Shown: positions 1-47,861 of the stretch, one piece after another
How the letters are laid out: the number at the start of each line of letters is the position of its first letter
Position numbering within the stretch: the stretch's first letter is position 1
Assembly: GCA_029250665.1 (NCBI GenBank)
Contig: JAQXEV010000053.1
Coordinates: 1 to 47,861 of the forward strand
From: Candidatus Thalassarchaeaceae archaeon
Lineage (GTDB): Archaea > Thermoplasmatota > Poseidoniia > Poseidoniales > Thalassarchaeaceae
DNA: 47,861 nucleotides
Direction: 5' to 3'
Notes under the pieces: model-generated
Told to the model about the DNA's origin: nothing
Databases searched by the model: none
What the model saw: only the letters and a program-made list of their open reading frames with translations
Program-made: the position numbers and the translations under genes

Positions 1-1121
1 GGTGTGACATCGAGGAGCAGTACATCGGTCACACCCTCGTCGCCGACGATAATCCCCGCTTGTAGAGCGGCGCCAACAGCGACGGCCTCGTCAGGATTGA
101 TTCCCTTGAATGGAGACTTACCAACTTCCTTCTCGATAGCAACCTGGACCGCTGGAACACGTGTCGAACCACCGACGAGAATGACCTTGTCGACCTCTCC
201 TTTGGAGACGCCAGCATCCTTCATCGCTCGGCGAGTAGGAGACATAGTTCGCTCGACGAGCGCAGCGATGAGCTCCTCGAACTTCGCTCGTGAGAGCGAG
301 AGGTCGAGATGCTCGGGCTGTCCGTCACTCATGGTGATGAATGGTAGATTGATCTGAGTTGTACCAGTGCCGGACAGTTCGATCTTTGCCTTCTCGGCAG
401 CTTCACGCAGGCGGCTCATCGCTTGCATATCGCTAGAAAGGTCGATTCCTGTTGCCTTCTTGAATTCAGCAATAATCCATTCGATTACAACTTCGTCGAA
501 GTCATCTCCACCAAGGCGATTGTCTCCGCTCGTTGCCTTGACCTCAATCTGAGGTTGGCCATCGACGAGGTAAATCTCGAGGATTGAGACATCGAAGGTT
601 CCACCGCCCAAATCGTAGACGAGAATCGTCTGGTCATCATCCTTGTCGACGCCATACGCGAGCGCAGCCGCGGTAGGCTCGTTGATGATACGAAGAACTT
701 CGAGGCCGGCGATGCGACCAGCATCGCGAGTTGCCTTTCGCTGAGCATCGGTGAAATAAGCCGGGCAGGTAATCACAGCCTGCTTAACCTCCTGCCCGAG
801 ATATGCTTCAGCATCGGCCTTGAGCTTCTGCAGAATGAAGGCCGAGACCTCCTGAGGAGTGTAAGGATCGTCGCCAATCGACTGAGTCCAATCAGTTCCC
901 ATCTCACGCTTAACAGACATGATTGTGCGATCGGAATTGGTGACCGCCTGTCGCTTTGCAGTGATTCCAACCAAGCGGTCGCCATCTTTGGTAAAAGCGA
1001 CAACCGAAGGTGTAGTACGACTGCCTTCTGAATTCGGTATGACGACTGCTTGACCACCCTCGAGGGTCGCTACACAGCTGTTTGTAGTTCCAAGATCTAT
1101 TCCAATTACAGGTGTACCCAT
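1..1121 (-). CDS. dnaK: Hsp70 chaperone DnaK, N-terminal ~373 codons; the gene runs off the left edge of the window
   Basis: Absent from the supplied ORF track because there is no stop codon in the window. My reverse-complement translation from the ATG at 1121-1119 reads [43 protein letters not shown]...[41 protein letters not shown]...[14 protein letters not shown]...[14 protein letters not shown]...[16 protein letters not shown]. These are the Hsp70 signature blocks. A GGAGTGA Shine-Dalgarno-like site lies 5 nt upstream of the ATG. Confidence 0.95.
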
Positions 1122-1141
1122 TTCATTCACTCCATTCAGAT

Positions 1142-1783
1142 TCACTCACTTTCGTCGGCGGACAATGCCGCCGCGTCGATGTCGAATTTAACATCGAGAA
1201 TGCCGTTATTCAGGTCCCATTCTACGATACTCTCTGCAGAATGAGGAAGGGTGTAGCGCTTCAGAGGGCGCATTTGTGTGGTCTTCATCAGTTGCAGAAT
1301 TTCTCCGCCGCCGGTGAGGTTGAGTTCGACTTCTTCGGGTTCGATATCGGTGAATCGTGAGATGTCAACGGTAATGCACATTCGATCTTCATGGATGAAT
1401 ACATCTTCAATCGGTAATTCGTCGTCGGACTCCTCCGTTACTTCTTCATCGACTTCGATTTTCGGAGCCTCGGCTACAGAAGGGCTACCGTCGAATTGTA
1501 CCTTGATTCCCATGTTGCGGAACATATCTCCCATTCCGCCGGGACCGTTGAGCATTGTCTCCATTTGCTTGCGGAATTCCTCGGGATCAACGTCGGTTTG
1601 CATGCGGATATTGCTTTTCGACATTTGCTCGGGATCAATTCCCATTTCCTCAAACTGCTGCTGAACTTTGCGCATCATTTCCTGCAGCATTTCGATATCG
1701 ATTGGCATCCCCATATCAGAGAACATCTTGGCCATCTCCTTGAGGAGCCTGTCGTCGAATTCGTCCTTGTCTACAGTGCTCAT
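1142..1783 (-). CDS. sHSP-like protein: Hsp20/alpha-crystallin-type C-terminal domain plus a Met-rich acidic N-terminal half
   Basis: ORF 1142..1822. I prefer the ATG at 1783 (MSTVDKDEF...) because a TATACA box lies ~26 nt upstream. The C-terminal ~90 aa ([39 protein letters not shown]...[25 protein letters not shown]) follows the Hsp20 beta-sandwich pattern. The stop codon lies 20 nt upstream of the dnaK ATG. Confidence 0.7.
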
Positions 1784-1806
1784 AATACCACTACTCAACC
1801 CGAGGT

Positions 1807-1812
1807 TGTATA
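1807..1812 (-). promoter_or_regulatory. TATA-box candidate for the sHSP-like/dnaK transcript (near-leaderless)
   Basis: Sense-strand TATACA is centred ~26 nt upstream of the ATG at 1783, the canonical archaeal TATA-to-TSS spacing. Confidence 0.45.
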
Positions 1813-1998
1813 GTCCGAGCAATGGGGCATATTTGAATCGAACGGTGGATGAGATACTCGCGCGCGGGTGTGCACGGGGTATTGCACCTGTGAAGAAACG
1901 TGATGCTGCGGGTCTGTTGGTAATCTGGGGCTAACCTGTTGGACGGCCTGAGCGCGGGCAGCATCGCATTCAAATCGGGCCTGCGGTTCGGCTGGCTC

Positions 1999-3594
1999 AT
2001 GGTCGAGTCCGAGCAGGATGTAGCTTTGCAGGACACCGACCGAATCGAGGGGCGCTCGGCTCTCGTAAACAATACCAAGGCGGCCCTCGCTCTAGCCGGC
2101 GCGGTTCGTTCAACTCTGGGCCCGCGCGGCTCCGACAAAATGCTCGTTGATGAGAACGGCGAGGTCATCGTTACGAACGATGGCGTTACTGTTTTGGAGA
2201 CAGCGAAGGTTGAGCATCCGACGGCAAGTCTGTTGATTTCGACGAGTTCTGCACAGGATAGAATCGCCCGGGATGGGACGACGACCTCGGTACTACTGAC
2301 GGCTGAACTGCTTCGTAATTCACTCGAGCTCTCGCGTATAGGAGTCCATCCTTCCCTCATCATGAACGGCTACCGTATCGCTATGGAAGAAGCGCTATCT
2401 CAACTCGAAGAGATTTCCCGCGAGGCAAACGAGCAACAATTGGCCGATGCTGTCGCCACCACGATGGCAGGCAAAGTCGACACTGCTCTTTCGCGCCGAA
2501 TGACGGGGTTGGCTCTGGAGACTGCGCAAGAACTCGCGGAAGAAGAGGGGGGAGACGATCTTGAGCGTGTGCGTGTAAAGAGGCTGAAGATGGCTGACGG
2601 CGTAGCGGCTGACTCTGAGATTGCTCATGGATTGGTACTTCGCAAGCAACGCCTCGATTTCACCACTCCAAGCCACTCTGAAGGTGGTCGAATCGCAATC
2701 ATCGATGGTGGCCTTGAAACGCGCGAGTTGGAACTTGATGCGCAGATTGAGATTCGCAGTACAGGCGTGCTCGCTGGTTTTGCTGATCGTAAGAGATCTA
2801 AGTTGGCAGCGCAAGTTGAGGCTCTGTCAGCACTCAACATCGACCTGTTATGTGTGCGTGATGGTATCGCAGACGATGCCTCGCCGTTTCTCAAGCAGGC
2901 AGGAATCACAGCATACCGAAGATTCGAGCGAGAGGACCTTGAGCGCCTTTGCGTATTGACCGGCGCTCGTATGGTACGCGATGCCAACAGAATTTCGGCT
3001 GACGACGTTGGCGCTTACACATCCCGCTCCGAGGAGAAGGTCGAGGATGCCTGGCATCTCAGAATCGATGGTACAGGAGCGGCGATGACTGCGCTTCTTC
3101 GTGGAACCACACCGGCAATGCGCGAAGAGGTCAGCCGGGCTTTCGATGACGCCCTCGGCGTCGCTTTCAGACTCGTCAGAGAACCACAAATCCTGCCTGG
3201 CGGAGGTGGCACTCAGACGCACTTAGCCCGTCACCTGCGAGCCTACGCAACAACTCAGAAGGGACGCGAACAACTCGCAATCGAGGGATTCGCAGATGCA
3301 CTCGAAGTCATCCCACGAGCAATCGCTGAGAATGCAGGGCTAGACCCAATCGACGAGATTCTCGCCCTGTCAGCAGCCCAAGCCAAGAAGGGTGCATGGA
3401 TTGGTCTCGATGCCATGAGTGGAAAGAAGACCGATATGGCAAAAGCGGGAATTAATGATCCACTCTTCGTTGCTCGCCAAGCCTTGACAGGTGCAACCGA
3501 AGCTGCCATCAGCGTCCTAAGAATCGACGATGTACTCTGGGCTCAAGCAGGTCCTGAGACGCCCGATTGGTCGAATCAAATCGACGATGACTGA
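1999..3594 (+). CDS. ths: group II chaperonin (thermosome) subunit, divergent paralog
   Basis: ORF 1939..3594. The ATG at 1999 (MVESEQDVALQ...) aligns best with thermosome N-termini. Motifs present: STLGPRGSDKMLVD, VIVTNDGVTVL, RDGTTTSVLLTAELL, ILPGGGGTQ, ENAGLDPID. Confidence 0.85.
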   Translation: MVESEQDVALQDTDRIEGRSALVNNTKAALALAGAVRSTLGPRGSDKMLVDENGEVIVTNDGVTVLETAKVEHPTASLLISTSSAQDRIARDGTTTSVLLTAELLRNSLELSRIGVHPSLIMNGYRIAMEEALSQLEEISREANEQQLADAVATTMAGKVDTALSRRMTGLALETAQELAEEEGGDDLERVRVKRLKMADGVAADSEIAHGLVLRKQRLDFTTPSHSEGGRIAIIDGGLETRELELDAQIEIRSTGVLAGFADRKRSKLAAQVEALSALNIDLLCVRDGIADDASPFLKQAGITAYRRFEREDLERLCVLTGARMVRDANRISADDVGAYTSRSEEKVEDAWHLRIDGTGAAMTALLRGTTPAMREEVSRAFDDALGVAFRLVREPQILPGGGGTQTHLARHLRAYATTQKGREQLAIEGFADALEVIPRAIAENAGLDPIDEILALSAAQAKKGAWIGLDAMSGKKTDMAKAGINDPLFVARQALTGATEAAISVLRIDDVLWAQAGPETPDWSNQIDDD

Positions 3595-4538
3595 AGGCCA
3601 GCGATCATGGCATCACACATCGCTTCCAAGTCATACTCAGCAACCCAGCCCCAATCGGCCTGAGCAGCCTCATCATCAACAGAATCCGGCCATGAATCGG
3701 CATATTTCTGCCTGACATCCGGCAAAAAATCGCAAGTGAATCCAGAGACGCGTGCGCCAACAGCCTCAGCCAATTCTGTCGCTGTGAAAGAGCATCCAGA
3801 GATGTTGTAGCCGCCGCGCGCTGTCCCGATTGCCTCAACGGGTGCATCCATCAAGGCAATCGTTGCACGGATTGCATCAGCCATGTACATCATCGGTAAC
3901 CTTGTATCCCCGCGAACGAAGCAATCGTAATGGCCGGTTTCGAGAGCGTGGTGGAAAATATCGACGGCGTAATCGGTCGTGCCGCCTCCAGCCGGAGCCT
4001 TGTAGGAAACTAGTCCTGGATAGCGGATTCCGCGGACATCAACGCCGTATTGCTTCCAGTAATTCATCGCTAGACGCTCCCCCGTGACCTTGGTTTTGCC
4101 GTATGTAGTAGTAGGGTTGAGCGTACACTCTTGAGGCGCATGCTTCGGTGCATCTGGCCCGAAAACCGCAATCGAAGAAGGCGCGTAAACACGCAGCGAA
4201 TGCTTGCGAGCGGCCTCAAGCACAGTGACGGTCCCACCGACATTGATTCGCTCGCACAACTCCGGCTTCTTCTCCCCCGTTGCACTGAGAATCGCAGCGA
4301 GATGATAGACGGTACCGATGCCTTCCTCAACCACAACCCGATCGAAGGCATCGGCATCAATCACACTCAGATTCCTGTAAGGTCCGCCCACTACGCAAGG
4401 GTGGTCGGGCAAATCGCGCACGTCACTCGCGACAACCGCATCAGCCCCGTAACGCTCGCGCAAAGTCTCAGTCAGTTCAGTACCAATCTGCCCAAGTGCG
4501 CCAGTAACCAAAATTCGGGAACCTGGCGTATCGGCCAT
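3576..4538 (-). CDS. tdh: NAD-dependent epimerase/dehydratase-fold SDR, resembling SDR-type L-threonine 3-dehydrogenase
   Basis: N-terminal Rossmann motif ILVTGALGQIGTELTETLRERYG..VVASDVR and catalytic YGKTK (YxxxK). About 320 aa. Its 3' end overlaps the thermosome 3' end by 19 nt (convergent genes). Confidence 0.7.
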   Translation of the reverse strand: MADTPGSRILVTGALGQIGTELTETLRERYGADAVVASDVRDLPDHPCVVGGPYRNLSVIDADAFDRVVVEEGIGTVYHLAAILSATGEKKPELCERINVGGTVTVLEAARKHSLRVYAPSSIAVFGPDAPKHAPQECTLNPTTTYGKTKVTGERLAMNYWKQYGVDVRGIRYPGLVSYKAPAGGGTTDYAVDIFHHALETGHYDCFVRGDTRLPMMYMADAIRATIALMDAPVEAIGTARGGYNISGCSFTATELAEAVGARVSGFTCDFLPDVRQKYADSWPDSVDDEAAQADWGWVAEYDLEAMCDAMIAGLQSSSI

Positions 4539-4659
4539 GCCGTTTCGGAAGTCAGACGATACTTAGACTTGCGAGGCCGCTTCACATATCTCATCGACAC
4601 CACTTGGAAGAGCCAACCTTCATAGGCGAGACATATCGGCTTCAAACCCCGTTGATTGC

Positions 4660-6306
4660 ATGAAGTATGTCGTAGTGACGGGGGGAGTCCTCTCTGGACT
4701 GGGTAAAGGAATTACAGCTTCTAGCATCGGTGTTCTCCTCAAATCCGCAGGACTGCGCCTCACCTCAGTAAAGATTGATCCTTACCTCAACAGTGACGCT
4801 GGCACAATGTCCCCCTTCGAGCACGGCGAAGTTTTCGTGCTGGATGACGGTGGCGAAGTTGATCTTGACCTCGGCAATTACGAGAGATTCCTAGATATCG
4901 CGCTCACGCGTGAAAATAACATCACTACGGGCAAAGTATACGCCAATGTAATCGAAAAGGAACGCCGTGGTGATTACCTCGGCAAGACCGTGCAGGTCGT
5001 GCCGCACATAACCAATGAAATCCAAGAATGGATAGAGCGTGTTGCGCACGTTTCGGCAGACGGATCCGGAGAAATTCCGGACGCGTGTGTCATCGAGTTG
5101 GGAGGAACCGTTGGTGATATCGAAAGCGCACCATTCATCGAGGCACTACGCCAATTCCAATTCAGGGTCGGCCAAGAAAATGTCTGCTTCGTCCATGTCA
5201 GCCTAGTCCCTGTGATGGGGCCTGTCGGTGAACAGAAAACCAAACCCACTCAACACACGGTGAAGGAACTTCGAGGATTGGGAATAATTCCAGACATCCT
5301 CGTTTGTCGCTCGGAAAATCCTCTTGAGGATGAAACTCGAGCAAAGCTAGCGGCCTTCTGTCATGTAAGCAAAGATGCCGTTGTCTCGGCTCACGACGTC
5401 TCAAATCTGTATCAGATTCCAATTTCACTTCACGAGCAATCGGTATTGCGTAAGGTCAGTCAGCACCTTGGATTTGAGGTGCCAGATTCGATGCCCCGGC
5501 TCGATGATTGGAAGGCGATGGCGGACAAGGTCGACAGGCTTGAAGAAGAGGTTAACATCGCCATGGTCGGGAAGTACACCGGCCTTTCTGACTCCTATCT
5601 CTCGGTCATCAAGGCCTTGCAGCACAGCGCTCTTGCGGTCAATCGTAAATTGTCTATCGATTGGATCGAATCCACTGACCTCGACCCTACTGAGAACTCA
5701 GATAAGCACGATGAGGCGTGGGATTTGTTGCGTGCAGCCGATGGAATTCTTGTACCCGGTGGATTCGGAATCCGCGGCGTTGAAGGCAAAATTGCCGCTG
5801 CGAATTATGCTAGAACGAACAATGTGCCATATCTGGGAGTTTGTCTCGGATTGCAGATTGCAACAATCGAGTTCTGCCGTAATGTGTTGGGACTTGAGAA
5901 TGCGAACTCGACCGAATTCGATGAGAATACTCCGAACCCTGCTGTCGTCTTCATGCCTGAGATTTCGAAGACTCACATGGGTGGGACAATGCGACTCGGC
6001 ACCAAGCCAACTCCATTCCTTGTCGATGATTGCAAGATTCGCCGCCTCTACGGTGGTGCTGAACATGTCGATGAACGACACCGCCACCGCTACGAAGTCA
6101 ATCCCGAATTGATTGAGGACATCGAGGCTGCTGGCCTCGTCTATGTCGGGAAGGATGAGACCGGACAGCGCTGTGAAATCATGGAATTGGAAGGACACCC
6201 TTACTTCGTCGGGACTCAATATCATCCGGAATTCAAGTCTCGTCCGAACCGCCCTAGCCCACCGTTCCTCGGACTACTGAAAGCTGCTGTCGGACAAGAA
6301 ATCTGA
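4660..6306 (+). CDS. pyrG: CTP synthase
   Basis: [18 protein letters not shown]..., GGTVGDIES, the glutamine amidotransferase motif GVCLGLQ, and HRHRYEVN. 548 aa. Confidence 0.97.
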
Positions 6307-6323
6307 TTCGTGGAGTTAATTCC

Positions 6324-6689
6324 ATGGTAGTAAAGGTGAATCTTTTTCTTCGTATCGGAAGGGCAATCGTGCTTCGCTTCGGGAAGAACACTCCTTTTCT
6401 TCGCTCTGCAGTTAGATATTATTACATCATAAAAAAGAAAGCATCCCGTTCCACCTTTGCTATTTTTTCGTTCAGTTTCTTCACCCTCGCCGTCATTGAT
6501 GCCTTAGACCCAGAATTCACAGGCACGGAAGGCTTCTTCTCTATGGTTTGGGGTATCGCAGGGGCGGTCTTTCTTCTTCTCCATTATCTGGTTATTGTTG
6601 GCTTGGTTGGAACGCCGGCAGATGATATGGTAGAGTGGTGGAATGATCCGAATCATCCCATTAATCAGACGATGGATGACCACGCATAG
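6324..6689 (+). CDS. hypothetical small membrane protein; the 5' half is doubtful
   Basis: Open frame in the AT-rich islet. The C-terminal half has two hydrophobic segments (FAIFSFSFFTLAVI, MVWGIAGAVFLLLHYLVIVGLVG). The N-terminal part overlaps T-tracts that may be the pyrG terminator. An alternative start is the ATG at 6543. I recognise no homology. Confidence 0.3.
   Translation: MVVKVNLFLRIGRAIVLRFGKNTPFLRSAVRYYYIIKKKASRSTFAIFSFSFFTLAVIDALDPEFTGTEGFFSMVWGIAGAVFLLLHYLVIVGLVGTPADDMVEWWNDPNHPINQTMDDHA
6343..6350 (+). terminator. oligo-T tract, candidate archaeal terminator for pyrG
   Basis: TTTTTCTT lies ~40 nt downstream of the pyrG stop. Further T-runs occur near 6394-6400 and 6464-6469. 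Confidence 0.3.
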
Positions 6690-6740
6690 GGCACTCTATG
6701 TCCGGCCCTGCGTCATCTGCTTAGTCCAAGCAGAAAGTAC
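6689..6740 (+). repeat. left terminal inverted repeat
   Basis: GGGCACTCTATGTCCGGCCC-tgcgtcatc-TGCTTAGTCCAAGCAGAAAGTAC. The inner module contains the hairpin TGCTT-N5-AAGCA. A third partial copy of the outer module (GTACTCTATGTCC) follows at 6737-6749. Confidence 0.8.
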
Positions 6741-6809
6741 TCTATGTCCATGCTTAATCGATGCCACAGAGGGGCCGATGAGACTGGGGCCTCTAGGATT
6801 CTGTTCGTC

Positions 6810-7262
6810 CTATTCCCCTTGCCTTAGGAACTCCTTTTTCTTCTGTTCTTTCACAGAAAGAAGTTCACGAAGTTTATCCCATTCATCGGGATAAATATCA
6901 GTGAGAATCTGCCTATATTTCGGATTTTTGTGCTTAATCGAAGCATACCAGAATTTGTCTGGTAGGATATCGTCACAGTTCTCGAAGAACTGTTTTAATT
7001 GATTTCTTGCGCATTGGCAAGAACTGCATATAATTTCGAGGTTCGACATATTGTCAGCCCCTCCGTGCTTTTCGTCAACTGGTTGGACGTGCTCGATTGT
7101 TACCGAACAGGGGTCTTTACCGGGTGCTGAAGCACTTGTCATATTAGTGCCCTCGCACTGTGGACATTCTTCGCCGACATGCGAGTCACGAAAGGCAAGA
7201 ACTTTCGGTTTTCGAGAGAACTTGCGAGATTGTCTTTGTTTTGTTTTTGTCTTTATAGTCAT
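6810..7262 (-). CDS. HNH (His-Me finger) endonuclease, 150 aa
   Basis: CPQCEG...TIEHVQPVDEKHGGADNMSNLEIICSSCQCARN matches the HNH pattern CxxC...(D/E)H..P...GG....NL...CxxC..N. The N-terminus is Lys/Arg-rich (MTIKTKTKQRQSRKFSRKPK). AT-rich codon usage differs from the neighbouring genes. Confidence 0.8.
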   Translation of the reverse strand: MTIKTKTKQRQSRKFSRKPKVLAFRDSHVGEECPQCEGTNMTSASAPGKDPCSVTIEHVQPVDEKHGGADNMSNLEIICSSCQCARNQLKQFFENCDDILPDKFWYASIKHKNPKYRQILTDIYPDEWDKLRELLSVKEQKKKEFLRQGE

Positions 7263-7381
7263 AAATATTGACAGTTCAGAGGTTGCGTCTCTTCGCTGGC
7301 ATCATAGATACCGGCGGGCTTCGGCCCCAATGGGCAACGCTGCGCTACAGTGGAGGTTCTTGAATTAATTGAAACAAAGGG

Positions 7382-7433
7382 GTATTTTCTGCTTGGGCTA
7401 AGCAAATCATATCGGGCCGGACATACAGTACCC
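7382..7433 (-). repeat. right terminal inverted repeat
   Basis: The reverse complement reads GGGTACTGTATGTCCGGCCC-gatatgatt-TGCTTAGCCCAAGCAGAAAATAC. Against the left repeat: 18/20 in the outer module, 21/23 in the inner module, 3/9 in the linker. Confidence 0.8.
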
Positions 7434-7439
7434 ATTGAT

Positions 7440-8585
7440 TCAGTCGACAGAAATTGGTAGAACTCTAGTTGTTCTGTATCCTTGTAGCACTTTCATGTAG
7501 CGCTTGGCAGCAAACTCTGCATCCAACCCAGCATCCCCTGTCTCGATGCGTAATCGCCTCACAGTGAGTAACTTAGCGGGGGTGCAAATGCCCAGAACAG
7601 AATCAATTCCCGCAGCACTCAGCACCGCGGGTGAAAGCTGCAGATTACCACGTCCAATCAAGAAGCCTTGACCACCCATCGGTGAAAGCAGAATTGTTAC
7701 TTCACCATCATGGTCAGAAATCAACTTGAGCAGGTCAACCTCATTCAGATCAGTTCCGACCTGTTCACCACCGACACTCGCATCAATCCCAAGCAAACTC
7801 GGTGTAATCCCAACCTGATTTCCGATATTCCTGAGTGTTCCGCCTGAGCCCCATATGAGTAATCTTCCGTCCTCCATGAGCATTTCTTGAATGTGGTCAG
7901 CAAGTCCTTCGAGGACCTCCTCTTCACCGCTCGCTTCAACACGCTGTTTGGCCCCTTGCATCCATCGTGGACTCGCCGGAGTCATCGCCTCAGCATACAG
8001 CCGAACGACCCAACGCCCCTGCCGATAGACCTCCTCATCGAGGTCCAAAACCTCCGTACTCGCCAGCAATAATTCTCCATCCATCCAAGCAGAGAGCACT
8101 TCTGCCGCCGCCTTTGGAGAGGCGGCGAAACTTCCTGAATGCATCTTGACTCCGCACGGCACGCCGATGATTGGTAGGTTCTGCCTGCCGGCGGATTCGA
8201 GGGCGGCGACTATGTCGCGGGTTGTGCCATCGCCGCCTCCGTAAACGAGGATATCGATGTTAGATTCGAGTAATTGAGCAACTAAGCCAGCGGTGTCCTC
8301 AGAAGTTGTCAAGCCGGAAGAAGTGTGGATTGTGGACACCGAACCGATCTCTAAATCGCTGACAATCCAGTCGGTTCCCATCCGCCCTTCGCTGGTAATC
8401 CATTCGAGGCCTGATGGATCCTTGCGTAGCCGCGCGAAATGTGTGATAGCGATAGCAACGCGCGGTCCTGCCCGATCCTCGGCACCCTGCGCGCGTGCGA
8501 ACTCGGCCTGACCATCAGAGCCCTTCAGACCCAAGCGGCCGCCTAAGCCGGCGTCGGGATTGACCAGTAGCCCGATACGAGTCAC
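7440..8585 (-). CDS. ATP-NAD kinase family protein (COG3199/AcoX-like predicted polyphosphate/ATP NAD kinase)
   Basis: [13 protein letters not shown]..., [14 protein letters not shown] (the GGDGT motif of the NAD-kinase/diacylglycerol-kinase fold). 381 aa. Confidence 0.75.
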
Positions 8586-8606
8586 GCTCGGCGCAGCGGG
8601 CGTGCG

Positions 8607-8613
8607 TTAATAT
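8607..8613 (+). promoter_or_regulatory. TATA box for arcC (near-leaderless mRNA), embedded in a short inverted repeat
   Basis: TTAATAT is centred 29 nt upstream of the ATG at 8639 and flanked by CGTGC (8601-8605) and GCACG (8621-8625). Confidence 0.5.
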
Positions 8614-8638
8614 CACCACAGCACGCCGTCGCACCCTC

Positions 8639-9547
8639 ATGCGAATCGTAGTGGCACTCGGCGGCAACGCATTGCTACGGCGTGGGCAACCAATGACTGC
8701 GAAGAACCAGCGAGAGAATGTACGCATTGCAGCCCAAGCACTGGCACCAATAGCAGCAGGCAATCAACTCGTCATTAGCCACGGCAATGGACCACAGGTA
8801 GGCCTCTTGGCCTTGCAATCGGCGGCGTACGAGGAAGTCGAGGCGTACCCGTTGGATGTTTTGGGAGCTCAGACAGAGGGAATGATTGGATACATGATCG
8901 AGCAGGAGCTCGGCAATTTACTTCCCATCGAATACCCTTTCGCCACCATCCTGACCATGGTTGAGGTTGACCCTGAGGACCCTGCCTTTGACGAACCTAC
9001 CAAACCCATTGGGCCAGTGTATAACGAGGCTGAGGCGAAGCGCCTGGAGGCAGATAAGGGCTGGGTGATGAAGCCCGACGGGGAGCAATGGCGACGCGTC
9101 GTACCCTCTCCTGAACCGCATCGAATCTTTGAGATGCGCCCAATCCATTGGCTGCTTGAGAAGGGCACCATCGTCATCTGCGCGGGCGGGGGTGGAATTC
9201 CAACAATCTACAACGAGGAAGGAAATCTTGAGGGGGTCGAAGTGGTGATCGATAAGGATCGAGCGAGTGCACTTCTAGCCTTCGAGTTGGAGGCTGATTT
9301 GCTGATTATGGCGACCGACACAGATGGAGTGTATCTCGATTGGGGAACTGAAGATGCGCATCGAATCGAGAGAACTACTCCTGATGAGATCGAGAAGTAT
9401 GAGTTCGCCGCCGGCTCTATGGGACCGAAAGTTGAGGCGGCGGCTGATTTTGTCTCACGCACCGGACAGCGTGCTGTTATCGGCGCGCTGGCCGATATAC
9501 CGGCTATGGTCGAGGGTACCGCCGGTACCCAATTCGTCATCGAATAA
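8639..9547 (+). CDS. arcC: carbamate kinase
   Basis: [17 protein letters not shown]...[11 protein letters not shown]...ICAGGGGIP...MATDTDGVY are typical carbamate kinase blocks. 302 aa. Confidence 0.92.
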
Positions 9548-9609
9548 CTCGATTTCAAGCAAGCCCTTCATAGCATCAGTTTGTCGGCGTAGCCGACGGA
9601 GACACTGGC

Positions 9610-11559
9610 ATGTCGATGATAACAGTGGATGTCGGCGCCGATGGAGCGCATGAATACGCCTCTGGAATCAGTGCTGGCGAAGTCATCCTCAATGTCCACG
9701 GCAAGCGCTCTGGTGCTGTCGCCGCGCTCATCGACGGAGTCGAACGAGATTTCTCATTCGTCCTCGAATCCGATTGTAGCCTCGAGCCAATTAATGGCGA
9801 GAGCGAGGCTGGACTCTACATTCTGCGCCATTCATGTGCTCACCTACTGGCGCAGGCTGTCGTCGAGATGTTTCCCGATGCAAAACCAACCATTGGTCCG
9901 CCAATCGACCATGGCTTCTACTATGATTTCCACATGGATCCAATTGGCGATGCAGAACTGCGCGTGATTGAGAAGAAGATGAATCAACACATTCGCTCTA
10001 ACCACGCAATCATCCGCGAGGAAATGGACAATGATTCACTACGCGAGATGTTCGCAGATAACAAATTCAAAATCGAAATTATGGACGATAAAATCGGCCA
10101 TGATGTTGGATCCTCGGCATATCGCCAAGGAGACTTCGTCGACCTCTGCCGAGGACCACACGTTCCAGCAACATCACACCTGCGCTGGTTCAAACTGACC
10201 AGCACCAGCACAGCCTATTGGCGCGCTGATAGTAAACGCGAGTCCCTCGTTCGAATCTACGGCATGTGCTATGCCACGAAAGACGGGCTCAAGGAGCGCC
10301 AACGCCAAATCGAAGAAGCAGGAAAGCGCGACCACAAGAAAATCGGCAAAGAGATGGAACTCTACATGATTGACGAACTCATCGGCAAGGGATTGCCGGT
10401 TTGGCTGCCGAATGGAGAGATTCTGAAATCAGAAATCGAGCGCTACGCGGTCGAGACCGAGGAGGCATATGGCTACGATCGCGTCACCACCCCGGTTCTC
10501 GCAAAACAGGAATTATTCGAGTGCAGCGGACATCTTCCCCACTACGCGGACGGCATGTACCCACCGATGGAGATGGACGATGGCACGTATTACCTGAAGG
10601 CGATGAACTGTCCAATGCACCACTTGATTTTCCGCAATAAGAAGCGAAGTTACCGCGAATTACCACTGCGTATTGCTGAGTACGGTACAGTCTACCGCAA
10701 CGAACTCTCGGGCACGCTTTCTGGACTGCTTCGCGTTCGCATGCTTTCGATGAATGATGCTCACATCTACTGCACGCTGGATCAGGTAGGGGATGAAGTG
10801 CGTGCGAACGTGCAGATGGTCAGCGATTACTACCGAACCTTTGGGTTCGAGAACTTCCACTTCCGTTTGTCTCTGTGGGATCCTGAAAACACTGAGAAAT
10901 ACATCGGAGAAGGGAGCAATTGGGAGGCGACTCAGAATCATTTGAGGCAAATTCTCGATGAGATGGAAATGCCTTATGTCGAGGCGGTCGGTGAGGCTGC
11001 GTTCTATGGTCCGAAAATCGATATTCAATTCACGACCGCTCTCGGGCGCGAGGAATCGATGTCAACGATTCAATTGGATTTCGCTGCGAAGGATCGGTTT
11101 GAACTGAGTTACAAGGATGAGACTGGCGAAGAAAACGGCGAAGTTTTCGTTATTCATCGTGCTCCGCTTTCGACTCATGAGCGATTTGTGGCCTTCTTGA
11201 CCGAGCACTGGATTGGCAACTTCCCGACTTGGCTGTCACCCGTGCAAGTTCAGGTGATTACGATTTCAGAAAAGCAGCGCGAGTATGCAGGGGTTGTCCG
11301 CGAGGCTTTGGCTGCTGCTGGTGTGCGGGTTCGTGTCGATGATTCAGATGCGACAATCGGTAAGAAAATCCGTATGCACCGCAAGATGCGACCAGCTTAC
11401 ATGTTGATTCTTGGTGAAGAAGAGGCTGCTGGTAGTACGGTTTCTATTCGGGCACGAAATGGTGACCAAGCAAAGGGTGTTGCGCTGGACGAATTCGTTG
11501 CAAGCATCTTCGCTGAGATTACCAATCGCGAGCGAGAATTGAGTATCGTACCTTCGTGA
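9610..11559 (+). CDS. thrS: threonine--tRNA ligase
   Basis: 649 aa. N-terminal TGS-like region, RHSCAHLLAQAV (HxxxH of the second additional domain), class II core (YRNELSGTLSGLLRVR, FYGPKIDI), and a C-terminal anticodon-binding domain. Confidence 0.95.
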   Translation: MSMITVDVGADGAHEYASGISAGEVILNVHGKRSGAVAALIDGVERDFSFVLESDCSLEPINGESEAGLYILRHSCAHLLAQAVVEMFPDAKPTIGPPIDHGFYYDFHMDPIGDAELRVIEKKMNQHIRSNHAIIREEMDNDSLREMFADNKFKIEIMDDKIGHDVGSSAYRQGDFVDLCRGPHVPATSHLRWFKLTSTSTAYWRADSKRESLVRIYGMCYATKDGLKERQRQIEEAGKRDHKKIGKEMELYMIDELIGKGLPVWLPNGEILKSEIERYAVETEEAYGYDRVTTPVLAKQELFECSGHLPHYADGMYPPMEMDDGTYYLKAMNCPMHHLIFRNKKRSYRELPLRIAEYGTVYRNELSGTLSGLLRVRMLSMNDAHIYCTLDQVGDEVRANVQMVSDYYRTFGFENFHFRLSLWDPENTEKYIGEGSNWEATQNHLRQILDEMEMPYVEAVGEAAFYGPKIDIQFTTALGREESMSTIQLDFAAKDRFELSYKDETGEENGEVFVIHRAPLSTHERFVAFLTEHWIGNFPTWLSPVQVQVITISEKQREYAGVVREALAAAGVRVRVDDSDATIGKKIRMHRKMRPAYMLILGEEEAAGSTVSIRARNGDQAKGVALDEFVASIFAEITNRERELSIVPS

Positions 11560-11567
11560 AAATCAAT

Positions 11568-13286
11568 TCACACTCTTCTTCGCAAGTTTTCAGAGAGTTC
11601 GTCGGCTGTACCAAGTGCGGTTAGACAGGATTGAACATCTCCGGCTTCAAGGGCTTCGATCGCTTGTTTGACGGCTGCCTCGGTTGCTCTTCGGGTTTCG
11701 TCGGTTGGGCCGATACTTGTCGAATCGAGGCGGCGGCGCAACTCGGTCCATTCTGACTGGACGAAATCTAGGAGTTCCTTTGCTTCGCCGACCTCGGCAT
11801 CGTAGGATTGTAAATCATTGGTGAGGGATGTGAGTGATTTAGCCGCAGTGACCCATTTTCCACTACTTGCTGCGGCTTCGACTTCGGTTAGGCGAGCCTG
11901 CCAAGATTCGCCTGCTGGCCCGGTCGGGAAGCGCGCGCTAATCTGTTTCTTTTGGCGCAGCGCGCGTTGGACCTCTTGCATGGCATCGGAGGTTTCTCGC
12001 ACCTCGCGGGCGAGACTATCGGCGAGTCCCTTCGCCAGAGGTGCGTCTCCCTTAGCGAATGCTTCCTTTGCATCTGCAAGTCGCCCAGCATTTGCTAGGG
12101 CTAATTCGCCCTCTGCCGCGGAAAGCGCTGCCTCGGCATCGGCGATTGCTTCCTCAGCCTCTCCAGTCGATGCTTCGAGGCTCTCCATGTGAGCTGGGAT
12201 CGCGTTGGCAATGTGGAGAGCCTCAGCCGGCTCCTCAGCATCCATCGCTTCTTTGGCAGCGGCGAGGATTCCACGAACAGAATCGGTCGCCGCGCCCGAC
12301 TTGTCAGCTATTGCCTTCTCAGCAGTAGCAATCGATTCAGCTGCTGCTTGCCAATTCTCTTGAATGGCCCCTGCTTTCGTCTTGGCTACTCGGTACAGCG
12401 TCTCAGCCTCACGAAGTGATCCGAGACCCGCCTCCTTGTCGCCCATCTGGAAGGCTCGTCGGGGGCCCTCGACGACAAGCGCAATCGCCTCGGCCTTCTC
12501 AACAGATTCCAGCGCATCGGCACGAATAGCATCGATATCTACAGCCATCGCCATTACACGTTCGGCTTCTCGCTCGGCCTCCTCTAGCAGAACCATGCCG
12601 CGCGCGGGGTCCTTCCATCCTCGATCGCGCGCCTGTTGAATCAGTGAAGCGGCCTGCTCCAGCCCAGAATTCTTTGAGCGCAGGTCAAGCATTCGAGCCT
12701 CGGCAGCCTCCAATTCGGCTCCAAACTCCTGCCTCGCCCCGTAATCCTCATCCTTGGCCAGTAAATCAGGTACCACCAGGCCCAGACAGGCCACAGCAAA
12801 GGCCCCTGCAACTAGCATGTCCAAGCCGAGCGAAACCACGATTGCGATTCCGAAGGCGGCCCCAACCAAGCCTGAGAATGCACGAAGCCTGCGCGTAGCG
12901 AGCGTCACACCAAGCGCATTCCGCCAATGATTCAGTAATGCTCCAGCGACCAGAATGAGAATCACAGTCGCAAGAGCGCGATCGCCTGCCCCAAAAGAAT
13001 CGATTGCGAGCGCGACGACCATCGGCCAAGACAAGCCAGCAGCAATCGCAATCCGAGAACGCTCAACAGGGCCGTGGTCAATCAAATCCATCAGCATCAA
13101 GGCAGCCACGAAGATAGCCACAACAGGCCCCATTCGTGGTAACATCTCGACGCTGCCATCCATCGCCGGCAGAAGCCACCAGCCAGCAGAGGCGATGAGC
13201 ACCAGAGTCCCAGCCAATGCCACCTTCTCGACGCGAGCGCGTTGCTGTGCAATCACCCGGTCAGCGTGGTCGGGCGGGAGCACCAT
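11568..13286 (-). CDS. hypothetical membrane protein: ~5 N-terminal TM helices plus a ~390-aa Ala/Glu-rich helical-repeat domain
   Basis: Long ORF (572 aa). Hydrophobic segments span aa ~22-175. The rest is strongly helical, with a recurring A-x3-G-[DK]-x3-[AGC]-x3-L motif about every 60-70 residues. Confidence 0.75.
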   Translation of the reverse strand: MVLPPDHADRVIAQQRARVEKVALAGTLVLIASAGWWLLPAMDGSVEMLPRMGPVVAIFVAALMLMDLIDHGPVERSRIAIAAGLSWPMVVALAIDSFGAGDRALATVILILVAGALLNHWRNALGVTLATRRLRAFSGLVGAAFGIAIVVSLGLDMLVAGAFAVACLGLVVPDLLAKDEDYGARQEFGAELEAAEARMLDLRSKNSGLEQAASLIQQARDRGWKDPARGMVLLEEAEREAERVMAMAVDIDAIRADALESVEKAEAIALVVEGPRRAFQMGDKEAGLGSLREAETLYRVAKTKAGAIQENWQAAAESIATAEKAIADKSGAATDSVRGILAAAKEAMDAEEPAEALHIANAIPAHMESLEASTGEAEEAIADAEAALSAAEGELALANAGRLADAKEAFAKGDAPLAKGLADSLAREVRETSDAMQEVQRALRQKKQISARFPTGPAGESWQARLTEVEAAASSGKWVTAAKSLTSLTNDLQSYDAEVGEAKELLDFVQSEWTELRRRLDSTSIGPTDETRRATEAAVKQAIEALEAGDVQSCLTALGTADELSENLRRRV

Positions 13287-13376
13287 GCTACCCCACCCGC
13301 GTGTTCAGGTCAAGAGTCGAGCGGTCCGCTGGACTTGTGGCAGGCCTAACCAATACTTGCTTTAGATTCGGCTAAA

Positions 13377-15461
13377 TCAATCATCGAATCGCTCGGTGCC
13401 CCAAAGCATCCGAGCCCCGATAGCCATCCCAGCAAGCACGAGGAAGACACCGAGAACCACTTGCAGAGGTCCTGAATCAGGATTCACAGTAATCTCGGAA
13501 TCGATGGTGATTGTCGCCTCTTCATTCAGCAGACTGCTTCCCCAATCGAAGCGCAGTGGAAGCTCTCCAGCACGCTCCAAAGGAATATCCAATGTCACTC
13601 CAACCACTCCCGGGCCGACCGATGTCGCCCAAGGGATGTTAGCGTGTGAAGAGCAGATTTCACCGCTGCACAGCCTGCCAGTGGCGGTATAGCCACCGAA
13701 ATTCTGAATCATAACATGAACCTGCATTGTCTCGCCAACTGTCGCTATTCCGTAGTGGCTGACATTAGCGATGCGTATGTCTACACCCGGAGCGGGTTGT
13801 ACCGCGAGGGAGAAAGACAGGGTGTCCATGTTCCCTTTTGAGTCCCAAGCCATGAGAATGAACCAGTGCGAACCGGCTTCCAATGGCTCGATATCGAAGG
13901 TCGAAATCGCCGCGAAACTGAGATTTTCGAACTGTGGCTCTTGGTTGAGAATGAATGTCCATTTGGTGTCATTAATCGAGTCAAGATCGTCGTAGGAATT
14001 GGAGAGATTGACTAGAAGTGGGACGCCGGAGCGTGCAGGATGCTCAGCTGAGATGAGCGTGCCGTTGGCGAAGATATCTGGCAGGATTGTAGGTCCAGCA
14101 CCGTCGAGAACGAGAATTGTCCATTCGTGGAAGACTGAATTGCCGGCGTCGTCGGTGACTTTGAGATTGAGGCTGTAAGTTGTGGATGGTTTTGCCTCGT
14201 GACGATGTTCGATATCGAGATGCAAACCGTTGACCTTTTCACCCTGCGGGAAGCGCGCTTGAGCAGTCATTTCTGACCAATCGACATGGCGCCACTCGCT
14301 CGAGCGATTACTGGTGATTTCGATTGTTGTGTCGAGGCCTGAATCATCAGATGCAACGATATTGATGTCTAGTACATCCTCACTGCTAACCTCGATGATT
14401 CCATCACTGATATCGATGGCAGTAGCCTCGCCGACATCTGGATTCGCTGTGAAGGAAGCCTCCCAAGTCGGTGAAATCCCATCGATGACGATATTCTCGT
14501 ACCAATCAACACTCCATCCAAAGGAATCGATACACTTGACTGCCACGCTGAGGACCTCACCGTGACTGTAATTGTATTCGGAAGGGACTATCGAAACCCA
14601 CGATTCCTCGCTGATGAAAACTGTGGTTCCATTACTAGTAAACTCCCACTTGATGCTCGTGTCGTCTAGATGGCTGTCAGTGCAAGTTGCTTCGTAGGTC
14701 GTCGCAGTCTCGAGAGGAATTACTGAACTGTCACCAATTCTTTGTGCGACGATATTTGGCTGGTTATTTTTACCAACGCTGATTCTGATGTCACTTGCCA
14801 CCGGAACAGCACTGCGATTGACGGTGAATTCACCCGGCGTACCCTCAATGACTTCTTCCATGGCTGAATAACGGTATTCAAATGAGCTAGGGAGAATGAT
14901 GGTGAGTGGGACCTCCTCGACTGCCGCGCCGGTGCGTGGTAAGTCGATTAGGCGTGTCGAGCGACCGTCGGTTTGGCCTGCGAGCTCGACGATTTCGGTC
15001 CAACCCCATGAGCCATTGCGCATCACAACCGGACCAGGGGCAGGAGGATTCGAAATGATCGTGATATTAGTCGGTGAGAATGGCTCATGGTCAAGCATAC
15101 AGCATCCCGCGCGCTCGGAGTCATTCCACGCGCGATTCTCTAAGTAAGGTGTGAACAGATCGATTTCACTCTGGTTGAGGAAATCATCTCCGTCACCGAG
15201 ATACATGTCGATTTGCTTGCGGATGCCAATTCCCGGATGAACGAGATAACCTGTACCGAGGTAATCTGAGATTGAGATGTTGAGCGTCCAAGTCGCCGTG
15301 ATATTCGAGTTGACATCGAGAATATCGTGAATTTCTAGAGTCGCGAAGCCATCGTAAGCATCGAGGTCTGAGGGAATTCCGTGTGCGTCGGCATTTGCCA
15401 CGGGTATCATCGGTGTCAGAAGGACTGCCGTCAGCAAAATTGCAAGGGTTGTTCTATTCAT
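13377..15461 (-). CDS. exported, C-terminally anchored surface (glyco)protein with Ig/PKD-like beta-rich repeats
   Basis: Signal peptide MNRTTLAILLTAVLLTPMIPVANA. C-terminal TM anchor LQVVLGVFLVLAGMAIGARMLW. About 15 N-x-S/T sequons by my count. 694 aa. Confidence 0.8.
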   Translation of the reverse strand: MNRTTLAILLTAVLLTPMIPVANADAHGIPSDLDAYDGFATLEIHDILDVNSNITATWTLNISISDYLGTGYLVHPGIGIRKQIDMYLGDGDDFLNQSEIDLFTPYLENRAWNDSERAGCCMLDHEPFSPTNITIISNPPAPGPVVMRNGSWGWTEIVELAGQTDGRSTRLIDLPRTGAAVEEVPLTIILPSSFEYRYSAMEEVIEGTPGEFTVNRSAVPVASDIRISVGKNNQPNIVAQRIGDSSVIPLETATTYEATCTDSHLDDTSIKWEFTSNGTTVFISEESWVSIVPSEYNYSHGEVLSVAVKCIDSFGWSVDWYENIVIDGISPTWEASFTANPDVGEATAIDISDGIIEVSSEDVLDINIVASDDSGLDTTIEITSNRSSEWRHVDWSEMTAQARFPQGEKVNGLHLDIEHRHEAKPSTTYSLNLKVTDDAGNSVFHEWTILVLDGAGPTILPDIFANGTLISAEHPARSGVPLLVNLSNSYDDLDSINDTKWTFILNQEPQFENLSFAAISTFDIEPLEAGSHWFILMAWDSKGNMDTLSFSLAVQPAPGVDIRIANVSHYGIATVGETMQVHVMIQNFGGYTATGRLCSGEICSSHANIPWATSVGPGVVGVTLDIPLERAGELPLRFDWGSSLLNEEATITIDSEITVNPDSGPLQVVLGVFLVLAGMAIGARMLWGTERFDD

Positions 15462-16475
15462 TCATTCACTTCCATCATGGATGATTCTCGAGCCGAAGAA
15501 ATCAACGGAAAGAGGAATTATTCTGTGATTGGCTCCAAGTTCGGCAGTAAGGCGTTCGCGTAGGGTTGTGTCACCGTGGACGAGGAAGAAACCGCCGCCA
15601 CCGGCGCCGAGGAGTTTCGCTCCGCTGGCGCCGAGGTTTAGGAGCCGGTCGTGAAGAGCATCCAACTCCTCATTCGAGACACTCGCTGTAATACCGCGCT
15701 TGGCCTGCCAAGCAACCTCTAGGAGCTCGCCAAGACCTGAAAGATCTCCACATTCGAGGTGTGCACGCGCCTCGTCTGCTTGAGTGCGAATCGTGCGCAA
15801 TCGAGCCAATTTGTCAGACTCATCCTCGGGCGATTCGGAAAGCACCGAACTCGCCCGCCGACTCATCCCTGTGAAAACCAAAGTGAATTCTGACTCGAGC
15901 CGCGCGAGAACGTCATCACTCAAATCAAGCGGCTCGACATCAACCCCTTCGCCGGTAAATGAAATTGAATTAATTCCGCCGAATGCAGCGGCGTACTGAT
16001 CTTGGCGGCCGATTGGCTGCCCTAGGACATCAATCTCAATCCGGCAAGCCTCATCAGCCAACTGAGCCGCTGAAACCTCCCTGCCAGCAAATCGGTGCAA
16101 GGCATTCAGCAAACCTACTGTAACTGTTGAAGAGGAGCCGAGGCCAGTACCACGAGACGGAATGTCGGCGATGGTTGTAATCTCAATACCAGAAGTCACT
16201 CCAGTCAGCCTCATTGCCTCCCTCACAAGTTCGTGTTCCAGTTCCTCGAAGTCATCGACAATCTCCATCTTTGAGTAAGAAACACGGACCCTATCATCGA
16301 AGCGAGCGTTGACCGTAACATGTATGTGTCGAGAGAGGGCAAAAGAGGTCACTCGGCCGCCATTCGGCTCTGACTCGGCGAACCAATCTACGTCAGTCCC
16401 ACCACCGCAAAAAGACACCCGCACGGGCGTTCGCGAGATGATCATCGCACGCGGGGTGTAAGCATCCGACTTCAA
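15462..16475 (-). CDS. GHMP-family sugar kinase (COG2605, resembling D-glycero-D-manno-heptose-7-phosphate kinase)
   Basis: ISRTPVRVSFCGGGTDV near the N-terminus. GHMP motif II is IPSRGTGLGSSSTVTVGLLNAL, and GAGGGGFF lies near the C-terminus. The stop TGA directly abuts the ATG of the downstream surface protein. Confidence 0.85.
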   Translation of the reverse strand: MKSDAYTPRAMIISRTPVRVSFCGGGTDVDWFAESEPNGGRVTSFALSRHIHVTVNARFDDRVRVSYSKMEIVDDFEELEHELVREAMRLTGVTSGIEITTIADIPSRGTGLGSSSTVTVGLLNALHRFAGREVSAAQLADEACRIEIDVLGQPIGRQDQYAAAFGGINSISFTGEGVDVEPLDLSDDVLARLESEFTLVFTGMSRRASSVLSESPEDESDKLARLRTIRTQADEARAHLECGDLSGLGELLEVAWQAKRGITASVSNEELDALHDRLLNLGASGAKLLGAGGGGFFLVHGDTTLRERLTAELGANHRIIPLSVDFFGSRIIHDGSE

Positions 16476-16558
16476 GACGACGGAGAGCGGTTTCGGTCCC
16501 GTTCGGTAAGGGTAAGGGCTATGAGAGGACCGCGTTGCGATTCGTCGGAGGGCTGGAC

Positions 16559-17491
16559 ATGAGCGACCTGATCACCATGGACGATCTGACTAATGACGAG
16601 ATCGTAGAGATACTGGATGCAGCCGATAGATTACTACCCGTTGCCAAAGGAGATGTCTATGCTCCACTCCTCCAAGGCAAGGTCCTAGGGAACTTATTCT
16701 TCGAGAATTCGACCCGTACTCGGATGTCTTTCGAATCGGCCATGAAGCGGCTTGGAGGAGAGGTAGTGAATCTAAGTTCGGTCGGCTCAAGTGTTGCCAA
16801 GGGTGAGACTCTCTATGATACGATGCAGATGGTCGATGGGTATTCTGACATCGCTGTGATTCGCCACCCGCATCAGGGTGCGGCTCAGTACAGCGCCGAC
16901 GCGGTTGAAATTCCTGTACTGAACGCTGGCGACGGCGCTGGCAACCATCCGACTCAGACTATGTTGGATTTGTTTACGATTCGAGAGGCCCACGGCACAC
17001 TCGAAGGATTGAACGTGGTCTTGGTCGGTGATTTGCGCTACGGGCGCACGACGCACTCACTTTCTCACGCGCTAGTACGATTCGGTGCTAAGTTGACGCT
17101 CGTGTCGCCCGAGAGCTTGACGATGCCTGCTGAAATCGTTGGTGATTTGCAAAGACATGGCGCCGACGTGACCGAAAGTGAAGACATGGCCTCCGCCATC
17201 TCAGAGGCGGATGTAATCTACATGACTCGCATCCAGAAAGAGCGCTTCCCAGATGAAGATGAATACACCAAGGTCGCTGGCATCTACAAGATGACAGCGG
17301 ATGATTTGTCGGGTGCAAAAGGCGGAATGATCGTCATGCACCCATTACCGCGAGTCGATGAAATTGATCCCAGTGTCGACTCGACCAAGCACGCGCGATA
17401 CTTCCAACAAGCATTCAACGGCGTGCCGACGCGCATGGCTCTACTCTGCAGAAGTCTCGGCGTCAAGGTTCCAAAGAAGGTGAAGTCATGA
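16559..17491 (+). CDS. pyrB: aspartate carbamoyltransferase catalytic subunit
   Basis: FFENSTRTRMSFE, GNHPTQTMLD, VMHPLPRVDEI. The ATG at 16559 is preferred over the TTG at 16535. Confidence 0.95.
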   Translation: MSDLITMDDLTNDEIVEILDAADRLLPVAKGDVYAPLLQGKVLGNLFFENSTRTRMSFESAMKRLGGEVVNLSSVGSSVAKGETLYDTMQMVDGYSDIAVIRHPHQGAAQYSADAVEIPVLNAGDGAGNHPTQTMLDLFTIREAHGTLEGLNVVLVGDLRYGRTTHSLSHALVRFGAKLTLVSPESLTMPAEIVGDLQRHGADVTESEDMASAISEADVIYMTRIQKERFPDEDEYTKVAGIYKMTADDLSGAKGGMIVMHPLPRVDEIDPSVDSTKHARYFQQAFNGVPTRMALLCRSLGVKVPKKVKS

Positions 17492-17955
17492 GTGAAATGA
17501 GGCGCGTCACCGCAATCTGCAACGGCACCGTTGTCGATCACATTCCGGCCGGCAAGGCACTGCAAGTAATGCAGATGCTGCGTGTTGATGTTGGCCGCTC
17601 GAACCCAATCAGCCTCGTGATGAATGTCCCGAGCGGAAAGGTTGGACGCAAGGACGTACTGAAGATTGAGGACCGCGAGCTGACTCAGGTCGAGCTCGAC
17701 CGACTCGCTCTAATCGCTCCTCACGCCTCGGTCGCAATCATCCGTAATTACAGCGTGGCCGAGAAGCGTGAGATTGAACTCGGTGAGGAATTGGTGAATA
17801 TCGCGCGCTGTTCTTTCTGGAATTGTATCACTCAGAACACGCGCGAACCACTGCCGCACAAGTTACGAGTTGTCGGCGAAGATCCGCTCGATGTTCGCTG
17901 CGCTTACTGTGGGCGAACACAATCGATTGATGAAATGGCAAATTCCATTCTTTGA
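17488..17955 (+). CDS. pyrI: aspartate carbamoyltransferase regulatory subunit
   Basis: ATGA overlap with pyrB. ICNGTVVDHIPAGKAL... and the C-terminal zinc domain CSFWNCITQ...CAYCGR. Confidence 0.93.
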   Translation: MSEMRRVTAICNGTVVDHIPAGKALQVMQMLRVDVGRSNPISLVMNVPSGKVGRKDVLKIEDRELTQVELDRLALIAPHASVAIIRNYSVAEKREIELGEELVNIARCSFWNCITQNTREPLPHKLRVVGEDPLDVRCAYCGRTQSIDEMANSIL

Positions 17956-18382
17956 AACTACAGAGGCCAGGGGGAAATTTACTCTGGTTCGTATTCAAGC
18001 CGTCTATGATGGTGGACTTCGATGCACTGCAACTCATGGGCCGTCGGGCGAGACTCTTGTAACCGATGCTCCGGTTGACAACAAAGGGAAGGGTGAGTCA
18101 TTCTCTCCAACTGACTTGTTGGCGACTTCGATGCTCAATTGTATGATGACAATTATTGCTATTGCTGCTGATTCTCGGGGGCTGGATGTAGCAGGGATGA
18201 GTGGCTCGGTGGAGAAAATCATGGCCGGAGGGCCCCGACGGGTTGCTCGCCTTGAGGTTGAAATTACAATGCCCGCAGCCCTGAGTTCGGAAGATCGAGA
18301 ATTCCTCATCAAGCGTGGGATGGCTTGCCCAGTTCACAAGTCTGTCAGCGATCATATGGAACTGGATGTCAACTTCAATTGA
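17930..18382 (+). CDS. OsmC/Ohr family peroxiredoxin-like protein
   Basis: THGPSGETLVTDAPVDNKGKGESFSPTDLLATSMLNCMMT...GMACPVHKS follows the OsmC pattern with two conserved Cys. The start is uncertain (ATG at 17930 overlaps the pyrI 3' end; the ORF is open from 17870). Confidence 0.75.
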   Translation: MKWQIPFFETTEARGKFTLVRIQAVYDGGLRCTATHGPSGETLVTDAPVDNKGKGESFSPTDLLATSMLNCMMTIIAIAADSRGLDVAGMSGSVEKIMAGGPRRVARLEVEITMPAALSSEDREFLIKRGMACPVHKSVSDHMELDVNFN

Positions 18383-19388
18383 TACCAGATTCACTGAGCC
18401 AGGTCTTCATCGTGCAAGATTGACAAACCGGGCGACTGGTAATTTCCCCACACTCCTGGCAATTTTTGACTGCGCTGGGCAGATCCCCACGCGCCTCGCG
18501 GTGTAATTCACGAATCTGCTCGAGGGCGTGTAATAGTCCATGCCGCGCGCCGGGGCTTTGAGCCTCAAGCGCGGCCACAATCGCACGGCTCTGCTGTCGC
18601 ATCGCACCCGGAGCGTGCGGACAATCTCCATGGTGGATTGGCATACCCTTGGCGAATGCATAGGCATGAATTTCCTGCTCCGGTATCCATCGAAGAGGAA
18701 CGATGCGTGGGGCAAGTCCTTCGATTGGTGTATCGGTGTGTGGAGCGAGACGAACACTTCGCTCAATCTCACCCTTCTGCAAATTCATCAAAATCGACTG
18801 CGCCATATCATCGAGGTTGTGACCGAGTGCCATGACGTCAGCATTGACTTTCTCAGCTAGAGCGTTGAGGCTTTGGCGTCGGAAAACACCACAATATGAA
18901 CACGGCATCAATCCCTTGGCCTCAGTGTGATTTCCGGCTATAACAGGCATCCTGCGGACTACCTCATCCATGCGCTCGTAACCCATTTCCTCGTAGGATA
19001 AGGTGACGAATTCGATGCCGAGTGACTCTGCGAGTTCTCGTGCGCACTCCAATGAGGGTGCACGGTAACCATCGATTCCTTCGTCGACGCAACCTGCGAC
19101 GATATGCACGTCTCGCCGCTTAGCGATGATGTTGACGAGCATATCGAGAAGGACTGCTGAATCCTTGCCGCCCGAGATACAAGCGAGGATGGTGAAAGGG
19201 CGACCATCTTCGTGTCGTGCGTCCTTAGGGAGAACCAATTGGGTACGCAAATCCTTCGATACGCGCTTGCGTATGGACTGTCCGAGGTGATAGGCACAGA
19301 AGTGTTGCCCGCTGTATTCCTGATGCAGGATTGCGGGCTTTCCACAGCGGCTGCAGCCTTGGATGCTGATGCCTTCTGCCATATCCAT
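18375..19388 (-). CDS. ttuA: PP-loop ATPase, TtuA/NcsA-type tRNA 2-thiolation protein
   Basis: N-terminal CSRCGK...CAYH zinc finger, PP-loop ACISGGKDSAVL, central CSYCGVFRR and C-terminal CQECGE...CQSC. Confidence 0.85.
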   Translation of the reverse strand: MDMAEGISIQGCSRCGKPAILHQEYSGQHFCAYHLGQSIRKRVSKDLRTQLVLPKDARHEDGRPFTILACISGGKDSAVLLDMLVNIIAKRRDVHIVAGCVDEGIDGYRAPSLECARELAESLGIEFVTLSYEEMGYERMDEVVRRMPVIAGNHTEAKGLMPCSYCGVFRRQSLNALAEKVNADVMALGHNLDDMAQSILMNLQKGEIERSVRLAPHTDTPIEGLAPRIVPLRWIPEQEIHAYAFAKGMPIHHGDCPHAPGAMRQQSRAIVAALEAQSPGARHGLLHALEQIRELHREARGDLPSAVKNCQECGEITSRPVCQSCTMKTWLSESGIN

Positions 19389-19488
19389 TCGGTAGACCTA
19401 TGCGGCTTGAACCCAACTGCAAGGGTGCGAGCATTATCCATCTACGCCAATCGGTGCATTGATGGACATAAAACGCTGCACACGGCCT

Positions 19489-19740
19489 ATGGCAGAGGTC
19501 CGCAATCTACCCAGCCGCGCCACCACGCCAGGCAAGCGCACCTCTCCTTGGAAGGAGCGGATTGTCCTCATCACCTGTCTCGTAGGAGCTTGGCAGATCA
19601 GCGATGAGGTCATCGTTGCCCTCGACCCTCACATCGGTTGGTGGGCCAAACCGGCCACTGTCATCGGCCTGAGCCTACTCGCACTCGTAGTGGCTAACCA
19701 ACTGATTCTATTCATCGAAAAATTGCAAGGAATCCGCTGA
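19489..19740 (+). CDS. hypothetical small membrane protein
   Basis: 83-aa frame from the ATG at 19489 with two hydrophobic segments (IVLITCLVGAW, VIGLSLLALVVANQLILFI). I recognise no homology. Confidence 0.35.
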   Translation: MAEVRNLPSRATTPGKRTSPWKERIVLITCLVGAWQISDEVIVALDPHIGWWAKPATVIGLSLLALVVANQLILFIEKLQGIR

Positions 19741-19773
19741 GTGAGTGGAATCATCCACCCTAACAAGGCACTC

Positions 19774-20991
19774 TCAAGACTCTGAGCGCGAGCCACGCAG
19801 GCTGGCAATACCTGCCTCTAGCAACCCACTGACACGCTGCCAAGGCACGACATAGCGCATTCCGGCGACTGCCAGCAGGAACAATCCAGCCGAGATGACC
19901 TTTCCGTAGGTCAATTGCAATTCGAGAGACTCAGCCACCTGACCACTCCATTGACCACCTTCCATCACGGCAACGATATCGAGCATGAGCCCATCGAATT
20001 CCAAGGCTAACGCGGTGGTCAGAGCTACACCACCAATGATTCCAATCGTGTGAAGTACGTGGCTGTTGATCACATTGGTGAATTGTCTGACATATTCGGG
20101 ATCGGACTTCGTTGCATCAGGCAGCATCACAGCGTATTCTAGATGCCCGATGACTGCATTCCCAGCTTCATGGAAAAGAAGCAGTAGAATCGCGATACCA
20201 AGAAGGTCGAGGGCAAGTGGCGAGATTATCCCACCGTAGAGAGTCGCCTCACCGATTTGAGCCGGCAAAGGTCTCAAGCCAATGCCAGAGACAGCATCGG
20301 TGATGCCCTCGAAAGTCAGTAAGGCATGAATTCCAATCACCATCAGGAAGAATCCAACCGACCAAGTCAGGGCTCGGCGAGAGAGACCCCAAATGCCGAT
20401 GAGACCGGCGAGGATTGGAGCGAAGACTACGCCAAGGAAGAATACCTCAACAAGCAATTGCATTGGTTGGAAAAGCGAACCAAGATGCTCATACGGAACA
20501 TGGAATCCATAACTAGAAATTGCGCTCAACCAAGCAATGATGAACGGAACAAGGGCCCACAGTGTAACGATCCCAATTACTCCTCGTCGAGCCCAAGAGC
20601 GGAAATTATCGTTGCGGGTTTGGTAGAATATCCATGCACCAGCAAGGACGAAACACATCGCCAAAGGAACCATTTGACTGGCGAATCCTATCGAATCCAC
20701 ACCCATCAAGAATCTAGGGATGATGAGACCATCCGAACCTGCGAGAATATTGGATTGGAAGGAGGGTTGGTCACTGGCCCACGTCAGACCTCTTGTGTGC
20801 TCATACGATGGACACCACTGGTTTCCATCCTCGAGGAAACCTTCGTCACACGGCCCGTAGACCTCCGTCATACGGACTAGTAGCATCATGAGGGCAGCGG
20901 TGGCGACAATCTGTAGGAAGAGAACTTGCCACCGTCGACGAAGACGCGGCAAGTGGAGTGTTTGACTCGGTGGTACGCTTTCCATTGCCAT
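19774..20991 (-). CDS. hypothetical polytopic membrane protein (~10 TM)
   Basis: 405-aa ORF preceded by a perfect GGAGGTGA ribosome-binding site. Last gene of the cdc48-to-DUF58 same-strand string. Confidence 0.75.
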   Translation of the reverse strand: MAMESVPPSQTLHLPRLRRRWQVLFLQIVATAALMMLLVRMTEVYGPCDEGFLEDGNQWCPSYEHTRGLTWASDQPSFQSNILAGSDGLIIPRFLMGVDSIGFASQMVPLAMCFVLAGAWIFYQTRNDNFRSWARRGVIGIVTLWALVPFIIAWLSAISSYGFHVPYEHLGSLFQPMQLLVEVFFLGVVFAPILAGLIGIWGLSRRALTWSVGFFLMVIGIHALLTFEGITDAVSGIGLRPLPAQIGEATLYGGIISPLALDLLGIAILLLLFHEAGNAVIGHLEYAVMLPDATKSDPEYVRQFTNVINSHVLHTIGIIGGVALTTALALEFDGLMLDIVAVMEGGQWSGQVAESLELQLTYGKVISAGLFLLAVAGMRYVVPWQRVSGLLEAGIASLRGSRSES

Positions 20992-20995
20992 TCTC

Positions 20996-21003
20996 TCACC
21001 TCC
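20996..21003 (-). promoter_or_regulatory. Shine-Dalgarno site GGAGGTGA
   Basis: The sense strand reads GGAGGTGA-GAGA-ATG. It is complementary to the conserved 3' end of archaeal 16S rRNA (..GAUCACCUCCU). Confidence 0.7.
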
Positions 21004-21027
21004 TTTTCTTATCGCTGATTATTGATT

Positions 21028-22281
21028 CTAGACTGTCTTCACCTGTAGGAGCGCCTGCGACAATTCGATGTCAGGCATCCAATCGATGACTTTGGCTCCA
21101 TAGCCAGAAATTGCTGTGAGGCGATTCTGGCGTTCGAGTTTGAGGACCTCGTAAGACATACGAGGGATGCGGCTGACGAGGCGCTCAAGGTCGATGCTAC
21201 TCGGAGAGAGGACAATGACCTCGTGACCTTTGCCTGCAAGGTTGCGGATTGCAGGTAGTGTGGTTCCGTCTCCCTCGAGGCTGCTGATGATGAATACCGG
21301 CGAGCCTCGGCTGATACGAGAGGTCATCGCATTGGTGACCGCTTGCAGTGGCATACTGCCCTTCGCCTTGACTCCAGCAAGCATACTGAGGGTCTTGTAG
21401 TACTGTTTGTCGCCAGTCTCGGGTGGTAGGTAATTCATCCTATCACCGAATGTAACGATCGATACAGAGTCTCGGCGTCGGATGAAATAATTCGCAATCG
21501 ACGCCGCAGCAACCGTGCCCATTTCAAGCGGATTTTTCAGCACGGTTCCAATACGCGCAATGTCGCGTGTATCGAGAATAATGAAGACGTCCGTGACAGC
21601 GTCACGAGTCTTCTCGTTGACCATCAGCTCACCGGTGCGGGCGAAGGCCTTCCAGTTGATCATGCGGAAAGCATCGCCCGGAAGATACTCACGCAGAGAG
21701 TAGAATTCCATTCCTTGCCCAGGAGTTTTGAGCGTGGTTGCACCGGTGTACATCTTAGGAACATTCGAGCGAAGAAGAGCCTCCTCTACCTCACGAACCT
21801 GAGGGAAGACAGTGATGTCAGTGCGGTCCTTGACACGGGATTCGTTGGTGAAGAGATTGAACGCGTTTCGGTGACGGACCGAGACAGGACCAATCGTGTA
21901 ATGCCCGCGAAGCGGGCAACGGACCGTGTATCGCATCGTTGCCGATTGACCCGGGCCGAGATTCATTCGCATCTGGTTGATGCCGCGACGCATTTTCATT
22001 TCGTGCGGCACATTGTCGAACACCTCGAGTAATTGTGTTCGACGATACGAGTTGTTCGTGACACTGACCTCGATAAGTACATCGTCACCTTTGTACACAT
22101 TTTGAGCAGAAATGTTGCGTGTGACCTCGAGGTCCGAGTGTCCTGTGACCCAGCCATTGATGACCAAGAAGGCAACGAAAGTGAGACCGATGATCATCAA
22201 TTGGAAGTGAGAAATCATCATTCCGATGAGAATCAACGAGATGCCACTCGTTAGCATAATCGCGGCCTTGCGTGTCCACAT
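21028..22281 (-). CDS. DUF58 domain protein (vWA-like; usual partner of MoxR ATPases)
   Basis: Two N-terminal TM helices, then FYSLREYLPGDAFRMINWKAFARTGELMVNE, the DUF58 signature (REY.PGD...I.WK..AR). The start overlaps the upstream stop (TAATG). Confidence 0.85.
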   Translation of the reverse strand: MWTRKAAIMLTSGISLILIGMMISHFQLMIIGLTFVAFLVINGWVTGHSDLEVTRNISAQNVYKGDDVLIEVSVTNNSYRRTQLLEVFDNVPHEMKMRRGINQMRMNLGPGQSATMRYTVRCPLRGHYTIGPVSVRHRNAFNLFTNESRVKDRTDITVFPQVREVEEALLRSNVPKMYTGATTLKTPGQGMEFYSLREYLPGDAFRMINWKAFARTGELMVNEKTRDAVTDVFIILDTRDIARIGTVLKNPLEMGTVAAASIANYFIRRRDSVSIVTFGDRMNYLPPETGDKQYYKTLSMLAGVKAKGSMPLQAVTNAMTSRISRGSPVFIISSLEGDGTTLPAIRNLAGKGHEVIVLSPSSIDLERLVSRIPRMSYEVLKLERQNRLTAISGYGAKVIDWMPDIELSQALLQVKTV

Positions 22282-23924
22282 TAGGCATCACTCTCCTCGT
22301 TGGTCTGACCCCAGGCCTTGATTCGCTTGATGATTCCAACAAGTTCGTCAGGCTTGTAACGCCGGTCTTCGAAGATGAATTGCACGAGGACGGGGTCCTC
22401 GACCATGCGTTGGAGTTCAATGGCGGGTAAGGCATCGAACTCCTCGCGCGACAACGTGTTGAGATTGCGCACCCTGCTCAATAACACCTGTCTAATCTTC
22501 GCCGGGCGCTGGTAGTATTCGTAGCGTCGCGCGTCTCCAAATCCATAGTAGATGATGCGGAAGACGTGGCGCCAGTCCTCTGGATCGTCCTTGCGGATGA
22601 GGACTGCCTCAAGCACAATGAATAGAGTCAGGAACAGAATGAGCATCGCCATCCAATCGTTAGTGAAGTAGACGAGAACGTAGTACAGCAGGTTGTATGT
22701 GTCTCCCATCGGAGTCTCCTGCTGGTGGCGGGATTCGTCGAAGATGATGATCGCCTCTTCTCCGGCGTTGGTGCTTGTGTTGCCAAGGAGGAGAGCTTCG
22801 GCAATGATGTCGAGCGCCCACTTGCGGTTATCGTTAGTCGGCACTGAATCCTCGTAAATGCTGGACGGACCCGCTTCGTAAAGCGAGTTGATGAGTAGGG
22901 AACCATCACTGAGGAAGTGAACTCTTCCCGATGTTGCATCGAGACACATTCTGTCAACACAGTATCGCACATATACGGCGAACGGACCTTGCTCGTCGCC
23001 AGCGATTCCGGCCGCTTCGAAGCCGACGGTGAGATTCCCATCATCATTCGTATCTAGGTATGAATCGAGAGTGCTGGCGCTGATTGCGTAGCGATTCTCG
23101 GCCGGATTGAAAGCGCCATCTTTCTCGAAGGCGGAGGGCGAATTGGTCAGTAAATTGTAATTCTCAGAGAAATCCCACTCGCCGGATTCTTCATCCCAAC
23201 GATGGGCGCATAGGCCGACATTTTGTGCAGTGATGACTCCACCAACATTCGGATTATACGGCTCATCATCGAGAAGGTCGATGATGCCGTCCATGTCTAA
23301 ATCACGCAAGCACGGATGCATTGCCATCGCAACCGATCCGGATGTTGAAGTGAAATTGTAAGCGGAAGTCTCGTTGACCCAGACGAAATTGAAGTCGAGT
23401 TCACGGGCCCAGGCCTCGCCGTCGTAGAGGTGATGACCTGAGTAGCTGAGTCCGTATTCATCTGCGAGGCCTGCGGAATAACCGAAGTCATCCATCAGCA
23501 TGAGAGTACCTCCTGAATCAACGAAATCCTCGATAGCCTTGATTTCTGAACTCGTGTAACCGTCGGCTTCTCGGAAGTCGACGATGGTTTCATCTCCCGT
23601 GAACTTCGGAAGCGATATGGTATCGCGTTCTACTCCAGAGATAACGAAAATTGATTGCTCGGGGTTATCGATCTCCGCGAGCAATAGCGGACTCGAAATA
23701 AGAGCCGTTGTCTCGACTCCGAGATTGGAAACTTCTTCGCGGAATCCACTGAGATCGTTCCAATCATCACCGTAAGCAGATTGCTGCTTCTCCCCACTAA
23801 TGATGTATGTCTGGAGTATTGAAAATAGCAGGATTCCGAGCATCAACCAGAAGGCTGTAGTGACGGCGAGACGTCGAGACTGCCTCGACCTGAGCCGTCT
23901 CATCCAAACTCCAGAATCCGCCAT
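22281..23924 (-). CDS. DUF4350-like membrane-anchored protein
   Basis: N-terminal TM, then FVISGVERD...IKAIEDFVDSGGTLMLMDDFGY, reminiscent of DUF4350. An acidic D-x-D-x-DG stretch (DLDMDGIIDLLDDEP) and a C-terminal TM are present. The ORF is open to a GTG at 23990; the ATG at 23924 has GGTGG upstream. Confidence 0.65.
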   Translation of the reverse strand: MADSGVWMRRLRSRQSRRLAVTTAFWLMLGILLFSILQTYIISGEKQQSAYGDDWNDLSGFREEVSNLGVETTALISSPLLLAEIDNPEQSIFVISGVERDTISLPKFTGDETIVDFREADGYTSSEIKAIEDFVDSGGTLMLMDDFGYSAGLADEYGLSYSGHHLYDGEAWARELDFNFVWVNETSAYNFTSTSGSVAMAMHPCLRDLDMDGIIDLLDDEPYNPNVGGVITAQNVGLCAHRWDEESGEWDFSENYNLLTNSPSAFEKDGAFNPAENRYAISASTLDSYLDTNDDGNLTVGFEAAGIAGDEQGPFAVYVRYCVDRMCLDATSGRVHFLSDGSLLINSLYEAGPSSIYEDSVPTNDNRKWALDIIAEALLLGNTSTNAGEEAIIIFDESRHQQETPMGDTYNLLYYVLVYFTNDWMAMLILFLTLFIVLEAVLIRKDDPEDWRHVFRIIYYGFGDARRYEYYQRPAKIRQVLLSRVRNLNTLSREEFDALPAIELQRMVEDPVLVQFIFEDRRYKPDELVGIIKRIKAWGQTNEESDA

Positions 23925-24013
23925 GCTGCAAGCCACCGTTCCTACGGAACGTCTCACGAGCCTCAACTTCGACTTAAGACCGTTATTCACCGCTGAACGG
24001 TGCTTGCATCGAC

Positions 24014-24256
24014 TCAGCGAGAGAGTTGGATGTTCACTCCGACCTCAGCTATCTCCTCGATGGGCACCGATAAGAGCCCCTCAATGGTCGGCCACGGCAG
24101 CATCGCTGGGTCGAGATCTGCCTCCAAAGCGACGAGCAGAGCAGTGATGCTGCCAGTCGCCATATCAATTCTGAAATCGGCGAGAACACCGAGTTTGTCG
24201 GCGGCTTGATCGACGACGTCGCGCCCGAGAATTTCCCGGCCGAATGTCGTCGGCAT
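24014..24256 (-). CDS. PRC-barrel domain protein (80 aa)
   Basis: GREILGRDVVDQAADKLGVLADFRIDMATGSITALLV is the typical PRC-barrel core. GAGGTGA lies 5 nt upstream of the ATG. The gap after the cdc48 stop is only 9 nt. Confidence 0.8.
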   Translation of the reverse strand: MPTTFGREILGRDVVDQAADKLGVLADFRIDMATGSITALLVALEADLDPAMLPWPTIEGLLSVPIEEIAEVGVNIQLSR

Positions 24257-24265
24257 TTCTTCACC

Positions 24266-26491
24266 TCAAACCGCTTCGATGCCAGTGAGCGTGTTGTGTC
24301 GGCGGCGAACCGACTCGAGGCCACTGGTGAGCATGCCTTCCATGCGGCCGTAATACTCCATCATCTCATCGGTGATGGTAGGGCGCACACGAGCGATAGC
24401 TTCCTCGAAGGCTTTCTTCGAGACCGACTTACGACCCGCACGCATAGCGATGAGCGCGGCTTCTCGGCAAACTGACTCAATATCCGCGCCGGTGAAATTG
24501 TCCATTTGTGGCGCGAGGTCATCGAGAGAGAACTTGCCCAAAGGCATGTCCTTGGTGTGAATTTTGAGAATCGCCTTGCGCGAGTCAGCATCCGGTGGGG
24601 GAATGTGCAGAACACGCTCGAAGCGGCCGCTGCGAAGAAGTGCTGGGTCAATCATCTCGGGACGATTGGTTGCTGCTACGACAATTACGCCCTCCATCGA
24701 TTCAACTCCGTCCATGCTTGAGAGCAACTGATTGACGACGCGATTCATCACATCCGAGCCCTCGCCCGACATCGTGCGGCGAACTCCAGCGATGCTCTCA
24801 AATTCATCGAGGAAGATGATTGACGGGCTCGATTGCTTAGCCTTCTTGAATACTTCACGCACTGCGCGCTCGGATTCTCCGACCCATTTCGAGACCATTT
24901 CAGGCCCCTTAATCGAGATGAAATTCGCCTTGGCTTCGTTAGCGATGGCCTTAGCAATCAATGTCTTACCAGTCCCCGGTGCCCCGAATAGCACTATGCC
25001 ACGCGGAGGTTTAATTCCGAAATGATCGAACATCTCAGGCTGGGTTAGCGGCCATTCGATGCTTTCCTTGAGCCGCTCTTTGACCTCTTCAAGACCGCCG
25101 ACTTCTTCCCAAGAGACCTCAGGAACCTCGACATAGATCTCGCGTAGAGCACTCGGCTCAATCTCCTTGATGGCTTCGCGGAAATCAATCATCTTGACCT
25201 CCATCTTTTCGAGTACCTCAGCAGGAATCTGCTCCTCGTCGAGGTCGATTTCCGGTAAATATCGGCGCAGAGCCTTCATCGCTGCCTCGCGCACGAGTGC
25301 GGAAATATCTGCACCGACGAATCCGTAGGAATTGTCGAGCAGCCAATCCATATCGAAATCATCACTGATTGGCATGCCGCGAGTGTGGATATTGAGGATC
25401 TCCTCGCGGCCATTCTTGTCTGGAACTCCGATTTCCAACTCGCGGTCGAAACGACCTGGACGCCTCAGCGCCGGGTCGATGGCATCACGGCGATTGGTCG
25501 CTCCGATGACAACGACGTTGTCGCGACCCTGCATTCCATCGAGCAAAGTCAGTAATTGGGCGACGACGCGTCTTTCGACCTCACCCGATACATCCTCGCG
25601 CTTGGGCGCAATAGAATCGAGTTCATCGATGAAGATGATTGCAGGCGCATTCGCAGTCGCTTCGTCGAAAATTTCACGCAATTGCTTTTCGCTCTCGCCG
25701 TAATACTTGGAAATAATCTCTGGCCCATTAATCGAGGTGAAGTGAGCCTGAGTCTCAGATGCGACCGCCTTGGCGATGAGTGTCTTTCCAGTACCTGGAG
25801 GGCCGTGTAATAGGACACCACGAGGTGGGTCGATACCGAGTCTGCGGAATAGGACCGGGTGCTTCAGTGGAAGCTCAATCATCTCGCGAACCTTTTGCAA
25901 TTGTTCGCCGATTCCTCCGATGTCCTCGTAGGTGATGCTTGAGACCTCAGCATCTTCGTCCTCGTCAACCGCTTCCTCCTTGATGATGATCTCAGTATCG
26001 GGCAGAACCTGGACAATTCCCTTTGGACTCGTCTGCACAATCTGGAATGGAAGAGCCTCTGCGAAGAGAGTCATGCCCGGGATGAAAATTCGATCTCCAG
26101 CAGCGACGGGTCTCTTGTTGAGGCCACGTCGGGCGAAGCCCTCGATTCCGGGGCCGAAACGAACCTTTTGCTGCTTGGCCATTACAGGACTGAGCACGAG
26201 GCGCGTGCAGGCCTGTGCCTCGACCTTACGAACTGTGACGCGATCGCCAAGGGATACGCTCGCATTCTTACGGATAATTCCGTCAATACGAATCACGCCA
26301 AGGTTCGCGTCCTCAGGACGACATCGCCAGACGATTGCCGCAGTGGACCGCTCGCCTTCAATCTCAATGATATCTCCTGGTTTGAGATTCAATTCATTGT
26401 CGAAGGGCACTCGGGCTCTTCCGTGACCGACATCACTCGGGATGGCCTTCGCCACCCTGAGCTTCAATTCCTTATCCGATTCGTCTGCCAT
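24266..26491 (-). CDS. cdc48: Cdc48/VCP-type AAA+ ATPase (two AAA domains)
   Basis: N-domain [18 protein letters not shown]. Walker A motifs GPPGTGKT and GAPGTGKT; Walker B motifs IIFIDELD and IIFLDEFE. 741 aa. Confidence 0.97.
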
Positions 26492-26697
26492 ATCGGGCCT
26501 CCTTGCAACCTCTTGTCAACATCGGGGGTTGTTAAACCCACCAATCACACCGTGTCGAATCGACCAATCTGGTTATCAGAATAGCCGTATGCGACCCCGC
26601 GTAAGCACGACTCGGACAAAACGTCGTCATATTCGCACCAACCAACTCTCACTCCCTATGCGGTGAGTTCATCAGAGGTTTGCGATTCGCGCGCAAT

Positions 26698-28326
26698 ATG
26701 ACTCACGTTCTCGAGACCGGTTTCGAAGAGATGGAAGCGAATAACCCGAACGGATCACCCTCCGTGCGCGGATACAATATCATCAACGGAGAACTTACTC
26801 TCGCCAGTGACGGTGCTACCTTCACCAGCCACAACCCAGCATGGCTCGACGACTGCCTCGGCGAATTTCCACTCTCGACAAAATCTGATGTTCACGACGC
26901 GCTCGCAGCCGCTCGCGCAGCCTTCCCTGGCTGGGCAGCGACTCCAGCACCGACCCGTGGCCAAGTGATTGGCAACATGGGTCGACTCCTGATGGAACAC
27001 AAGGACGACATTGTACGGCTACAAGCACGTGAAATTGGTAAGACTCTGAAAGAGTGCGGTGGCGAAGTCCAAGAAGCGATTGACACCTGCCTATTCTTCC
27101 AATCCGAAGGCCGTCGACTCTACGGACAGACAGTCAATTCTGAACTACCGGACAAGGAACTCTTCACCTACCGCCGTCCACTCGGCGTATGCGGAATCAT
27201 CAACGCCTGCAATTTCCCATCAGCAGTTCCATTCTGGAAGATGATCCCAGCAATCATGTGCGGCAATACCTGCGTGTGGAAGTCACCACAAGACGCTCCA
27301 CTCCTATCATTCGCCCTGACCCGACTAATGCACGAGGCTGGACTCCCAGACGGCGTCATCAACCTCATCCACGGTAAGGGCAGCGGCGCAGGCCAGCACC
27401 TCGTCGATGCGGTCGACCTCGGTATGATCAACAAGATCTCATTCACCGGCAGCACCGCTGTCGGCAAGATGATTGGTGAGATTTGCGGGCGTAACTTAGT
27501 CAGCGCCTCACTCGAACTCGGCGGCAAGAACCCGCTCGTCATCATGCCATCCGCAAATCTCGAAAACGCAGTAGAGGGAGCCTATTGGGCCGGCTTCGGA
27601 ACAGCCGGACAGCGCTGCACGAGCCTTGGTAATCTCATCATTCACGAGGATATCTATGACGAATTCGTTGAGCGCCTGATGACCAAGGTGAAGACGACAG
27701 CGGTCGGAGACTCAATGCGTCATGATGGAGTCCTCTATGGATCCATGCTGTCGGAAAAATACTCGACTGATTTCCTCAAGGGAATCGAAATGTGCGATGC
27801 CAGCGGAGCCACGAAACTTTGGGGCAAAGGGCGCATTACCAACGACAACAAGCCTGAGAACTTCCAAGGCGATGCTAGTGAGGGCGTATACATGTGGCCT
27901 CACGTATATGCTGATGTCACCGAGGACATGGATTGCTTCCAAGAGGAGATTTTCGGGCCGGTCGTCACAATCGTCAAGGCCAGCGATTTCGAACACGCAC
28001 TTCACCTCGCAAACGCAAGTCCGTATGGTCTATCATCGGCGATTTACACCAACGATCGCCTCGAGGCTTACCGATACAAGACTGGAATCAAGGCTGGGAT
28101 GACCGGCATCAACAACTCAACCACTGGAGCCGAGGCACACCTGCCATTCGGTGGAGTGAAGGGTAGCGGGAACGGCACGCGCGAGTCTGGAATCTGGGTC
28201 ATTGAGGCTTATTCATACTGGCACGCAGTTAACGACGAGCTCTCTGGAAAGTTGCAATTAGCTCAGATGGACGTCGAAGAAATCGAGCTCGAAGAAGCCG
28301 ATGCCGACTACGCCGGCCTTGCTTGA
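26698..28326 (+). CDS. NAD(P)-dependent aldehyde dehydrogenase
   Basis: ELGGKNPLVI and the catalytic Cys in GQRCTSLGN, plus EEIFGPV. The ORF is open from a TTG at 26680; the ATG at 26698 is preferred. There is an acidic C-terminal extension (DVEEIELEEADADYAGLA). Confidence 0.9.
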   Translation: MTHVLETGFEEMEANNPNGSPSVRGYNIINGELTLASDGATFTSHNPAWLDDCLGEFPLSTKSDVHDALAAARAAFPGWAATPAPTRGQVIGNMGRLLMEHKDDIVRLQAREIGKTLKECGGEVQEAIDTCLFFQSEGRRLYGQTVNSELPDKELFTYRRPLGVCGIINACNFPSAVPFWKMIPAIMCGNTCVWKSPQDAPLLSFALTRLMHEAGLPDGVINLIHGKGSGAGQHLVDAVDLGMINKISFTGSTAVGKMIGEICGRNLVSASLELGGKNPLVIMPSANLENAVEGAYWAGFGTAGQRCTSLGNLIIHEDIYDEFVERLMTKVKTTAVGDSMRHDGVLYGSMLSEKYSTDFLKGIEMCDASGATKLWGKGRITNDNKPENFQGDASEGVYMWPHVYADVTEDMDCFQEEIFGPVVTIVKASDFEHALHLANASPYGLSSAIYTNDRLEAYRYKTGIKAGMTGINNSTTGAEAHLPFGGVKGSGNGTRESGIWVIEAYSYWHAVNDELSGKLQLAQMDVEEIELEEADADYAGLA

Positions 28327-28335
28327 ATTACTTGC

Positions 28336-28746
28336 TTATTCGTCATCTAAGTGAAGATATCCAGACAAGAGAAGACCAGCCGCCATTATCATAGGTGGCG
28401 CCCAATTACCAGGATTCTCCGTGAAGCCATAATCCAAATCACCAACTGCAAGGAACACTAGTATGAAAGTGAGGATATTGCCTCCTCCAATCGTCATTGC
28501 AAGAATTGCCTGGGATCTCCCCTCAACAAATTGGCCAGAAACAATTGAAATAATGGCGATGGTGAGGAAGGTAGCAGCCCAAGCTTTCTCGTAGAAAGCG
28601 TCGTTAACGGTGTGATTAGCACCCCATCCAGTTTCCGCTGCGTCAAATGGCCCAATCTCAGCGTAAGTCAACAGCATAAAGAGTGTGAATAAGGCACCCA
28701 CACCTGTCAACCACCACTTTGGTTGGAATATTGTCTTCAGATCCAT
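28336..28746 (-). CDS. hypothetical 4-TM membrane protein (136 aa)
   Basis: The ATG at 28746 lies 1 nt after the upstream stop and is preceded by GGAGAGTGAGTGA. The protein is hydrophobic throughout. Confidence 0.65.
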   Translation of the reverse strand: MDLKTIFQPKWWLTGVGALFTLFMLLTYAEIGPFDAAETGWGANHTVNDAFYEKAWAATFLTIAIISIVSGQFVEGRSQAILAMTIGGGNILTFILVFLAVGDLDYGFTENPGNWAPPMIMAAGLLLSGYLHLDDE

Positions 28747-28747
28747 T

Positions 28748-29554
28748 TCACTCACTCTCCCCTGTGGCCTCTTCACCCTTCTCAAAGAATTCACAAGCTG
28801 TGAGTACGAACATCACGGTAATCATCAGGGACCACAGGCTACTCAACCATAGCGGGTCCTGACCGAAATCAGACCAATTGTATCCGTCTATCCACGCTGC
28901 GCTTGCACCTATAGCAATACCATGCCATGGCCTGAGTCCACCGAGAGCCATGCCTCCTAATGTGATTGCAAGGAATATGAGAACTCCCGTAACTGCTAAC
29001 CCAATAGATGCCTTTGCAAGATTTACATTCAGATCATCTATCTCGTAGATAGTATCACCGTCCATATCCTCGGTTACGTAGGTTCCATCCTCAGCGGTTG
29101 CTAGGTCGATATTTTCCATCGCAGTAAAGAAAACTATGCATAAGGACATCACAATCACGAGAATGAGTTTTCTCCTCTCGCGTGGTAGTTCCATTCCATG
29201 CTCATCAAATCCGAGAGCAGGGATATAAATGACCATTCCAAAGAAGGGTATAATGAAGAAAATCAGACCAAAAAAGGCTCCTTCCATCTCGCCTCCAATA
29301 ACTCCCCAAGATACCACTGCGGCTGCCATCATCAGAAGCATACCAATCATCCTACGGTTATTCACTCTCAGCAGTTGAAGCAATGCTGTAACGAGAATGG
29401 CGCCTAGGAATACATATTCCTCTGCACCCATCGATTCGGTATTTTGATTGAATTCGAATATTATCAGGGCGAAGAACCCGAATTGGGCCCACATCACCAA
29501 TGAGAATGGGGATGTGTCGGTCGGTGGCATTTGGTAAGGGGCATTGTCACTCAT
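28748..29554 (-). CDS. hypothetical polytopic membrane protein, paralog B
   Basis: Paralogous to the upstream gene: MSDNAPY vs (M)SNNAPP, and GGLRPWHGIAIGASAAWI vs GPMRPWHGGAMAAVALLI. Acidic C-terminus ...EEATGESE. Confidence 0.7.
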   Translation of the reverse strand: MSDNAPYQMPPTDTSPFSLVMWAQFGFFALIIFEFNQNTESMGAEEYVFLGAILVTALLQLLRVNNRRMIGMLLMMAAAVVSWGVIGGEMEGAFFGLIFFIIPFFGMVIYIPALGFDEHGMELPRERRKLILVIVMSLCIVFFTAMENIDLATAEDGTYVTEDMDGDTIYEIDDLNVNLAKASIGLAVTGVLIFLAITLGGMALGGLRPWHGIAIGASAAWIDGYNWSDFGQDPLWLSSLWSLMITVMFVLTACEFFEKGEEATGESE

Positions 29555-29556
29555 AT

Positions 29557-30411
29557 TCACTCACTCTCCGATGAGTCGGACGACCCCTCATACGCAATAC
29601 AAGGAGTCAGCGTAAGAATACCAACGAAACAGATAATCATGAGTAAATCACTCGCTGGATAGTCAGGGGCTCCTTCTCCTATCATCCAGAGATATTGGGA
29701 GATTAACAAAGCAACCGCTGCCATTGCACCACCGTGCCAGGGCCGCATCGGCCCCAGCTCCCTGCCCATTACGGCCGTAAGTAGGAACACCAGGACCCCG
29801 AGTATACCCACTGCCAGCCCACCCCGTGCAATTGTCTGCTCGGTAGAGTCTAGTATGATGGTAAATTCTTCCCCTTCTTCCTCGCCTTCTGTGAGTTCGC
29901 CCTCCATAGCCAAACTTCCTAAACCGGACATCAGGAACATCATGAACAGAGCGAAGAGAATCCAAAGAAGGCCAAGTCTTAGCAACCTGGATTCATCATC
30001 TAGACCCAATGTCGGATCGCCGATTGCCATTGCTGGCATGTAGGCAATTGGACCAATCATTAGCAACATGAAAAATGCCCAGAACATCATCTCATTCTCG
30101 CCCACAGCCAGGCCAATTACAACCATCAACGCTGGAATCCCCAAGGATACCCCCATCCTCGCGTTCGGGACTGAGAGGAAGAGCGCCAAACCAGCACCCG
30201 CCATCATCGTCAAAAAGACGTAGTCGATATTGTCACCTGATCCATCCTCTACTGCCCAGTAGGCAAAAACAGCAAAAACTCCCAACTGAGAAAGCATCAG
30301 TAGGGATTTCGCTGAGAGGTCAATTGTTGGCATTTTGAACATGGAGGCTTCTTCCATGCTACTGGAAGAGTGAGTGAAGTTGATTATCGTTGGGGGGGCA
30401 TTATTGCTCAA
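29557..30411 (-). CDS. hypothetical polytopic membrane protein, paralog A
   Basis: The TTG start at 30411 is supported by N-terminal similarity to paralog B. Alternative ATGs lie at 30357, 30342 and 30333. C-terminus ...SSDSSESE. Confidence 0.7.
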   Translation of the reverse strand: MSNNAPPTIINFTHSSSSMEEASMFKMPTIDLSAKSLLMLSQLGVFAVFAYWAVEDGSGDNIDYVFLTMMAGAGLALFLSVPNARMGVSLGIPALMVVIGLAVGENEMMFWAFFMLLMIGPIAYMPAMAIGDPTLGLDDESRLLRLGLLWILFALFMMFLMSGLGSLAMEGELTEGEEEGEEFTIILDSTEQTIARGGLAVGILGVLVFLLTAVMGRELGPMRPWHGGAMAAVALLISQYLWMIGEGAPDYPASDLLMIICFVGILTLTPCIAYEGSSDSSESE

Positions 30412-30525
30412 TCACAAGTACGGCTCTCCACACACTGTGCAAGGGAGTCCCGGCAACCAAGCTCCGGGCATATGTCCACAATTGGAGCAGATGCTCGTCT
30501 CGATGTCTCCGCCGAATACACTCAT
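30412..30525 (-). CDS. candidate 37-aa zinc-ribbon micro-protein
   Basis: Hand translation: MSVFGGDIETSICSNCGHMPGAWLPGLPCTVCGEPYL, with a CxxC-N12-CxxC arrangement. Its stop TGA directly abuts the TTG start of paralog A. Too short for the ORF track. Confidence 0.4.
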   Translation of the reverse strand: MSVFGGDIETSICSNCGHMPGAWLPGLPCTVCGEPYL

Positions 30526-30679
30526 CGCAATCAATTAGTGAGCGGAGCCGACCGCCTTGAACCTACTTCAGGATAGAGAGGGTTAGACACCAGAGGGGGC
30601 ATGCGGTGAGGCGGTCGAACAAGTCGAATCCAATTGCTTATGGAGGATAGGCAACTCGCTTTGCACGTAAGGTGTAAGG

Positions 30680-31552
30680 ATGAGTAAGGGCATCACCTTC
30701 CCACTCCCTATGAAGAAGGGATTCGGAGCAACCGACCGTGTCGACCAATGGTGGAAAGGACCCACCGCCATGTCCGCATATCTGGGTATCATGATCCTCT
30801 ATGCGACATGGCGTGGATTCATGGAGGCCGACTTCTGGATATTCTCCGATTTCGGCCTTTCAGCGGGCGTTGGACATGGTAGTGGAACAATGGCTATCGA
30901 AGAGAATCACGCTCATGTCCTGAGTCCGCTGTTCTCTCCTCTCATCGTCCCCGGTGAGTATTCCTGGATGCCTCGCCACTTGCAGTGGATTTCTCCGGCG
31001 ATGTTCATCCTCATCTTCCCCGCTGGCTTCCGTGGGACCTGCTACTACTACCGCAAGGCGTACTATCGTGCATTCATGCAGCAACCAACCGGTTGCGCAG
31101 TCTCCAAGCCATGGGACGAGTACTCAGGCGAGACTGGCTTGCTACTAGTCCAGAATCTGCACCGCTACTTCATGTATGCAGCACTGGCTTACCTGCCAAT
31201 TCTGTCATTCGATGTATGGCTTTCAATCAATTTCCATCAGGGCGACGCTCACGCCTACGGAGTCAGCGTCGGCACACTCGTACTACTGCTGAATGTAATC
31301 ATGCTGACAGGATACGCCCTTGGTTGCCACGCATTCCGACACGTCGTCGGAGGATCTTCGAATGATTGGAGTGGAACGGCGATGGGGAGAGTCAAGTACA
31401 GGTTGTGGAAGTTCTCGACCAAACTCAACGAGAAGCACAAGGAATGGGCACTCTACTCTCTCTTCTGGGTCATGTTCACTGATTTCTACATCTACGCCTG
31501 CACCGACCCTCTGTTTGGCTGGTCTGACATCGTACTTTGGGGAGGATTGTGA
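30680..31552 (+). CDS. sdhC: succinate dehydrogenase membrane anchor / cytochrome b-like subunit (single large subunit, sdhCAB arrangement)
   Basis: 290-aa multi-TM protein with conserved-looking His residues (LHRYF, CHAFRH). Its stop is immediately followed by the sdhA ATG at 31553. The assignment rests mainly on gene context. Confidence 0.6.
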   Translation: MSKGITFPLPMKKGFGATDRVDQWWKGPTAMSAYLGIMILYATWRGFMEADFWIFSDFGLSAGVGHGSGTMAIEENHAHVLSPLFSPLIVPGEYSWMPRHLQWISPAMFILIFPAGFRGTCYYYRKAYYRAFMQQPTGCAVSKPWDEYSGETGLLLVQNLHRYFMYAALAYLPILSFDVWLSINFHQGDAHAYGVSVGTLVLLLNVIMLTGYALGCHAFRHVVGGSSNDWSGTAMGRVKYRLWKFSTKLNEKHKEWALYSLFWVMFTDFYIYACTDPLFGWSDIVLWGGL

Positions 31553-33400
31553 ATGCGTTACGATTTGACCGATGATAACTACACTACTCACGAGCACGAC
31601 GTGGTCGTGATTGGCGCCGGAGGCGCTGGCCTTCGCGCCGCGATCGCTGCTAGTCAAGAGGGTGCGAGCGTGGCGCTCGTCTGCAAGTCGATGTTGGGTA
31701 AGGCCCACACTGTAATGGCTGAAGGTGGGGCCGCTGCTGCTCTTGGCAACAAGGATCCTCGCGATAATTGGCAGGTTCATTTCCGTGACACGATGAAGGG
31801 TGGGAAGTACCTGAATGATTGGCGTATGGCGAGGATTCACGCGCAACAAGCACCTGACCGAATTCGTGAGTTAGAGACTTGGGGCGCTGTTTTTGATAGG
31901 ACACCGAAGGGTCTGACGAGTCAACGCAACTTCGGTGGTCACACCTATCCGAGGCTCGCTCACATTGGTGATGCGACTGGCCTCGAGTTGATTCGAACTC
32001 TGCAAGAGAAGGGAGTCCACATGGGAATGGATGTCTTCATGGAATTCACTGTTCGACGACTATTCACCAAAGAAGGCACTGTCGTCGGCTGCTTCGCCTA
32101 CGACCGCAACGATGGTTCTCTACATCTCTTCAAAGCCAAGTCAATCGTCCTCGCGACCGGGGGAATCACCCGTTGCTGGGCGGTCTGCTCGGGCTCTTGG
32201 GAATACACCGGAGAGGGTCATGCCCTCGCTTACTGGGCTGGGGCTGAGTTGGGCGATATGGAATTCGTTCAATTCCACCCAACTGGCATGATTTGGCCAC
32301 CGAGTGTCAAGGGAATTCTCGTTACTGAGGGTGTTCGAGGCGAAGGAGGCATGCTGACTAATTCAGAGGGTGAGCGTTTCATGTTCGATTACATCCCTGA
32401 AATGTACAAGGACGAGTTCGCCGATACCGAGAAAGAAGCCCTCGAGTGGGTTGACGAAGTTATCTCTGGCAAACTGGCCACGAAAAGACGCCCTCCTGAA
32501 CTACTAACTCGTGACGTGGTTGCCAAGGCAATCAATTCCGAGCGGGAGGCTGGACGTGCAAGTGAACACGGTGGAGCTTACCTCGATATTTCGTGGCGGT
32601 CTCCTGAGGAAGTCAAGAAGAAACTACCAGGAATGTATCATCAATTCAAAGAATTGGCTGCGGTTGATATCACCAAGACGCCGATGGAAGTTGGGCCGAC
32701 CGCTCACTATGTCATGGGCGGGGTCAAGGTCGACCCGGAGTCTCAGGAATCGACTATTCAGGGACTCTATGCTGCTGGTGAAGCTGCGACTGGTCTGCAC
32801 GGTGCTAACCGTTTGGGTGGCAATTCACTAACCGACTTGATTGTCTTCGGCAAAATTGCAGGAGAGTGTGCGGCGAAGCGGGCGACTGAGTCTGAGGGCT
32901 TCGCCGATATCGACGAAGCTGAAATTGCTGATGTCATTGCCGAAACTTTGGCTCCTTTCGCTCGTGAAGATGGTGAAAATCCAGCTAAGGTCGTCGAAGA
33001 TTTGCGCGAGATGATGCAAGAAAAGGTCGGGATCATCCGAAACGGAAGTTTGCTTGAAGAGGCGCTTTCAGACCTTGAAGAACTTGAGGCTCGCGCGGCT
33101 TTGACCAGCCCGGGAGGTTCGAGAATCTACAATCCGGGTTGGCATCAAGCACTGGAATTGAGTGCCATGCTGGATGTCTCGCGCATGTGTGCGCTAGCCG
33201 CACTGCAGAGAGAAGAGTCACGCGGCGGACACACACGCGATGACTTCCCAGTTCCAGACCACAAACACTGGGGTAAGATCAACAGCGTCATCGCGAAAGA
33301 AGCAGATGGCTCGATGAGCATCGAACACCGAACCTACCCCCCGATAGATGATGAACTCAAAGCACTGCTTGATGCCGAAGACCTACACGAGGAGGGCTGA
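31553..33400 (+). CDS. sdhA: succinate dehydrogenase/fumarate reductase flavoprotein subunit
   Basis: [19 protein letters not shown] motif, [42 protein letters not shown]. Confidence 0.95.
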
Positions 33401-33402
33401 GA

Positions 33403-34170
33403 ATGAGCGAAGATGTCACTTTCCGAGTCTTCCGCGGAGTTGGTGACGGTGATGGAGATGCTATGGGTAAGATGGTCGATTACACCGTCGAGATGGACGA
33501 GGGTATGGTAGTGCTCGATGTTATCCACCGTATTCAATCCGAGCACGCGCCCGACCTTGCCTGTCGCTGGAATTGCAAGGCGGGTAAGTGCGGCTCATGT
33601 AGTGCTGAAGTCAACGGTATGCCGCGCCTGATGTGCATGACTCGAATGGAGGACATCATGGAGGAGACTCCTGATGGTCAGCCGGTCACGGTCAAGCCAA
33701 TGCAAGCTTTCCCAATCACCAAGGATCTCGTGACCGATTTGTCATGGGCTTTTGAGATGAACAAGAAAATGGTCCCGGTTAGCGGGCCAAAAGAGTTCGA
33801 TTGGGAGTTCAAGCAAGAAGAGGCCGACCGAATCCAAGAATTCCGCGCTTGCATCGAATGTATGCTTTGCGTCAATACCTGTCACGTTCTTCGCGAGCAC
33901 CAGAAATTCGACGAATTCGCAGGACCGCGATTCTTCGTACGCCTGGCCGGACTAGAGATGCACCCACTCGACACAAAGAGTCGTATCCCCGAAATCAAGG
34001 AAGATTTCGGACTTGGTTACTGTAATATCACGAAGTGCTGCACCGAGGTCTGTCCAGCTGGAATCAATATCACGGATAATGCGATAATTCCACTCAAAGA
34101 AAGAGTCGTGACTGAGTATTATGATCCGCTTACAATTATTACCAAGAAACTTGGGCTTCGCGGCAAATAA
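33403..34170 (+). CDS. sdhB: succinate dehydrogenase iron-sulfur subunit
   Basis: CRWNCKAGKCGSCSAEVNG (2Fe-2S), CIECMLCVNTC and CTEVCPAGI (4Fe-4S/3Fe-4S). Confidence 0.93.
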   Translation: MSEDVTFRVFRGVGDGDGDAMGKMVDYTVEMDEGMVVLDVIHRIQSEHAPDLACRWNCKAGKCGSCSAEVNGMPRLMCMTRMEDIMEETPDGQPVTVKPMQAFPITKDLVTDLSWAFEMNKKMVPVSGPKEFDWEFKQEEADRIQEFRACIECMLCVNTCHVLREHQKFDEFAGPRFFVRLAGLEMHPLDTKSRIPEIKEDFGLGYCNITKCCTEVCPAGINITDNAIIPLKERVVTEYYDPLTIITKKLGLRGK

Positions 34171-34320
34171 TGACGTTTAACGACTAAAGTGGGATACCCA
34201 CAGAGTCAAAACGAACTGGAATGTAGATAATATCCCCCGCTCACGCATACGCAGAAGGCATCGCGAGTGGGGTTACGTAGATCAGCGCAGACGTTCGAAG
34301 ACGGCGCACCCTGATTAGAT

Positions 34321-34584
34321 TCAGAGGTGCTTGATGCCAGTCTTCTTCACGTTGGCCTTCTTGATCTTGGCTGGGAGCCAAGCCGGTCCGTTCTTCGGCT
34401 TATCGACCATTGCGGTCGAGCCGACGAAACAATGCACTTTGTTTGTGCCGCGCTCGCGCAGACAAATGTCAGTGTGACCGCGTGTAGCTGCCTTCAGAGC
34501 TGCGCCACGGGGCTGCTTGCTCACGAAAACTTGGGCTGTATCATTATCGCCCTCCATCAAAACGAAGTATTTCTTGCCAGACAT
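34321..34584 (-). CDS. archaeal chromatin protein MC1
   Basis: From the ATG at 34584: MSGKKYFVLMEGDN..VFVSKQPRGAALKAATRGH..ICLRERGTNKVHCF......VDKPKNGPAWLPAKIKKANVKK. From memory this closely parallels Methanosarcina MC1 (..KQPRQAALKAANRG..LRERGTKKVH.F....PKN.P.W.P). GGAGGTGGAT lies 6 nt upstream. Confidence 0.85.
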   Translation of the reverse strand: MSGKKYFVLMEGDNDTAQVFVSKQPRGAALKAATRGHTDICLRERGTNKVHCFVGSTAMVDKPKNGPAWLPAKIKKANVKKTGIKHL

Positions 34585-34713
34585 TGAATTATCCACCTCC
34601 ACAAAGTGGGCAACTCGGGGAGATTATGAAGTTTGAGGCGAATAAACGACTCACTGCGCCCCTGTAAGCACCTTTTCGGAAATTCCGGTGACCTCTGAGA
34701 GAGGAAATTTTGC

Positions 34714-34947
34714 TCATAATTCGGCACAAGCGAGGGTCTTAGTGTTGAGAACACCCTTGATTGAACGGATGGAATCGACTACTAATCGAGCGATTTCGCC
34801 CATGTTAGCGGCCTCTATCTTCAGGATGAGGTCGTGGTCGCCAAACAAGAGATTTGAATCTACCACGAACGGCAAGTTCGAGGCCGTGTCGAACACAGAG
34901 AATTCAGAACCCGGTTCGACATTAATCAGCACATATCCAACAGACAT
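34714..34947 (-). CDS. stand-alone Lrp/AsnC-type ligand-binding (RAM) domain protein, 77 aa
   Basis: The size and the pattern YVLINVEPGSE..V...L..LP.V.....LFGDHDLILKIEA....EI..LV...IRSIKGVL.T.T match AsnC-family C-terminal domains. There is no HTH domain. Confidence 0.7.
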   Translation of the reverse strand: MSVGYVLINVEPGSEFSVFDTASNLPFVVDSNLLFGDHDLILKIEAANMGEIARLVVDSIRSIKGVLNTKTLACAEL

Positions 34948-35053
34948 CTTATCGACAGGGAGGGGCTAAGTGACGAAGAACCCTTTGACGGCACGTCGAA
35001 ACAAGATTTGAGCGACGAAGGGGTGATAGCGGGCGGCCCCCTCTCGTAAGTGT

Positions 35054-35695
35054 ATGGCCGAGACAGTCATTGTGCGCGAGTGCAAGTATGGAGAGGTTCG
35101 CGTCCTGTTTGGCAACATCCTACGTGTCGAAGGAGATGTTCTGGTAACTACCGCCAACAACCGATTAGCAGGTAGGGAAGGTCTGGATGAGAAGATCCAC
35201 CAACTGGCTGGCGAAGAACTGAGACAATTCTGCCATGGTATTGCTGTTGAACGCCGCAAGGAGAATATGCAACCATGCGGGGTTGGGGAAGCCGTTACTA
35301 CCCCTGGGTTCAATTTGCCATTCAAGAATCTGATTCACGTAGTGGGGCCAGATTGCCGACGTCCTAATCAGGATAATTTCAGGCGAGATCTGCTCAAGAA
35401 GTCCTATGCTTCTATGTTTGAGCAAATCGAGGCGATTGATGAGCGCACGACACTTGTGATGCCACCGGTGAGCATGGATATCTTTGCTTACCCTCACCGA
35501 GAAGGAGCTCGGAGGACGATGGAGATCGTTCTCGCATGGATGGATGAGGGTGAAGATCCTGGTACTGATATGGTACTCATCGTTACCGATGACAATCAGT
35601 TCCTCAACAATATGAAGACAGTTTATCGCGAGTCCGAGGATAGATTTCCAGGAATTGATCGTACTCGTGCTTTCCGACGCGGAAAGTATCCCTGA
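35054..35695 (+). CDS. macro domain protein (ADP-ribose binding/hydrolase fold)
   Basis: FGNILRVEGDVLVTTANNRLAGREGLDEKIHQLAG matches the macro-domain N-terminal motif (GDI....D.IVN.AN..L..G.G....I....G). 213 aa. Confidence 0.75.
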   Translation: MAETVIVRECKYGEVRVLFGNILRVEGDVLVTTANNRLAGREGLDEKIHQLAGEELRQFCHGIAVERRKENMQPCGVGEAVTTPGFNLPFKNLIHVVGPDCRRPNQDNFRRDLLKKSYASMFEQIEAIDERTTLVMPPVSMDIFAYPHREGARRTMEIVLAWMDEGEDPGTDMVLIVTDDNQFLNNMKTVYRESEDRFPGIDRTRAFRRGKYP

Positions 35696-35707
35696 TTGCG
35701 TCTCGAC

Positions 35708-36460
35708 TCAACGGTCGAGAGAATCAATGTGCAGTTCAACCGCTTCACTGAGAGTCAGTCGGCCTACTGCAACCGCTCGGGCAAGGCCGGCTGGAATAGT
35801 CAAGCGGCCCTCTGAGATACGCCGACTGCGTCGTTGAATTTCTCGCACCTCACCCTTGGTTGGGATTACCTGTAAGCGCCGAGTAACAGGGATTCCTTCG
35901 AGGGAGCAGATGGTTCTCGCGGCTGAAACATGGTCGTGTCGCGAGCCGCGTGAGGTCGAGCGCTCATCGACGAATTGGATAGAGAGGCCTCGCGCAAGAC
36001 AGACATTGGCTATACGCGAAGAAATCGTTCGTGCCCCATCGCCGATACGAACCACAGATTCAGCTGGCTGAAGGTCGTGTAGAATCTCCATTATTCGGTC
36101 GACGGTTTCGTCGACCGATTCCATCTGCATCGAGCCAGCCGCTTTTCCATCGGCAAGCCATGCAAGACCCGGCCGGGGACCTGGGTCGATGCCGAAGCAG
36201 ATGCGCTGTACTTGCTCACCAGCGTACATCCGATTGACAATCGAGCCGATAACGGAGTCGATTTCCTCGACCGCGCACCCGACTCCTCGATTATCCTCTG
36301 ATTGCCCAACTTCAGCGTGCGATCCAATCCAATAGTCGACCCCATTCGGCACCGGGTGCTCGGGGTCAATCTGCACATGTTGGATGCCCGAGTTCCGCAA
36401 GCAGTCGAGTAGCCTGTAGGCCAGACGGAAATCATCAGTGCGGACTGCGACCTCGGGCAC
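35708..36460 (-). CDS. hypothetical protein with a predicted RNase H-fold (RuvC/YqgF/DUF460-like) nuclease domain
   Basis: RICFGIDPGPRPGLAWLADGK resembles the first beta-hairpin/Asp motif of RuvC-like and archaeal DUF460 proteins. 250 aa. The assignment is tentative. Confidence 0.5.
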   Translation of the reverse strand: MPEVAVRTDDFRLAYRLLDCLRNSGIQHVQIDPEHPVPNGVDYWIGSHAEVGQSEDNRGVGCAVEEIDSVIGSIVNRMYAGEQVQRICFGIDPGPRPGLAWLADGKAAGSMQMESVDETVDRIMEILHDLQPAESVVRIGDGARTISSRIANVCLARGLSIQFVDERSTSRGSRHDHVSAARTICSLEGIPVTRRLQVIPTKGEVREIQRRSRRISEGRLTIPAGLARAVAVGRLTLSEAVELHIDSLDR

Positions 36461-36647
36461 GATACGCGAGTGTTGGGCCTCGCCTTCAATCGTTGCTGTC
36501 TACAAATCACATCGGTGGCATTATTCGCTTGGTTCTACAATCTCGCACCGACCACTTCATGCTGATTTCCACTCGAAAACCCGAAACGATGCACGCCAAG
36601 CCTATTCCAAGCGATGTCGTCAAGAACCCTGACAATGGGCTAGCCTC

Positions 36648-37178
36648 ATGAGTGGGGTCTACGAACGCGAATTGCGCTCCGTCTTAGCTGGCGAGCGCAA
36701 GGGCGTGATTGCCATCACGCGCTCATGCACCGAGGTCGAGCGTGCGCGTGCTATGCAAGTCTGCCAACGCCCGTTCCTCGTCGTGCGCGCGCCCGGCAGC
36801 GGCTCAGAAGGTACTGGAGACATTCTCGCGCTGCGGGGAGACATGTGTATGCCGATAGAGGTGAAATCATCTAAGACCGATCGAATCTATCTCTCAGGCC
36901 GCACCAAGGATCAGTATCTCGCACTTATCTCAACTGGAGAAAGGTGCGGCCTGCTGCCACTCTACGCATTCCGTCTGAAGGGTGTCAGAGGAGATAGTTG
37001 GACAATCATGAAAGTCCCTGTCGAAGGTTTGACTGGAAAATTACGAAGCCTTGCACGAAGCATACCAAACGTTCCACTTACTCGCAACGGAACGCCTTAC
37101 CTCAATTGGCACGATGGAATGCCTCTACACAGATTTCTCGCACTCATCAGTCGTTCAGACGGCGCTCGTTCAATCTAA
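36648..37178 (+). CDS. hjc: archaeal Holliday junction resolvase Hjc family (PD-(D/E)xK)
   Basis: YERELRSVL...VVRAPGSGS...GDILALRGDMCMPIEVKSSK..RIYL matches the Hjc motifs (ERE..., D, E.K). At 176 aa it is longer than typical Hjc, with an insertion after the first helix and a C-terminal extension. Confidence 0.75.
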   Translation: MSGVYERELRSVLAGERKGVIAITRSCTEVERARAMQVCQRPFLVVRAPGSGSEGTGDILALRGDMCMPIEVKSSKTDRIYLSGRTKDQYLALISTGERCGLLPLYAFRLKGVRGDSWTIMKVPVEGLTGKLRSLARSIPNVPLTRNGTPYLNWHDGMPLHRFLALISRSDGARSI

Positions 37179-37180
37179 AC

Positions 37181-37375
37181 TCAGTCGTCGTCTTTGCTAG
37201 AAGTTTCGAGTCTTGCTTCCACCTCGACGAGTTGAGCCTTCGCTGCCTCGATATCGGCCTTGACTCCATCAAGGACTGCTCTCCTCAGCAGGCGAGCGAT
37301 TGCTTCAGACTCACGACGTAACCTATCGACCTCGCGAGCGCGCTTGCGCTCATCCAAATCGCCCTTCTCCGTCAC
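37181..37375 (-). CDS. hypothetical 64-aa coiled-coil protein
   Basis: GTG start with GGGTGG 3 nt upstream. The sequence is entirely helical and charged (ERKRAREVDRLRRESEAIARLLRR...AKAQLVEVEARLE). Confidence 0.35.
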   Translation of the reverse strand: MTEKGDLDERKRAREVDRLRRESEAIARLLRRAVLDGVKADIEAAKAQLVEVEARLETSSKDDD

Positions 37376-37457
37376 GACCCACCCAATACGCCGTAGGTCA
37401 AGTCAGTTGCGCAGCGCGCCACGAGAGTTCAAGTGGAGTCCTCGCCGACCGTGTGGT

Positions 37458-38972
37458 ATGGAGCGAAGGCTGGAGCTGAACCAAATCCTCTTCCTCGCCT
37501 TCCTCGCTTGGATTGCGATGAGGGATTTTGCTCCCCTCTGGGTCGTTGGCATCATCGCCGCGTGGTACTTTGGCCTCGTGTACCTCGAACAGAATGGAAC
37601 CTTGGATCGATGGAACGCGACGCGGGTCCTCGGAATGATCCTGATGGTTCGGACCGGTCGAGGCAAGGTTGCGTTGGAAAAAATGGCTCGCCCTCGCCGC
37701 TTTTGGAGGGCTTATGGCGAGTTCTCAATCTGGCTGTGTTTCATTGTCATGCTGGGTGTGATTCTGTTGATTGTTACTGCTGCTTTGGCGACTGCTGCTG
37801 CCCCTTCAGAACAGAATGTGTTGCCGGCTTCCGACCTTCTTTTGATTCCGGGAGTGACGAGTTTCGTGCCATTTTGGTGGCCAGTTATTGCACTGGTAAT
37901 CGCTCTAATCATTCACGAGTATAGTCATGGATTGCAGGCTCGCGCGCACGGGATGCAGGTTCGTTCCTTCGGACTCCTCTTGGTTGGTCCGTTGCCTATG
38001 GGCGCTTTTGCTGAGCCGGAATATGAGGAAATGATGCGGGCTCCTCGCCGCGAGAGGTTACGACTCTATGCAGCTGGACCTTCGATCAATCTGATTGCGA
38101 CTTTTGTGGTTCTGATTTTGCTATCGGCGACTGCTACAGGATTTGCTGCCGGGAAGCCCGGTGTCCATGCCTCAGCGATTATCGAAGAAACAGGGGCAGA
38201 AGATGCTGGTTTGATGCCCTATGAGACAATCACTCACATCGGTGAAGAGAGGATTAACGATTACAATGAATTCACCGATGCGATGGGTGTTTATTCATCA
38301 GGTGAAACAGCGGAATTCACCGTAGTCTCATCTGCCGCTCACGGTGAAGCAGAGACTCGAATTATTGAGATCACTTTCACAGACCGCTGGCAGTATCACA
38401 TAGACCAATGTGAGAAGGACCCAAACTGTGTTCAATCTGAGTTGGAAGAGCAATTGGCTGAGATAGGAATCGAGCAAGGTGATGCATTCGTTGGAGTCAG
38501 TAACCTTCGCTCAAACACCGCAGCTGTCGAAGGCTGGTCATTCGTATTTGATGACCAATTTACCCCTGCTCAGAAGAGTCTCGGTCTATTGATTACACCA
38601 TTGGTTTTGCTGGGTACTCCTATTGCCCTCGATGGACATACGATGCCACTCGAACAACGAGCCATGTTGACCGCTGGAGACGGCCTGATTGCCTCCACCC
38701 TCGGCACAGACGGTATGCTTGCCACCTTCGATTTCCTATTCTGGTTGGCCTGGATTAACTTCATTCTCGGATTCGCCAATCTGATTCCGATGATTCCATT
38801 CGATGGTGGCCACATGTTTCGAGATGCAGCTCACTCGACTATGCGATTCGTAATGCGAGGAGCTGACCCAATTCGCATAGAGGGAGCTGCTAATCGATTG
38901 AGTTCGATGAGCAGTCTATTCGTTCTCTTCATCGTCGCGATTCCGATTATTCTACCGCGACTCGTCGCCTGA
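37458..38972 (+). CDS. site-2 protease family (M50) intramembrane metalloprotease with a PDZ-like insert
   Basis: HEYSHGLQARAHG (HExxH) and NLIPMIPFDGGH (the NxxPxxxxDG motif). The ATG at 37458 (MERRLELNQILFLAF...) is preferred; the upstream part of ORF 37260.. is Arg/Ser-rich and antisense to another ORF. Confidence 0.85.
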   Translation: MERRLELNQILFLAFLAWIAMRDFAPLWVVGIIAAWYFGLVYLEQNGTLDRWNATRVLGMILMVRTGRGKVALEKMARPRRFWRAYGEFSIWLCFIVMLGVILLIVTAALATAAAPSEQNVLPASDLLLIPGVTSFVPFWWPVIALVIALIIHEYSHGLQARAHGMQVRSFGLLLVGPLPMGAFAEPEYEEMMRAPRRERLRLYAAGPSINLIATFVVLILLSATATGFAAGKPGVHASAIIEETGAEDAGLMPYETITHIGEERINDYNEFTDAMGVYSSGETAEFTVVSSAAHGEAETRIIEITFTDRWQYHIDQCEKDPNCVQSELEEQLAEIGIEQGDAFVGVSNLRSNTAAVEGWSFVFDDQFTPAQKSLGLLITPLVLLGTPIALDGHTMPLEQRAMLTAGDGLIASTLGTDGMLATFDFLFWLAWINFILGFANLIPMIPFDGGHMFRDAAHSTMRFVMRGADPIRIEGAANRLSSMSSLFVLFIVAIPIILPRLVA

Positions 38973-38996
38973 GAAGAGCGGACGGATAGAGCGAAT

Positions 38997-39830
38997 TCAT
39001 TCTTCTTCTGAGGCAGCCTCAGAGGCCTCGGAATCATTCGATTCTTCGTCCTCATCCTTCGAAGTCAATCGATCTGTAATCATCTCAATTATGACTGGGG
39101 CAGAGATGATGATAGCGACCAGCACAGCGAGATTGCCCCATGTATTGCCGGTAACTTGCCCCGCGGTGCCGCTGGCGTAGAGTTTGACTGCGCCGACCCA
39201 CGGAATCTCAAGAGAGGCAACGCCCATTATCCACTCATCCTTGATTGCGGTTACCAATTCACCATTCTCGTCGGTGAGTGATTGTTGATCGTATTGACAG
39301 CCATTGCTCCATCGATTATCGCCAGTCGTGATATATCCCTCGTGGGTGATAATTGACAAGTCGATTTTCAGCTTTGAGTTCCCATGAAAGCAATCGTATT
39401 CGAGTTCCACAAAGCCTGATTCCGCCCCAACTACGTCTGTTCCAGGCACATCCCAGCCGCCATTTGGATTAGCAATCGCTTGTAGCAAAGCACGGTGAAT
39501 GACTGGAGTGTCGGAGCCTCCGTTCTTTCGGAAGATGATGACGTCTCCGGGCATCCCGTGAGTCTCGTAACCCTCGTGCTCGCCACCAGTTTCAGTGGCC
39601 TCTGCAAAGGTGATGATGTCGTGGCGGTCGGGGCTCATGACGAGGACGAGATCGCCAGGGTCGATTGCTCCGACGGAGCCGTGCTCATTGTCATGCATCA
39701 TCGAGCCTGATTCGACGACGACCATTGGTGGGTAGGAGCCAGTTGCAATGGTCATCGAGCCGAGCAGAAGGATGACGAGTCCGATTGCGAGGCTCGCCTC
39801 ACGTTTCAGAACGTGAAGGTCCAACCTCAT
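38997..39830 (-). CDS. archaeal/eukaryotic-type signal peptidase I (S26B, Sec11-like)
   Basis: N-terminal TM, then VVVESGSMMH (Ser nucleophile box), GDVIIFRKN...VIHRAL and TTGDNRWSN (GDN box). C-terminal TM plus an acidic tail. ATGA overlap with the upstream gene. Confidence 0.85.
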   Translation of the reverse strand: MRLDLHVLKREASLAIGLVILLLGSMTIATGSYPPMVVVESGSMMHDNEHGSVGAIDPGDLVLVMSPDRHDIITFAEATETGGEHEGYETHGMPGDVIIFRKNGGSDTPVIHRALLQAIANPNGGWDVPGTDVVGAESGFVELEYDCFHGNSKLKIDLSIITHEGYITTGDNRWSNGCQYDQQSLTDENGELVTAIKDEWIMGVASLEIPWVGAVKLYASGTAGQVTGNTWGNLAVLVAIIISAPVIIEMITDRLTSKDEDEESNDSEASEAASEEE

Positions 39831-40762
39831 TCCTCCTCGGATACCGAGGAATCCTTCGCTGATTTGCTGCGGCGACTCCTTGACGAAATATTGACGCCGG
39901 CTGGCGTAGTGAGGTATAGCAAAACGAGGGAAGTGGTTGCCAGAAGGATTCCAACGCCATCAAAGTGGGGCGCAAGGGCGTGAATCGAATCATCGCGAGC
40001 GATCCACAGTGTGAGATCGACTGTATATTCGCGAGCGCCACCGCCCTGTGTGGCGAAGCCAGCGACCATATTGTAGAGAAACATTGCAGCACTAAATCCG
40101 CTGAGGCCAAGCACGGCGCGATTGGATTCGGCCTGGCGAAGCGACTTGGCACCGGGTAATTGCCGAGAGAGACGGGAATCATTGGTATTCCACCAAGCCG
40201 AGAGATACGACTGACCTCCATTTACGTCCAAGTCGACATTAATCTCGTCCCACGGCTCGGCGGAGTCGAAATCTGCATCCTTAGACTTGGCAGCCTCTGC
40301 CGAACTGCCCGCAGGTCGGATATGCCTGAAGCGGGTGCTGACCTTGATGCCCATCTCATTGTACAGGCGCACGAGTTGCGCCTGATATCCAGGTCCGAGC
40401 ATATCAGCTGCGTTTTCCGCCTCCTTGCGTAGGCGCAGAATCTCGGGCCGATTGTCCATCTGCAGAATTTCATCAAGATTCGCCTTCTGACCCATGTAAA
40501 CAAAGAATTCAGGAACCATCCAGAATGCTATCAAACCGCCGAAAATCAATCCAGCCCAGCTCCATGGGACCCATTCGGCCTTCGTAGGATCGGTTGTCCC
40601 ATCGAGAATGAAGAGGAATAGAATACCCCAGATGGTCGCAGCCATCGAGAGTATGGTCACCCATGAAATGATGCGGAAATGGTTGTCTTTGTGACCGGCC
40701 CACCAACGCCCAAGAGCGGAATTTAGTCGCTTGAGGGGACCTGCCATCGCGGCTCGGGTCAT
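39827..40762 (-). CDS. hypothetical membrane protein (311 aa), translationally coupled to the signal peptidase gene
   Basis: Several TM segments (ISWVTILSMAATIWGILFLFIL, WAGLIFGGLIAFWMV, LGLSGFSAAMFLYNMV, GILLATTSLVLLYL). I recognise no homology. Confidence 0.7.
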   Translation of the reverse strand: MTRAAMAGPLKRLNSALGRWWAGHKDNHFRIISWVTILSMAATIWGILFLFILDGTTDPTKAEWVPWSWAGLIFGGLIAFWMVPEFFVYMGQKANLDEILQMDNRPEILRLRKEAENAADMLGPGYQAQLVRLYNEMGIKVSTRFRHIRPAGSSAEAAKSKDADFDSAEPWDEINVDLDVNGGQSYLSAWWNTNDSRLSRQLPGAKSLRQAESNRAVLGLSGFSAAMFLYNMVAGFATQGGGAREYTVDLTLWIARDDSIHALAPHFDGVGILLATTSLVLLYLTTPAGVNISSRSRRSKSAKDSSVSEEE

Positions 40763-40915
40763 GCTCCTGAGATATGTCCCTTATCGCGTGACGTTCAATG
40801 GATTCATGTCCGAATCTGTGAATGATTACGATAAGTTGCTTGCCAGACACTCCAATGTAGGGGGTCTTGATGATGACCCATTGGTTCATGTTGGGTGGAC
40901 TTGGCGACATGGTCG

Positions 40916-43900
40916 ATGTCCACCGCTGGGGGTGATTCCGGAGCCCTCGACTTGCTGCACCCGCGCGTGCGGGAATTGGTAGATGAGCGTGGGTGGAAAT
41001 TGACTCCTGTTCAAGAAGCTGCTACTGCGGATTTGGTTGCGGGCCGCGACAGAATTCTGGTCGCACCGACTGGAAGTGGGAAGACCGAGGCGGCGGTTTT
41101 ACCGCTCGCCTCGAGGGCGCTTGCGGAGGAATGGGATGGCTTGTCGATTCTCTACATAACTCCGCTGCGGGCGTTGAATCGCGATATTGACCGGAGGTTG
41201 GCCAAACTACTCGAGCCATTGGGGCTAAGTGTTGGACTGCGCCATGGTGATACAAGCCAGAAAGAGCGAACTAAGCAGTCAAAAAAGCCACCTAACCTGT
41301 TGGTAACAACTCCCGAAACTGCGCAAATAATGCTACTCGGGAGCCGATTACGTGAGCACTTGGCCGGTGTAAAGGCAGTGGTTCTCGATGAGGTTCACGA
41401 CATGGCAGCAAGTGAGCGGGGAGCACAATTGCTAATCGGACTTGAGAGGATTTCCGGTCTGGAAAACGCCAGTGGTAGATTCCAACGAATTGGATTGTCG
41501 GCGACCGTCGGCAACCCTGCCGAGGTCGCGAGATGGATGTCAGCCGATGCAGAGCCAATCTTTGGTCCAGCGCCTCGCACCACGAAAGTGACAGTACATC
41601 GAGAGACACCCACACCTGAGGACGAATTATTGGCGGGCGAATGGAGTATTTCGCCAAAGTCAATCGCCGCCTTCAGACACCTCGCCCACACCCTGATCGA
41701 AGACCCGCCATCGTTGGTCTTCGTCAATTCACGCTCGGCTGCTGAAACCGTGGCACAGCGGCTTTCTGCCATCGTACCTGAAATTGAGGTTGGAGTCCAT
41801 CACGGTAGCCTAGCTGCCGAAACTCGCCGAGAAATGGAAGAGGCTCTACGCGCTGGGGAGTTGCACGGTCTAATCTGCACCTCAAGCCTCGAACTTGGCA
41901 TCGATATTGGTACCATTCGGAGAGTCCACCAATTGAACAGCCCACGCGCAGTCGATAGGATGCTACAGCGCGTCGGTCGCGCCGAGCACCACCTCGGTGG
42001 AACCGGACGCGGCGATGTCCTTGCATGGGAAGTCGACGACATCGCTGAGTGCGCAGTAATCGCACGACGCGCAATGGCCGGAGAACTCGAGGGAGTCGAG
42101 TGGCGATATGAACCGGCCATCGTCGCCGCAAATCAATTCCTCCAAATGGCAGCTGAGAGAAGTGTCGTACCACTATCTCAAGCAACCGAATTGCTCAAAC
42201 GTTCGACTATTTTTCCAAATTGGAAGGAAGAGGATACCCTCGCAGTGTTACGAATTCTCGATGACCGTTGGCTGATTAGACTGATTGACAAACCTCGCCA
42301 ATCCGACACTACACTTTGGCACCCCAAGCTCTGGAAAGGGGTCGCGAAGAAGGCAAATGCAGACGCGATACCCGCCGACCTCGTTCCTGAAGAACGTCCA
42401 CCATGGGACGAGAAACACTCCGACGGAGATAAATCAAGATGGCGTCGAGCCATGGTACCGCACCTCCCTGAAACCCTCACCGAAGGTTGGTTTTCACCCG
42501 CGGGTAAACTCGGTCGAAACCGCACTGACCACATCTCGATGATTCCCGATGAGATATCCTACCGAGTCAGAGACGCAGTCACACGCCGCTCTCTCGGATC
42601 AGTCGACGAGGCCTTCGTTCTCTCACTCTCGAATACCGGACAAGACGACGCCGGCCGGCCGCGAAGATTCGTCATGGCCGGTCGGACCTGGATGATAGTC
42701 GACGCAGACCCAGAGCAGAATGAGTTGCTCGTCGCTCCGGTCAAGGATACTGGAGAAGCACCGGTGTGGTCTGGAGAACTGCCACCTGTGCCGATCGAGG
42801 TGGCTCTGGAAGTTGGCCGATTGCGCCGCAGTGCAGCAGTTGCAATCGGTGCACTTGAGGCAGAATCCAATGACCTCGACTACGATGAATACCCTCTTTC
42901 AAACGAAGCAAGAACAGACCTTCTCAACACAGTCGCTCAGCATCTCGACGCCACAGAACACCTACCTACCGACACAACGCTGACCGTCGAGATACGAGAG
43001 AAAGTAATCGTGTTGAATACCTGCCGAGGAAGCAGAATCAATGAGACCCTCGCGCATTTCATACAAGCCATGGGATCGATGCTTGAAGGGAAGATGGGAA
43101 CGACATTGATCGACCCCTATCGCATCGCCTTCCGAGTTCCAGGGACCACAGTTGGTCACATCATCGAATGGCTCACTAAGACCTCCCCAGAAGCCCTCGA
43201 AACCATTCTACGCATGACCATCCCCAACGGTCGTGCCTTGCGCTGGCGCATCGTTCAAGTAGCCCGAAAAATGGGTGTTCTAGAGAAGGCAGTCGATCCT
43301 CGCCGGGTAAATCTGCAGGGTCTGATGCAGCGCTACCGAGGAACGCCAGTGGTCGAGGAAGCGCTGTCAAAACTCTTCCATGAAAGGATGGACATCGAAG
43401 GCACGATGGATCTCATCCGCGAAATTCAATCAGGCAAGGTCGAAGTCATCCACACGGCCAGCGGACCTCTCGGCCTCTCACCAAAGTCCGAGCGTGATCT
43501 GCTTCTCCCTGCCTGGTCTGACGCACAGCTTCGCGAGCGTTTGGAAACACGACTTGTAGCAGAGCGAGCAGTACTAATCTGTCTCAATTGTCAAGAGAAG
43601 ACGAGAAAGCGCGTCGGGAGAATGGAGGATCGCATCGAGCCATGCCCAAAGTGCAGCGGCACGATGCGAGCGTGCGCGCCAGAACGCATGGAATCCATGC
43701 TCGCTGGCTGGATTGCCAGCGAAGACCCAAAAGAACGCGCACGCATGAAAAAGAATGCTGAACTCATCCGAACCCATGGCCACGATGCTGTACTGGCCTT
43801 GATGGGCAGAGGAGTAGGGGAGGAAACCGCAACGAGGCTGTTACGAGGTCATACCCGAGGTAACCGAGTCAAACTACTGCGAGCTATCCACAACGCCGAG

Positions 43901-43936
43901 CTGCAATATGCCAGAACACGCCGTTATTGGAGTTAG
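40916..43936 (+). CDS. lhr: Lhr-type large superfamily-2 DEAD/DEAH helicase
   Basis: LVAPTGSGKTEAAVLPL (motif I), VLDEVHDMA (DEVH), LSATVGNP (motif III), LQRVGRAEH (motif VI). A long C-terminal region carries the Cys4 ribbon CLNCQ...CPKCSG. The start is either the ATG at 40916 or the GTG at 40895. Confidence 0.88.
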   Translation: MSTAGGDSGALDLLHPRVRELVDERGWKLTPVQEAATADLVAGRDRILVAPTGSGKTEAAVLPLASRALAEEWDGLSILYITPLRALNRDIDRRLAKLLEPLGLSVGLRHGDTSQKERTKQSKKPPNLLVTTPETAQIMLLGSRLREHLAGVKAVVLDEVHDMAASERGAQLLIGLERISGLENASGRFQRIGLSATVGNPAEVARWMSADAEPIFGPAPRTTKVTVHRETPTPEDELLAGEWSISPKSIAAFRHLAHTLIEDPPSLVFVNSRSAAETVAQRLSAIVPEIEVGVHHGSLAAETRREMEEALRAGELHGLICTSSLELGIDIGTIRRVHQLNSPRAVDRMLQRVGRAEHHLGGTGRGDVLAWEVDDIAECAVIARRAMAGELEGVEWRYEPAIVAANQFLQMAAERSVVPLSQATELLKRSTIFPNWKEEDTLAVLRILDDRWLIRLIDKPRQSDTTLWHPKLWKGVAKKANADAIPADLVPEERPPWDEKHSDGDKSRWRRAMVPHLPETLTEGWFSPAGKLGRNRTDHISMIPDEISYRVRDAVTRRSLGSVDEAFVLSLSNTGQDDAGRPRRFVMAGRTWMIVDADPEQNELLVAPVKDTGEAPVWSGELPPVPIEVALEVGRLRRSAAVAIGALEAESNDLDYDEYPLSNEARTDLLNTVAQHLDATEHLPTDTTLTVEIREKVIVLNTCRGSRINETLAHFIQAMGSMLEGKMGTTLIDPYRIAFRVPGTTVGHIIEWLTKTSPEALETILRMTIPNGRALRWRIVQVARKMGVLEKAVDPRRVNLQGLMQRYRGTPVVEEALSKLFHERMDIEGTMDLIREIQSGKVEVIHTASGPLGLSPKSERDLLLPAWSDAQLRERLETRLVAERAVLICLNCQEKTRKRVGRMEDRIEPCPKCSGTMRACAPERMESMLAGWIASEDPKERARMKKNAELIRTHGHDAVLALMGRGVGEETATRLLRGHTRGNRVKLLRAIHNAELQYARTRRYWS

Positions 43937-43970
43937 AAACCGATATGGAACGCCAACCTATCGGAGGGTT

Positions 43971-44516
43971 GTGCTGATAGGACTGACCGGCCGCTATGCC
44001 TCGGGTAAATCTACAGTTGTGGCTTGGCTTGTTTCCAAGGGATTAGGCAGCGAATCCTGCTCTGATTCTATTCGTGCTCATCTCAAAGAGAAAGGAATCG
44101 AAGAATCTCGAGAGAACTTAATCGAAGGTGGGAATGAATTACGCCGAATCGGTGGAACGGGAATCCTCGCTGAAATGTTACTCGAGAGAATAGACGGTGG
44201 GAATGCTGTCATCGATTCAATTCGGACACCTGGTGAAGTCAGAGCCCTACGACAGCGTGAGGATTTCATTCTAATCGAAGTTCGAGCGGGAATGGAAGCA
44301 CGCTGGCAAAGAGCACAGTCCCGCGCAAGAACTGGGGATATTTCTGACAAAGAGACCTTCTTCGCAAATGAAGAGGTAGAGGCAGTTGCCAAGGATGAAT
44401 CTGGGCAGGACCTGAACGCAACCGCAACACTGGCGGACCTAATTTTGGTGAACGATGGAAGTTTAGAGCAGTTACACGCTGATCTCGAGGAACTCTGGGT
44501 TCTCTTACCTGAGTAA
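43971..44516 (+). CDS. P-loop nucleotide kinase, CoaE/dNMP-kinase-like
   Basis: (M)LIGLTGRYASGKSTV Walker A at the very N-terminus if the GTG at 43971 is used (GGAGGG just upstream). The ORF is also open from the ATG at 43908, which would overlap lhr by 29 nt. Confidence 0.7.
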   Translation: MLIGLTGRYASGKSTVVAWLVSKGLGSESCSDSIRAHLKEKGIEESRENLIEGGNELRRIGGTGILAEMLLERIDGGNAVIDSIRTPGEVRALRQREDFILIEVRAGMEARWQRAQSRARTGDISDKETFFANEEVEAVAKDESGQDLNATATLADLILVNDGSLEQLHADLEELWVLLPE

Positions 44517-44954
44517 TCAGGCTGAGCGATAGGATATACCTGATTCATTGAACATACTTGTGGCAATCTCAAAATCTTCCTGCCAGCGCTCGGGAATTTC
44601 TGAATCGGCCGGATAAACGACTTCGAGAACTCCGGCTTGTATTAGTGAGCGAGCACAACGCGAGCAAGGTGGCCAAGTGACGTACGCAGTGCAACCCTTC
44701 AGTGAGATACCAATCCGCGCCGCGTGCATGATGGCATTCTCTTCAGCGTGGCAGATCATCGGATATTTCATCTCACGATTGTTCAGTCGCTCCGCCGTAT
44801 CTTCGATTCCACGCGGGAATCCGTTGAATCCTGTAGAGCGCACCTCGCGGTCCTCGCCAACCACGACGCATCCAACCTTCGTCGAGGGATCTTTTGACCA
44901 ATCAGAAATATGCTTGGCGAGACCAAGAAATCGTGTATCCCATTTCGCACTCAT
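44517..44954 (-). CDS. deoxycytidylate (dCMP) deaminase
   Basis: CHAEENAI (zinc His/Glu) and PCSRCARSLIQAG (PCxxC). 145 aa. Its stop abuts the stop of the convergent kinase gene. Confidence 0.9.
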   Translation of the reverse strand: MSAKWDTRFLGLAKHISDWSKDPSTKVGCVVVGEDREVRSTGFNGFPRGIEDTAERLNNREMKYPMICHAEENAIMHAARIGISLKGCTAYVTWPPCSRCARSLIQAGVLEVVYPADSEIPERWQEDFEIATSMFNESGISYRSA

Positions 44955-44963
44955 CAGTTCACC

Positions 44964-45287
44964 TCAGGGTCGACCGCCCGGTGGGTCGTTATCTCGATTC
45001 GCCTCTGAGCGGTTCGGATCATACCCCTCCCAGACTTCTGGATTCTTGTAGCAATCAGGATCATCTCGGTCGGCCTGACCACCTTTGTCATTATCGACTC
45101 CATCACCGCAGTTGCCCACCCCGCGTTCGCCATCGGACAAGAGCGCTTCTGGACCGCCTTTCATCATCACAGCAACCATCAATCCTGCAAGGACTAAGAT
45201 GAGGATGATTAGGATGACTTTGGAGCTCGTGTCTTTCGACTCGACGGTGACTTTTACTTCCACCTTGTCGTCGCTGTTGGAGGTCAT
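44964..45287 (-). CDS. hypothetical single-pass membrane-anchored protein with a Cys/Asp-rich CGDGVDND...DPDC motif
   Basis: The ATG at 45287 (MTSNSDDK...) is preferred over the TTG at 45326. TM segment VILIILILVLAGLMVAVMM, followed by NCGDGVDNDKGGQADRDDPDC. Confidence 0.55.
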   Translation of the reverse strand: MTSNSDDKVEVKVTVESKDTSSKVILIILILVLAGLMVAVMMKGGPEALLSDGERGVGNCGDGVDNDKGGQADRDDPDCYKNPEVWEGYDPNRSEANRDNDPPGGRP

Positions 45288-45322
45288 GCGTAGCACCCGA
45301 AGTGGGTCATCCCTTTTGACTC

Positions 45323-46531
45323 TCAATGAACGCTCAACTCATCACGAAGGTCGAGTCCATTGTTCTCACACCAATCCTTGAGGATGTCTCCAATGAGGTA
45401 AATACTGCCCATCACGACCAACTGCACACCGGCTTGTCGAGCCATTATTTGCGCCCACTCAAAGGCCCTAATTGGGTCGTCGATTAGGAGAGGTGGGTCG
45501 AGTCTGTTTGAGCAAATTGTATCGGCAAGATCCGCGGGTTCGATAGCGGGTAAACGACCCGACGTCGGCTTGCTCACGACGATGTGACGGAAAGTTGGAG
45601 AATGGTATAATTCCGAAGCTAAGGATGACGTCGCTTGCAGGATATCGTCCTTTTGCGACATCCCGATGAGTAAGACGCATGGTTCTTCGATTCGAGATAA
45701 TTCCGCGTCAAAACCCTCGTCATTGTGGGCCGCACTGAATTTTACATCATATTGCATATTGGTTGGTTTCCATCCTGGTGAACGCCCCGGCCATCTGCAC
45801 TCAGCTTGGTTGGGGCCCCAATTCATCAATAAGGAAACCATGAGGGATAATTCTCGCCAAGTTTCCCAAGGCGATTCGTATGGGTCCTTCTGATGTATGT
45901 AGAAATCATCGCCCGCAATCTCGGAGATGATAGCGGCTACTTCTGGGTCGTCCGACTCAAGAGCGATGAGCGGTACGCCGGGGCGATAAATGCCGGCTTT
46001 CTCACGAGCGATTTCGGACAGGGTCTCTCCGAGAACCTCGGTGTGATCTAGTGAAATCGTCGTGATGATGCATAGATCGGCATCGACGAGGCAAGTTGCA
46101 TCGCCTCGCCCACCGAGTCCCGTCTCAATGATGGCGCGATCAATTCCGGCTTCAGCAAAATGCAGCATAGCGGCGATGAAAGTAACCTCGTAGAATGTCG
46201 GTTCGAGAAGATCTCCTTCACTCGCCGCTGCCTGAATCACCTCGACATGTCTGTCGAAGTCGGCCGAGTCTATCGGTCGACCATCGACTCTGATTCGCTC
46301 TTCGACCATGACGAGGTGTGGTGTTGTGAACAAGCCAACGCGTAGACCCGATGCTGCTGCGTTGGCCGAAAGTTGGACGCAGAGAGAACCCTTGCCATTG
46401 GTTCCTGCGACATGAATTGAAGGAAATTTGAGCTGAGGGTCCCCGAGGTGCTCGAGTAGCGATTCGACCCGCTCGAGGCCTAACTTCATCCCTGCGAATC
46501 GAAGGTCGTCGAGCCATTCTCGTGCATTCAT
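45323..46531 (-). CDS. folC: folylpolyglutamate synthase / dihydrofolate synthase (Mur ligase family)
   Basis: IHVAGTNGKGS P-loop, TPHLVMVEERI, ETGLGGRGDAT, ISLDHTEVLG. Confidence 0.9.
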   Translation of the reverse strand: MNAREWLDDLRFAGMKLGLERVESLLEHLGDPQLKFPSIHVAGTNGKGSLCVQLSANAAASGLRVGLFTTPHLVMVEERIRVDGRPIDSADFDRHVEVIQAAASEGDLLEPTFYEVTFIAAMLHFAEAGIDRAIIETGLGGRGDATCLVDADLCIITTISLDHTEVLGETLSEIAREKAGIYRPGVPLIALESDDPEVAAIISEIAGDDFYIHQKDPYESPWETWRELSLMVSLLMNWGPNQAECRWPGRSPGWKPTNMQYDVKFSAAHNDEGFDAELSRIEEPCVLLIGMSQKDDILQATSSLASELYHSPTFRHIVVSKPTSGRLPAIEPADLADTICSNRLDPPLLIDDPIRAFEWAQIMARQAGVQLVVMGSIYLIGDILKDWCENNGLDLRDELSVH

Positions 46532-46637
46532 TGTCTCACCTCAGCCGCCGGTTACAGCAGTGCAGGAACGGGTCAATGTGATATGGTCCTTGAAGTTCGT
46601 GGAGGGTGTGTCCGCTGAAAGTGAAAGTGTCATCGAC

Positions 46638-47705
46638 ATGATGATTGATCAATGGGAGTCGATGGCCGGCATGGCTGCGATGTTCATTGCAACCATCGGA
46701 ATTGGTATGTTCATCCAACCACTTTACGATATTCCCGAGGCTCGCGCCTTTGGTGAAGAAGGCACGACGAAATCCGGTTTCATTCTCTTCGAACTGGTGA
46801 TGATCGGCCTCTTCACAGTCGCCATCATATGGCTCGCGCGTAAGGGACTCGAGGCACTGATCAAAGGAATCGTCATGCTCGCACTCGGCCTCAGTCTATT
46901 CTACGCCCTCCAGCCATTCACTCTCATCATCCTCTATCTGACTGGCCTCGCAACACCCGCGAGTGTAGGTCTCAGCGCTCTAGTAATCACGATCGCTGGC
47001 ATGGTTTCCTTGCACCGTTACCCAGAGTGGTATGTTGTCAATAGTGTCGGTGTGATGGTGGGGGCAGGGGTCATCGTGATGATCGGAATTTCGTTCGTTC
47101 CAACTTTGGTGATTATCTTCATGTTGTTAGCGGCGATTTACGATTACTGGGCCGTTCACAAGAGCAAACACATGCTGGAACTAGCTGACACGATGATTAG
47201 CCTCAAATTGCCGGTTTTGCTGGTATCTCCCAAGGAAAAGGGCTACTCATTCCTCGACCAAGAAGGCGATATCATGCGCGATTCAATTAACGCGGGCGAG
47301 ATGGCACCCCCTCCACCCGGCTATGATGGTGTGATGGAGGCTGAAATGGTCGACGAAGCCGAAAGGCTTCGACCGAAGAAGAAGAGTCGAGATGCACTTT
47401 TCATGGGTCTTGGAGACGTCATTTTCCCTGGTATGCTGGTGATTTCAGCACTCTCTTTCCTACCTGAATGGGGGCCCGAGGTGTGGAATGCCTTCGGTCA
47501 CATTCACCTCGCTCAATTAGTAGTCGGTGTTGGGACTTTGATTGGCGGTTTGGTCGGTTATGTCGCTCTGATGTATTTCGTCGCACAAGGGAAACCGCAG
47601 CCTGGTTTACCGTTGCTGAATGGTGGAGCAATTATTGGATATCTTGTCAGTGGCATCTACGCATACGATATCGGACCACTATTCCAGGCGATTACATTCC
47701 TCTGA
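46638..47705 (+). CDS. presenilin/signal-peptide-peptidase homolog (A22 intramembrane aspartyl protease, PSH-like)
   Basis: LLAAIYDYWAV (YD motif), FMGLGDVIFPG (GxGD motif), KPQPGLPLLNGGAI (PAL-like motif). Overall similar to the Methanoculleus PSH as I remember it. The ORF is open from a GTG at 46560; the ATG at 46638 is preferred. Confidence 0.85.
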   Translation: MMIDQWESMAGMAAMFIATIGIGMFIQPLYDIPEARAFGEEGTTKSGFILFELVMIGLFTVAIIWLARKGLEALIKGIVMLALGLSLFYALQPFTLIILYLTGLATPASVGLSALVITIAGMVSLHRYPEWYVVNSVGVMVGAGVIVMIGISFVPTLVIIFMLLAAIYDYWAVHKSKHMLELADTMISLKLPVLLVSPKEKGYSFLDQEGDIMRDSINAGEMAPPPPGYDGVMEAEMVDEAERLRPKKKSRDALFMGLGDVIFPGMLVISALSFLPEWGPEVWNAFGHIHLAQLVVGVGTLIGGLVGYVALMYFVAQGKPQPGLPLLNGGAIIGYLVSGIYAYDIGPLFQAITFL

Positions 47706-47861
47706 GGCTTCGTGCTCAGGCTCCTTTCAACGGTGCTCGGGCCATGATTCCCCGATTCATTGAAGGCGGGGGGGCTGACCCTTCGCTTCGGTCGCCATGC
47801 TTGACATGACCATGTTCCGAGAGCACGCGGATGTGCTGAGGGCTGACCATGACAAGCGTGA

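What the first reader, a model, noticed from the sequence alone, without database searches (positions are those of the whole stretch)
6689..7433. 745-bp cassette bounded by 52-nt imperfect terminal inverted repeats whose only ORF is a 150-aa HNH nuclease
The left end (6689-6740) reads GGGCACTCTATGTCCGGCCC tgcgtcatc TGCTTAGTCCAAGCAGAAAGTAC. The reverse complement of the right end (7433-7382) reads GGGTACTGTATGTCCGGCCC gatatgatt TGCTTAGCCCAAGCAGAAAATAC. By hand alignment 42/52 positions match: 18/20 in the outer module, 21/23 in the inner module and 3/9 in the linker. So the repeat is bipartite, two conserved boxes joined by a free spacer, which looks like protein-binding or RNA-structure modules rather than a simple hairpin terminator. 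The inner box folds as TGCTT-N5-AAGCA. The only gene between the repeats is a Zn-finger HNH nuclease with a very basic N-terminus. There is no transposase, integrase or Cas gene, and I see no target-site duplication. The ends coincide with the stop codons of the flanking ORFs (TAG at 6687-6689; TGA on the complement at 7440-7442). I know of no IS family with a TIR-flanked stand-alone HNH as sole cargo. Possible explanations are a free-standing homing-endonuclease cassette, a non-autonomous element mobilised in trans, or a nuclease that recognises or is guided by its own end sequences.
Basis: partly seen in the sequence, partly recalled or inferred. Interest (0 to 1): 0.7.

Follow-up and report, generated by a model that had tools for sequence, protein, structure and literature searches.

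The report
Mobile HNH gene cassette in archaea
The inverted repeats are real, but they are two copies of a short boundary sequence that separates many small, swappable single-gene cassettes in abundant ocean archaea (Marine Group II); the HNH nuclease is one passenger, probably moved by a serine recombinase encoded elsewhere.

Summary
The 52-nt inverted repeat (6689-6740 / 7382-7433, 42/52) and the 150-aa HNH ORF are confirmed. The host is a Marine Group IIb archaeon (Thalassarchaeaceae, genus O1).

The repeat arms are not the element's own termini. Each arm is a copy of a ~46-nt module: half-site CTSTATGTCCGG, spacer, hairpin TGCTT-N5-AAGCA, GAAAS, TA. I found 41 module copies in marine metagenome contigs, upstream of at least 8 unrelated cargo genes.

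Cassettes of 0.2-1 kb are separated by dyad sites of 12 + TA + 12 bp. The same cassette occurs with different neighbours, and the same neighbour occurs with different cassettes. Breakpoints fall at the central TA. The HNH unit (6740-7428, flanked by TA on each side) occurs in at least 7 left contexts.

A small serine recombinase gene lies about 120 bp from such sites in L029 and L039. Recombinase homologues down to 59% identity carry the same motifs upstream. None is present in this window.

The HNH gene is best read as non-autonomous cargo. It also carries conserved, covarying 5'/3' UTR pairings of unknown function. The closest analogues are integron cassettes and pdif modules, but the sites and the candidate enzyme differ. 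No description was found in the searchable literature.

The parts
6324..6689 (+). 121-aa membrane-protein ORF. It is the neighbouring gene inside the variable region between pyrG and the NADK-like gene.
   Evidence: The ORF is listed. A homologue at L001:1-144 is followed by a solo half-site. The whole region is absent from the closest genome, L051.
6681..6693 (+). Degenerate R-type half-site CACGCATAGGG plus central dinucleotide CA. This is the outer junction of the left module. The equivalent junction in L133 has TA.
   Evidence: Sequence; comparison with L133.
6694..6739 (+). Orphan module copy, forming the left arm of the inverted repeat. It comprises half-site CTCTATGTCCGG (6694-6705), spacer (6706-6717), hairpin TGCTT-AGTCC-AAGCA (6718-6732), GAAAG, and TA (6738-6739). 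It points towards the 3' end of HNH.
   Evidence: The same arrangement is present in L133. Orphan inverted modules also occur in L022 and L025.
6740..7428 (-). The recurring mobile unit: the HNH cassette, made of its own module plus promoter region, structured UTRs and ORF. It is bounded by TA 7429-7430 and TA 6738-6739. Its short terminal inverted repeat is CTGTATGTCC...GGACATAGAG.
   Evidence: The alignment of the window with L001-L004 shows homology limited to this span. The same limits hold in L005, L040, L132 and L133.
6752..6809 (-). 3' UTR carrying the 3' strands of helices A (6762-6765), B (6771-6778), C (6780-6784) and D (6790-6794).
6810..7262 (-). HNH nuclease ORF, 150 aa, with CxxC...CxxC zinc ligands, catalytic His58, a basic N-terminus and a C-terminal helical domain with no structural match.
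7263..7345 (-). 5' UTR carrying the 5' strands of helices D (7278-7282), C (7287-7291), hairpin P (7294-7316), B (7321-7328) and A (7333-7336). An AT-rich stretch at 7355-7378 (CAATTAATTC in sense) is a possible archaeal TATA region; this is an inference.
7383..7430 (-). The cassette's own module, forming the right arm of the inverted repeat. It comprises inner TA (7383-7384), hairpin (7390-7404), spacer (7405-7413), half-site CCGGACATACAG on the + strand (7417-7428) and outer TA (7429-7430).
7431..7442 (.). Flank CCCATTGAT plus the stop codon of the NADK-like gene. Homology with the closest genome, L051, resumes at 7433.

Best explanation
The interval is one gene cassette within a hypervariable island between the convergent pyrG and NADK-like genes of a Marine Group IIb archaeon.

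In this lineage, small cassettes (usually one ORF) are separated by dyad-symmetric sites of 12 bp + TA + 12 bp. The half-site after TA reads S-N-S-T-R-T-G-T-Y-C-G-G. Many cassettes begin with a ~46-nt module: half-site, spacer, hairpin TGCTT-N5-AAGCA, GAAAS, TA.

Cassettes are gained, lost, exchanged and placed in either orientation by conservative site-specific recombination. The crossover falls at the palindromic central TA.

The enzyme is most likely a small serine recombinase (240-290 aa) encoded elsewhere in such genomes. The HNH cassette would then be non-autonomous cargo mobilised in trans. The HNH gene brings its own promoter region and a conserved UTR structure, and is probably a selfish or defence-type nuclease rather than the mobility enzyme.

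Shown: the repeats, the sites, the discrete boundaries, the multiple contexts, and the adjacency of recombinase genes to sites. Inferred: that the recombinase acts on these sites, the 2-bp crossover chemistry, and the role of HNH.
For: 1. Host and hotspot. The NADK-like gene is 94% and pyrG 98% identical to MGIIb-O1 MAG LRMED-022. The window and that genome differ exactly between 6309 and 7433. The pyrG/NADK gap ranges from 3 bp to 5.5 kb across 54 Poseidoniales genomes.

2. The module is generic. There are 41 copies in L001-L006, L022-L050, L133 and the window, all with the layout R-half | TA | module | TA | F-half. Of 32 evaluable copies, 25 are followed by a co-oriented ORF within 7-148 nt.

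3. Shuffling. Seven cargo types each occur with 2-3 different left flanks. The same left flank carries the HNH cassette in L005 and a different cassette in L047. L029 and L031 share a left flank up to TA and then differ. L004 equals L002 minus a second cassette of about 0.4 kb, with the breakpoint in GGGTA|GGGAG. A 772-bp SAP-domain cassette is delimited by TA sites at both ends in two contexts (L028:103-874 = L038:2545-3316, 98%).

4. Sites. There are 58 R-TA-F sites in 83.6 kb of island contigs, against 1-3 in shuffles and 0 in 559 kb of Poseidoniales core loci. TA is the core in 58 sites, against 6 or fewer for any other dinucleotide. Positions 1, 3, 11 and 12 of the half-site are conserved although they were not used for selection. 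Site spacing is 222-983 bp.

5. L040 shows the HNH cassette inserted at the centre of a ~60-bp palindrome, so apparent terminal inverted repeats arise from split palindromes.

6. Recombinase. L029:1648-2403 and L039:2912-3640 match Pfam Resolvase (E=3.5e-32 and 1.4e-31), have a YARVSS motif, and are CcrB/XisF-like. Each starts about 120 bp from an R-TA-F site. In L039 the gene sits in a 3.7-kb unit bounded by two such sites. The upstream regions of homologues at 79% (L134) and 59% (L137-L139, MGIIa) contain the same GTGTCCG and (C)AAGCAGAAA/hairpin motifs. In the MGIIa copies the junction is always half-site | TA in three different contexts.

7. A 12-2-12 dyad with a 2-bp crossover is the textbook architecture of serine-recombinase crossover sites such as hix/gix, res site I and LSR att cores. 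A palindromic core permits both orientations (established knowledge).
Against: - No recombinase gene is present in the 47.8-kb window or in 54 related NADK loci. I could not check whether the source genome has one.
- The recombinase-site link rests on adjacency in three loci plus shared motifs. There is no biochemical evidence.
- The island contigs were selected through the module itself, so site densities are biased upwards.
- The window's own outer junctions are degenerate: core CA at 6692-6693 and a weak half-site at 7431-7442. No site in the window reaches the score threshold, so this particular copy may be immobile now.
- One XerA-like tyrosine recombinase lies 2 kb from a module in L050.
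- The origin of the orphan inverted module is not explained.
- No excised circles or inversion isoforms were observed.
Confidence: 0.55

Rival explanations
1. The HNH nuclease is itself the mobility enzyme. It would cut the TA-centred palindromes like a small dimeric restriction or homing enzyme. The resulting self-complementary TA ends would be re-ligated by host enzymes, moving its own cassette and others.
For: - It is a 150-aa stand-alone HNH with a zinc finger and an uncharacterised C-terminal helical domain.
- Its cassette is the most frequently recovered cargo, at 10 of 41 modules.
- A second, unrelated HNH lies at the end of the recombinase unit in L039.
- HNH restriction enzymes of this size that act on palindromes exist, for example PacI (own knowledge).
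Against: - Modules and sites are far more common than HNH genes.
- HNH homologues in other MGII lineages lack the module and the sites.
- The family is tiny: 4 representatives below 1e-30 among 1.84 billion.
- No cut-and-religate cassette mechanism is known.
- A dedicated recombinase is found next to the sites.
Confidence: 0.1
2. The cassettes are non-autonomous transposons (MITE-like) of a TA-targeting DDE transposase of the IS630/Tc1-mariner type. The half-sites would be terminal inverted repeats and the TA a target-site duplication.
For: Each unit is flanked by TA and has short imperfect terminal inverted repeats (TA|CTSTATGTCC...GGACATASSS|TA). The presence/absence of the L002/L004 cassette is compatible with a TA duplication.
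Against: - No DDE transposase was found among about 100 ORF clusters from 84 kb.
- Insertions are never at a random TA. They are always between half-site-like sequences or in palindromes.
- Adjacent units share a single TA in strict tandem arrays.
- Sites are absent from 559 kb of core genome.
Confidence: 0.08
3. The cassettes are moved by the host tyrosine recombinase XerA acting on dif-like sites, as proposed for pdif modules of Acinetobacter plasmids.
For: - An XerA-like gene (NCBIfam recomb_XerA_Arch, 196 bits against a cut-off of 220) lies 2 kb from a module in L050.
- The overall logic matches pdif modules: small modules bounded by imperfect palindromes with no enzyme gene inside (PMC9947245, PMC12907356).
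Against: - The hybrid junction GGG-TA-GGG, derived from GGG-TA-CTC and CCC-TA-GGG, places the exchange at the centre. It does not place it at the edges of a 6-8-bp spacer.
- The triplets either side of TA differ between partner sites, which tyrosine recombinases tolerate poorly (established knowledge).
- XerA is a housekeeping gene seen in only one locus.
Confidence: 0.1
4. There is no dedicated machinery. The palindromes are terminator-like or regulatory intergenic repeats, and the mosaic arises from homologous or illegitimate recombination between them. The window copy is a fixed locus.
For: - The sites lie between genes, often right at stop codons.
- The window's outer junctions are degenerate.
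- Replacement-type flexible islands evolving by homologous recombination are documented in aquatic microbes (PMC4033161).
Against: - Breakpoints repeatedly coincide with the central TA.
- TA is the nearly exclusive core.
- Both orientations occur.
- Discrete units have both ends at sites.
- The motifs are conserved next to recombinase genes across MGIIa and MGIIb.
Confidence: 0.1
5. The pair of inverted modules makes the HNH core (6740-7382) an invertible segment, flipped by a serine invertase as in the Hin/Gin switches. This would be compatible with the main model.
For: Inverted copies of a recombinase-type site flank a ~0.65-kb segment that carries a promoter and one gene. The same architecture is seen around Myb/HTH genes in L022 and L025.
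Against: No opposite-orientation isoform was seen in any contig. The inner junction half-sites are weak.
Confidence: 0.07

Closest known systems
Integron gene cassettes (IntI / attC)
   Same: Both consist of arrays of small, mostly single-ORF cassettes of 0.2-1 kb. The cassettes are separated by imperfect palindromic recombination sites, shuffled between genomes, and lack an enzyme gene of their own. Cargo includes nucleases and defence-type genes.
   Different: The sites here are 12-TA-12 dyads (with or without a 46-nt hairpin module). They are not attC sites with R''/L''-L'/R' boxes and a GTTRRRY core. No IntI gene was found; the candidate enzyme is a serine recombinase rather than a tyrosine one. 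Cassettes occur in both orientations, and many carry their own upstream module.
pdif (Xer) modules of Acinetobacter plasmids (PMC9947245, PMC12907356)
   Same: Both are small gene modules bounded by pairs of short imperfect palindromes, often in inverted orientation. Both are mobilised in trans by a recombinase encoded elsewhere.
   Different: pdif sites have an 11-6-11 layout and are recognised by XerC/XerD tyrosine recombinases. Here the crossover maps to a central TA, and the associated gene encodes a serine recombinase. The host is an archaeon.
Serine-recombinase crossover sites (hix/gix of Hin/Gin invertases, res site I, att cores of large serine recombinases)
   Same: These are dyad-symmetric sites of about 26 bp with 12-bp arms and a 2-bp crossover. 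A palindromic core allows either orientation. The recombinase found here has a Resolvase catalytic domain and a partial 'Recombinase' domain (CcrB/XisF-like).
   Different: Known systems invert one segment, resolve cointegrates, or integrate one element. None is known to maintain arrays of many exchangeable single-gene cassettes. The protein is 240-290 aa and lacks the zinc-ribbon/coiled-coil part of large serine recombinases.
Free-standing HNH homing endonuclease genes
   Same: This is a small stand-alone HNH gene with its own expression signals, found in an intergenic position, present in some genomes and absent in others.
   Different: Its boundaries coincide with generic cassette sites shared with unrelated cargo. 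There is no conserved homing target in a host gene. It occurs in at least 7 unrelated contexts.
IS630/Tc1-mariner MITEs
   Same: Both have TA on both sides and short terminal inverted repeats.
   Different: No transposase was found. Targets are half-site-flanked rather than any TA. The units form strict tandem arrays that share one TA.
HEARO / IscB omega-RNA (HNH gene associated with a structured RNA)
   Same: An HNH ORF is associated with a conserved structured non-coding sequence. There is a weak NCBIfam hit to the IscB HNH domain (E=1.7e-4, 20.8 bits against a cut-off of 175).
   Different: The protein is 150 aa, with no RuvC or bridge-helix domains. The pairings enclose the ORF (5' UTR with 3' UTR) rather than forming an upstream guide RNA. 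There is no Rfam hit.

Membership tests
Insertion sequence / transposon with terminal inverted repeats | Transposase gene inside the element | tested here: not met
   The only supported ORF is an HNH nuclease. No DDE, HUH or other transposase was found in the window interval or in 84 kb of related contigs.
Insertion sequence / transposon with terminal inverted repeats | The inverted repeats are the element's own termini and move with it | tested here: not met
   The left arm is absent or in direct orientation in L001, L002, L004, L005, L040 and L132. The recurring unit is 6740-7428.
Free-standing HNH homing endonuclease | HNH (beta-beta-alpha-metal) nuclease domain | tested here: met
   Pfam PF01844 E=1e-5. 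PHROG HNH families match. The best fold match is the Gme HNH nicking endonuclease, although weak (E=0.84).
Free-standing HNH homing endonuclease | Insertion at one conserved target sequence, with empty alleles of that same target | tested here: not met
   There are at least seven unrelated left flanks. The only shared feature is the generic half-site + TA.
Integron gene cassette | attC site with inverse core / core (RYYYAAC ... GTTRRRY) | tested here: not met
   The site consensus is CCGGACAYASSS-TA-SNSTRTGTCCGG, with no GTTRRRY core.
Integron gene cassette | IntI-type tyrosine recombinase next to the array | tested here: not met
   The only tyrosine recombinase seen is XerA-like, 2 kb from one module. 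Serine recombinase genes abut the sites instead.
Integron gene cassette | Arrays of small, mostly single-ORF cassettes exchanged between genomes | tested here: met
Serine-recombinase site-specific recombination system | Dyad-symmetric crossover site with exchange at a central dinucleotide | tested here: met
   The sites are 12-TA-12. Junctions fall at TA. TA is the core in 58 sites, against 6 or fewer for any other dinucleotide. This is sequence-level evidence only.
Serine-recombinase site-specific recombination system | Recombinase with Resolvase catalytic domain and active-site serine, encoded with the sites | tested here: inconclusive
   Met in L029, L039 and L134-L139. Not met in the window or in 54 related loci. 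The rest of the source genome could not be searched.
Serine-recombinase site-specific recombination system | Recombinase-dependent strand exchange at the sites | not testable with these tools
   This needs in vitro or in vivo recombination assays.
pdif / Xer modules | 28-bp sites with 11-bp arms and a 6-bp central region, cut at its edges | tested here: not met
   The arms are 12 bp around a 2-bp core, and the hybrid junction GGG-TA-GGG places the exchange at the centre.
IS630/Tc1-mariner MITE | TA target-site duplication at otherwise unrelated targets | tested here: inconclusive
   TA flanks every unit, but all targets carry half-site-like arms.
Known RNA families (Rfam 15) | Match to a curated covariance model | tested here: not met
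   There were no hits at gathering thresholds in the window. In 6600-7500 only chance-level snoRNA hits appeared, at E above 3. A 450-nt ORF inside the structure would defeat such models.

The most novel reading that the evidence does not exclude
Marine Group II archaea possess a previously undescribed integron-like gene-cassette system. It would be built on a small serine recombinase and TA-centred 12-2-12 sites, with an optional 46-nt hairpin module. The system would shuffle single-gene cassettes, including this HNH nuclease, and defence islands within hypervariable hotspots.

The HNH cassette additionally carries a new structured RNA that encloses its ORF. An even bolder version, not excluded, is that the HNH protein participates by nicking the sites.
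Probability: 0.4. Interest if true: 0.85.

Novelty: new variant of a known kind. Interest (0 to 1): 0.72.

Why it matters
Marine Group II archaea are among the most abundant microbes of the surface ocean and are uncultured. How their flexible genome is built is largely unknown.

A cassette system with defined sites, a candidate recombinase and dozens of natural cassettes would explain hypervariable hotspots such as the pyrG/NADK junction. It would also explain why these regions fragment in short-read assemblies.

It would extend the 'gene cassette' principle of integrons to a different enzyme class and to another domain of life. It would also supply a compact serine recombinase with a 26-bp target as a possible tool.

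The covarying UTR structure around a tiny HNH gene is a separate lead for a new cis-acting RNA.

Tried and rejected
- Extra copies in the window. No further copies of either box or of the half-site were found. This is not a dense REP-like repeat of this genome stretch.
- Viral collections. Module-pattern hits in IMG/VR are chance coding matches. No HNH or recombinase relatives were found there.
- GTDB genomes. No HNH relative was found. The 54 orthologous NADK loci contain neither HNH, module, sites nor recombinase.
- Known RNAs. Rfam gave nothing. By eye the UTR junctions fit neither a hammerhead core nor a bulge-helix-bulge motif.
- Structural identification of HNH. AlphaFold gave pLDDT 73. 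Foldseek against the PDB gave only a weak Gme-HNH hit, and the PDB sequence search gave TagI at E=0.22. The C-terminal domain remains unassigned, and PADLOC gave no hit.
- P0006-type HNH loci (L007-L016) turned out to be a single locus sampled many times, so they say nothing about mobility.
- An uninterrupted module-TA-inverted-module palindrome, which would be an 'empty' version of the window architecture, was not found.
- A recombination site at the 3' end of the recombinase gene, where homology between copies ends, was looked for and not seen.
- Gap-0 and AT-core 'sites' are phase artefacts or coding-sequence coincidences.
Full report
OBSERVATION

The inverted repeat exists as described. 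Its arms are 6689-6740 and 7382-7433, 52 nt long, with 42/52 positions complementary. Each of the two conserved boxes occurs exactly twice in the 47.8-kb window, against 0.00-0.01 expected by chance. Between the arms lies one supported ORF, 6810-7262 on the minus strand, encoding 150 aa. It matches Pfam HNH (E=1e-5, above the gathering score).

The flanking genes are a 121-aa membrane-protein ORF ending at 6689 and a NAD-kinase-like gene ending at 7440. pyrG lies further left. Rfam finds nothing in the region.

HOST AND LOCUS

The NAD-kinase-like protein retrieves 54 Poseidoniales (Marine Group II) genomes. The best is the MGIIb-O1 MAG LRMED-022, at 94% identity for the NAD-kinase-like protein and 98% for pyrG.

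Nucleotide homology between the window and that genome stops at 7433 on one side and resumes at 6309 on the other. In between, the relative carries 1572 unrelated bases with other genes and no repeat. Across the 54 genomes the gap between the convergent pyrG and NADK-like genes ranges from 3 bp to 5.5 kb. This junction is therefore a hypervariable hotspot. None of those genomes has the HNH gene or the boxes.

THE HNH CASSETTE IS MOBILE, BUT ITS LIMITS ARE NOT THE 52-NT ARMS

The HNH family is tiny. There are 7 clusters among 5.8 billion proteins, and 4 representatives below 1e-30 among 1.84 billion. All come from marine metagenomes on short contigs.

Aligning the window with contigs that carry the 89%-identical protein shows about 95% nucleotide identity. 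That identity runs only from TA|CTGTATGT... (upstream of HNH) to ...GGACATAGRG|TA (downstream). Outside these points the sequences are unrelated. In window coordinates the recurring unit is 6740-7428, with TA at 6738-6739 and 7429-7430.

Across L001-L005, L040, L132, L133 and the window, this unit has at least seven different left flanks and about six different right flanks. It follows HNH in inverted orientation only in the window and in L133. L133 encodes the identical protein but continues into a different flank. In L001 and L002 a copy follows in direct orientation and is the start of the next cassette. In L004, L005, L040 and L132 there is none.

THE ARMS ARE COPIES OF A GENERIC CASSETTE-BOUNDARY MODULE

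One metagenome scan with the module pattern returned 29 further contigs. All 41 copies share one layout:
- a half-site CCGGACATASSS
- TA
- the module CTSTRTGTCCGGSCC-N9-TGCTTAGYYCAAGCAGAAAS
- TA
- another half-site, followed by cargo

Of 32 evaluable copies, 25 have a co-oriented ORF starting 7-148 nt downstream. The remaining evaluable copies, including the window's left arm, have no such ORF and are orphans.

Cargo is diverse. It includes SAP-domain, Myb/HTH and small membrane proteins, many proteins of unknown function, and HNH.

Dyads of half-site + TA + half-site, with or without the module, separate nearly every short ORF on these contigs. I counted 58 such sites in 83.6 kb, against 1-3 in shuffled sequence and none in 559 kb of Poseidoniales core loci. 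These contigs were selected through the module, so the density is biased upwards. Spacing between sites is 222-983 bp.

The half-site consensus after TA is S-N-S-T-R-T-G-T-Y-C-G-G. Positions 1, 3, 11 and 12 are conserved although they were not used to pick the sites. TA is the central dinucleotide in 58 sites, against 6 or fewer for any other pair. Most of those others are artefacts.

CASSETTES ARE EXCHANGED AT THE CENTRAL TA

- Seven cargo types each occur with two or three different left flanks.
- L005 and L047 share a left flank up to TA, and then carry the HNH cassette and a different cassette respectively.
- L029 and L031 share a left flank up to TA and then differ.
- L004 equals L002 minus a second cassette of about 0.4 kb. 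L002 reads ...GGGTA|CTCTG...ACCCTA|GGGAG... and L004 reads ...GGGTA|GGGAG....
- A 772-bp SAP cassette is 98% identical in L028 and L038. It is delimited by TA sites at both ends, with both flanks different.
- In L040 the HNH cassette sits in the centre of a ~60-bp palindrome. This shows how insertion into a dyad creates apparent terminal inverted repeats.

The triplets next to TA stay with their own arm. The exchange is therefore central, not 6-8 bp staggered.

CANDIDATE ENZYME

Clustering the ORFs revealed a serine recombinase at L029:1648-2403 and L039:2912-3640. It has a YARVSS motif and matches Pfam Resolvase at E=3.5e-32, with a partial Recombinase domain. It is CcrB/XisF-like in NCBIfam and matches a PHROG integrase family at 7e-56.

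Both genes start about 120 bp from a dyad site. In L039 the gene lies in a 3.7-kb unit bounded by two such sites. L031 ends in the same flank.

The family has 90 clusters below 1e-20, including one annotated from Candidatus Poseidonia alphae. In every context I retrieved it heads a methyltransferase/defence island.

The upstream regions of copies at 79% and 59% identity contain the same GTGTCCG and AAGCAGAAA/hairpin motifs. The three MGIIa copies lie in three different contexts, each with a junction of half-site|TA.

A 12-2-12 dyad with a 2-bp crossover is the standard architecture of serine-recombinase sites, and a palindromic core allows both orientations (established knowledge). I infer that this recombinase family acts on the sites in trans. 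No recombinase is encoded in the window or in the 54 related loci, and I could not search the rest of the source genome.

THE HNH GENE ITSELF

The protein has CxxC...CxxC zinc ligands and a catalytic His. The AlphaFold model is of moderate quality (pLDDT 73) and its only, weak, fold match is the Gme HNH nicking endonuclease. The closest solved sequence is the HNH domain of TagI, at E=0.22. The C-terminal ~60 aa are conserved within the family but unassigned.

The ORF is enclosed by pairings between its 5' and 3' UTRs, forming helices A-D and a hairpin P. These are conserved in HNH subtypes of 52-65% identity that lack the module. On a six-sequence alignment:
- 91% of cells pair, against 33-44% when the partners are slid
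- six pairs show changes on both sides, against two or fewer when slid
- 7 of 500 shuffles do as well

Examples are GGGGCCGA/TCGGCCCC against ATTGAGGCCGA/TCGGCCTCAAT against CAATAAGG/CCTTATTG, and CCTCT/AGAGG against GTTCTA/TAGAAC. With only four lineages this evidence is suggestive rather than conclusive. The function is unknown; mRNA stabilisation or control of a toxic nuclease are guesses.

INTERPRETATION

The finding is a real and mobile cassette. Its 'terminal inverted repeats' are two inverted copies of a generic cassette-boundary module. The HNH nuclease is best read as cargo that is mobilised in trans.

I considered several rivals: HNH as the cutting enzyme, TA-targeting DDE MITEs, XerA/pdif-like mobilisation, repeat-mediated homologous recombination, and an invertible-segment switch. 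Each is less well supported, and none is formally excluded.

NOVELTY

Full-text searches found archaeal integrons (PMC9668308), pdif modules (PMC9947245, PMC12907356) and 'Charybdis' elements of Poseidoniales (bioRxiv 10.1101/2025.08.03.668216). They found no description of TA-centred cassette arrays or of a serine-recombinase cassette system in Marine Group II. I rate this a new variant of a known kind (site-specific gene cassettes), with a different site and a different candidate enzyme class.

Noticed in passing
window 6307-7439; L051-L104: The gap between the convergent pyrG and NADK-like genes is a hypervariable hotspot in Poseidoniales. It ranges from 3 bp to 5.5 kb in 54 genomes, with unrelated content even in a genome that is 94-98% identical (protein level) in the flanking genes.
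   Followed up: partly
window 6752-6809 and 7263-7345; L007, L130, L131, L129: Conserved 5' UTR/3' UTR pairings (helices A-D and hairpin P) with compensatory changes enclose the HNH ORF. They occur also in HNH subtypes that lack the module. This may be a new cis-acting RNA.
   Followed up: partly
L029:1648-2403, L039:2912-3640, L134-L139: Small serine recombinases (CcrB/XisF-like, 228-290 aa) always head methyltransferase/defence islands. The islands include McrB-like, GmrSD, Z1+DUF4420, NucS_C and DUF1156+SNF2 genes. Only about 850 bp (the gene plus its upstream motifs) is shared between copies.
   Followed up: partly
L039:97-585: A second HNH nuclease (Pfam HNH 2.4e-5 plus a DUF5763 zinc finger), unrelated in sequence to the window HNH, lies at the far end of the 3.7-kb recombinase unit, next to a module.
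   Followed up: partly
L022:459-1014, L025:280-873: Myb/HTH DNA-binding protein genes (134 and 132 aa) are flanked by inverted module copies. This is the same architecture as the window cassette.
   Followed up: partly
L031:8217-8266: A minimal module consists only of the hairpin (TA GTTTCTGCTTGAGTTAAGCAGAAAC TA) between two half-sites. This suggests that CTTTCTGCTTGG is a second kind of half-site.
   Followed up: no
L044:1387, L048:1640: The ATG inside the half-site that follows the module (GGGAATGTTC) serves as the start codon of the cargo ORF. The module would then have to supply the promoter of a leaderless mRNA.
   Followed up: no
L050:1497-2657: An XerA-like tyrosine recombinase gene lies 2 kb from a module at the contig end.
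   Followed up: partly
window 6692-6693 versus L133: The outer junction of the left module has core CA in the window but TA in L133. L134 has TG at the corresponding recombinase-side junction. These may be decayed or 'locked' sites.
   Followed up: no
L037:11-80: Three tandem copies with a 23-nt period contain TATGTAGTTTCC.
   Followed up: no
L137, L138 (Ca. Poseidonia alphae and relatives): The recombinase + methyltransferase units may be related to the 'Charybdis' proelements reported to integrate into Poseidoniales (bioRxiv 10.1101/2025.08.03.668216).
   Followed up: no
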